A stretch of DNA of 57,483 bases, filler included, from Perkinsus olseni (Eukaryota), in NCBI GenBank assembly GCA_013115125.1. It is 6 parts of 6 records of this genome, joined end to end, with 100 filler letters (N's around TTAATTAATTAA, not from the genome) between each part and the next. Parts side by side here need not be neighbours in the genome. Positions count along the whole stretch, not along the records: positions 9,716 to 19,314 come from JABANN010000913.1; 5 more parts are not named here. One strand, 5' to 3'. Of this stretch, positions 1 through 57,483 are shown piece by piece (position 1 is the stretch's first letter; each line of letters starts with the position of its first letter). A program made the translations under genes and the position numbers. A model generated the notes under the pieces. The model searched no databases, was not told the DNA's origin, and saw only the letters and a program-made list of their open reading frames with translations.

Positions 1-42
1 GTGGTGGTGGTGGTGGTGGTGGTGGTGGTGGTGGTGGTGGTG
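1..42. repeat. (GGT)n microsatellite at the contig 1 start
   Basis: Perfect GTG/GGT run; a (TAC)n run follows at ~73-113. Confidence 0.95.
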
Positions 43-72
43 AAGGGGGAAGGAGGTGTGCTCTACGCCTAT

Positions 73-116
<44 letters not shown>

Positions 117-120
117 ACTG

Positions 121-928
121 ATGATGTACTCGGTGATGGTATTATTATATCCCTCCCTGGTGGTCGTGGTGTTAATAGTATTGGTGATGGTATAAGAGGA
201 TTATCACCATTACATAGATCTGACCAATAATGCTTGTGCTCCTGCTGCTGTTGCTTATCACCGAGTACTATAACAATATGTGGTTGGATATAATACCGTA
301 GATAAGCCAATATATGGCCACCAAGACCACCGTACCTAATCGGCCGTCATAATCATCGTAATAATAGTCGTGATATCGATATTACTACCATCCAGGAGTA
401 TTCACCAATACCGGTGATGATGATGATGAGCCCTCATGACCTTTATCCCTTCTCATCGCTTCATCCATTAGCCGACAACATTTGTCGACATAATCTCTCG
501 GATTGAGGGCGGGTGTACAGGCACCTGTATACAACTGCTGCTGCTGGTGATGTGTAGTCGATGCACCAGCAGTAGTAGTAGTAGTAGTAGTAGTAGTAGG
601 ATTGTGTATAACACTAGTTGGTCCAGGATAAAGGCGTACCTGATACACCGGGATGAGTTGTGATGATGATGACTAGAGCCCATAGATTGTATTACCTCAT
701 GACATAGATCCATACTTATAGTACCAGGTAGGGCAACATCAGGCTGACCACAGTCCAAATCCACTACCCTCACTAGTGGGGGACAACTGTCCTTATTGTG
801 ATGATGATGATCGGCAATAGTAGTAGATATGTAACGATTGGTCGCAACCCTTATGAATGATGATTTACCAGATCCTTTACTACCAATAACCATCACTTTC
901 AGAGCTTGATGACCATCCCTCCTTGGCA

Positions 929-976
<48 letters not shown>

Positions 977-1544
977 CTGATGATTCAGTTATTATAGTAT
1001 CGATCGCCTCCTGCCATTCCAATGGTATAGTAAATAATGATGAGGGCATAGACGTATCCTTATCATCACGACCATCATCATCAGCAGCATGGCTACCATC
1101 AATTAGTGGTGTAATGATGTTATCATTAGTAATCGATGATGATGATGTTGTCGATAGAGCTATTACCACTGGATAGTATGCCTCAAACGATGATGATATA
1201 AAAGACGAAGAGGAAGTAGGAGCATGCCGATCGCAGTCGTCGTCGTCGTCGTCGTCGTCGTCATCACTCATCAATGCCTTAATACATATTAATGAGGATG
1301 TTGGCGCTGCTGGTCCTACTGTATATACAGCAGTACTAGGACGTAATCTAGCTCCTAGTACGCTTACTTCCCCTCTTAATATTCTCATCTTCATAGTAAT
1401 ATCAGGATTGGACACAACTATACCATTATCATACATCAACGTTATTATACTCCATCCTGGTGTTGTTGATGGTATTATTTTTACCCAAGGCAGCATCAGC
1501 AGCCGTCGATTAGAGGGGCGATGCTCAGATGACGAGGAGGACAT
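121..1544 (-). CDS. Clp1-family polynucleotide 5'-kinase, Nol9/Grc3-like (multi-exon, 3' end runs off the contig)
   Basis: Walker A VMVIGSKGSGKSS and VVDLDCGQPDVALPGTIS in ORF 468-1565. Splicing ~387 to ~337 gives VLVNTPGW-YGGLGGHILAYLRYYIQPHIVIVLGD, which matches the Clp1/Grc3 NTxGW...P-x-x-V-I-V-L-G segment. Donor GTAAGT at ~120. Confidence 0.8.
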
Positions 1545-1824
1545 GGGACTACCAACGACTATCAACGACTACCAACGAATAGAGGTCATTATGGTGGTGG
1601 TGGTGGTGCAACAAAAGAAATAATATAATACAAACGATGTTGGAGATCAGCAACAGCAGCAAGAGCAGCAGCAGAAAGTGATTATTATTTTGGTAGTGGC
1701 GATGATGATTTAGCCTATTATTTAACCTTGGACTTAGGGTTAGGCAAGGCGAGAATAGTCCGGAATATGTTATCAATAATAGCAATAATAATAGGAATAT
1801 TATTCAATCCTAACGCTATCAGTA

Positions 1825-2116
1825 TCACATTACCTTACATTTCCTATCACCTTCCGTAGCTGCTGCTGCTGATGTTACTCCTGCTCCTCCTGCCGTACTA
1901 GGTTGTTGGTCCGGGACACTTCGATGACGTGAAGATCTTATCTTTCTAGGCCCGGCGATATCGTTAGTCGTTGATGAGGATGACGACACTAATACACTTT
2001 TCCGAGTGGCGTTAGCTATACGGGACGCTGATTCCGATTTATCACTAAACGAGGAAGAAGACAGTGTTCATCATCACCATCATACCACTAGTACCTCAAG
2101 TTTCGTGAAGATGTCG

Positions 2117-2210
<94 letters not shown>

Positions 2211-3194
2211 GATATGATCCTCTTCATTGAGCAACATATTGAAGGCATCAGAATTAGCTCTCAAGAACTGTAATTGTAGTTCTGATAGATTACCAGAAGA
2301 CAGCACAGGCTTCCAAACCTGGTAACAGCAACACCAGGACTAAGGGCAATCCCTACTAGGGCAGTACTACTACTACCTCGCCCAGTATCCTAGTTCTTGT
2401 TTTTGTAACCCACGACCTCCCTTCTGACGTATCAGAGAAGTAATTATAGATAAACGTCATGAACTGTTGCTGTGCCCTACCACAACAACAACATCATTAA
2501 TATGAGCATTAACTACTACCCCAGGGTGATAAGGGAGATTACTAGTAGCACGAGGAGGAGTGGGATAAGTTATTATTACTTCACCTCCCTTTCCGCCATC
2601 AGCTTCAATCCAAACTTCTCGGTCTTACCTCCGACTGGCACTAACCCAGCCAAAGTTATCTGAGTAATAACAACAACGATGATAATAAGAGTATGTTAAT
2701 AGTGGATGATAGGAGAGTTGCTAATATCCATTACTTTAGTATTAGCACCAGCATCATTCTCGAATAAAGCTACATTGAAAACATTAACATGTACTGATGA
2801 CTTAGTAGTAGTATGGGTGGTCATATAGCGTGCTACCTCAGGTGGGGGTAATGAATAATCCACTACCATAACCTGTAGATAATAACACAATAGATTATTA
2901 TCAAGAAGAAGGACGGTGATCGGTAGTGCTACTACCTTGGTAGCTGATATTTCCTTCATAATACTAACTACCCCTGCTTCACGTTTTCTCATCGTACCAT
3001 GCCCTTTAAGCTGTTCCATGAATACTCGAACGCCTCTGGGAACATCATTAGTATGATGGGATACATCTAGGATTGATTCTATACAAGTATGATGTTGGGG
3101 ATTGGCACGGAAGTTTGGATCTTGCCAGATTGTTGCCAATGTTAAAGGATCTATACCCTAATAACAACAAGAGTAAGTGGTGGTGGCAGAATGG

Positions 3195-3243
<49 letters not shown>

Positions 3244-4054
3244 GACAGTATGCTTACCTGTGCTTTACATGTTATCCTATATGGATCGATAACTTCCCTA
3301 TTTAGTTTCCTTCTCCATGTTGTCAACTTGAATGCTGCTGTGCTGCTTGATGCTGTCGTGTTGGACGACTTGAATGGGTTATGGATAAATGATGATGAGG
3401 AAGTGGTAGTAGTAGTAGCACTACGGGTCGTAGTACTAGTTAGTGTCCAATCTTCAAACTCATTAGATAGGAATACTGACGCCGCACTACATGCCTGATA
3501 ATGATAACCCCATTACACTACTACTACTGCTACTGTTGTTCTTGTTGTTACTTCTAGTATACCATCATCAGTGATAGCTTGAGATAATGAGGATGGCATG
3601 AATGATAGTGGATTCTCATCATCATCGTCGTGCTCAACACGATCACCTCCCTCTTCTTCTTCTTCTTCTTCTTCTTCTTCTTCTTCTTGTTGAGGTCTCC
3701 TCCTCCTCATCCTCCTGGCATTGATGATTGGTAGTGATGATGGTACTCTAGCTCTTAGACCGGGAAAGCTAGCTATCATAGATCTGTAGGCTGGTGATGC
3801 TCTAACCAATACACCAGTTAGTAATGGTGTTATCTCTCTATGAACATCCTGCCATATCCTGAACTCCAAATCTTGTATAACCTACATCAGCACGACCATC
3901 ATCATCAGCATAGTAGCAAGTACCACTACTACTACTACTACCTGACTCATAGCACTCTCATCACTCAAGAAGACCTTTAAATCAGCAAATATTTCTGGTG
4001 CTTTCCTCAACTCTTCAGCTAATAAGAATGAAGGTAGTTGTAGTGATGATGATG

Positions 4055-4087
<33 letters not shown>

Positions 4088-4780
4088 AGGTGGTAGTCGT
4101 CGATAGGTATGTAGCTGTTGTGATCTTAGTTTTAGCTCCAGGTAATGATTGTAACCAATACACCCTATATGGATCTAATCGTGCCGCCCTAGGATCAACC
4201 TATAGAGGAGATATGTCAAGTAATAGTAGTAATAGAAGCATTACTTGTGCTTGGCCATGAGTCACACCCCATTCCACCAATACTAAACTCTCACTAGTAT
4301 CACTTCTAACATCATCATCATCAACTTGAGACGATGATGATGAGGTAGATGCTAGTGCAAGATGGCTACAATAGGTGAATTCTGATAGGGGCATCGGCGG
4401 GTCTGGGGGATGCCTTTCATAATATACAAATGTCTTTGGATCTGTTTCATCCATGACTACCACCTATGAAGATAGCTTAGCTATAAGCAGCTGAGTATTG
4501 GTATTACTTTCCCAACCTCACTGTCACCAATAACACTCTGTTTGAATGTTTTACTCTGTAGTACAGCAGCTACGAGTAATGGTTGTATTCCCGATAATAT
4601 GTCACTACACTTAACTGCAGCACCATAACGGTATCTAAGATAATAACAACAAGGAGGAGGAGGAGGGGCATAGACACACATGAGCCGCAAATTGTACTTC
4701 CATATTGTAGTAGTCTCAGTCATGGTTTCCAGATCACCAGCACCAGCACCACCAGCAGCAGTTGGTTGGATGAAGGGTGG

Positions 4781-4828
<48 letters not shown>

Positions 4829-6469
4829 GAATGACGGTGGTGGTGGAGGTGGAGGTAGCGATGTATCACCAGCATCATCAGCCACAGTAGTAGCAACATC
4901 AGTATTATAACATGATTGCTTCTCTTGTGGTTGATTCTCATTATGAATGGAGTTGGTATTATTATCATGAGCATTGTTGCTGTTGTCCAAGTTATTAGAG
5001 GTTAATAACCTATGCACTACTGGCTCCTCACAACTACCATCACAATACCAATTATCCTCATCCTGTAAGAAGTGTAAAGATCGTTTAACCACATCATCCA
5101 TGTCAACAAGACCAACCAATTGACGATCCACCACACCATGTAATGGATAAGAACCACTACTGTGCTCATCATCATCAGCACCTGCTGCTAGTGATGATGA
5201 TGGTCGTCTACCAGCCTCAATATCATCATAAAGACCATCATGACCATCATTCGACATCATTGATGTTGGCATTCGGCATCCTTTATCCTTGACATCATCA
5301 TTAGTGTTGAGTGATGGTAGTACAGTAGTAGTATTGTTGTTGTTGTTAAAAGCATGAATGAGGAGTGTATCAAACTTGGTACCCTCATTATACGACTGTC
5401 TGAGCATGTAATAACAACTCATACCAAGTAATATGCTACATGTCAGGTTGACTAATGGGGATGATGACTGATGATGATAGTAATCAAACCATATAGCTGA
5501 TGTTATGAACCATAGTATTGATGTTAGCGTCCATGACCAGGCTGCCATCTGCATGTCTGTACCAATATGCCTTATTAACCATTGTCTATTCTTCTTTTCC
5601 AAGTATTCAACTATTTGCGGATCGAATGGTCTTAACATATTCTCAGGATAGGTAGCAATATTATTGTAATAGGATGCTGTTACTATTAATATACCACCTA
5701 TTATATTACCAATACTACTACATATTGATGATGCTGCTGACGACCTAATACCACCAATACCACAACATACGATAATCAACTCCACTAAAGCAGATAATAA
5801 ATATATAACACTACCAAGTAGCTGTGCCTGTGATGCTTTCAATAAACCAGTACCAAGATGTATAGCCCAGAATGATGAGTCATCTGGTGGATGGACCGAC
5901 AATGATGAAGTCTGCTTGTTGGTAGTAGTATTATGATGATGATAGAATGCAGTACTTAATATCCTATCAGGTGCACTTGCTATATATGCTTTACACGCAC
6001 CAAAAGATATTAATGATAATGCAACACTATAGACGATAAATAGATCCATCCATACACCACCCTTGGCAACCAGTACAACTCTTACTATCGTATAAATATC
6101 GTATACTACCGAAGTTGCTGCTAATAGAAAGCATCCTCGTTGGGTATCAGTCCCTAACCATTATAATAACAATTACTACCGTAATAATCACCACCCAATA
6201 CTACCAAAATACTCCTCCACAAACGACTTGGTATTATCCTTTCTAGTACTAGTAGTAGTCAGGACGTCTGAGGATTCCTCCGGTATTATCATCTGCCGAT
6301 CGTGTTCATCCTAATCAGTATCGTTGTAATAAGTTATCATTATCACTGCTACTACTACCTGTATCCTACCATCCCTTACTCCCCTCCTAGATGATAGTAA
6401 TGGTTCGGTTAATGATGAACTACTGGGGCGTCGTGCCTTAGGAGGCGGCAACAGGCTAACACCAGGCAT
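1825..6469 (-). CDS. Multi-exon polytopic membrane protein with two putative START/SRPBCC-like lipid-binding domains
   Basis: Hand-joined exons from ATG 6469 (MPGVSLL...). The hydrophobic N-terminus has three repeats of a [YH]-x-G-T-[DG] motif. Region 1 reads FVYYERHPPDPPMPLSEF...LVLVEW...YWLQSLPGAKTKITTATYL...LPSFLL. Region 2 reads VRVFMEQLKGHGTMRKRE...VMVVDYSL...VHVNVFNVALFE. Stop TGA at 1825-1827. The domain call is by pattern only. Confidence 0.55.
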
Positions 6470-6889
6470 ATACAACAATCACTACAACAACAACAACCAA
6501 TGCCTGCCTGACACCTCAACTCACCACCATCACCACCAATATCGATTACTTGGGCGCACGCGAAGTGCGCCGCGCCCATTTCCAGTACTACTGATCGGCG
6601 GCGGTGGGGAAGGCGGCGCAGTATTGCTTGACGATCACTGTTCTTGTCAGCCATTACTTTGTAAATTATTACTGTCTACTACACACAAGGAGGTGGTAGT
6701 GTATTATGCAGAAATTACTGGTAATACTATCGATGGTAGTAGTAGGAGCAGGAACTCGATCTTTACGCATTTTAGTTATCATTGGCAGTATTATCATCGG
6801 ATACTGTCGTTATCACTAACGCTATTGATGATGATTTATTATCATTCCTAACCTTGGCATCCTTGAGGGGGAAGGAGACAAGAGCTGAT

Positions 6890-8761
6890 ATGAATAGGAT
6901 GATGATGAATACTCCTCGTCATAGGTTAGGACGATATCTCCATCATGTTGTTATTGTTATTATTATTATAGCAGCGTTATCATTATCAGGTCATACAGCA
7001 CTAGATCACACCACGGTAGTGATAGTAGTAGTAGTAGTAGCCTTATAGAATTATTGTCAACTCCCAAGAACTGGTCGTCGTCGTCGTCGGAGAAGGGGTA
7101 ATAACCTAACCCTCTACAATCATTATGAACCTGGTCATGTGACGTAGATATCCCATTAGTAATGATGATGATGATGATGATGATCCTACTAGTGACGTAG
7201 ATAGGATACACCCGTCACCATCACCACCGAGGGTAGCCGCCATCACTGTCGTCGTCGTCTGTCATCATTGTATACAGCGGTATGTAGGTTGGTGGTAAGA
7301 GGGATGAATCTAACTTTATGGTTTACACTAGGAGAAGTCATCACCTATCTCACCAAGCAGCAGGAGCAGCAGCAGCAGCAGCAGCACAGTTAAATATATT
7401 GGGTAGTACCAATACAAGCCTCGACAAGGATCAGTGCTTGATCCACCCTCGAAGATACAACAAGATCATATCACAATAAAACAACCGCCATAACACGCGA
7501 TGATAGTAGGCAAGGTCATGATGAGGAAATCAGCAACACCGCCGCCTCCGCCGACGCCGTCGATGGTCGTGATGATAATGAAGTTGCATTTGATATTATT
7601 ACATGTTACCTACCTAAAGGCTCAGTGGTAGGTTGATGATAATATAATCATCGACTGCTATTACTGGTATCACCAGGTATCCGCCTCGCGGAGGGTGTGC
7701 TCATCATCAATAGATGGTGGTAGTCTGGTGGCGCCTGATGCTGAACTATCCTGTTCAAGGAGACTGTCCCCGTCCACTGTTGTGGACTTTATATATGGTA
7801 TCATCATTAGTATTGTGTATGATGGTCATGATCATCATATTAGTATTATTATTAGGTAGTCAACCAGTCCAAACGTTAGGGAAGACATTAGATTTTACCG
7901 ATGAGAGTTCACTGAGGAAGTCTACACAGGCCATTTCCACCGACACGACACTACACCTATTATTTAATGATTGTACAGGAGATATTAAAAGTAGGATGGA
8001 GAGTATCCGTGATGATAGTAGGCTATCATCATCATTAGGTATACCAGACTTAGATGCGCATTATGATTATATTGCATTTATTATTGTTAATAGTAACGCT
8101 GAGAAGGATGCTAGCGATAGGATTAATCAACACTATGATGCATCCCTTGATGATAGTAATAACCCTGATCAGCACTGATGACGATGATCAGTAACAGTCC
8201 TTATGAAGATACATCCTCGTCATCTTTGCCATCATCACCTATTATCTCATATAAGACAGCCATATTATTTTATCCCTTACAGCACTTCTATCGAAGTGGG
8301 GATTATCATCATCATGCTGGTCATCATGCTATTAACAGGAGATTAGCTGATGTAGTGAATTCTATAATGCACATTGATCACTGTGGGTATCATCATCATC
8401 AACAACACCATGGTGTGCCCTCTTCAAATCCTAGTCAATGTATTAAGGATTTGGTAGTAATATCATCTGTATTATGTACCACTCCTAGTATTAATCCTAT
8501 TTTAGGGTGTGGTAGGGAGGGATGGTGATGGTGAGGATGGCGCAACACTCGCTATAGGGTATGTTACCATAGTCGAGGATAAACAACAACAACCGATAGC
8601 ACACCATCATCATACACCTAAGAGCATGTAAGGGGGTATTATACCATTTAGGCTCATCGTTGTTCATGGAAGTAGGGGTGATGCAGTGAAGCATGATGGT
8701 GGTCCTCGTCATTATGACGGTGGTCAGTCGAGCAGCAACATTCTGTTGGAGTATCGTCGTC

Positions 8762-8825
<64 letters not shown>

Positions 8826-8911
8826 TAAAGTGTAATATCGGACATCATCAACTAGGAGAACACTGTTTTGAAGGCTACAATGGTACAGGTATCCAAGTCA
8901 TGATGATGTGG

Positions 8912-8968
<57 letters not shown>

Positions 8969-9350
8969 TGGATAGAATACCAGTGCTTCGATCAGGGGTA
9001 GTAGTGGCGTGAATGGTCATTTCATAATAAATACTCCTACTACTCACGATAGGTATCAGCAGGTGGAAAGTCATTCAGACGACAGACATCATCATCATCA
9101 TCATCATCATCAGCATCATCCAAGAGTGAGTCCATGAAGCTAGTAAAATGTATCATCGGAAAGATGTGTACATTAATGATCAGATCATCATCATAATGAT
9201 GATACCATACCAATGGCAACTTACACTAGTGGTGGTGGAGGAGGAGGAGGATACTACACTTTGTGCTATATACCCCGTGGAAGTGTAATGATGATCATTA
9301 TGACGATTATGATGATTATGATGATCGTGTTGTCATTGTTAGGCTATGAT
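6890..9350 (+). CDS. Hypothetical multi-exon protein, low-complexity rich; boundaries uncertain
   Basis: Consecutive + strand coding-like blocks (7858-8178, 8178-8520, 8693-8890) with GT/AG-flanked gaps; no recognisable motif. Confidence 0.3.
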
Positions 9351-9544
9351 ATCACGCAGAGTATGCTCATCTAAGTTACGACCATATCAGCGACGTAAAG
9401 GTTGGGAACTGGATGCCCCCTCACAGCAGTTAGCATGTTCAGCAGGGATCACACCATCATATATAGCATCATCAATTACTATGAGTAATATTATCATAAC
9501 CTAGAGTAGTGTGTATTACAAAGTTCATTGTACATTACCCCATT

Positions 9545-9545
9545 C

Positions 9546-9615
<70 letters not shown>
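9545..9615. repeat. (CAA)n microsatellite at the contig 1 end
   Basis: Perfect CAA run up to the gap. Similar runs at 2117-2211, 3195-3244, 4780-4827 and 8761-8825; (GAT)n runs at 929-976 and 8913-8967. Confidence 0.95.
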
Positions 9616-9715
9616 NNNNNNNNNNNNNNNNNNNNNNNNNNNNNNNNNNNNNNNNNNNNTTAATTAATTAANNNNNNNNNNNNNNNNNNNNNNNNNNNNN
9701 NNNNNNNNNNNNNNN
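9616..9715. other. Artificial contig linker (N44-TTAATTAATTAA-N44)
   Basis: Six-frame stop linker inside Ns, identical at five places. Confidence 0.99.
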
Positions 9716-10487
9716 CTCAAGTTCTGAACTGTTGGGTTCAGTCAATGTCTGACAACCCTCAAGGGAGCGGAACACCTGCCGTTAATATATGAAGGAGAAT
9801 TTTGATACACAATCTAGTTCTTTCAGCGGTCTCCCATGGGAAATGCTTTCGCGCAATGCAGACGCTGTCCCTCTGGTTCCGGAGGGATTGTGATTTTTGT
9901 GCTCTCCCAGGTACATCTCCCTGACGGGCTGAGATCCAATCAGCCGCGTCAAGAACTATCTTTTGAAAGATCGTTAAGTTGTATCATCTTCATCATCACC
10001 TGCTGCTGCTGCCCGTCACGTTTTGTTGTCGACTTGACGATTTTCACCCGGCCTGGCGGCGGCGGCCACGGCGGCGCTGATGAAGTTTTGGTATATATTT
10101 TTGAAGTAGTCTTAGTAGACATGATAGACATGTCAAGTGTCCACGGCCACTGCGGGTTTGTGTTGGTATACGGACTAGCTCACCCATCCCCGGCAACTTC
10201 CGTACAAGAGAACCCGACACGATAAACTTTCGACTATCATGGCGTTGCGAACGAGTAGCCTACCAGGGAGGGGCGCGCCCTTCACGCGACTAAGCTTACG
10301 GACACTGACCGAGCGGAGGGTAACGGCATGCAAAGGCATCCTCTTCGGAAGCGTTCGTGACGGCAACCGAGAAAACATCTCTTCAAGCCCCTCACCTCTC
10401 CTCCGACCATCCTGAAATCTGAAAATTTCGAGCGAGTCACTTTTCCGAAACGCCAATCTCAATAGGTTTTCCGAGTAGTCCTCAGCC

Positions 10488-12534
10488 ATGCCCCCGCTGG
10501 TAGAAGCCACGTCTGCTTTCAAAGGAGTTATCGATCAGTCTACTGAGTCCTTGCAGAGGATTCGACGGGTACATCGACAGAGCGTATCTTAGGTTGATCA
10601 AGGTTCTATACAGATTCTGGAAGCTGTCGGGGGCCCGCTGGAGGCGCTAGCGGCCTCAGGGTCGAGGTTTGTTCATGTCACTGGTAACTTCCCGGGGGGG
10701 GAGCATTGCATCAGTTTCCCTGAGCGCTCCCTTTCAGGGACCAATGGGAAGGGTACGCTGTGCGCAGGCCTCGCTGCAAAACTACAGCAGTTTCGAGTGG
10801 GGACCTTCACCAGTCCGTGTCAGCGATGGCCGAACGACCAGATATCAGTTAACGGCGACATCATGCCCGCCGCAGAGTGAGCTTGAAAAAGGACAGGCTC
10901 TTGCTGCTACGGCCGTGGACTGAATCAGGTATGAGCGAGAATTGCAGTGCATAATGGAAGGGGCCCGCAAGGAGGGAGAGGTCGGATTGACAGACTTTGA
11001 GGCGACGACTATCGCTGCGTTCTCCTGGTTCGCTAAGATGAGGTGGGTACCCTGTAGATGGTAAAGGTCGCGATTGATGCGCTCAGGCCGCTAGATTTCG
11101 TCATCATCGAAGTTGGCATGGGTGGCCGGGACGACGCTACTAACGTGAGCTTTCCTTCCCTCTCAGTGGTGATCATCAGCATGCCTCGAGTCAGGTCCTC
11201 CCTAGAACGGACGTGGCTGTTTTAACGGGTGTCGCCCTCGACCATACCAACTTTTTGGGACCGACACTCGAGGATGTAGGGGGACTTATGTATACCCTTA
11301 GGCTGTCGTGGTCGATTTCCAGATATGTCGGGCAAAGTGTGGTATCATCACCCCGCACACCCGCACGGCTGTGGTCTCCGGGGCCTACGTCGATGCGTCG
11401 TGCCTTGATATTGTGCAAGACAGATGCGCCCTGACCGGCACCAACTTGCGGGTGGTGGAGGGCTCCGCTGAAAGCGACGACTACAAAGGCCACTACGCCG
11501 CCCTCGAGGATGAGATCATGAAGGCCCTCGGTGTCTCTGATGATCAGGAGGGCCGGCGTTCCGGTAGGGGTACTTCGAATGGATTCCGTCACAGTGGGCC
11601 TTCAACAGGTGTCGGGAAGCATCTAGAGTTGCGAGGTCGACAAGAGCTCACCCAGCATCCACTGGACCTCACCTTTCCCATGATACTGGACGGTGCTCAC
11701 AACGAGAAGGGTCTCAGGTCCCTGGCGCACTTCATACAGCAGACCTTAGAGGGGCAGCCGGAGATCACTGAGGTGCTCGCTGATACTCGTACAGACCTCA
11801 ACCCAGTACAGTGTTCGATTCTTGATAGCCTTAAACTCAAAAGCCCGAAAAAGGCAACAGGAAAATACCTTTGAAACTTGAAACTTACCAAGTGCTCATC
11901 ATTTTCGACCGAAGCTTCACACAACGAGGCAGTGTGTGTAACCTACTCCTCTGACCATCCAAAGTCTACTTTTTCGTTTGATACTTCTAGTTGCCATGGT
12001 CGCATTTATTTACCGCATCCAGTATCGGGGTGTCAGTTACGGTTCATCGTGGCCCTCTCCGGCGGTAGGAGCCCCAGTGAGCTCTTCCCTCTGTTTTTAA
12101 AGCCCTTCGCGGTGCCCACGACCAGTGTCTACACCACCACCTTCAGAGACGTCCCGCAAATGCCCTGGGTAGGATCAAATCAATTTCCAATGCAACGTCG
12201 AAGGGAATCCCGATCAGGTGAAAGCCGTGGATCCAACAGAAGCTACCAAGGCAGCTGAACAGTAAGTCATGGCATTGACGCTGTCATAAACTTGCATGCG
12301 CCGACTCAGGTGTTTGCCATCGACGAAGATCATCGAGCCCATGGAGGACCTGACGACCGCTTTAAAAAGGTCTGTTTACCCCAATACGGACGGTGAGTGT
12401 CTTGACCAGTCTCTCCTGCTACTTTCACGTCGTTCTTCTCAGTAACTCACCGCCCCCTCGTGGTCGTGTGCGGTTCGCTTTACCTAGTACGAGAGTATCT
12501 ATTGTTACTTGACGAGGGGCTGCTCGGAATTTGA
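10488..12534 (+). CDS. folC: Folylpolyglutamate synthase / dihydrofolate synthase (FolC family), multi-exon
   Basis: Spliced motifs FVHVT|GTNGKGT, VGTFTSP, LTDFEATT, IIEVGMGGRDDATN|V, VALDHTNFLGPTLED|ICRAKCGII, ILDGAHN and LVVCGSLYLV. Confidence 0.92.
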
Positions 12535-12633
12535 TTTCCAACCATCGCTGTTGCGTTCGAGTTAACACTCTCAACTCAATAACGACCGCACTTTGAAAAA
12601 TATATCTTTGCATAGTACGGGACAGTGGATACT

Positions 12634-13450
12634 TCATTCGAGCCCTTCCGAGGTCGTTGCCGTGTTCCCTTCTGCGGCCGGCGGCGTAGGGCTGACAGTA
12701 GGGCGAGGACATCGTGACCACCGAAGTGGCCCTACTCCCAGTCTATCACCTTGTGGTTGTAGTCGCTCGAGGCGATTCTGCTTCCGTTGAATTGCTGCAA
12801 CTGGTCGTTGAACACGTCGCATTATACAGTACTCGCTGGTCACTCTCTTCCCCTGCTGATATCATATCGCGCTCCGTCTGAGAGAACACAATGACCACCA
12901 CGGTACTACGAACCCTCCCTTCCTCACTGGCCCCAGCTTAGTCGTCGCCAACTGCCACGCTGAGTTGTATATATCCGCTGCCTTGGTCGCTGCCACTAGA
13001 AACTGACAAAGTTCTGATGCTGCATAGCACCACTGGGCCAGGGCATCCGGGCTGAAGTCGGGGTCCAGTAGAATAGAATGCAACCTGATGGTAAAGACGG
13101 TTTGCGAAGGAGGACGGAAGAGCCACGATTACTTATTGAGTGTCCACAGAGACACATCCTGAGCACGACGATCCATCAGTCGTTCGACGAACTGCTCTGG
13201 AGAGGCTCTGATATCAGATACCATGCTTTGGTAGGAGGGAGTGGGCTCTTCACTGATCGTGACGGGAGATGGCATCGTGCCTGAAGTGGCCTTTGCTGTA
13301 CCATCGCAAGCCCACTCGGCCCTCACCCGTAACAATAGCGACGTCTCTGTAGTTCATAAACAGAGTGTAGGCCATCGCTGTGAGATTTAGTGTTCGCGAT
13401 AGGGGCACGCTAGTGATGGAAGACACCCCATCAGGATTGGCCTTCAAGTA
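12634..13450 (-). CDS. Hypothetical multi-exon protein
   Basis: Chain of minus-strand ORFs (13129-13335, 12862-13083, 12634-12843) separated by short GT-AG-like gaps; no motif. Confidence 0.3.
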
Positions 13451-14496
13451 ACTGAACTTACACGATAGGAGCTCTCCCTATACATCTCGCTGTACACGGT
13501 ACAACCGCCACGACAGACAGTGGCAGTCCTTATCGACTCCCGAGCTGCGAGTAAGAGAAGGCCCCCTCGACCGGTATTACCATATTGAGTCAACCATTTG
13601 CCCAGTGTACCGTGAAGTCCGATCCATCAGAGCGACGAACTCTGAGTATGCGTCATTCTCTTTACACCCGAGGTTTCCCATTATGCAATAGTGAGACGCT
13701 GAATGGAAGAAAGGCGTGGAAGAATCAAGTTGTGTTTAATAGACCTCCTCTGAAGAAGCCGGTCGAAGCCTTAGAGCAGGAAGACGTAATAATTAATTCA
13801 TGTATTGCTCGTTATTAAGAACAGTTTCAATCTGATCTCCTCTACGTGCTCCCGGGATGACTTTAAGATACGCCAAGCTCAACCCTGGGAGCGCTCGGGA
13901 TTCAGGAGAGATCTATTGGGCTCCCCTGATACTTCTCATTGTTGAGGGGAATAGAATCGTAATCGAGCACACATCAACTCTGTTCGGCCTCGCTGCCCAG
14001 TGCCGCCCTACGGAGATCTGCGAACCACTCACAAGAGTGCCCGACGTATTAGGACGCTAACCCCGTCCCATCACGTACGCCCATGAGGCAACGGCCCGTC
14101 GCATTGTACCGCTCAATGGGGATTGCTTCATTCTACTACCCCCACACCTGAACGCACAGGTTTCCTAATCGAACCAGGACCAGGGGAAGCCGTTCCCGAC
14201 CAACTTGTCAGCAAAAGGAGAACTTGGCTGTCGTAGGACTCCCACTTTCAAATGAAGAGCAGGCGACCTGCCGCTAGGCATGCGTATGATGAAGGGACGA
14301 CCAGTAGGAAGTACCGCCGAATCCGTGCCTCGCTTCGCGGACTAGCCGTGAATGCTCGGGAAAAGGTAGAAGTCGATTCTCATAGAATCGTCAATTTCCG
14401 TTGAAGCGGTCGAATAGAAGGAGAGGTCGGTGTGACTAGCTGCGCTAAGATTTCGCAAGACCTGTTAAGTGCGCAAGATGACATGTCATGTTATGA

Positions 14497-14934
14497 TGTT
14501 GTAAGAAAGCAAGTGAGTGACTTGCTTTTATTTGGCTGGAAAATTACTCTTAAGTTACAGTGCGACAGTATGGCACTGGGCTCTGGATCTATAATGTTCA
14601 CAACATGGCGATCTCGGTGGGACCTCACCTCTTATAACATAGAAGATCCACCCCCTTCGACCATATGTGAGAAAGTCCATGCCTTAACAGACTGGTTGCT
14701 CGAGAGTGGTACGATCGCGCCGCGATCCATGAGAATTTCCAGCGAGATATCCCGCGTTGCAAAACAGATCGCAACCATCTGGAAGAGAGCAAAGATTACT
14801 GATATCGCTGTCACCAAGCCCGAGGCCGATGCTGACAGAACCCCGATGGTCGATGGGTTTGAAACAGCTGGAAAATTACTCTTAAGTTACAGTGCGACAG
14901 TATGGCACTGGGCTCTGGATCTATAATGTTCACA
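14497..14934 (+). mobile_element. Miniature or internally deleted LTR retroelement: 109-bp LTR, PBS, ~245-bp internal region, partial second LTR
   Basis: 14497-14605 starts TGTTGT and ends ACAACA. It is followed directly by TGGCGATCTCGGTGGGAC (PBS-like). 68 bp of it (14535-14602) recur identically at 14867-14934. Confidence 0.7.
14606..14623 (+). promoter_or_regulatory. Primer-binding site (18 nt), probably for a tRNA-Arg
   Basis: Reverse complement GT-CCCAC-CGAGATC-G-CCA fits tRNA positions 59-76 (C61, discriminator G, CCA). It abuts the LTR-terminal CA. The Arg assignment is an inference. Confidence 0.65.
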
Positions 14935-14973
14935 TCGGGTACTCCGCCACAGGTCGTGCTGTGAGTGAGGGGG

Positions 14974-15035
14974 TGAAGTACAAAATCCAAGGGAAAGGTA
15001 CAAAATCCAAGGGAAAGGTACAAAATCCAGGGAAA
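14974..15035 (+). repeat. 20-bp tandem repeat (GTACAAAATCCAAGGGAAAG, ~3 copies), member of a dispersed family
   Basis: Seen directly; related units at 30699-30820 and 50060-50384. Confidence 0.9.
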
Positions 15036-15261
15036 CGCGTGCGACAGGCAGGTAAAGGCGAGAGAAAGAAGCCTGAATTGCGGGTGAAAGCAAGTGTCCC
15101 GACAGCGATCCCTAAACACTCTAGTTGCAGTAGATAGTGCACCATCACAGTATATTGGTCGCGGGTTCGACCCCCAGACCATTCATTTTGCTAATTAGTG
15201 AGAGTATACGTCGCCCGCCCGGAAGCCCATGAATGCTCCGGGTCGGGTTCGTGATGTAAAA

Positions 15262-15283
15262 GCCGTAGCCATCTTGGCTCAAG
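15262..15283 (+). ncRNA. Genomic spliced-leader exon (Perkinsus/dinoflagellate-type SL) followed by a GT donor
   Basis: GCCGTAGCCATCTTGGCTCAAG|GT. It matches the Perkinsus SL ACCGTAGCCATCTTGGCTCAAG at 21/22 and differs by one base from the dinoflagellate DCCGTAGCCATTTTGGCTCAAG. Confidence 0.9.
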
Positions 15284-15316
15284 GTCTCAGTTCTTCTGTG
15301 TGTTTGGTTCGACAGT

Positions 15317-18300
15317 ATGGCACCAGCCCCCTACAGCGGCGACTCGTCACATGGTGCATCATCCGGCCGCTTCGCCTTCCTGGCTGACGCGGTTTCTCGG
15401 GTGGTCGAGGAGCAGGCTGTCTCGGCTGACTCTTCATATTTGTCGGAGCGTAACCTGAGAAGACTTGAGGACCCCTACACAGCCGTGCAATCCATGATGG
15501 GTGTCACGGCTTTCGCGGCGTATGGGTTGGTACCCGGTCTCATGCTTACCGGACCGAACGGACAACTGTTGCAACTATCGGTTGATGAGTGGGCCAAGGC
15601 TTGGAGTATAAGCAAGCCTACGGCCTGGAATGAGTCCTATTGGAGGCAACTGTGTACCACCCTTGATCTAGCAAAGCTGGCAGCTCCAATGAAGCTTGCC
15701 ATTCTATCACGCCTGTTGCCCAATAAGCAGGCCCTCATTGTTCAAGAGGGGTGCATTGCACACCTTGAGAACATCCTTCGATGGAGAACCATTGACATAC
15801 ATGCTTGTGAGGCTGATGAGAGTCGACGCGAAGCGACTATAGGCTCAATGAAGACCTGGTTGGCGTCGTGCTACGAAGCTTTACAAGAGATATCCAAGAA
15901 CTTGGATGCAGACTTCGCCGTGGTGGACTCGTCTCTTGCCTTGCAGCGCTGGGTGGACTTCGAGCCGACGGGCAGCGCTTGGTCCGACTACTGTCACCAC
16001 GAGAAGTTGCGATGCTCTCAAGCCGAGCACATCGACTTCACGTCCACTGATGGATGGGCACTGCGGAGGGATCGGCTTCTGAGGTCCATCTCACAATTTG
16101 GAGTACTCAAGGATGCGGCGATGCGTGGCCAGCTCGTGCCAAGGCTACGAGAGACCACCAGTATCACTGATTTCCATTTTATTGTCGACTCTATGAGCAA
16201 GGACCTGCGCTTCCCATCAGTCGATGAGTTTCTGGGGGTGTGTCCGGGGAAGGCACCCGCAGGAAACGATAAGGAAATCTGCAAGCACTACCAGAAGCGT
16301 GGGACATGTAAGTATGGGGATGCCTGTAAATACAGTCATGCGGCGACCAGTGGACTGCCGGTCGCCGACCACAGCCAACGGGACGTACACCAGTTCAGAC
16401 GTTCACCAGTTGGCAGTTCGCCCCCCTATTCGGGTGAACCCCGGACAGGTGAGCGCAGGCGGTCAATGCCAGACCTACGAACGCCATCTGTGAGCGCCCA
16501 AGTCAAGACTGAAGACTCCGGAGGCCCCGAGCAAGGTAAGACTGACCGGATGGTATGCCAGCACTTTGACAAGCACGGAACTTGCAAGTTTTGCGATGGT
16601 TGCAAATTCCAGCATCAACCAAAAGAAGCACAAGACACGACAACGCCTCCGGAGGACGATGAACCAAGGAGGTCAGAGAGATTGCGCCAGAAAGAGACTA
16701 AGACTGTTGGCGCCGTGTCGCCAGTGCATTCGGCCAGGGAGAACAGCGAGGAGATCTGCATAAAGGTTCTCGAGATCAACGGTCAAAAAAGAAACTGCAT
16801 AGTTGACTCTGGGGCCGCAGTGTCACTGGCCGTCTCTGATGCCGTGTGTAGTGAGGCCGAGATTGAGACCTGTGACAAAATTCGGGCCGTCCGAGGGGTC
16901 GGTGGAGGTGAGTTAACGGTACACGCTAAAGCCTCGCTCCCTGTCAGAGGACCGACGGAATTAATTGAGGTAGATTTTTTGGTGGTTGACTCCCTCCCCT
17001 ACAGTCATGAGTACCTCCTGGGATGGAAGGACATGGTGAAGCTCGGCCTCCAAGTCTCTCCCAAGCGCAGTGATGCGCAGACCATATCAGAATTTACCCT
17101 CCCTCCTGACGATGCGGGGGGAACGGGAAGCGAAGGGCTGGATAAACTGTTGGCAGCGGAGGCCAGAATTCGCAAAGATGCTGAGACTTGTGCCTGCAAA
17201 GCTCGAGACATCCTCGTAGAGCGTGGGCGGGTTTGGTCACCATTACCAGCGGCGGAAGACTATCAAGGTCGGGTCCGTGAGCTCCTTCCCGAAGAGAAGC
17301 GCGATCTCCCTGACCAAACACACACTGTGGAAATTCGCTGGGATGGCTCTGAACCCCCTGCGGCTAGCGGCGGCGACTTTTCCGTGAGGATGATGCGAAA
17401 CCTAAGCGAAGAGCAGCGGGTGGCCTTCGCGGCTGAGTGTCATAAGTTTATCTCAAAAGGGTGGTGGGTCAAAAGCAGCGGCTTGAGCAGCAACAGTGGA
17501 CCGGCTGGGGTATCATTCCCTCGGTTCCAAGGGCCCTGGAAATCCACCTCAACGCGAGCTGTGGTTGATCTCAAGCGTTGGAACTCCTCGCGCCCCAAAG
17601 CTAGTTGGGATGGTCAACCCTGCTCAGCATTGGTCATGTCATGGAGGGGGCGGTGTTCGACAAAGGACAGTACAATCTTCTTAGACCTCTCGAAGGCCTA
17701 CTACAAGAACCGGCTGCATGTGTCTGAAGTCGGGTGGATATTCATAAGATGTCTTGGCGAGTTGTATAAGACGGACCGAACTGCCTTTGGGGCAGGGTTC
17801 GGCTGTGCTGCTATGGCCTTCGGTGTCAGGTTACTGATGACGGCAGTCTGCATTGCCATACATCTCTTCCTGAGCACGTCGGAGGAGCCCGAGAGAGTTG
17901 AGCAGAGCTTCGCCGAGATGTCCCCGGCCGACCTCCAGCTAGCGCTGAGCGGCCATGGCATTAACTGGTTGGATTTTTTGGATGATGTGCTGGCATTTGG
18001 GCCCCTACACAGCATCGCGATGTTCACGCTCTGCATGCGCCTCACGGCCACTATCATTGGCTATGAATTCCCGCTGCCAAAAATTGATGTCATAAGTGAA
18101 GTGCCCACTTCTGCCGTAGGTCCCAGGCACCTGGGCCTCACGTGGACGGCAGCCGGAGCGAGTTGTGTTGATGTTCGGCAACAGCTCCTAGCAGAGGACC
18201 CATCTACTGCCGAGGCCAAGCTGAGCAAGGCTGACCTGTACAGGATAGCGGGCCTCCTTCAAGATGTGTCCCGATGCCATGGAGAGAGACGCTACCTTGC

Positions 18301-19279
18301 AGATCTCATCAGGAGGTTTGGAGGTCGCCTACCGAAGAAGACGCCGCACCCAAAAGCAGACTGGCAGGCCAAGCACCACCTCAGCGCTGAGCAAACCGCG
18401 ACTCTGTGCTCGTGGATCAAGGCCGCGGCCGATACATACACTGAGGGTTGCTGCCACGGGCCGACCGGCGACAGGGGACAAACTCTGATCTTGTACACCG
18501 ATGCATCAAGCGTAGGCTATGGTTGGGCACTCTGGCGGGGCTCAGGACTGCCGAATTTGGCAGAGGACCAGCCACATAATGCCGAAGCCTTGATGAGCAT
18601 GGGATATGTACTGCTGGAGGAGGAAGCCAAGCATTTCCCGGGATCACGAGGCCAAGACTGGCACGTCAACCGTAAAGAACTGGCGGGCGTCGCTTCGGGC
18701 CTCTCGGCGGTGTACTGTTGGGTCTTCAAAAGACGAATGACCACAGTGAAAGAGGTACTGGTACTGGGGGACAACGTCTCGGCCCTTAAGTGGGCAGGGA
18801 TCCCCGATAAGCCAATCAAGTCCTTTGATGTAGCAGGTATACGGAATCTGCAGTCCAGCCTGTCAGAGCTACGGGTGTCCCTCTCACAAGCTGGTATAAA
18901 TGTCCGGTTCTGCCATATTCAGGGGAAGTGCAACGTGATAGCTGATCAGCTCTCTCGCCTCGGAGTTCGGTTCCCCCTTCGACCTTCCACTGGCAATGAC
19001 CAACGGCCTCTTGTGGGTGTCGCTCTGGAAGTGTCCGGTGAACTCTTACACATGATTGAGGCCGCCACGGCCTGTGATACGGCAATACCCGCAGGGCTAG
19101 AGTCTTGTACTGTCAAGGGAAGGTCGGTGCTTCGAAGGAATGGAGCTATCTACATCCCCGAGTCCTGTCGACAGCGTGTGCTGGCATTGGCCCACTCGGA
19201 CAATCACCTCAGTGGGCGTCGGACTGTGGGGGCAATGGCAAACCTAGCAACACTCGCAGCTGAGCTGCTAGAAGTGTAA
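15317..19279 (+). mobile_element. LTR-type retrotransposon gag-pol polyprotein (1320 aa; order PR-RT-RH-IN; integrase core missing)
   Basis: Intronless ORF with two C-x8-C-x5-C-x3-H fingers and protease IVDSGA. RT motifs RAVVDLKRWN, FLDLSKAYY, FG, FLDD and HLG. RNase H motifs YTDAS, NRKELAG, GDN and HIQGKCNVIADQLSR. Ends with the start of the integrase Zn domain (IYIP...LAHSDNH). Confidence 0.92.
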
Positions 19280-19314
19280 CACAAGATCCGGAGATATTGG
19301 GCTGCGATGGAGAG

Positions 19315-19414
19315 NNNNNNNNNNNNNNNNNNNNNNNNNNNNNNNNNNNNNNNNNNNNTTAATTAATTAANNNNNNNNNNNNNNNNNNNNNNNNNNNNNN
19401 NNNNNNNNNNNNNN
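19315..19414. other. Artificial contig linker
   Basis: N44-TTAATTAATTAA-N44. Confidence 0.99.
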
Positions 19415-19871
19415 TCAGCAGTTCCGTCCGACAAGAAGCTATAGTTATTTTGGCCTATCGATTCAAGTCCCCCGCACGTACGACATAGCGTTATAGGTTT
19501 CCGTCACGCGCCACGAAATTGTTCTCTCTGCCCCACAGACGATGATAATGAACCAACTTCGACAGTGGTGTAGCTAGAGGTGTCAGAAAGATATCATCGT
19601 ACTCTTCCTTGTAGCGACTTTCGTTCTTCGGATCCTTCTTGCTCAATAACGACCCAGCGGCAGCGGAAGTAGTAGAATGCGGAATCCACCACTACAGTAT
19701 TCTCACGATTGTCCAACGCCTGGCGTTGACGCAGAATATGTCAGGGCTGTTCTAGGTGGGTCCGCCTTGACCTATTTTGTATCTTACTAGGGTCGACTTG
19801 AAGATTCCCTTTCAGCCCAAGCGGCTGAAAACGCTCAATTGAAGGTGCCTAGTGGCGTGAAAGACAACTTG

Positions 19872-22800
19872 ATGGGTGATACTGGCGGGAGCTGCGCCGA
19901 AAAGGATACGCCCTATGTAATGAGAATCTTTTATTCTGTTAAGTGCAAGATCGACCTCGAGGATTCAGGTTAATGATTGGACAGGAACGCTGAGGACTGC
20001 ATCCACAGCGTCAAGTTCTTCTGCCACTTCGTCGAACGGTCTAGTCCCTCATGCGGCCGACACGCCCGGGGTGCCCGCCATTGACGATGCAACCTCGGAA
20101 GATCAGCATAGAGCGGTAGTAGTGGTGGGAGTAGGGGGAGGTGTGGTATTACTCTTATTCTCACTTATCTCATTTTGACCTGGGGTGACCTAGTCGCCAT
20201 CCAGTGGGACTTGAGGTAGTGGAAATCGGGCCGCTCAGAAATTGTCAGGAATCATTTTTCCGTGACTCAACGTATTCGTTATGATATTCAATATAGGGAG
20301 AAAGGGACAGCATCGCATCCGAGCATTTCCCATCCGGGTTTGAAGAATGCTTGGTCAAAAACTTTCCCGTTCGATCTTAAGATTACCGTAAAAATCGCGA
20401 AGATGGAAAAAGAGGTACACTGCTTCTTCCAGATTCATCGTGCAGAATAGTTTTCTCAAAATGTTCGTATTCACCCATCAAAATTTTTGTCAGAATTTTT
20501 CTCCACCAAAATGGTGTTGTTAATGGTTCTGTGTGGTACTTTCGTATCGCCACCGCTACAAGATACCAGATTTTCCCGAAATCTGGATAAATTATCAATA
20601 AATTTCCCGCCTTTCTCGCTCAGGTACAAGAACTAACTTCGCAGATCGTCAACTTTCTCAATGCAGCAGGCGGCGCTGCGGCTGAGTCGTACTCTCCTGA
20701 GGTAGTAACGAGGAGGGGGAATTGTGGTATTGAATTTTACGGACGACATTGCTTTCGCTGCTTTCGAGCGTTGGTAAATGTGTAGGGGCAGTAATTTTCG
20801 AAATAAATGAGAAAATTTTCAAGGGGACGGGTGAATGGTGGCAAAGGGGAGCTAGTGGTTACGCTCTAGCCACAACGTCCTCTGGGACTAACGAGATTCC
20901 GGAGGAGGACAATATCCAGTTTTTGACGTTGCGAACGCTTTGCTTGGCATCAAAATGATTGCTCTCATGCTGCTCGTTCGGGTTGTTCACTTTTCAAGGC
21001 CTCCTTCGATCCGCCGTTCTCCTCTCAGGGTAACAATTCGACGGATTTTCCAGCGGCATCAGCAGCGGCTTCCTCTTCCTCTTCGTACTACTGCGTGTTG
21101 GTTTATGTTGATGGGATGAGCTTTACGTACCAGCTGCTCGAACACGACTTGAGGAAGGTCATAGGGGAAGGAATTGGTCGGTGGGAGTGTGGAAAAATTT
21201 ATGGATTGCTGGAAACGGAATTTTTTGGGGTTTTTTTGCTGACTTTCGGAATTGTATTTTCTGTTTTCTGATTCTTTGGTTGTTTATCTGAATGGTTAGT
21301 GGAAAGAATCTTCGTCAATTGCTATAATAAAGGTTCTCGTTCGTATCGTTTTATCGCGGTTATCAAATTTGCGGGGCCTCCCGTTTTTGGTGGGTCTATC
21401 ACAATTATTACCATCTCATTTCTTTGGTAAATTTTCCTTTTATTTTTACATCCTTCAGTTATGCAGGTATTTGGAATGTACGGTAATGTCGAAGGCGTTG
21501 AGATTTGCCCGGGAGGGGAGTCTGCAGTTGTTCGCTTCTTCACTTGGGACGACGCGGCCACGGCTGTTAGAAGCCTGCATAATAAGGTCCTCAATGGTGT
21601 AAGGGGCAGGCTGTGCGTTGAATGGTGAGTGATCGGGTTCGATCCTAGGCAGAGGGTACTCAGGCTTTTCGCTGTTGCATGCGGGAGACGTCTGTCTACT
21701 GATTGGCCTTGGCTCACTTCTTCCAGAAAATTAACCCCCCCCCCTGTGTGAAGTATCTTGTGCTAGACGGGTCTAAATAGCTTAACGTTGGAAGTTTCTC
21801 TTTTGATTTTTTTCCGGCCAAGGTACTACCCTCCCAGCCAACGTCAAGTATGGCTCTCAGAAGACTCAGCGTTGAAGACGGAGTTCGTTAGCGGCCGTCT
21901 TGCCGCCGACCCTTCAGTGTCCTATCGCGGGCCTTTTGGACAGCACACGTTCGCAAGTGAATTTAATGGCGCGCGAGAAGTTCCCTCTGGACCCCCACCG
22001 CCTCCACCTCCCCCTACGGCACCTCCTGGGGATTCGAGCCAGAATAAAGCGACGACCGATGGACAACCTATTCGCAAGTGAGTACTCCGTTGTGTGGGTA
22101 AGAAGGTTTCGGTCGGTTGTGGCTGTGTCGGTAGCATAAATTTGGGACCTTGTCGCGTATTGGAGCTGGGCAGTAGTCGTTTCGGCGGTTTGCTAATCAT
22201 CATTGTCTTTTGCGAAAGGACGGCAAGAAAGCGCATCTTTTTTTGAGTTCTAAATTCTCAGGTACACATGTCGGTTCGAAATTGGCATTGAAAATGATCG
22301 TGATTTTCACGTTGCCCGACGGATCATTGGAACTAAGGGTGTCAATATGAAGAGGATCGTGAAGATGTCTGATGCCAAGCTGAGGTTGAGGGGGCGGGGC
22401 TCGGGGTTCCTGGAAGGCAACATGAAACAGGAATCTGATGAACCGCTACATCTATGCATATCATGCGTTGACCCAGTTGGGTGAGTGGGGGTAGTCAGCT
22501 AGTTGACCTGTTTCATATCTTACACGCTTCGAGGTGAGATTCTTACTTGAATGGTCAGGTATCGTACAGCCAGTAGAGAGGTAGAGAAGCTTTTGAAGGG
22601 CATCTACGAAGAGTATCGGAGTTATTGTGAGGACTACGGTTTGGATTATCCCGAAAATTTAACGGTCGTGATGAGAGAACATCCATTATTGGCTAACTCG
22701 AGTTCTGGCAGCAACGCCGCTCTCAGCGGAGCCCGGGAGGCTGCGGCTGCTGCTCAGCAATTTGAGGGAGGTTGGGACGGTAGTGAAGGGTGGCACGGAG

Positions 22801-23051
22801 GGGAGTTCTATCCGAGAGGGTACTTTCGAGTGCGCGAGGAAGCTGAGTGCGAGTGGCCGCCGAACATGCCGAGTATTGGAGAAATTGAGAAGTTAATTGA
22901 TGAGAGAAATGAAGCTCGGAGGATGTGCAACTTCAAAGAGGCGGACCGGATTCGAGATTTACTTCGGGCGAACGGCATTGGACTGATGGATGAACCTGGC
23001 GGGAGAGGGAAGGGCTCGGAGGTCACCACGTGGAGGTTGTGGAGGCAATAG
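19872..23051 (+). CDS. RNA-binding protein: RRM + SF1/KHDC4-like KH domain + C-terminal CysRS anticodon-binding-like domain (5' end uncertain)
   Basis: RRM exons ~21029-21158 and ~21467-21624 (VYVDGM...[12 protein letters not shown]...AVVRF...[11 protein letters not shown]). KH exon ~22262-22479 ([16 protein letters not shown]...[14 protein letters not shown]...EPLHLCIS). Last exon [27 protein letters not shown]...GIGLMD...TTWR. Confidence 0.85.
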
Positions 23052-23631
23052 CGGGGATGGTGGTTGGTTGAAGGAGACTGAATTAACAAGCATGTATGAT
23101 GAAGCTACTTTGGGAAGGGTCTTATTCTTGATAGAGATAATAATGATCGACAAATTCGAGTTTGGAATCGCAAGCGTAAAACTTGTATTACTTCTGCTCG
23201 CTCGCTTATCTTTGCTCTCACGAGAATCTTTCACTATGGAAGATTACGGAAGAGGTTGATTCTGGTGGAGGCTGGGAATGGAGGGGGAGTGTTTGGGCCT
23301 TCGGCTCGAGGAGGAGAGGAGACGGCGATTGTTGATTGCCTCTGATGGTCTGCAAGGGCCTTGTAATATGTCATTGATGATATGCAGTGTGGCGCCGTTG
23401 AGGAAATGCAAGATTGCAAGATCCACGAGCGGCAAGTCATTTCTCCACGGTTTCGACTGTTAGTCTGTCTATGCATCTTATACGTCTATCTTATATGCAT
23501 CTTATGTCTCGGAAGAGGCGGCTGGATTTTTGTGTTTTTCCACTCGAATGGTTAAGGTCGTCGGCTCTCACGCTGTGGGTCGTGGGCTCGATCCCCGAGT
23601 GTTCTTGATATTTATTCAGTACCTTGTTTCT

Positions 23632-26286
23632 ATGACTAAATTCGGGCAGTTGGTGATGGGCCCCGCGGGGTCCGGTAAGTCCACGTACTGCAACACCGTG
23701 TATGAGCACTACGCTGCTATTGGAAGTAATAAAGTTTTGTTGGGCCCCTCGCTGAGAGGCTTCGCTCCGCCTGCGCGGATCGCATGTGTATTAATTTATG
23801 AGAATCATCGGTGAGGTAACGCTCTTAGATGAATACCGGGTTCATCCTAGGGTCGTATCTTTCGTCTTGTTTTGTGCAAGCTTCGACCTTCTTCTTTCTC
23901 CTTCAGGACCAGTTCGAGTTATAAACCTGGACCCAGCAGCAGAATCCTTTGCCTACCCATGCGCTGTGAATATATGCGATTTGGTAGTAAACACGGGTTC
24001 TTGTGGTGGTTCAATCCGCGAGGTTCGGATGGTGATAATTTCGTGGGGCGGTGAAAAGTCTGAGAACTTCCTTTTAACGTCGGTGAACTCAGTCAAAAAT
24101 TTCAACCTTCGTTCTTTTATTACACCAAGATCGGGCGCTCTGTTGCGCTTGAACATCAGACTAGATTCTCAATGGAATGATGCAAAATTTTTGTCACAAT
24201 TATTTTGCGGTATAATTTGTATTATTTCGTGAGTGCGATTGTACAATTTAGTCGAGTGGGCACCTAGGTGGCTCTCAGAACAGAGGTCTGGTGCTTGCAA
24301 GAAAGATACCATTTCTGTCGTGTCACGCTTGCAGTGTTAGGTCTCACTGGACGATGTAGTGGAAGAATGTGAACTGGGACCCAACGGAGGCCTCGTCATG
24401 GCGATGGAGTAGTAGCTGGGGGGATTGGGTATGCAAAAAACGAGTTGCCTTTCGCTGGTGTGCCCACGTAAAGGGCTCGTAACGCATGGAGATATCTCGA
24501 TCACAGTAACGATGCTGTCGCAGGAATCTCCCTGCGACCTGACGTCGCTACACGCATAGGGCTGGAAGTCGGTATTCAGTGTTCGTGAGGTCTGCTGAGC
24601 CGGAGTATCACAATTTGTTACGAGCGAACCTAGGAGGATTCAAAATCGATGTTGCTGGTTGTAATTCTGTGATAAATTTTAGCGGAGCGATGCTTGGACA
24701 GATACATTTTGGAAGAAGGGTTGGACTGGTTGGAAGAGGAGATCAGCCAGTTCAATGACGACGAGTATTTCATGCTGGACTGTCCAGGTGATAGGAAGCG
24801 CTCGCCCAGCTGATCGATTCTCGTAGAGGCGTGAGCGCATGCTCTTCAGGTCAAATTGAGCTTTACTCTCACATACCAGTGATGAAGGATCTGGTGGACT
24901 TCCTCACCAATCGTCTCGATATGCGGCTTTGCGGAGTGTAATAAAAATTGTGCTTCGCTCCGCTAAGGGATTTTCTTCTTCTTATTTAGGTATTGCCTTG
25001 ACGTTATGTTCATATCGGATACGCCGAAGTTCATCTCCGGTGCCCTGTCGGCGCTTTCGGTGATGATCAATATTGACTTGCCACATGTTAATGTAAAACA
25101 ACGGGAGGAGTGGGGTGAAAACGTTCGTAATTTATTCACATTTGATCGATTTCCGCGAATCGTTTCTTCTTGGGTTTTAGGGTCCTCATTATTCATAAAC
25201 CCCGCGTCATTGAATATGAATTTTCCTATTTTAGACCGGCCGATCGAGCATCCGTAGCATGGGGTAGCGTAACCCTTATGACGCCCAGCTTGATACGAAG
25301 GACCGCATTTTTTTTGTGAGGAGAAAATTCCTCCAAGAAATATTTCCTGTACTCTCGATTGGCGTAAATATGTTCTTTTATCGCATGGATAGAGGACGCG
25401 GTGTCTGTCAGGGAAAATTCTATTTTTTTCACATGCACGTAGTGGTGGTCAATTTTCCGCAAAGTTGATGATTGTGTTCAGGTGCTCACTAAATGCGATC
25501 TTGTTGCATCATCGGAGGACCGTCTCGAGGAATTCCTGGAGTGCGACACCACCGACTTATGTTTGAAGATTCAGGAGGGCATCAGTGACAAGATGAAGCA
25601 TCTCACCATAAAAATGGCTGAGCTACTACAAGAGTACTAGGAGAGTGGCCGCCGCCCGCTGGCTCCTTAGGACTGTTTTCCGGGTGGAAGAAGGGCCTCT
25701 CATCTCGCACTTCAAGCACTGCTCTTTTGTCTTCCATTGGTAATGCGGAATTACCCTTGCTGAGCAACAAATAGAATTCAATCACCGAAAGCACGGCTCT
25801 CGTCTTGATTTTTTTCGGTTGCAAAGGACCGCGCCTGCCCTCCTTTCTCCGCTGTTCCCGGGTAACCGGTATACAGCATCGACACTCTCCCTCGGGGGAC
25901 TGATTTCAGATATTCCTTGGTGAGCTTCACACAAGTTGATCGAGACGACGAGGATAGCATCGAAAGACTATTGGAGATGGTTAACTTGGCTATCCAGTAG
26001 TGTGGGGAGAGACTTGCACGTGGCATCATAGTGGCCTCCTTTCTGCGTGTTGCATATTCTTTTTCGTTGATACAGACCGTATAATCACGGCGTTGATACT
26101 GAAGCCGCAAAAAAGCGATTGAGTCCTTCATATTTGTATTGCTCGCATGAGTCCGAGTAGGAGGTGGAGGATGATTGGTGGAGCAGGTACGGTGAAAACC
26201 TGGAGCCGGAGGACAAGGATTACCTTCCGGAAGAGGAGATGGATGGGTCCGATGAAGTGGACTTGAATGACTTCAATCAACTATGA
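23632..26286 (+). CDS. GPN3: GPN-loop GTPase 3 (about nine exons)
   Basis: MTKFGQLVMGPAGSGKSTYC, INLDPAAE, LGPNGGLVMAME, LDCPG|QIELYSH, KFISGALSALS, LPHVN|VLTKCDL, YSLVSF and AIQ|YGE, all joined by GT-AG introns. Confidence 0.93.
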
Positions 26287-26739
26287 CGAACGTCGCATTC
26301 AATCACATTCACTGACACGTTTCTATTGGAAATAAAGGTCTGTGTTTGAAGTAAGGAAATTCACGGTGGGAAGATCCGAGCTGTGCGTAGGTGGAGCCTT
26401 CCAGGGGAGTGAGCACATTGGTGAGGGCTTCGCTGAGCGCATGGTGGTGTTGGGCTGTGACCACTCACACGGCTAGTGCCTTTCATATTCCGATAATTCA
26501 TACCTATTCGGAATGGGTTGCATTGGAGTATTATTTGCAGAATTTTGTGGCGAGTGACGTTCTGATCATCGATGAGTTCATCTGCACGGCAACGCAGTTG
26601 GGAGGGTTGCAAGGCCGAAGCCCGCGAGGTGATATCATCAGTGCTTTTGGGGCGGTCGTCTTTTCCGTGATGAAAGTCAAAACTTCATGAAGTTTTAACG
26701 AACTGTGAATAGAATCAACGTGAGAATTCAGTGTCGACC

Positions 26740-28108
26740 ATGGTAGATCGATGTTCTCTGGAGGACATTTTTCGGTGGGTGGGTGTTCAGATCGAAAGAT
26801 CGATCGAAGCCGGCATAGCGGAGTTGACGAAGATATCGGGCAACGCGGATAGGAGGGAGTCCTCTCGAATACCTCTGGATGATCAAGTTGAGGTAGTCTA
26901 TTTTCCATGGGTTCACAGGAAAAATTTCACCACGTTTACTCTCGTTATTGGTACTGGCAGCTGTGAGAAAGTGCGCCTCAGTTGCTCTTCATGATTGAAT
27001 CTAGCAGTTCATTACGATGTCGTGGAGAGGATTCGGCAGGGGTTGGCGATCGTAGTTTTGTCGCAGATCGTGACCACCCTGATGAGCTCAACTGAGCGGC
27101 AACTGCGAGAGCTCCAGGTGGTGGTGGACGAGATGGCGGCCATTGCTAGCCAGAAATCGCAGCACGCGCAAGTCCAGCGGCACAGAGGAATTCTCACGGT
27201 AAGGCAGCAGCAGCAGGCAATTACATGGTGTTTTGCAATCCCCATTGGTAGTGGGTTGAGATTTGCCCGTTGAATGGCGCTTTTATTCAGGACCTCCGAG
27301 AGCACTACCGGGGCGTGTCGAAGACGCTTCACCATGAATTGAGGAGAACCACTCTGTTGTCTTCGGTGGAAGAGGGGAGGATTGGCAAGAGTGAAGTCCA
27401 TGATGATGATGAATGTGAGATGAGACAGCTAGAGGTGTCAGAAAGTGTGATGATGATACGTTTTATTCAGCGAATCTTCTGCGAGAACGAGGTGGGATTG
27501 AGGCCTCCATCAGGGCGATGGACGAGATGCTGTCCACTGCCTCCGATACTCGGGAAAAATTAGAACAACAAAATAGCGTCTTTGTGAAGATGAAGGGGAA
27601 ACTGGGTCAAATAGGTAAGGCTAGGCAACGCTTTCTCGCCGTCAAGAAACTCATTCGCCGCATGTCATGATCAACCTATGCTTCTCCATTCAATCGCTGG
27701 TGGCGATGAGGGGTCTCTCTCCCAGTCGGCTTTGGTCTAGCGCGGACACTACATAGCGGCTTCGATGATCGACTCTCCTGTTACCATTCAGGTTCAACAA
27801 TACCGGGAGTTGATGGTCTCATTCGAAAGATACGGGCAAGGAAGCGCAAGGAGCAAATCATATTGGGTAAACACACTGTCAGTAGTTTCATCGCCGGCTA
27901 CCGTCAGCTGGTTGACTCATCCTGCCATCTCGTATATACTGGAATCAGCCTCTCGACGTTCCTCGAGTGCTTTAGGAAATTTCCTGTCTTTCAGGATTGT
28001 TGCTTGGGCGTTGAGTTGACTGCAAAGTACCCGTTGTTATGCTTGTTCGTCTCAGGTTTAACGTTGGGAGTCTGCGGTTGTTTCACTATATGGTACCGAT
28101 TTATGTGA
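26740..28108 (+). CDS. Golgi Qb-SNARE, Gos1/GS28-like, multi-exon
   Basis: VQRHRGILT|DLREHY, LLRERGGIEASIRAMDEML...LEQQNSVF, IPGVDGLIRKIRARKRKEQIILG, then C-terminal TM LTLGVCGCFTIWYRFM*. Confidence 0.82.
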
Positions 28109-28349
28109 CATTTATTTGAACAAAGGGACTCTTGCGTTGATATAGTCGAGAGGAGTTACGCTACATAGATGATCGTGGAAAGGTCGAACAGAGTGTCATT
28201 CGCTCGCCATTTGACGGCGATGTTCAAAAACTCCGACTTTTTCGAGATAAAATTCTCAAACTCTTCGACTTCGAAACTATCTGCCATAACGCCTTGCCGC
28301 GTCTCTGAGTGTCGTTGTTCGGTTTCTATGGGATGTGGTTTATATAATA

Positions 28350-28550
28350 GTAGTACTAGATCTCTGTACCACACTCTTGTGACAACAGTCTTGTCTGGTT
28401 GACAACGGCGTGGTTTGTAGTACTAGATCTCTGTACCACACTCTTGTGACAACAGTCTTGTCTGGTTGACAACGGCGTGGTTTGTAGTACTAGATCTCTG
28501 TACCACACTCTTGTGACAAAAGTCTTGTCTGGTTGACAACGGCGTGGTTT
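28350..28550. repeat. 67-bp tandem repeat, 3 copies
   Basis: Units start at 28350, 28417 and 28484; one substitution seen in copy 3. Confidence 0.95.
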
Positions 28551-28969
28551 GGTAGCGCGACCGAGAAGTGTGAAGACTGCGCCATACTTTGGTCGGAATC
28601 TGCAGTGCGCAATCGGAGTCTCTAACTGAGCGCATCTCGCGGCGAGAGTCTACCTAAGCCGGAACAACTGGCGTTGGACTATAAACTTGCACGCAGGAGG
28701 AGTTGGGCTAATCTCGTCCAATTCACGGACCACATAGACTCCGTCAACGCGACAGTCGCGTCGCGACTACTGGCCCTGGAACAACTCTGTGACGACGGGC
28801 GCGGCACGGCGGAATGCCGCTGCCGCAGCATGCTGTTCAGCTTACGCCTGAAGCCTTCAGGCCGGCATGATGCGTGGGAAGAGGATTAGCGGATTCAATG
28901 TCTCCTCCGTCGTGCTGGTAACGCAAGCCTCAGCGTGAATATCTTGCGCTGAGCTAAGCTCGGCTGCAC

Positions 28970-29069
28970 NNNNNNNNNNNNNNNNNNNNNNNNNNNNNNN
29001 NNNNNNNNNNNNNTTAATTAATTAANNNNNNNNNNNNNNNNNNNNNNNNNNNNNNNNNNNNNNNNNNNN
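28970..29069. other. Artificial contig linker
   Basis: N44-TTAATTAATTAA-N44. Confidence 0.99.
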
Positions 29070-30116
29070 CCGCAGGCGAGCGCTTGCTTCGTCTCCGTAT
29101 TTGCACCACTCTACACTGCGCGGGCTTCGTGTAGTTCGTCAGGCAATCACAGGCGGAAGTAAGCTGTGGGATTTGAACGCGGGTCGCCACTCAAGGGGAC
29201 GTCCCAGATCATCTGGGCCAGATGCCCTACTTGACTATTTGAATTTCAGCCGCCTGCTACTTCGCTGGTATGGCTTATTTCTCCGCAAGCATCTCTCCCC
29301 CCAAGAGAAGAGGACTCGTTAACTCTTTCATCATGAGGTCCGCCAATTGTGGTGAGCATAGCGATACTTCTGCTGGCGTTGTTGTTGATTCTGTGAATTC
29401 CAGGCGGAATTTTTGGCCCATTCGCCGCTGGTAGCCTCTACGATTTGGATCCAGCCTATCCTTTCTATCTTTCCGTCGTCATATTCTGTCTTGGAGGTCT
29501 AGGCTGTAAGTTTGCCACTCATCAATCATTCTCCTGTGGGATATCCGGGATCTGGCCCTGTCACGCTCATGCCAGGCGCTGTGTTTGTGCATTGTCTTCG
29601 ACCTTCTCTGTTGTACAAGCGATGTATCCGTAAAGAATTCTCTTCATAGTTTTCTCAGGTCTTGGTATCAAGGTGGACATAAGTTATCAGCGTAAGCTGA
29701 ACGAGGAAGCTTGGCGCGATACGTTTGTTGATAAGAAGACAACTTCGGCTTCTGCCTGAACGACCGCGGCGACGCAATCGGTGTATCGGATTGTCTAGTC
29801 CCTATGGGTTAGCTGCCTTCGTGTTGCTGTTAGCAGCACTATTAAACTCTCTTGGTTTGAAGAGACGTTCGTCCGAGCGGAGTTGACCGCTCAGTAATGA
29901 TGGAAGAGTTGACTTTCGCCTCTCTCTCCGGCACTGCCTTCAGTAAGGGCATTCAACTGTACACCGATGCCAAGTTGTTTCTTCGGGACCCCTCCTCTCT
30001 GAGTTTGTCAACTGCCATCATATGTCGTACGTCGGTCAGTATGGGACTGCAAGACGCGAATGGCCATCCTAATTTTGCACGTCAGTTGCCGTCATGTTAC
30101 CAAGTCTACGTGCCTG

Positions 30117-30440
30117 GCATCGTGTAGGCGAAGCATCTTTCCCGATATCCTCGGCTTGATCAGTCCTTCCTCCTTCCATCATATTAGCTACTCATATCGG
30201 AAGTCAGTGGTCCGCCATAGCAGCTGAGACAGACGTGGAATGCGACGAAGAGAAGGTTGCCGAATCCCCTGAACTCTTGTTATGGTCCCAACAGAAGATA
30301 CTCTCTGGGTATCTTCGCTTGCAAGTCGACCAAGTTTAGGTTCTCCCTGGCCTTTTTTGACAACCAGGAGATGCGTGAGCACTGCATGTGCCGTCGCACA
30401 GGCACTTCCTTCAAGAGATGGCTCTATGATATGGAACGCA
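30117..30440 (+). pseudogene. Truncated, degenerate paralogue of the 5' part of gene 31770-32843
   Basis: YGPNRRYSLGIFACKSTKFRFSLAFFDNQEMREH vs YGSNRRYSLGIFAWKSTKSGFSLVFFDSEEMREH. The upstream sequence (CCGATATC.TCGG.TTGATCAGTCC) is also shared. No ATG start, internal deletion, early stop. Confidence 0.8.
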
Positions 30441-30577
30441 GAAGCTGCTGATTGAAGGTCGGGAACGGGTGGGTATTTCGATCACTCATTTCGTTGATAT
30501 TCCTGCTCCTGTTCAGAAGATCACCAGAAACTCTGCCATCCTTCCACCATACCGAATGGCTATCGGTAGACGAAAGA

Positions 30578-30651
30578 TACCCGATGCAGGATTCGAACCT
30601 ACGGCCATCTGCTCCGTAGGCAGACATTCTATCCAGCTGAACTAATCGGGC
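30578..30651 (-). tRNA. tRNA-Arg(ACG)
   Basis: GCCCGATTAGTTCAGCTGGATAGAATGTCTGCCTACGGAGCAGATGGCCGTAGGTTCGAATCCTGCATCGGGTA folds as a cloverleaf with anticodon ACG. Confidence 0.93.
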
Positions 30652-30698
30652 GATGATTTCTGGTTTTAAGCCTTCTAGGTGGCCGGTGGGGTGAGCCC

Positions 30699-30820
30699 CA
30701 AAATCCAAGGGAGAGGTACGAAGTCTAAGGAAATTTGGTTGGGGGTACGGTTGTCCTGCGCAACAGCTTGGATTTCTGGTTTCTCGGATTTTGCACCTTC
30801 TCCTTGGATTTCGTACTTCA
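30699..30820. repeat. Imperfect inverted (foldback) arrangement of the 20-bp CAAAATCCAAGG unit
   Basis: Left arm CAAAATCCAAGGGAGAGGTACGAAGTCTAAGG. Right arm reverse-complements to TGAAGTACGAAATCCAAGGAGAAGGTGCAAAATCCGAG. Confidence 0.75.
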
Positions 30821-31481
30821 ACCGTGGCCGGTGCGTCCGCCCACGACGTTGAATATCGATGAATGCACATATGATTGATAGTTAAGAGGGGCGCGGCGTG
30901 ATTGCGACCAACACGGAGGGGGTGAGGTAGGGGGTCTTCGTATCTATCAGCCACGTTTCAAGCGTATGACAATTTCTCGTTGATAAAGCTACAGGCGCCG
31001 CGCGCGTTGCGCGGGCGTCCGGGTCATCGGGGATTCGCGGTTTCCAAGTTGGCATTACTGTAGCGCAAAGTTTTACTCCAACCCCTACTCCGACTTGATC
31101 GGCTGATCAATGATGCAGCAATTCCCGCACGAGGAGTTTCATGCACTTGGTAGATCGAATCTGATTAAGTAGTCGAGGTTTCTCCTTGAACGGCCTGGCG
31201 AGCCCCGACGCAGCGCCGCTCAGAGTTACCAAAACTCGTCTCTCGTTGATGCGCATTGGTAACTAGTGAGTGCTTATCACCGTATGCGACCAGCAATGTA
31301 CCAGATGTACTTTTTCGAATCGTTACCACTTCATTCGTCTCGCAATAGCTACAACCGAATAAAACACTATTGTGTTGTCCGGGGGATTAGATAATCATGC
31401 GCTCCGTCCGGGCTATTGTATTCGATGAGGAGCATGCAGCTCCTTTTGCATGTATAGCTGGCCTGCAGTTGTGTTATCAGG

Positions 31482-31563
31482 GACACTTTGGCCGAGTGGT
31501 TAAGGCGGCGGCCTGCTAAGCCGTTGGGCTCTGCCCGCGAGGGTTCGAATCCCTCAGGTGTCG
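31482..31563 (+). tRNA. tRNA-Ser(GCT)
   Basis: 82-nt cloverleaf with long variable arm, TGGCCGAGTGG A box, GGTTCGAATCC B box and anticodon GCT. Confidence 0.95.
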
Positions 31564-31769
31564 TATAAGTGTAGGCCCTTGCTGCATGACTGTTGTGACT
31601 TGAGTTACTGTAACCTCTGTCGTGTAACCCATGGCGCACTACTGCGCCAGGCGCCTTCAGAATTCTGCTATTTGAACTCGACATTACATTGTCTCTGAGA
31701 CGAACATCGTGTAGCGGGATCCCTGTTCCGATATCTTCGGATTGATCAGTCCCCCTTGCATCCATTCAA

Positions 31770-32843
31770 ATGGCAACTCACATGGTAACTCAACCGATCG
31801 TCGTAGCGGCGGACACTGACGCCGTCGAGGATTCGACTAAGAGGAAGTTGCCGAGCTTCCCGAACTCTTGCAAGCTGATTGGCTCCGAGTCTGATAACTT
31901 GCGTTTGGACGGATACCAGTCTATGGCTTATTATGGTTCCAACAGAAGATACTCTTTGGGTATCTTCGCCTGGAAGTCGACCAAGTCTGGGTTCTCCCTG
32001 GTCTTCTTTGATAGTGAGGAGATGCGTGAGCACTACAAGTACGGTGGCAAAGGCACATCCATCAAGAGATGGCTGCACGGAATGGGAAGTTTCAAGGGGA
32101 CGTACAAGACGGGATGTATACTCGGAGAAGAGTTGTACTTTGTCGTTGAAAAGGATGATTGTAACGTTCGCTGCAAGGTCCTCGAGGGGAAAATGAAGAA
32201 ACCAATCAAGAGCCCCGAGCCAATTGGCTATGTGACTAGTGACTCCGGCGGGAGGAGACTATTCGCTGTCGCCAAGTCCGGCAAAGTCTACATGCTGAAC
32301 GATAACAAGTCTGCTTGGGAGTATCTAATGTTCATGCCCAAGGGAACAAAGGCCAACGGGACGTCTTTTACACTTGAAGATGTGATTGTTGAGAACGGCA
32401 AGGCCTCGAAGGTGCTGATGAAGAAATGGGTCGCTCCTGAGGGGTACGCTAGGAAAGAGTTCTTGTGTGTCTTGGGGCCGGGCAACTCTATCAAGGAGAG
32501 CAAGGAGGTTTATGTCGAGGCCGCCAAGTTCGTACCAAGAACAGAGGGACGCGTCTGTTGCGGGATGTTCAATGAGGACTTCCCAGGAGATGAGGACAAC
32601 TTCTTTGCCGTATACGATTTGTACGAGAATGAGTTCCTGGCGAGGTCCGAGGACGCCGCCTTCAACTATGAGGATATCGAGGTGTCGTCCGTCATGGTGG
32701 ATGAAAACTGGAAAGTGAACGTCCGTGGATCGGACTACCGAGTCAAATCGTATGATGCCTATCCGACGCTCTATAACAACACGCTGCAGTTGAGCTGCGA
32801 TGATGACGAAACCGTGAAGAGAGTCAGAGGTTTTGGAGGCTAA
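31770..32843 (+). CDS. Intronless 357-aa hypothetical protein, beta-rich (possibly propeller-like)
   Basis: Long uninterrupted ORF with a degenerate paralogue nearby; no known motif recognised. Confidence 0.75.
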   Translation: MATHMVTQPIVVAADTDAVEDSTKRKLPSFPNSCKLIGSESDNLRLDGYQSMAYYGSNRRYSLGIFAWKSTKSGFSLVFFDSEEMREHYKYGGKGTSIKRWLHGMGSFKGTYKTGCILGEELYFVVEKDDCNVRCKVLEGKMKKPIKSPEPIGYVTSDSGGRRLFAVAKSGKVYMLNDNKSAWEYLMFMPKGTKANGTSFTLEDVIVENGKASKVLMKKWVAPEGYARKEFLCVLGPGNSIKESKEVYVEAAKFVPRTEGRVCCGMFNEDFPGDEDNFFAVYDLYENEFLARSEDAAFNYEDIEVSSVMVDENWKVNVRGSDYRVKSYDAYPTLYNNTLQLSCDDDETVKRVRGFGG

Positions 32844-33770
32844 TCTAATCGAATGGAAATCCGTATAACATTCTGCATGGCTATTCTATCATCATCATCA
32901 TTACCAGTACCACCATTAACTGCTGCTACCGACTCTTTGATACGCCCGTGTCCCATCTATGTTTGATCGATTTCGTCGTCTAACTTATTCCCCACTACGA
33001 TGAGAATATGCATGAGATTACTTTCGCAGCCTTGATGAGCCGTTGGAAATGAGTGCCGTAAGGTTCGGTAGAGCTAAAGTAAATGTCGACCTAGTTGTCT
33101 GCAGTCAGCTATCGGTCTTTATGCGCGGAAACCTCCGGCACATAGGATCTCGATTCTGTGATATTGTGCCACCATAATGCTGGTACACTATCCTGTGAGA
33201 TCGATGACTCTTTTTGCTCCTAATTTGTTCCACGTCTCCGGTCGACACAGTTATTTAAAACTGACTTTTGAGTTGGCTAATTCACTGCAGTGAGAAGGTC
33301 ACTCGCGTCATCTGCTCAGTCAGTGACAGCGAGCCCACAGGTAAGTGCGATACCTCGGGGATATTGTCTCTATCACGTGTGCTGTTGGGCCAGTGTTCAC
33401 GAGAGTGTCCTGTCTACCGCTATCGCTCTTCTATTGCTTTCGAACTGACGAGAAGAGCCTGAAGGAGAGAAAGTCGCTGAACTCGCCTCACTTAAGGTAA
33501 GCAAGTAATTTACTTTAAGTTGAAGAAAAAAAACTTACTTGAAGTAAGCCAAGGTTCACGCAGTCTCCAAGTTGTGTCACCCTGCCAAAATTCGGCAAGG
33601 TGCTTATTACGGACAATGGGCATTGTTAGCACGATAAATTTATAAGCTATGGTCCGGGGCTCATCGGGGTGTCCAGAGAAATCAGCCGGGATCCGTTATA
33701 GGAAGTATTCTCAGAATGGACTCTCAGTAAATTCTCAAGACATGTGCTGAGAATTGTATTGAATGACTCA

Positions 33771-33852
33771 GAACGACTGGCCGAGTTGTTGAAGCGGCGG
33801 CCTGCTTAATCCTCAAGCTGTGCCCGCGCGGGTACGAACTCCTCACGTGTCG
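33771..33852 (+). pseudogene. Degenerate copy of tRNA-Ser(GCT)
   Basis: Colinear 82 nt with 31482-31563 (TGGCCGAGT.GTT...GCGGCGGCCTGCT...TGCCCGCG.GGGT.CGAA..CCTCA.GTGTCG), but the stems and the A/B boxes are disrupted. Confidence 0.85.
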
Positions 33853-35538
33853 TCGTTATCCATTGCCGATGGACTGTGCGCGGTGAGCTGTTAGTGAGCG
33901 TTCGTCGTCAAGTACGACTGCATCGGCCATGAAGATATGGACGACCGATTGTAGCTCTGCGGGTGCGCACTATACAACCATGGAACCCAAGCTCAGCTGG
34001 GCGCTAGTTGATGACTTTGTTGGTATACCCTCGGAACAGAGATTCTGTAAAAAGTCTGAGAATTCCACTGAAAGATTGTCTTGAGTTCATAATGGTTCAC
34101 ACTGATAACTTTCATGCCAGACGGCGGAAGATGATTTCCCGCTCAGAATTGTCAGCAACCGAACCGGCTCATCATGCTCGGTCCGCTGGATCGTCAACGG
34201 GCCGGATCGCTATGCGGGTTTCGACCCAACAACACCACTTGCTGAGTTGACGTTTTCTCGTAACCCTTATGAAGCCATAGTCACGTTGATAAGAATCAAC
34301 AATTCTCTAGTAAGGGATGATGGTAAAGTTTGTTACAGTCGCTTCGGTCGTCAATGAGCAGAGATACGACCATATTCCCCTGCCGAACAGGCCCGTTGGA
34401 TCGCGAGGTTGCGGTCGAGAGAGACCAGTCACCAGAAAATGAAGCACCGAGAGCCGCCGCGGGTAGACCTCGGTCGATTATCGTCAACTCCACGCACGCG
34501 GGGTGGAGGCTGCCAGTGCTCCCTGTTCTCGATTCGGCATCGCAGGGCCGTTACTGAACCCTCATTGCTTCGGTTTCCTGCTCCCTGCAGGTTCAGGAAC
34601 TTCGAGTCGCCATCACGAGGGGGATCCGATTTTTCGGACAGACTCACCGAGATGCACGGCAAGAAGGAGATGAATGTCGGCATTCTCCATTAAGGCCTCC
34701 GATAGTACTTATTGGAGCGCAAGGCACATTCGATAGTGAATCCCCAGCTTAGAACGCTTCGGTCGTACATCCGATGGCCTCCTCACTTCGTGCAAGTGGG
34801 AAGCTCTCAGATGGCTCTCTAGCCGCTCGAGCGGGAAGCCAACCTTCCTGTAGAGATGGAGCGGGCGTGTCTTCGTTCCAGAAGAACATCGCAAGAAGTT
34901 CAAGTCGCGAAGTCCGGGAGGCATCTGCAGCCTGAGTAAACTATTTCGCGTCATCGACGACCACGACGGTGACAGGAAGGTTAGCACCACTTCACAATTT
35001 TCTGGCTAACGCGCCTCTCCCATGCATCCCGATATAATACTGAGAAGTCGTCGCGTGACCACATCGATGACCGTCTGCTATTCGTATGCCTAATGAAAGT
35101 CCAAAATTCTTGTTGTCTCTCCAATTGAGCAAGGAGGAGTTCACCAAGTATCTCAGGAAAAAATAGGCGAGCGAAAGCGGCGCGGTTCGGGCCTCTCCAG
35201 AACTTCCAGCTTCGCTGAGGATTGGGTTGCTGGAATTTCCGAGCTTCGAACCGGCGCGGTTTCCCCGCCCGCAAGATGATCCTGTTCAGAGTCCGAAACT
35301 GCACGCTGATTCGTAGTCCTGTGATACGAGAAATTCATTGATGTTGGGGGTTTCTGGTATCCCGACTTGACCTAGTATCAGTGCCTTATTATTTCATCGT
35401 ACGCTAGAACATCAAGAGGCTACATTCTGACGAAATGTTTACACAAATTGTGTGACACAATCTCCTTCGTTTTCCTTAGGGGAGGATTCACAGCAGGGAG
35501 AGTTTGAACTTCAACCATAGTGGGAATCTTTGCAATTT

Positions 35539-36123
35539 ATGTTTGTCGTCGCGTTGTTAAGCACTCTGATCTTCGAGGACTCGTCCGCAGCGACCCTCCC
35601 GCTGGGACCATCAGGTCCGTATTATCATCAGCTTCAAGCTGACCCTTATCTCTGCATAGGAATGGACTGGCTGGAGCCTCCCCAACCACGTCATGACTCC
35701 GAATGGATCGGTATATTCACTTTGAAGTGTGATTATTCCGGAAGGTCTGAGGAAGTCTCGGACATGATGAAATTCACGAGACACGAGTTCGATGTGGAAC
35801 AACCCTTTGTCTACTTCTCGTGGTCCCTAGAAGAGACGCCAGAGAACGTCGAAGCCCTGAGAGATTGGATGATGAGGAGTGGGAATTGCGGGACTGACTT
35901 GGAATACGATAAGAGAGATGCCGACCTGGTCGCGTTCAATGGGCTTCAGCAAGAAGTATCATTGAGGGTTAACGGAACACTGATGACCTTGGAGCGAGGA
36001 AGGTGCCTGAACGACACTATCGTCAATAATGGCGGCCCTACCCCATCGGAAGAATATGATATCGGTCATTGGTCAGACGACTCTGTGGCCAGTCAGGTTG
36101 CGCTGGTGCCCCGGGACGAGTGA
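35539..36123 (+). CDS. Intronless putative secreted protein (~194 aa)
   Basis: Signal-peptide-like MFVVALLSTLIFEDSSA; four cysteines; no known domain. Confidence 0.65.
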   Translation: MFVVALLSTLIFEDSSAATLPLGPSGPYYHQLQADPYLCIGMDWLEPPQPRHDSEWIGIFTLKCDYSGRSEEVSDMMKFTRHEFDVEQPFVYFSWSLEETPENVEALRDWMMRSGNCGTDLEYDKRDADLVAFNGLQQEVSLRVNGTLMTLERGRCLNDTIVNNGGPTPSEEYDIGHWSDDSVASQVALVPRDE

Positions 36124-37384
36124 CACCCTTATCGTGCAGAAGGTGGAGGAGGATGGAGTGTTCCATGAAAGGCGTATTAAAGCAATATTGTTGTACACGG
36201 TGTTAGTCGGATGTTTGCAAACCATATTTTGTCCTGAGTTCGTCTCGAGTAGCGAATATCAGAAAGTCAAGTGTAGGGCAGAGGAGGGGGCACTGAAAAG
36301 GAATTGCTGCTGCTGAAAAAGGATCTAATCGCGAAGGAAGACCCTTGCTTCTGAAGAGTGTGAGTGTCAGCTTGAAATCCAACGCCGAGAACCGGCTCAG
36401 TCAGACTCGCACCGAAAGAGTTGTAACCCCACCCTACTCATCCGAATAAATAGCCCAACGAAACACGGGGAGGTCATATAAAACACTATAACAGTACAGA
36501 GTTCGGGCTACCGCTACACCTGGAAGTAAGCAGCTACGTGAAGGCGTGCGCGTCACGAATTATTGTTCCCCTGGAGTGATTCTCAAACTCAAAATCGGTT
36601 CTGGAATTGATGCGGCTACAGAATCGGTTCTGAGTTTCAGAATTGGTTTATTGAACGACCCCAGGGCATCATGCAAAAGAACTTGCGCACTGGCAAATCA
36701 CCGGATACATGGGGGTGAAAAGCCAGAGAGATAGCCGAGGAGATATCACCATCGACAGCAGATACCACAACGTTGCGGTGGAGGGGACAGCAAAGACAGC
36801 ACTAACCTATTCTTCTCTTGTTCCCTATCTGTGCTGAGAGACGTAGCAAGTTGCTTCTAGCAACTACGCTATACCGGATGCATGGAGAAAGTTGCAATCA
36901 GCGGTAGTGTCGTGAACCACGGCTCGAGGCGGCACTGTCACCAAATGACTGCTCACCCTCGCTCGTTCATTTTATACCCCAACATAGTGGAGCAATCTCA
37001 TGGAGCTAGTGTCAGACTATCGTCGTGCTTTCAGAGGTGGAGTTCACCGCAGAGCATGACAGCTCTTGTTGTGCGTCCAGATTCCCGCTGGCTAGCACCT
37101 CTCGGACAGCCAAATGGAGAATAGTAGCGAAAGGGTATCGTGCAAGTCAACGTCCACTAGTTTTCATCTTGCTGTGTCCTAAACAATACAGCCGAGAACG
37201 ACCACGAAAACATTGCGAGCTGCTGCTGACTGCCTTGCTAGCTTGAATCACGGCAGTTTCATCTTATCTGTGAGTGCTCGAATCATGTGTGACGCCGGTG
37301 ATGCAATTGTGAGCCACCTGTTGCCCTTCCATTGATCGAAAGCTATCTCTAATCGGTGAGTGAAAGCCTCGCGTATTGCTTGAA

Positions 37385-38527
37385 ATGCTTCCTCCTAGCG
37401 TTCTTGCGGCCCTCCCTTCAACAATGGTCACTCCGGATGGATCTCCTTGCCCCGTTGACACTCCTTCAAGAGGAGCTGTGAACGGCAACGACGATTATAA
37501 CACCTTTGTGAACTCTCTTAGGGATCAGTCCATCGGTGAACATGGAAGGGTTTCTGTCCCTTTCGATGGTTCTACACGGAAGCTTGTGTAAGTTTGCTTC
37601 TTCCCTCGGAGTTTTCAATCTCTCAGCTCAGGTATTGCGACTTTACTGCGTCAGGCAGAAGCGTGTCTGCTATTGAGGAGTTTATTACCTCTACTGTTTG
37701 CCCCACGTACGTGTGCTGACGTCCACTTGTTGATCACTAACTTGATGGCGTGTCGGTTAGATACGCCAACACCCATTCCTTAGCCTCGGCAACTGCTCGT
37801 CAGACGATGCACTATCGTGAAGAGGCGAGAGATAAGGTTCGTCAATATTTCAACTGTACCACGGATGATTCTGGTAAGTCAATTACAAGGTCTTATAGTT
37901 TTTATGTCGTCCCATTCAGTCATCTTCTGCGGAGCGGGAGCAACCGGTGCCATCAATAAGTTTGCTGAGATGATGTGCCGCAGTCGGGTCTTCGCAACGG
38001 ACAAGTCTCGGAAGGGCCTGCGTCGAGCGGTACGCTCCTTGCGGCTGCTCACGTCTGTGTTCATGCTCATCCTCCAGGTTCTCATTATAGATCCTGTTGC
38101 CCACCACAGTTCAGTCCTACCTTTTAGAGAGCTGGCTTTGAAGTACCCCCTGAGTCGTATTACTCGCTCACGAGTCGGTGAGATTCCGTGACTGCAAGCC
38201 TTGACGTGGCCTGATACATGAACTGTTCACCCTCTCAGTTCCCGGGTCGTTCGTCAAGCGTTTCAGCGGCGACAAATCTGCCGATCTGGAAGTCGAGCTT
38301 GTGGTGAGCGCTGTTACTTCCGCATTCCATCAGCTAATGATAGCTCTCTCAGACGCTGCCCCTCGATCCAGTCAAAGGGACGGCATCGGTTGATGGTCTG
38401 GAGGAGGTCCTCAAGAAAGTACGTTCCTCGGGCCAATGCCTTAGACTAAGGCCCTTAGTGATCGAGCACGCTCCTTCAGGTTATGAGCTTCAATCGTCAT
38501 CACCACGACTTCGCTGTTCCTGTTGTT
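37385..38527 (+). CDS. Class V PLP-dependent aminotransferase / cysteine desulfurase-like, 3'-truncated by the contig end
   Basis: RKLV|YCDFTASGRS, YANTHSLASATARQTMHYREEAR, VIFCGAGATGAINK and AHHSSVLPFRE. Confidence 0.87.
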
Positions 38528-38627
38528 NNNNNNNNNNNNNNNNNNNNNNNNNNNNNNNNNNNNNNNNNNNNTTAATTAATTAANNNNNNNNNNNNNNNNN
38601 NNNNNNNNNNNNNNNNNNNNNNNNNNN
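38528..38627. other. Artificial contig linker
   Basis: N44-TTAATTAATTAA-N44. Confidence 0.99.
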
Positions 38628-38790
38628 GATTAAGTAGATTTGTTGTTTTGCATGGCTGGGTGTATCATGTTTTGTGATAATTCTACTCTTTCCGAAAAAA
38701 GGCGCGGAGTAAGGCGCGCGTGTACAGAGATGGAACGGCAGGATAGAGGTACGGGGTCCGGACAGGATTAGTCGCGTTTCGTCAATTGCT

Positions 38791-38869
38791 CAGTACCACC
38801 CAATATTTGCGCAGTATCATCCAATATTTGTACTGCGCACAGTACCACCTAGTATTCGTACTGCGCAGT
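38791..38869. repeat. Short imperfect tandem repeat (CAGTACCACCCAATATTTG...GCG, ~3 copies)
   Basis: Units at ~38791, ~38812 and ~38840. Confidence 0.7.
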
Positions 38870-39969
38870 GATAGTCGTTCATTCGATCGGCCACCTGAGG
38901 TGGCCCACCTCTTTGTGGCATGACTCACTGGAAGGTTCTCCGCTGGTCCCTCTGCAGATGCGACAGAGACAACTGGGAACGGAGAGAATTACGGTCACAC
39001 TGAAGCTGGAGGAATTGCCCGAACTTGAAGCCAGACTTTCATTGCCGCTCGTGGGATATATTCTTGCGTACTGATCCTTACTGACGTAGGGAACAGGGTT
39101 TCGATTCAAACATGGTGGCTCTGGAAGGATATTCAACGTCCATCGAGAAGCCAGCACAATGTGCCTGCCTATGTGCCTGCAGGATCCCCTCGCAGGACAC
39201 CAATGCATCCCTCACGGCACAAGCTGCCCATTCATCCAACCCTTCGCTGACAAACGGATTATCACTACATCACTGGCCGCTCAAGCCTTTTGGTCAACAT
39301 GAGAAGACAGTGCAGAGAGTAACACAAATTCTGCACAGCAAGTCGCGAATCGCAACGAGTCATCTGCTAACGGAGATGAGGGTCACACTGGGGCCTGTGT
39401 CTGTACGACAGATTCTGTCGGATAGGAACAACTGTTGGCCGAGGCAATGAACGAGGGTCACACGGACGATAACTAGGAGAGCCGTGACTGCGAAAGAGAC
39501 GACTACTACCGGTAGCAATTAGAGACTCTAATTTAGAGTCACACAAGTACTTGTACTGTATTGTTGCAAATGCAAGCCCTGTGGTGGATCACGAGGAGCC
39601 CAAGATTGAGGCAGTTGCTGGAAGCAATTGAGGTCACAGCACTGGACGAACAGAACGGAGAAAGCGGGAGCGAAAGGGTGAACCATCAAGTACGACGCAG
39701 ACATTAGCAATCATCGGATTGAATTACAATCCGATCTGTTCGGGTTCGGGTTTTTTTTGTTCGCACACCCTTTCAGTCCGTGGATTTTACAATCATTGTA
39801 AGATCCACGGACCCAAGCTCGCGTGAAAACAGAATCATCATCAAGCGTGCCAACGAATGTTGGGTTTCTCACCGGGAGTGAATGGCTTGACCAAGAAGAC
39901 GCTACAATATTATCGTCACGATAACCTCCGAAAATTACTACTACTGCAGGGTGCAGTCTGCAGCTGGGA

Positions 39970-40112
39970 ACAATACAATACAATATATATAGTATATACT
40001 CTACAATATATATAGTATATTATATACTAATAAGTGGACCCTAATAAGGACTATACTGATATATTATCAGTATAATATATACTGTATATATTATATAATT
40101 ACGAGTCTTAAT
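39970..40112. repeat. AT-rich low-complexity (TA-rich) tract
   Basis: TATATA-rich island in otherwise roughly GC-balanced sequence. Confidence 0.8.
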
Positions 40113-41680
40113 TCTTCAGTGAGTATTCCGCGTCAAAGGCAGATGGTCTAACCGCGACTCGGTTACCGAGTGAGGACAATGGTGAGCGACGAGATCCCGG
40201 CTGGACTCGGTATTATTTGGCGAGCATCGCTGATGCGACATCAGAGTCTGATGAAGGTGGTCTGACGGTCTTACGGGCGCTAAGTCGAGGTTCCCATACA
40301 ACAATAGGCCAAAACCACCATATAGCGTGTGTGAGTAAAACCTCTGAGATGGTAGGATAGACCTACCGTAGGTCACCTACGGGAGAAGATGAGAAAGGCA
40401 CCATGTTCTCCTCGGCATATTCCATTATCGATCTAGCCTCTAGGAGTACGGAGGAAAGTGTCGATAGTGACCTGGGAAAGCCCTCTAGCTATGAAGTCGT
40501 GCAAAATGTAGGAATCGACGTCCGACGTCGGTCGTCGCCCAAAATCTCGTCTGAGACGAGTCGTCTCGAACAAAGGCGCTCTCAACGACTACTCGAAGGA
40601 TCGTGAACATTCATAATAGATTCATCACCACATGTGAGGAGCGCCTACTGACTTAGCGCTAGAGCGCGAGCGACACAAAGGGAAGTTCCCTTGGGAAACC
40701 CCCAGCGATCCATGATGGTGGACTCAGAGCGCCTCCAGGCGGACGACATAATGTGTGCAGCATGCGAACTCACATTGTTTCGAGGAGCCCCAGACCAGAT
40801 GCCTATTCAAGTACCACCCTTTCCGAGCCCAAGTATCCGGGAATATATGTAGAGGTGCACTTGAGCAGCTGGAATTGTGAGCCACAATTTGTGACCCGTA
40901 CTCAAGAATAGGAGAATATGCCCGTAAAATAAACCGGATCAATCCAACCGAGCACTTTGAATGGATGATGTTTCGGGAAAGTACTCCTCGGACTCGGAGC
41001 CCGGTAAATCACCCACGGTCCGCGGGCCACGGACTCGAAACGAAGAGCACTTGAATAGGCCCCAGCACTGATTTCAGCTGATTTGATCGGGGCCAAGCGT
41101 CAGGAATCTCCCTCTCGACTCTAATAGGTGCTTATTCAGTTCGGAATCACGTAAGGACTCCTTACTGAAGAGGAGTTCTTTTGGCAAGATAGTGGTACAG
41201 CGTAGCTCGCCCTTATCCAGGGTTGGATTGACTCCGTTGAACAGATTCCACTGCTTCGTTAAGTAATCTGGGCCAGATTATCTGGCTCAGTCATTCCACA
41301 TCCGTCACATGCCCTCGTACGTCCGAGCATCCAGTGCATGGGGGCTTCACGGTGGGGCAGATAATGGACGGTGAGGACCTTCTCAGAAGGTTCTCACTTC
41401 TGCGCCTCCGGGAGGCGGCCTCCCCTCGCTATTCCGACCGAAAAAGCGGACGCCAGCACGATTATAGTAGGATGTCCCGCCCGAGAAACAGAAAGACTTA
41501 TCACTAGCAGCAACTCAAAGCTGTTCACTTAATTGGTACATCACACATCAGCAAAAGAGACTATCATCCGATTTACGGAACGAGAGCGATCCACGGTATG
41601 TGGAACGAGAGGCAGAGCAAGACGACAGATGAGAAAAAGGCAGTATAATAGCGAGGCATTGGGGTTTCCCGTAGGCTCTA

Positions 41681-44289
41681 CTACTGCTGAGTTTCATTAT
41701 GAGTAGCGGACCGGAGGTGGGGTCTCGACTCAGTACCATATGGTGCTTCAGTCGAAGTACTCGGATAAGGAAGAAGCTCCATAAGGAGATCACGCCTGAG
41801 CAGCGTGGACTCGATGTCATTCCAACATTGAGAGAATACTGCTAGTGCATATACTAGATGATAGATCCTGAAGTTGTCTGAGGTGATAAGGGGATTCGCA
41901 GACCCCGAGAGCACATTCTTAACCAGCTCTTCACGCTTGGCCAAGAATTTATCCAGGCATTTTTGCATACTGACATTCACATCATCTGTAGCTGATATGC
42001 TGCCGTTGTTCTCATCACCTCCTTCAATGACACCAATGAGACGTTCTGTTGATGTATGAAGAGATGTAGCATAATCCCCCAATGCAGATACAAATAGTGA
42101 TTGCTTAGATACAACGCTCTCTTCAGCCTCGAGCGCGTTCGATACCAGCGCGTTTTGCAGCAGCAGACCAGCTTGTATCAGCTGAGTGATACCCGCTCCA
42201 TTGGCTACAACGAGATCAGACAATGGCCGGATGAGGCGCGAATTGCCCAGGACCTTCCTCTCAGCATTGGCCTCCGCTCTGAAAGATATCATAGCTCTCC
42301 ATAACACGAATAACTCGTGGCCAAAACTGTTGCGGTCATCAACGATCTCAGCTTTGGGATCTGATCCACTCCTTGCATCCACGAACTGCGTCATAGCTCG
42401 TTGAACTCCTTCAGACATATCACGAATGGCCCGAACTGAGCTCATCCTCGTATGATCACATGCGTAGTCGGGTAATACTGTACCCGATACAACCGATGCG
42501 TATAGGGCACCGGCCAAGGTGAGGCCCATCCTCCAGCAAGCAGCAAACATTAACTGATGATTGCTCATATCTGAGCCAAGGGTAAGGGCCATGCATACCA
42601 CATACCATCCCAGAATGAACATCCGACCGCCATAGCCGATTCGTGGGTAGAGGCTGGAGAGTTTACCAATGAAGGTGACGATCTCTACGAAAAGTGCAAC
42701 TCTGTTACGGTTGTTGACAGCAAGGCATACGAGAGCAACACAACATCCTGCAATGGTACCACCAGCACGCCAAGTTCCTCGAAGAATGGAGCCACCAGTC
42801 GTGGGATAGAAGCAAAGCCAGCAAGGTAGTATGCCCCAAAAGCCATGTTCCTTTACCATCTCATTATACCAACCACCTACCACTAGTACTACAGCAACGA
42901 TAGTACAGGATATGCTCATACGAAGACTGAACTTGAGGCGAGATTCAAGGCTCTGATCCCCATCGATACTCGAAAACAGAGGCTTCCTCCACCAGGTAAC
43001 CCAGAAAGCTACAAATCTACTGGGTAGGGCTTTGACTTCGGTTATTACTGTCTGAACGATAAAACGGATGGGGGCGAGATGGACTAGACTCATTCACTTA
43101 CATTCGACTTCTCCTGTTTCTCCTCAGCTAAGATCCCTTTCCTGAATTCCCCGGCACGTATAGCGACCTTCTCAACATCGCCAAAAGCCTTCTTATCTAC
43201 CTCCAATAAGTGTGACTCAACTTCTCGGGCACGGGCCTTCAGGTCAATCTCGCGGGCCTTGCCTCCAACATCTCGTAGGACCAGCCCGACGTCCGACCTC
43301 AGCCTTAGAAGGTCAGCAGCGAGAGGGTCCCAATAGAGCTTATTCATATTATCCGTGAAGGCGCCGCGGAAAATCGCCGATCTAATAGAGAATAAAAATC
43401 CGGCCATGCTCCAAGCTGGACTTCCAATTTGAGGTGGTGCCTGTACACTGGACAGCTGGACACATGCATTGACGAAGTCGTGGTATGCATCATTGATCAG
43501 AGCCTCTTGCTTCATACCAGCACCAGTATACGACAGTAGGACATCATAGAAGTTAGCTGCTGCGTAGGCGAATCTCTCGAATGGTGGCGGCCCTTGGTGC
43601 GGTAACATGCCAAATATTCGAAGCAGCGTGAGCAGTATGAATGTGACAGTAATACCGTAAGTACCGGCCACAGCAATACCCATACCTTCACGATAGGCTC
43701 TAACGAAGTAGAATGTGGAGGTGAAATTTGGGATGACCAATGCTGGTTCACCAGCTATGATGTCATTCAGTTTGCATCCTCCATGAGTATGGATCAGGCA
43801 GTAGAAGAATGTGAAGGGATATTGGAATAGGACTGCCCATAGCCGGTTATCCCCGATACTCGATGCTATAAGATGGACCAAAGCGCCGGTGCTCCATGCA
43901 AACCACGCTGTAGTGATAGTTTTCCTCCAGAATGTGAAGGCCCATGGATAGTTGAAGTCTGAATCGAACATTGCCCACATTGGAGCGATAATCTGAAATG
44001 GACGAGTTCATACAATACGCGAAGAGTAGAAGAATACCTCCACTACGAGTGACGACAGGAAATGAGTAAGTGAGAACTACATTTAATGAGTGGCAGCAAA
44101 ATATTCAAAAGGTACGATTGAAACGGGAATAGCCGATATCCCATAACAACTTACAAGGGGGAATAGATACCAAGCTCCCGAGGGTGACACGTACAAGGGA
44201 ATGTACGCTATTGAGACCGGCACCAGCGTGAATAGCGCCAGTAGCAGCTTGTAGAGCGAGACTGTTGGCGGAGAATGAGGGACTGTCAT
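41681..44289 (-). CDS. ALMT/FUSC (aromatic acid exporter-like) membrane transporter, four exons
   Basis: Two TM blocks, each followed by a helical region. RLKFSLRMSI...HGFWGILPCWLCFYPTTGGSILRGTWRAGGTIAG...RIGYGG...WRMGLTLAG...VLP is FUSC/ALMT-like. The ORFs join through GTAAGT...CAG introns (e.g. ~43102-43053). Confidence 0.78.
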
Positions 44290-44897
44290 GGTGAAGGGCC
44301 CGAGTCTATCCCAGAGTATGAACAAAAATTAACACTACGTAGGATTCGGGTGGGTACTCTCGGTTTCGGCTGAGTTTCTAATGGTTCAAGAGTGCCTGAA
44401 TGTCACTATGATTCATGACGATCACCTTGTGGCATATTCTCGGGTGCAACGCTGATAACATGGAGGTTTATTGATAGCCTGGCTCTATAAGATCGATAAC
44501 CGTGATCCGTCTCTTCTGGCCCTGTACAACCGTGTGATTGTTGAACGAGATCAGTCTCAAACTAAATGCCTCAGATACCGCAACCTCACTACAAAAGTAC
44601 TATATAGTTACTTCCGACAGATCCTAGGCGTCCGATGTTGCAACGAGCGAAATCATGCTGTGATAGTCCCAGTTCATGGCTCATCCCACCCCGACGTGAA
44701 AATACTAGAGAATACGACAAGGAGCTCCAATGGTTGAAACTACTAACTTGTAACTTAGGTCTGGTAGCAGTCACCACTTCACTGCCATAACTATTATCAT
44801 CATCATCATCAATCAGTGTCATCCGACAGCTATCACTACTATGTTACCATTGATAGCCTTCTTCCACTGATGATGCTGATACAGCAGCGGCAGCAGC

Positions 44898-45360
44898 TCA
44901 CAAGAAACTTGAGGAGTTCGATTGCTCCTGATCTAGAGAGCTCTGTAGGTTCTGTGCCATCTCCGCAGAAGCCTTGGTAACGATAGAGTAGGATTCAAAC
45001 CTGACAACAATCCCTATTGGGGTGACGAGTAGAGGAGTGACCGGCGTAGCTAGCGTAGTTTCCTTATCATTATTACATGCGATCCATGCACTTAGCCAAG
45101 CATATCTGCTCATTCTTACCGAGCTGATCGACGAAGCGACCGTTCTTGGCGATGCACTTATCAAAACAAGTCTTGCGCGTTTGCTGAAGGGGAAGCACAG
45201 TCAAATCGTAAACACGACCACCGCCGCCACTTGATTGGAAACTCACCCCCTGGAGCATCTGTACCACAACCGCGTTAATTCCTTGCACAAGGGCCTGCTG
45301 CTGTTCCTCGGGAGTAGGGGCGTTGTCACTGCCGCTGGGAGTTGATGATGAGAAGTCCAT
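44898..45360 (-). CDS. TIM13: Mitochondrial small Tim chaperone, Tim13-like (three exons)
   Basis: Twin CX3C motif: TCFDKCI...EQICLAKCMDRM|FESYSIV. Confidence 0.8.
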
Positions 45361-45729
45361 TTATGAAGGGTATTAACGGTTATGCACTCTAGTCGCTGCA
45401 GAAACAGTGTTGAGCACATGAATACATCGAGCCTCAACACGACAATTGGAGACTTATACTTCTATATGGTGGTGGTATAATACTGGATTGACCAATATCA
45501 TACCAGGTTGAAAGCGACTCAATGGTTCCCTGTTGTTGAAGTTATATGTGTAGGAAAACAGAACCTTAGGTTAACCAAGCCAACGAGGGCAAAAACGTTC
45601 TCCCCTTCGTACGAAGGTGTGAGAACAGCTGATCAATTGCTACGGTGATCCACCAGGGCGCGACACGATAGTCATAATGACGATACAATCATCTTGCCGA
45701 TCATCAATCGAGTTTACGAGACCCTCATC

Positions 45730-47890
45730 TTACAGCTCCTCCGGGCTCTCCACCTGAAACAGGGCCTCGCTTGAGAACCCAACAGAGGTACTACGTGTTA
45801 TTACCATATTCCCATACGCATCGTAGACAGCGGGTTTATCCCTTATCTCGTGCACTGCATTATCCTTGAGAAACCTGCCATGAACACAGAGATAAGATCC
45901 TCGTATGCTTGCTACTATAGAATAAAGCAAGGAGCTTACTGAATGAAGTGGTCCACTGTACGACGGCCATGGAAGTACACCGGCGATTGCTTCCTCCCTA
46001 AAAGGGCAGTGTTGTGTCAGTGAGTAGAGGAGGAGACGGGCATCACCAGCTGGGTAAAGCATTATTGTTGGGAAGGCATCGACTCTAAGAGGGAGCTCAT
46101 TCTGTGTTGCATCCACCTTGACAATCCTCAACCTAAGTCATCATATGAGAATGCTGTTATACAATCACTGTTGCTCACGTCGATTTGAGATGCTTGACCT
46201 TCTCGCCTAGCGCTGAATAAATTCCACTCAGCTGGCGGCAATGACCACACCATGGAGCGAAGTAATTGACCAGAACATCCTGTGCATCATTCATAACAAC
46301 ATCGTCAAAGTTCTCAGCTACGACCTGAGCAAAACACGAAGATGAGACAACATAGTGATCATGATATTATCACCTGCATAACGCCTTCGTTTCCCCAGTA
46401 TTCTGGTATTGGCTCCGACCGCTTGTACGGACGAAGGCTTCCATCATCGAACTCTCGCACGAAGGCTCGATAGAAATCCTTGTCGAGCTTTCTCCCCGTC
46501 GAATAAACTGAATGATGAAAAACAGACTAAGGTGATGGCGGTACGATCGAAGAGGGCGAGCAGTCGAGAGGGCGGCCAGCAATACCATCCTCCTGTCTTG
46601 GCTTGAACTTCCGGACACTTTCGTCAAAAAAAGAAACATGCCTCGACTCCCGAGCTGGATGATATAATATACGTGCGGTGGGGGTTTGTTGAGCATCTCT
46701 CTGAAGATGATTAAATGAAGTACCGGCCTCTGGTAGAGGCATTCTGCTCACTAGATCAACACCCAGCTCATTCATTAGGCTCTCTATGTGATGACCACCG
46801 GCTGCATCACAGACGGAGAAAAGTACACTACCTGGCAAGAAGGACGAGTCATCACGCGAGCTGACCGTACATGAGGCGGTACCATTACCGACTAGCTCCT
46901 TAGCCACCTCCCTCATGTTGGCCTCGGCCTCCTTACCCTCCTGAGACTCTTTATCTCTAATGAGGTAGAGCACCGGCATACCACTAGATAGTAACTGATG
47001 ATGAGTAGTGACGAAGGATACAATTGACGATGTACCTACAGTCTCGGCACCCTCTGGGGTATACTCGGTGATCATAGGAACTCTCCTTGATAGGATGAAC
47101 CGATCAACCTGGGAGAGCAGTGATGAAGAACCGATGAAGCGCAATGGCACAGAAAAATGAGAAGGGCAATGACGGTTAGGTCGGCAAGAGTGATGATGGC
47201 GTACCTTGTGGAAGTCCAATTCTCCCTGATAAATGGCATTATGATCATCATGATGGTAGAGCAAGATAATTGCAGGAAACCTCGAGGGCTTACTGCTAAT
47301 CTTTCTGAAGAACGATACGTTGCGCTTATGGTAGAATGTGAAGGATGACGAGCGGTAGCAGTAGGCACTTAGTGCTATTCACTATTACCGTCTATCATAT
47401 AAATGATCAATTATCTCCTTAGCTACTCGGCCGTATGCTGTGGCGAAGAATACATCCTCGAAGTGTCTGGTGCTATGCTTGAAACTGAAAGTGTGGTGTT
47501 GGAATGGGGGGGGGGCGGCACAGGGCATGCTCCTGCTGCTCGACAACCGAAGGATCGATCCAGAGCAGGATAGTCGTCTTACAATTCCCCATCAAACCTA
47601 TCATCGAATAGGCCGATAGCAAGAAAGGGGTTATTCTCGATGAATTTATCGAGATCTCCCGTGGTCTCCATGACATGTTCTCTATCAGTGTGACGATTGA
47701 CCCAGTTAACAACTTTAGCAGCACTGACATGAAGTGCACTACTTCACAGCGAGCACTGCCAGTAGTAGCATGTACTACCATTTAGGATCGCTAACATCCA
47801 TCTCACTGAGAGGTAGTTGATGCTCCTGATTATCAATAAATAACTTCACTGTAGGATAATACGGTACCCCATGCTTCACGATTGCCTGAA
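45730..47890 (-). CDS. Protein disulfide isomerase family, 5'-truncated by the contig end
   Basis: VVAENFDDVVMNDAQDVLVNYFAPWCGHCRQL (~46190-46325), KVDATQNEL...AFPTIMLYPAG and YYPTVKLF; ends ...PEEL*. Confidence 0.88.
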
Positions 47891-48013
47891 TATAACAACA
47901 AATGGGAAGAGTGAGACGGGAGAATGGGCGAAGTACGAACATTACTGTGTGTGCCAGTTTGATATGCAAATGACATTTATGCTTATATATGACTCATATG
48001 ATGGAATCTCGGG

Positions 48014-48113
48014 NNNNNNNNNNNNNNNNNNNNNNNNNNNNNNNNNNNNNNNNNNNNTTAATTAATTAANNNNNNNNNNNNNNNNNNNNNNNNNNNNNNN
48101 NNNNNNNNNNNNN
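48014..48113. other. Artificial contig linker
   Basis: N44-TTAATTAATTAA-N44. Confidence 0.99.
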
Positions 48114-48132
48114 ATGTTAGACCAAAAGGGCC

Positions 48133-49747
48133 CTACCAGGCAAGTGTTACCACCCGTGAACGCACTCGACTGAAGCGAGCTATCAACAAAAACCCTTTGT
48201 CAACCAGCAAGAAGATCTTTGAAGAAGCTGGAGTGCAAATGAAGGGCAAGACGACTCGCTGCAGGGTCGTTGCAGGGTCGCTGCTGTATAGCCCAGACGT
48301 TATCAAACTACGATAGTTTGATAACGTCTGGCAACCAGACTTTTCATATAGTAGTTCGTTGATATGCATCCCCACTAAGAGATGAACACCACTCCTGATG
48401 AATGGTAAGAAAGCTCCTCGTCATATCGCCGGTATAGCGCAAAACTCTTGCGGCAAAAGTGTTGCTATTCAGGAATAGCGCATCAATGAATAAACGACTT
48501 ACCCGAATAATCTCGTCAACTTGGTTGTTCGGTCAAAAGTGATAGCGAGCATAAATGTACATACCAAGGTCCACTGAAAAGAGTGAAACCAGGGCGATTA
48601 TCAAGCAACCGAACCCGAGAGCGAATGCTTACCGCCGACTTTCACGAACCCGGTTTTCTCGTAAAGGCCAATGGCCTTCTTGTTATTGGGATTCACCACG
48701 AGATACATTGCGACGACCTGGGACTTCTTGGCTCCAATCTGAAATGCACGTAAATGCTGAAAGAAGGATTACACGTCTTTAGCTATGTGAATATAGCTCA
48801 GACTCGACTCCGTTCGACTTTGTAAGGGCCTAGACATACGTCGTATGTCTAGGGCCTCACCCATCCTGGCTTCAACGCACAACTTGTGCGTTGAACTTGT
48901 GCGGCACAAGAACAAGAATCCTTCTCCGACTCACGTAATGGAACGTTTCGTTTATAAGAGCTGTGGCAATGCCCATCCTTTGGTATTTTTCTTCAACTTC
49001 AACCTGACATCGATAGTTGTCAACAGCCAAGACTTAATTTGGTCCACACTGTGCGACTGCTCCGCATGCAGCAACCAGCCACTCTAACCAAAAATTTTGG
49101 TTCTCTCTATGCTCTCAGCAAAATACGTAGAGCATGATGATAAGTGAACCCGCTACTTCAGGCATCAGATGCTTACCCAATCTATAACACCAATCTCGCC
49201 TGCCTGACTCGGATGGGGCCTGACAAGACGGAATTGGTGATTCGACTCGTGCGGTAGCATAGAATTGCGACATATGATCTCTGATCATCTTCTCCACCTC
49301 GCCGACTGGATCATCAGGTATGGTCATCTTAACAACGGCGATCACGGTCTGACGACACAGTTGTTGATGTGATAGCAACAAATGGAAGGTATATGAACAA
49401 AAGCCAAGGAAACAAAAGGTAGGGAATTGCCGCCAATCTCAAGAGTCAACTTCCGGCGCCATAGGACCTATTCCACAAGGCCTCTTCTAGGACTTGAGCA
49501 TTCATAAGCACGATTCCTCCAGTGTTGTGATAGAGGGACTCACCTTAGCACTGATGGCTTGATCCACCGCAACATAACAAGGCTCATTCGGTTCCTCGCA
49601 GCGAGTAAGGTCTTCGCCGTTTTCCATCTTGTCTCCCGTCCTGTACTCGCGGTACACGATATCGGACAAACGACGCCTCGGGATATCTTCACGATGGTAG
49701 CCCTCAGCTACAGCGAGGAGGAAGAGAAGAACGAAAGTGGGTTTCAT
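48133..49747 (-). CDS. Putative secreted multi-exon hypothetical protein, possibly degenerate
   Basis: Signal-peptide-like MKPTFVLLFLLAVAEG and a donor GTGAGT at ~49543. Downstream exon-like blocks exist, but I could not join them without stops. Confidence 0.35.
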
Positions 49748-50059
49748 CTCTCGATATACTTTAGAGGCAAAATCCTAGTAATGCGCAGCTCGGCAAAGGA
49801 AGAATAATCTCTGGAGTTTGGCTTGTTTTCACGCTTAGCAAAATCGATCGCGCCACGGTGTGCTTGCACGTGTGAACTTGCGCCACCAGCGTCCTTGGGC
49901 CCCCGGGGCCACGAAGCAACAATGACGATGGAGAAGGGTTGGTACATAGAACACGAAGACCATAGCCCATTGGACGCAGTAAATACTGTGCCCACGCGAG
50001 CAGCCTAGAGTATATACGTAGGACGCACATGGAGACAGAAGAGCAAAATGGAGACAGCA

Positions 50060-50384
50060 ACCAAAATCCCCGGGGACAGCGCCTTGGATTTTGGTCAGCT
50101 GCCTTGGATTTTGGGAATTGCCCTTCTTCGTCGGGTTTCTGATTCACGGGGACTATGGTCAGTACTCCACTAGGCATTGGTTTTCTTTGGTTGACGATGC
50201 GTCGTTGCATGACGACCAGCAACGCAACGCAGCGGTAGTCGCAACGCACTAAGGCCAAAAGACAAGGACGCGTTTTCCGGCGCCTCGGCTTTTTGTCAGG
50301 TGCCTTGGAATTCGTACTTTGCCCGATTTTGGTCACGTGTCTTGGAATTTGAAGTCACGTGTCTTGGAATTTGAACTTTGCCCT
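50060..50384. repeat. Cluster of CCTTGGA(A/T)TT units related to the 20-bp family
   Basis: GCCTTGGATTTTGG twice with 21-bp spacing, GTCACGTGTCTTGGAATTTGAA twice, and CCTTGGAATTCGTACTTTGCCC. Confidence 0.7.
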
Positions 50385-51814
50385 ATGTTATCGGCTCAGG
50401 TTTATTTGACACTGCCTTTCGCGAGCCGCTTGTGACAAGCGGCTTGTCAGTATCGACAGCGAGTTCCAAACAAAGGTTGATCGGGTGTCAGCAATGCCGC
50501 CTACCCACTTGACCAAAAAAGAAACACTGACTGAGTTTCAAGTCGTACTGTAGTTGAGCCTTTTCTCCGGCAGTGTCGACCTCAGCTCGGCCTTCTGCAC
50601 TTCATGTCCGCTTGCACGCTATCGGCACGAGGGTAGTACCTTAACAGTTGAAGTTCAATTCCTTTAACTGTATGGTTAATGGACAACTCCCCCCGAAAGT
50701 AACTCATCAGGCGAGAAGCTACTATGCCGGGGTTGAATCTGCGTGATGAACAACTTGGAGTGTAGGCTCATCCGCTAGGCCGTGTTCTCTCATTCGGATT
50801 AAGCGGTACACTACGTCAGCATCTTCCATCAGCTACCACCTCCCCAGTCAGCTGATCGCCCTTCTTAGTGTTCATCCATTTCGTTCACGACTCATTGAAC
50901 CCGGTAGCTTGCAACTGACGACATACATGCCAGATGATGCTTTCCAGGGGAGTGGAGGCGCTTCATTGCAGCTTGGCCCCCCCGCGCAACTCTCATGAAC
51001 CGAACACGGCTCGCGAATGGCATCGGTATGCCTTGAAACTGAGAGTAGCTGCTCGGTGAATTGTCATGCTAGATGGTTATATGGCTGAGTCGTCGACATG
51101 GAGTAGAGCCCGCTAAACAATAATGAATGATTTTGTCTGAAACGTTACGGGAGATCTAGGTCACAGTGGCATGTCGTGCGCTGTATGCGCTCAGTGCCTC
51201 AGCCAGCCTGTCAAACATCGAGGAGGCGTCGGACCACGACTCGAAGCATATTTGCATCTGAGAGGACACTCCAGTTTCGATCAAGTGCCAGTCCCAGTTT
51301 TATACACTGCGTGACGATACTGCATTCGATAAGTCACGTGTGATCTCACCGGTATTCTACAGAAGATTTTCCTCCACAAAAAGCCACCCAGCATAGCACC
51401 GCGGACGAGAACAGATATCTCAAAAACTCACCGCTTCATGATTATCAGTGTTCGATCTACAGTATACATCAGGAGCTGCTGCTTCCCTCTCACACTCTGC
51501 GAGTACCTGTGTGGGCATCACCAGGGCCAATCAACCCAAAATCCTGGACGCGACCCGGAGCACAGAAGGCCGCCGCATCAGTTTTCAGAATTGTTAGATA
51601 GCGTGCAACTCTACACAGGACGATAGGCGAGAAAGCCTGTAGCCCGCCCTCGAACCCTCCAATCAACGTCAGGTTTATTCCCGGCGAGCCGGATCAATGC
51701 TCAGTGAACAATTATTGAACATCTTGGAATCTTATTTCTGAGAGCGAGTGGGCAGGCATGAGTGACGCTGATAACAGTGCTTAGACGGCCGCCCTAGCAC
51801 TAAGTGGCGGTCCT

Positions 51815-54800
51815 CACCTCCTGTAAACCCTCTGAGTCAAGACTTCTGTGAGCTGCTCGCTTAGTGCACTCCAGCTTCGCCGGTTCCTCGACTTCCGGCG
51901 AACCTTGCTGATGATGCTCGCGAACGTAAGGCCCCTGTGAAAAACCTAGAGTTCTTGTTCAAGGTGTCACACAAGGCGGCATTGGAGAGAACGGTGACCA
52001 CTTTCGGGACCAGGGCCTGCTTAGCGTCGCTAAGTTAGCGAGAGGCCGCCCCAACTGCAGTACGCCGAGTACAATCGACAAGCATGCCTGGCCATGAGGT
52101 AAACGCGATAACGAGGCCTACCGTCGGCTCTTGAATGGCTCCTGTCCTTCCCGGATATCTCGACTGCGAGTTGAACGATGCTGTTAAGACAAAAATCTCG
52201 CCGGTGGAGCCTTGCCGGTCGACGGCTGCTAGTCGAAGACCCCGTATAGCCGCGAATGGTACCTAGCGAACTTCGGAACTTCCCGTCGGGCTGTTGGAGT
52301 GGCACTCAAGGCTCGGCCGGGACCACCTTCAGCTCAAGCGAGCTGCCGTGCTTTGTAGATAGCTTGAGGATCGCTTCCGGGGTGATGCAGTAGAATGTTC
52401 GAACCGTCGACTCTAAGAAGACTGGAACATCGCCCTCGCAGTGGAATCGCGATCTAAAACATCTCGGAGTCGCTAAATACAGAAAAAAGGCTCCAGTACG
52501 ACCTCGGCAAAACGCAGAATTCTTCCAACTTTTCAATCCTGGAAATGCCCGGAACAATTGGTGGACTCACTCTCCTGCAACTCCACAGAATAGATGATTG
52601 TTGCGTCTATTCCCTGCTGCCCTTGCCCTTGGTCAGCAATGCGGAGAGCGCGGGATACGACGGCCAGGTCAGGGTCGTACTGCTTGAGGCATCTCCAGCC
52701 ACCGGTGTGAAGCGCAGGGCGAACTTGCTCGTGATGCTCCGACCTAGGAGAAGAACTCCAGAACAGACTTCAATCGGGCCAATGGCACCACGTTCGTCGC
52801 TTTCACCAGCGGTGACATTTAAGGCTAAGCAGAGGTAATGGCAGTGGATTACAATACAAGATCAATGTGCTATGGCTAGACTTCTACGGTTGTCGCTAAC
52901 ACTCCCTATCTAACTCTCTTTGTTTTGGACCCATTTACTAGGGGCTGTGACCGTGACATTCTCCAATCACGAAGCCTGCCAGCGCCAGCCCAGCTCACCC
53001 GTCCCAGTCCGTATCCTTATCGATAACGGAGTTACGAAGCCCTCGGAATATCGATGCTAGACCCAAAAGAACTGCCGATATCAAGCATAGCGCCAGCGTT
53101 GATAGCCCGGTGATCACACCCTGAAACCGAAGCCATTACACCAGGCAAGTTAACGGCGGAGAAAGCAGGGGAGAAGTACTGAATGATCGAATTGCGTCGC
53201 CTGTAAAATGGCTCCCTCCTGCGAGAAATTCAAATGAGGGAGTAACTATTCAGTAATTCAAAACCACCCTCGGGCGCGCACAGAGAGAAGTGCATCGTTC
53301 AGGTAGTATTCATACCCTCTCACCGGAATCAGAGCAAGGATGGTAGCATGTCTAGTAGCACCCCATGGATGCCACAGGGCGAGGAGAGCTCCACGATAGA
53401 TCCTAATGACTCCGAGCTGGATGCCGGTTACCACTCCATCACTGACACCGGTGATCGCCAGCTGAGCTAAGCGTGATGCCTGACACACACTTCCTCGCAG
53501 GGAAGTTCTCGCACGACCGAGTGAATTGGAAGACTATTGGTCATAATTCACCTCGATAGTGTCTTCATAGGAGGTCATATCAAAACTTCTCCCTCGTCGC
53601 TCGTTTTGGTCTTGATCCTCCATCCAAATCCACTGGAGGTAAATTATGATAGCATCAGCCGTAGCATGCAAGCCACCGGTCATTCTCGACAATGAGTCGA
53701 ACAAGCCCCCGATGACCCCAGCACCAATTGACTTCACACCGCGACCTACGTCACAACGCTGCAAGTGCCGCCCATTGCAAGGGACTACTCCCAACACACC
53801 TAGGGAAGTCGTGAGCGAATGAGAGTCTCCTCGTGAGGAGGCGTCCGTCGAGTCTCTGAGTAGGTCAACCACTCGATCTCCAACCTGAACATGCAGGAGA
53901 TCGTTAGAAAAATGTCTTAATACTGTCTATGCCCGAATCCCAACGGAACACCCGCCGTTGAGCTCAACGGCCGCGTGCCTCAAAGGATGAGATCAGCTGG
54001 ATATCAAACGGACATCCCCATCACGGTGTTAAACACTCAGTGTTTTACGATGCGCCCGGAATTTCACTGGTGGACGGATTTCCCTGGACTTCCGGGCAAG
54101 GCCTGTAGGATAACATTTCGTGTAGCTAGGGACTCACTCTGTTCAGAAATGTGACAGGATTGCCGAGAACATCGATAGAGCCTATAATCTTGAGGAACTG
54201 CATCATACCTTCTCGTAGATAGAAGCTGGCTACATCAGAGGCCTGAAGTAATACTCAGGTAATCCTCCACTCGTCACATGCGAGACAAGCTGACGAAGCT
54301 GGAGGTGAGCCTCGTTTGACACGAAAACCAGCACAGAAAAAAATCGGCATATTCATCTTGAAGATTGCCACCGCCGTCCGATCCGTGAATATGAATTCAC
54401 AGCGTACGAGTTCCGCCGGAGTAGCAAAGGAGTGCTCAGTCGTGATGGCCTTGAAGCGTATTGGGGAATTGGAGACCTTCGGGACGTTCTCGAAGGCGGC
54501 GTTCAGTAGACGAACCTATCGGATAAGTGGACTAGCCTGTGGAATGGAACGAAACAAGATCCCTTCAACTCATATGAGTAGATTACGGGGAGAAGATATT
54601 TCTTTTTTTCAACTCGGCGATTATTCACAGGGAGTAGCCGTGTTTCTTCACGAGCTATCACTCCCAAAATCCACGAAAAAGACTGTGGATTCCCATTATC
54701 CGTTCATAGCTGTCTCAAGCGGGCGGATCATTCGGCACTGTCCGCTTGGAGATTTCTCGCAACAGCCTGATCATGATCTACGTTCAACGCGACCTCACCA

Positions 54801-57483
54801 GGGCCACGTTATCATCCTTTCCTCTACTCCCTGGCTTCCCCCGCGCGCTCTTCGTGTGCAGGGAGAAGTTTACCTTCACCTGAGGAAGCACCAGCTCAAC
54901 TTCATGAGATGACCGACGAGTCTTCCGCCGCAGGGAAAGACGATTGAGGTTAAACACGGTTCCAGGGCCACTAACGGAAAATGCTCAAACGCTTCCAACG
55001 CAATGACTCTTAGCGAAGTTATGAGCTAGATCGTACCGGATCCAAGATGAAGGTTTGGATGTAGACCTTGCTGTCCGCTGGCGCCCTCTGGTTGGGACCG
55101 AATTCCGGAGTACCTGTCGAGCAGCGGTGTATTATGTCGAAATGTCATACCACACCATCTCGAACTCACCTAGCATCTTTTGATGGGCCAGCGAAGAAGC
55201 CGCGGATGCTCTAGCAGTTGCTCGTCCTAAAATTGCCTGTTCGTCATTCATTCCCGCGGCTCGCACAGAGTCCACGTATTTCGCCATGCTTGCGGGGACG
55301 ACATCGAAAAGGCTGTTCAACTCCATCATGAACCTAGCAGCCGACACTGAGTTCTGACAGAAAGGCAGTCTCTTTCGTTCCGCAGCTCACGACGGCGGGC
55401 TTCCGTACGACATATCCCAGTAGCGAGGCCATGTTTTACTGGACTCGTTCGTTGGACAAGCTCAATGTGAAGTAACGTATTGTGGCATTCAGGTAACGTA
55501 AGGCTCCTTGTAAAATACGACCTGCTTACCGCAGCAGACGGACGAACGACTTCTGGTCTACGTTGATGACTAGAGGTTGTAGTGTCACATTCAGACAGCG
55601 GATCTCCCGTATGTTTCTCCACTGGTTGCCCGGCATCAGCACCATCCCGACCTGCGATACATCACAGGAGTGACCACAGGATGTGCGACAATGAGGACAA
55701 CACTGTGGCTTCTTCATACCTCCATACGGCCGATCACATTACTATCAGCATCCATAGAGAAATCACCGACCAACGTTGCGTGGGAAGGCAGCGCTCTCAA
55801 TTACCTGGAAGCTCGGTTCTGCCATAACGGGCAGAAGGTCTCCGAGTCCCTTTCGACTCGAAGTCGTCACCTTCGTATGTAGCAGGGTCTTGAAATACCT
55901 GCGAGAGACCGGCTCTCGCGATCGCAGCACGCCGGCCCGAACGGAATTGGCCAGTACTGGGAAAGCACTAGCCTTCGCTCAAGGAATTGTTATACGGGAG
56001 CCAGACAAACGACAATCCACCGTGCTGAAAACCTCACAAAGAAAGACTAACTCCCGGCGATGTACCCATCTTTGACATGATTGTCGACCTGGACTCTTCC
56101 CACACTGAGCTGGACAGTCGAGTCCGTGCTGGGACCGCCGGCCCGCTTCACTGACAATAGTATTCGCTTGGCAGAGGCGTACCTAGCGCGACAGTGCCTT
56201 TATGCATCGTGAACGAAAGAGGTGCAGCTATTTAACGAAGCTGAGATTTGCCAGAAACTGATCACGCCGAGGCTTAATTGCAGTTTGCATAATAATGGAT
56301 AACATGACTTTGAATCCGACAGACGAAGAGTCAAAGCGTCTTCTGAGTGCTCGTCTTCAGGATAGGCGAACCAACTTGACCGCGGATCTCCAGCAAACGC
56401 GTAGTGCCTCCGAGGCACTGCCTCGGGAGATCTGTTGCGAACATACAGGAGCTCTTCAGGTGCTGAGTCAATGAGACTTATGCCGATGCCCTCCAACTCC
56501 AAAGTCATGCTCAACTGTACTCTAGAGGGGCCGGTATCGGGTTCAGTAGATGACCCCCTGGGCTGAGAAGCTACACCCGTCGATGCAGTCGTTGTGGTAC
56601 CTGGCCGAGACACGCGACGACCTAGCGGCAATAAGCGTATATGACTTCGAAAACTTCATGAAGTTAGGAGTTTTCCCTGAATCTAACCTGGTCTACATTG
56701 TGAGATAGCTTCTCTAAGCTACAACGGTGCGAGCGATGTGGCGCTTCGAAGGCAATAAGTCGGCATTCCTCATCAGGCGGTAACTTACTGCTGGTAACGA
56801 GAAGCTCTTGAATATCGGGACGCAAGTTGACTCCTCGAAGAGCTGTTAGTTTCTGCGCAGCGAGTGCCCATTCTAACGCTGCTGGCGATACGGCTTCGCC
56901 CTGGGCCTGCGACAGAAAGTCACCGATCGCACGAGCTTGTCGGACATGGTCGATAGCAAGATGCGCAAGCCAGCGAAAACGGACTTCTTCTCTTCCATCC
57001 TGCACCGAGAAGGCGTCACTGCTGTTGAAGGCTTTGCGGCAATACTCAGTCGCAGCCTTCACGCCGAACATGGCAGCCAAATCCTCGGGCATCGGACGCT
57101 CTAGCAGGTCGAGGCCTGAAAAGACAAACAGACAACCTCAGAAAGAGGTGACGTATCCCTTCCCACGTCCAAAGAGTCCCTCGAGCCTCCGATCGATTCG
57201 CGGCTTCTTCGCCGAACCAGACTCCTCCCATTCGCTGCGGTAGCTGGAGACCGCTGAGTATTCCGAACCTAAGAGGCAGATCAGTTGAAGACCACAACAT
57301 ATTGAGCTGTCCCGCGAGGCGCAGGGGATTGCGAGCGTTTCTGCTAGTCTACGATCGAGGAGCAACGCGCCCACTTTGTGCGCCCTGACCTCTAACCGAC
57401 CAGTAGGAGAATCCCGAACACTCACCATCGTCGCTGGCGACCTCAAGCGGTGTTCTCGGAGACGCCAACGGGCCTGGAAAGCG
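51815..57483 (-). CDS. VPS13: VPS13-family lipid transfer protein, C-terminal part (5' truncated; 3' end uncertain)
   Basis: LELEGIGISLIDSAPEELLYV, RVDNH, KVYIQTFILDP, LSIDVLGNPVTFL, VGRGVKSIGAGVIGGLFDSLSRMTGGL and GVSDGVVTG are typical of VPS13 C-terminal segments. Confidence 0.8.

What the first reader, a model, noticed from the sequence alone, without database searches (positions are those of the whole stretch)
15262..15319. Retrotransposon headed by its own genomic spliced leader: SL exon, 32-nt GT...AG segment, then T-ATG of gag-pol
Seen: the 22-nt SL (15262-15283) is followed by GTCTCAGTTCTTCTGTGTGTTTGGTTCGACAG (15284-15315; GT start, pyrimidine-rich, CAG end), one T, and the ATG of the 1320-aa polyprotein. 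Known: Perkinsus and dinoflagellate mRNAs receive this SL by trans-splicing; relict SLs mark retroposed dinoflagellate genes; some non-LTR elements target SL genes (SLACS/CRE in trypanosomatids, NeSL in nematodes). Inference, three models: (a) the element encodes the SL in cis, so transcription from it, with or without cis-splicing of the 32-nt segment, mimics a trans-spliced host mRNA, while the unspliced RNA keeps the candidate primer site (TGG at 15305, inside the segment); (b) an LTR-type element inserted into or captured an SL RNA gene, which the retained GT donor favours; (c) the element acts as a mobile SL donor.
Basis: partly seen in the sequence, partly recalled or inferred. Interest (0 to 1): 0.92.

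Follow-up and report, generated by a model that had tools for sequence, protein, structure and literature searches.

The report
Genomic spliced leader heading Perkinsus retrotransposon
A DNA copy of the spliced-leader tag of the shellfish parasite Perkinsus sits just upstream of a single-copy retrovirus-like element, probably inside its terminal repeat, and looks like a fossil of reverse-transcribed leader-capped RNA rather than a small intron device.

Summary
The sequence is as described: a 22-nt Perkinsus-type spliced leader (SL) at 15262-15283, 32 nt GT...CAG, one T, then the ATG of a 1320-codon ORF. The ORF is a divergent gag-protease-RT-RNase H-integrase polyprotein of Perkinsus olseni, cut off by the contig end. 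An independent DNA run bridges all three junctions, so this is not a misassembly.

The intron idea fails. All 14 of 14 local introns start GT[A/G] and are 44-380 nt. The candidate starts GTC, is 32 nt, and is retained in an RNA contig.

The coding body has single-copy k-mer depth. A block from about 15093/15161 to about 15351, with the SL inside it, has 2.3-3.5 times that depth and ends ...CA before TGG. I read it as the probable 5' LTR carrying a DNA-encoded SL; the 3' LTR is not in the contig.

Genomic SL copies without an SL-RNA intron are already known in P. marinus (>100; PMC3101222). In 57 environmental loci with this SL, 0 were followed by a retroelement. An SL inside an LTR would be a new variant of a known phenomenon. 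Its function is unproven.

The parts
15093..15351 (+). Low-copy repeated block, the candidate 5' LTR (TGT at 15095 ... ACA at 15349-15351, 257 bp if 15095-15351). It contains the tRNA-like piece, the SL, the 32-nt segment and the first 35 nt of the ORF.
   Evidence: run X3: contig 15101-15190 has depth 188.4 and contig 15161-15348 has depth 285.2, against 81.6-82.6 for the single contigs on the ORF body and on the flanking host genes. The unique body contigs start at 15322 in both X1 and X3. With the 30-nt contig overlaps seen at 13752-13781, the last shared base is about 15351. X1 contig 15001-15122 ends where a repeat starting at about 15093 would end it. Termini were read. The boundaries are inferred, and the 3' LTR is not in the contig.
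15145..15190 (+). tRNA-like T-arm (GCGGGTTCGACCCCC) followed by an acceptor-like stretch and TTTT: a degenerate tRNA 3' half inside the block.
   Evidence: Read. Only a sub-threshold Rfam match to the tRNA-like end of tmRNA (7.1 bits, E 2.4). ARAGORN calls no tRNA here.
15262..15283 (+). DNA-encoded 22-nt spliced leader, G-first variant of PmaSL1.
   Evidence: PMC3101222 passage.
15284..15315 (+). 32-nt GT...CAG segment: ordinary 5' leader, not an intron.
   Evidence: GTC donor against 14 of 14 GT[AG]; 32 nt against 44-380 nt. (X10 RNA contig 15280-15549 retains it; X6 RNA contig starts at 15312 inside it; no 15283>15316 joint among the 15 joints listed, 6 more not shown).
15317..19249 (+). 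gag-PR-RT-RNase H-(start of integrase) ORF, family-homologous part, 1311 codons. Two CCCH fingers 16280-16339 and 16556-16615; protease 16772-17026; RT FLDD 17975-17986; RNase H YTDAS 18494-18508; integrase H..H start 19193-19225.
15352..15368 (+). Candidate primer-binding site TGGTGCATCATCCGGCC, directly after the repeated block and inside the ORF.
   Evidence: Position relative to the copy-number step. No matching tRNA among the 6 tRNAs at hand (best 9-10 of 18). Untested against Perkinsus tRNAs.
19250..19314 (+). Very high-depth repeat at the contig end, where the ORF leaves the family sequence.
   Evidence: P0002 continues ...MANLA-WWPSWRR into integrase; the window does not. (bin 18996-19314 depth 79419 in X1 and 32168 in X3)..
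14971..15092 (.). Dispersed high-copy repeat abutting the block on the left.
   Evidence: long contigs of X1 (2581 nt, depth 852) and X3 (10144 nt, depth 430) match only 14971-15092, with loose ends at 14971 and 15092.

Best explanation
The locus is the 5' end of a single-copy, integrase-bearing (LTR-type, Ty3/Bel-Pao-like) retrotransposon of Perkinsus olseni. The 22-nt SL is a DNA-encoded copy of the host spliced leader. It does not sit at the edge of the insertion. It lies inside a block of about 190-260 bp (about 15093/15161 to about 15351) that occurs 2-3.5 times per genome, ends ...CA and is followed at once by TGG. That block is most simply the element's 5' LTR, with the SL near the U3/R border, the gag ATG in U5 and the primer-binding site inside the ORF.

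The SL most likely entered when an SL-capped (trans-spliced) element RNA was reverse-transcribed. This is the same process that left more than 100 SL copies in the P. marinus genome.

The 32 nt after the SL are plain leader sequence and are not spliced out. An RNA that starts at the SL, or is trans-spliced anew at the SL's own AG sites (15267-68 or 15282-83), would have the gag AUG as its first AUG.

Shown: the SL, the ORF family, the junctions, the copy-number steps and retention of the segment in RNA. Inferred: the LTR identity, the U3/R position and the origin by reverse transcription.
For: The SL is unique in the window, and 0 of 100 shuffles contain it.

Family: P0002 is 97% identical over 861 aa and continues into Integrase_H2C2 + rve. 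Of 30 aligned relatives, 15 carry rve, 13 H2C2, 12 RVT_1 and 7 RT_RNaseH. The family profile's best solved relative is Ty3 Gag-Pol, E 4e-54.

Copy number: one contig covers the body (X1 188.2; X3 81.6), at the depth of the contig on the flanking host genes (205.5; 82.6). No other contig at least 85% alike adds depth to the body bins. X3 contigs 15101-15190 and 15161-15348 have 2.3x and 3.5x that depth.

The repeated block extends at least 101 nt upstream of the SL within one contig. Its right edge (about 15348-15351) falls on CA|TGG and its left edge (15093-15101) next to TG.

Three ATGs lie in the 33 nt before the SL and none between the SL and the gag ATG.

Genomic SL copies without an SL-RNA intron are documented in P. 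marinus (PMC3101222 passages). In metagenomes, 54 of 57 loci with the exact 21-mer are not followed by GT, and most have an ORF starting within about 30-110 nt.
Against: The 3' LTR, polypurine tract and target-site duplication cannot be seen because the contig ends in a repeat at 19250.

No tRNA complementary to the candidate PBS was available.

The left boundary is fuzzy (15093 in X1, 15101 in X3, and a further depth step at 15161). Depths of 2.3x and 3.5x are not the clean 2x expected of two LTRs.

The tool warns that contig depth is not a copy number.

A tRNA-like piece with a TTTT run 72 nt upstream of the SL, and a right edge about 87-90 nt after the SL start (P. marinus SL RNA is 80-83 nt), also fit a small-RNA gene unit.

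A DNA contig in X1 and X3 joins 15127 to 15277 (side only 20 nt) and is unexplained.

How a 22-nt SL could pass through first-strand transfer into an LTR is not established.
Confidence: 0.45

Rival explanations
1. Remnant of a small-RNA gene unit. The repeated block 15161-15348 would be a tRNA-like 3' half, a spacer/promoter and an SL RNA (pseudo)gene of about 87-90 nt. The retroelement, lacking its own 5' LTR, is fused to or inserted at the 3' end of this unit, or its LTR was built from such a unit.
For: GT follows the exon. A tRNA-like T-arm plus TTTT lies at 15145-15190. The block's right edge is about 87-90 nt after the SL start, against 80-83-nt SL RNAs in P. marinus (PMC3101222). The block is multi-copy. 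In metagenome locus L044 an SL RNA gene-like unit lies among four tRNA genes. The segment shares TCAGTTC..CT.T.TG with the P. marinus S-type intron primer.
Against: The donor is GTC. Both SL RNA gene-like loci seen (L007, L044), both P. marinus types and 14 of 14 local introns have a purine at +3. There is no T-run of 4 or more in 15284-15450. Similarity to the P. marinus introns is reached by 27-56 of 500 shuffles. The fold of 15262-15348 is no better than shuffles (z +0.53). No snRNA or 5S gene is nearby. An integrase-type element without a 5' LTR needs an extra event.
Confidence: 0.2
2. Functional cis-encoded leader. Transcription starts at or near 15262, or the RNA is re-trans-spliced at the SL's own AG. 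The element RNA then carries a host-like SL 5' end. Because the SL is part of R in both LTRs, SL-bearing RNA remains a competent replication template.
For: Same anatomy as the best explanation. The leader from the SL to the gag ATG is free of ATGs, while three ATGs lie within 33 nt upstream of the SL. RNA contig X10 starts at 15280, inside the SL, and runs through the segment into gag. The ORF is intact over 1311 codons and conserved at 66-73% identity with a P. chesapeaki protein.
Against: No transcript 5' end was mapped. Expression is weak: X6 contig depths on the body are 5-8.6, against 168-1121 for contigs of the neighbouring genes. Only one copy exists, so there is no sign of recent success. 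The 3' LTR is unseen.
Confidence: 0.15
3. Plain processed retro-copy. An SL-trans-spliced element mRNA was copied and inserted by another reverse transcriptase, with or without a template switch onto SL RNA. The SL then marks the 5' end of the insertion and there is no LTR.
For: This is the standard origin of relict SLs (PMC6050394 and PMC3942190 passages). The SL is complete. The coding body is single-copy.
Against: One DNA contig at 3.5x depth runs from 101 nt upstream of the SL to 65 nt downstream of it (record 20), so the SL is internal to a repeated unit. No parent copy at least 85% alike was laid in X1 or X3. The ORF is intact.
Confidence: 0.1
4. Mobile SL donor. RNA from this locus donates its SL to host mRNAs by trans-splicing.
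For: GT follows the exon.
Against: GTC is a poor donor (0 of 14 local introns). No terminator or SL-RNA-like fold was found. RNA contigs read through from the segment into gag.
Confidence: 0.02

Closest known systems
Relict (DNA-encoded) spliced leaders of retroposed mRNAs in dinoflagellates and Perkinsus ('mRNA recycling'). PMC3101222 reports more than 100 SL-like genomic copies without an intron in P. marinus (passages). Reviews: PMC6050394 and PMC6616646 (passages).
   Same: An exact host SL in genomic DNA, no recognisable SL-RNA intron or terminator, and a short leader before an ORF. The SL's internal AG (CCGTAG|CCA) is available for renewed trans-splicing.
   Different: Here the downstream gene is itself a retroelement polyprotein. 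The SL is internal to a repeated block (probable LTR), not the 5' edge of the copy. The first base is G, whereas most P. marinus copies (paper) and 41 of 57 environmental loci have T.
Authentic Perkinsus SL RNA genes, L and S types (PMC3101222).
   Same: The same 22-nt exon (21 of 22) followed by GT.
   Different: Their introns begin GTAGATATCAG / GTAAATATCAG, and their transcripts end in a poly-T tract at 80-83 nt. Here the sequence is GTCTCAG with no T-run. The P. olseni genes were not available.
SL-gene-specific non-LTR retrotransposons (SLACS, CRE, NeSL). Recalled from general knowledge; no paper on them was read here.
   Same: A retroelement physically associated with an SL exon.
   Different: Those are non-LTR elements that interrupt SL RNA genes at a fixed site. 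This element has protease and integrase, the exon is intact, and it lies upstream of the ORF in the same orientation.
Cer1, the Ty3/gypsy-type element of C. elegans (PMC3315495, passages).
   Same: An LTR-type element in a host that performs SL trans-splicing.
   Different: In Cer1 the SL1 is added in trans to a spliced 2.4-kb mRNA, the 8-kb gag-pol RNA is not trans-spliced, and no SL is reported in the DNA.
Yeast Ty1 layout, with the gag start codon inside the 5' LTR and the PBS inside the gag ORF. Recalled, not checked here.
   Same: The proposed layout: ATG 35 nt before the end of the repeat and a TGG primer site within the ORF.
   Different: Ty1 is copia-type and has no SL. The layout here is inferred from depth steps only.

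Membership tests
Relict DNA-encoded spliced leader (retroposed trans-spliced RNA) | Host SL exon sequence present in genomic DNA | tested here: met
   21 of 22 positions match PmaSL1. One match in the window and 0 in 100 shuffles.
Relict DNA-encoded spliced leader (retroposed trans-spliced RNA) | No SL-RNA intron or terminator downstream | tested here: met
   GTC start. Similarity to P. marinus introns is reached by 27-56 of 500 shuffles. No T-run of 4 or more in 15284-15450. The P. olseni SL RNA gene was not available.
Relict DNA-encoded spliced leader (retroposed trans-spliced RNA) | SL marks the 5' boundary of the inserted copy | tested here: not met
   X3 contig 15161-15348, at 3.5x depth, carries 101 nt upstream of the SL together with it.
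Relict DNA-encoded spliced leader (retroposed trans-spliced RNA) | mRNA shows a new SL followed by a truncated relic (CCA...) | not testable with these tools
   Only contigs of RNA runs were available. None listed reaches upstream of 15280 on this transcript.
LTR retrotransposon (Ty3/gypsy - Bel/Pao type) | gag, protease, RT, RNase H and integrase in this order | tested here: met
   Asp protease (weak hit, aa 486-570), FLDD, YTDAS and the H..H start in the window. P0002 (97%) adds H2C2 + rve. Relatives and the Ty3 structure match. Pfam RVT_1 does not hit the window's own protein.
LTR retrotransposon (Ty3/gypsy - Bel/Pao type) | Two direct long terminal repeats | not testable with these tools
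   The contig ends at 19314 in a repeat. No direct repeat of the block occurs in the contig or window. Depth of 2.3-3.5x on the block is indirect support only.
LTR retrotransposon (Ty3/gypsy - Bel/Pao type) | TG...CA termini and a PBS (TGG...) next to the 5' LTR | tested here: inconclusive
   TGT at 15095, ACA at 15349-51 and TGG at 15352 coincide with the depth steps. No tRNA match among the 6 tRNAs at hand.
SL RNA gene | Exon followed by a functional donor and an intron conserved with known Perkinsus SL RNAs | tested here: not met
   GTC, against GTA in P. marinus L and S types and in L007 and L044. Alignment not significant.
SL RNA gene | Poly-T terminator giving an RNA of about 80-83 nt | tested here: not met
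   No T-run of 4 or more in 15284-15450.
SL-gene-targeting non-LTR elements (SLACS/CRE/NeSL) | Non-LTR architecture that interrupts the SL exon at a fixed site | tested here: not met
   The element has protease and integrase, and the exon is intact. The family features are recalled, not read.

The most novel reading that the evidence does not exclude
The element has taken the host spliced leader into the U3/R border of both LTRs. RNA that starts with the SL, whether by initiation at 15262 or by renewed trans-splicing at the SL's own AG, is handled by the cell like a host mRNA. It also keeps full R homology for first-strand transfer. This would be a retrotransposon adaptation to life in an SL trans-splicing host.
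Probability: 0.12. Interest if true: 0.8.

Novelty: new variant of a known kind. Interest (0 to 1): 0.45.

Why it matters
Relict spliced leaders are the main evidence that dinoflagellates and perkinsids recycle mRNAs into their genomes, yet the reverse transcriptase responsible is not known. A retroelement that carries the leader in its own terminal repeat would be direct evidence that an LTR-type element has reverse-transcribed SL-capped RNA. It would also give a concrete test case for how such elements cope with trans-splicing of their genomic RNA. If the leader is only a fossil at one single-copy locus, the finding adds one unusual member to a known class. In six full-text searches I found no report of an SL inside an LTR element. 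Supplements were closed, and subscription journals are not covered.

Tried and rejected
- Whole genome: none is held, so the 22-mer could not be counted genome-wide and no full-length copy could be fetched.
- The look-up of sequencing runs: no RNA holder listed. X6 and X10 proved to be RNA only through intron-less contigs.
- Cover: X6 has no cover on 17716-18675 and X10 has none on most of the body. No inference is drawn from this.
- Earlier findings of this scan: nothing by place, by sequence or by words.
- Relatives of the polyprotein in metagenome contigs: none.
- Rfam: only two unrelated tRNAs at gathering score. Around the SL there is only a 7-bit tmRNA-end match.
- Fold of 15262-15348: z +0.53.
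- PDB search with the single protein: 0 hits.
- PBS candidates against 2 window tRNAs and 4 tRNAs of L044: best 9-10 of 18.
- Relaxed ARAGORN on 14901-15500: three implausible calls, disregarded.
- A second, degenerate SL inside the 32-nt segment: score reached by 1275 of 2000 shuffles.
- The shared 17-mer (1 mismatch) between 14560-14576 / 14892-14908 and 15306-15322: score 29 against a shuffle maximum of 27, and it does not extend. Probably chance.
- Synteny through the N-terminal exons of P0134: no match in the window.
- L044's SL gene flanks against the block: no similarity.
- Cis-splicing of the segment and a misassembly at 15283/15317: both rejected.
Full report
**1.

One search shows GCCGTAGCCATCTTGGCTCAAG at 15262-15283, a 32-nt stretch GTCTCAG...TTCGACAG at 15284-15315, one T, and ATG at 15317. 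One search lists an ORF 15317-19279 of 1320 codons. The 21-nt SL core, allowing 2 mismatches, occurs once in the window and in none of 100 shuffles. PMC3101222 (passages) prints the P. marinus leader PmaSL1, which differs only in the first base (A instead of G).

The window is not one chromosome piece. It is six contigs of about 9.4-9.6 kb joined by N44-TTAATTAATTAA-N44 linkers, and the finding lies in contig 9716-19314. No whole genome is held.

**2. What the ORF is**

Pfam sees only a CCCH zinc finger (aa 319-341, E 4.6e-9) and a weak aspartyl protease (aa 486-570). By eye the ORF carries RT-like FLDLSKAY and FLDD, RNase H-like YTDAS and an H..H integrase start.

The word-index protein searches found few close relatives:
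- Two Perkinsus olseni proteins: P0002, 97% identical over 861 aa, and P0003, which starts with the same MAPAPYSG.
- One P. chesapeaki protein, P0004, at 66-73% identity.
- The clusters of these three hold four further P. olseni sequences.

P0002 continues where the window stops, into Integrase_H2C2 and rve. The exhaustive HMMER search gave 126 proteins at E up to 0.001, mostly about 30% identical over RT-RNase H. Of the 30 I aligned, 15 carry rve, 13 H2C2, 12 RVT_1, 7 RT_RNaseH, 4 zf-CCHC and 3 zf-CCCH. Their profile's best solved relative is Ty3 Gag-Pol (E 4e-54), followed by retroviral integrases.

So this is a divergent, integrase-bearing LTR-type retroelement. The window's ORF leaves the family sequence after codon 1311 (19249). 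There a very high-depth repeat and the contig end begin.

**3. Independent reads**

I laid contigs of two DNA runs (X1, X3; different studies) and two RNA runs (X6, X10) on the whole contig.

- X6 and X10 are RNA. Their contigs skip 14 (X6) and 6 (X10) of the 15 listed joints, all with GT..AG or CT..AC ends. These define a + strand gene (about 10.5-12.4 kb) and a - strand gene (about 12.6-14.1 kb) upstream of the element.
- X3 has one 188-nt contig, 15161-15348, with no difference from the window. It bridges the SL's left edge, the SL/segment junction and the segment/ATG junction. A misassembly at these points is excluded at k-mer scale.
- X10 has a 270-nt contig, 15280-15549, without differences. 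It retains the 32-nt segment, while the same run lacks the neighbours' introns. Its depth is only 2.
- X6's contig on the ORF starts at 15312, inside the segment.
- No joint 15283>15316 is among the 15 joints listed; 6 more were not shown.
- Contig depths in X6 on the body are 5-8.6, against 168-1121 for contigs of the neighbouring genes. Expression is therefore weak.

**4. The segment is not an intron**

The 14 introns defined by those RNA joints all begin GTA or GTG, all end CAG, and measure 44-380 nt. PMC3101222 gives 39 nt as the shortest P. marinus intron. The candidate begins GTC and is 32 nt.

A GT after a genomic SL is also not special. Among 57 metagenome loci with the exact 21-mer, 3 are followed by GT, about what chance gives. 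Two of those three (L007, L044) look like true SL RNA genes, with GTA and a T-run within about 40 nt.

**5. Is it an SL RNA gene?**

The P. marinus SL RNA introns begin GTAGATATCAGGTCC (L type) or GTAAATATCAGKTCC (S type), and the RNAs end in a poly-T tract at 80-83 nt.

- The window's segment aligns with these no better than 27-56 of 500 shuffles.
- There is no T-run of 4 or more in 15284-15450.
- The fold of 15262-15348 is unremarkable.
- Rfam finds no small RNA gene nearby.
- The P. olseni SL RNA gene itself could not be obtained, so this rival is weakened but not excluded.

**6. Copy number and the repeated block**

This evidence comes and is inference from contig depths, which the tool warns are not copy numbers.

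| Region | X1 depth | X3 depth |
|---|---|---|
| ORF body, one contig (15322-18988 in X1; 15322-19249 in X3) | 188.2 | 81.6 |
| Flanking host genes, one contig | 205.5 | 82.6 |
| 15101-15190 | not listed | 188.4 (2.3x) |
| 15161-15348 | not listed | 285.2 (3.5x) |

No other contig at least 85% alike adds depth to the body bins, so the element has one copy per genome at that level.

Neighbouring contigs overlap by 30 nt, as at 13752-13781. From this:
- The unique body contig starts at 15322 in both runs, which puts the last shared base at about 15351. The 188-nt contig itself ends at 15348.
- X1's contig ending at 15122 puts the first shared base at about 15093.

The sequence reads AG-TGTCCC at 15093-15100 and ...GTCACA-TGGTGCATCATCC at 15346-15364. 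That is TG...CA ends with a TGG directly after.

This is where an integrase-type element should have its 5' LTR and primer-binding site. I therefore read 15095-15351 (257 bp) as the probable LTR. The SL lies at positions 168-189 of it, the gag ATG 35 nt before its end, and the PBS inside the ORF. By recollection, Ty1 has this layout.

Weak points of the LTR reading:
- There is a further depth step at 15161, which falls at the start of a tRNA-like T-arm.
- The depth ratios are not whole numbers.
- An unexplained DNA contig joins 15127 to 15277, with only 20 nt on one side.
- No tRNA matches the candidate PBS.
- The 3' LTR is not in the contig.

The excess summed depth in the bin 15156-15475 is not informative. 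Contigs from other SL-bearing loci or mRNAs could align on the 22-mer alone.

**7. What this does to the models**

- A plain processed retro-copy predicts that the SL is the first base of the insertion. Instead, at least 101 nt upstream of the SL travel with it in one multi-copy contig.
- The SL-gene-unit rival explains that, and also the tRNA-like piece. It fails on the donor, the terminator and the intron similarity, and it leaves an integrase-type element without a 5' LTR.
- The LTR reading explains the position, both edges and the TGG. It needs an event that brought an SL into the LTR.

The simplest source is reverse transcription of an SL-capped element RNA. This is the process held responsible for relict SLs in dinoflagellates and noted in P. 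marinus (PMC3101222, PMC6050394, PMC6616646; passages).

The leader is clean. Three ATGs lie at 15229, 15233 and 15254, and none lies between 15262 and 15317. AG dinucleotides at 15267-68 and 15282-83 inside the SL could serve as acceptors for renewed trans-splicing, as described for relict SLs that begin CCA.

**8. How general is it?**

In this genome the test "how often does this gag follow the SL" reduces to one copy. In the 57 environmental loci:
- None matched any of the 132 stored proteins, including the RT family, by tblastn.
- None of the 10 longest SL-downstream ORFs had a retroelement domain.
- 41 of 57 have T before the 21-mer.
- 17 of 57 are followed by CC..., several of them degenerate truncated leaders.

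Genomic SLs in front of ordinary ORFs are thus common. An SL in front of a retroelement was seen only here.

**9. Comparison and verdict**

- The phenomenon belongs with relict, DNA-encoded spliced leaders. It differs in that the gene is itself a retroelement and in that the SL probably lies inside a terminal repeat.
- It is not an SL RNA gene by the features I could test.
- It is not of the SLACS/CRE/NeSL kind (features recalled).
- In Cer1 of C. elegans the leader is added in trans to a subgenomic mRNA only (PMC3315495).
- Six full-text searches found no report of an SL inside an LTR element. Supplements were closed.

I rate it a new variant of a known kind, of moderate interest. The decisive data are the 3' end of a full-length copy and mapped 5' ends of the RNA, and both were out of reach here.

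Noticed in passing
window 9616-9715, 19315-19414, 28970-29069, 38528-38627, 48014-48113: The window is a chain of six contigs of about 9.4-9.6 kb joined by N44-TTAATTAATTAA-N44 linkers. Adjacency of the contigs therefore means nothing.
   Followed up: yes
window 9716-9787: The contig begins with CTCAAG, the last 6 nt of the SL. Its first 72 nt are a repeat: X1 bin depth is 4520 against 205. In RNA run X6 the bin depth is 118252, and contigs diverge after 9787 in X3, X6 and X10. This may be a second relict SL, cut by the assembly, in front of a repeated and highly expressed 5' piece.
   Followed up: partly
window 15145-15190: A degenerate tRNA 3' half (T-arm GCGGGTTCGACCCCC, acceptor-like stretch, TTTT) lies 72 nt upstream of the SL. 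The 3.5x-depth contig starts exactly at its T-stem, 15161.
   Followed up: partly
window 16280-16339 and 16556-16615: The gag part has two CCCH zinc fingers instead of the usual CCHC knuckles. Among 30 relatives, 3 have zf-CCCH and 4 have zf-CCHC.
   Followed up: partly
window 14971-15092: A dispersed high-copy repeat of 122 nt with three 20-nt tandem units. It matches long contigs of X1 and X3 only over this stretch, with 16 differences.
   Followed up: partly
window 14535-14602 and 14867-14934: An exact 68-nt direct repeat 332 nt apart. It holds a 17-mer (1 mismatch) also found at the ORF's start, 15306-15322. The score is barely above shuffles, so this is probably chance.
   Followed up: yes
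window 13556-13875: A high-depth repeat (X1 10389, X3 3191) with clustered A>G and T>C variants at 13788-13797. It lies inside the 380-nt intron of the - strand gene.
   Followed up: no
window 19250-19314: A very high-depth repeat (X1 79419, about 400 times single-copy depth) interrupts or ends the integrase region. Its identity is unknown.
   Followed up: no
L044:1362-1382 with tRNAs at 76-151, 628-699, 1650-1723, 2215-2282: A metagenome contig carries an SL RNA gene-like unit (SL + GTACAAG... + TTTTT) set among four tRNA genes (Ser, Pro, Asn, Pro).
   Followed up: partly
window 15127/15277: In both DNA runs one contig at single-copy depth joins 15127 to 15277. This gives ...TCTAGTTG-GCTCAAGGTCTCAG, a form that lacks 149 nt including the first 15 nt of the SL. 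Only 20 nt lie on one side.
   Followed up: no
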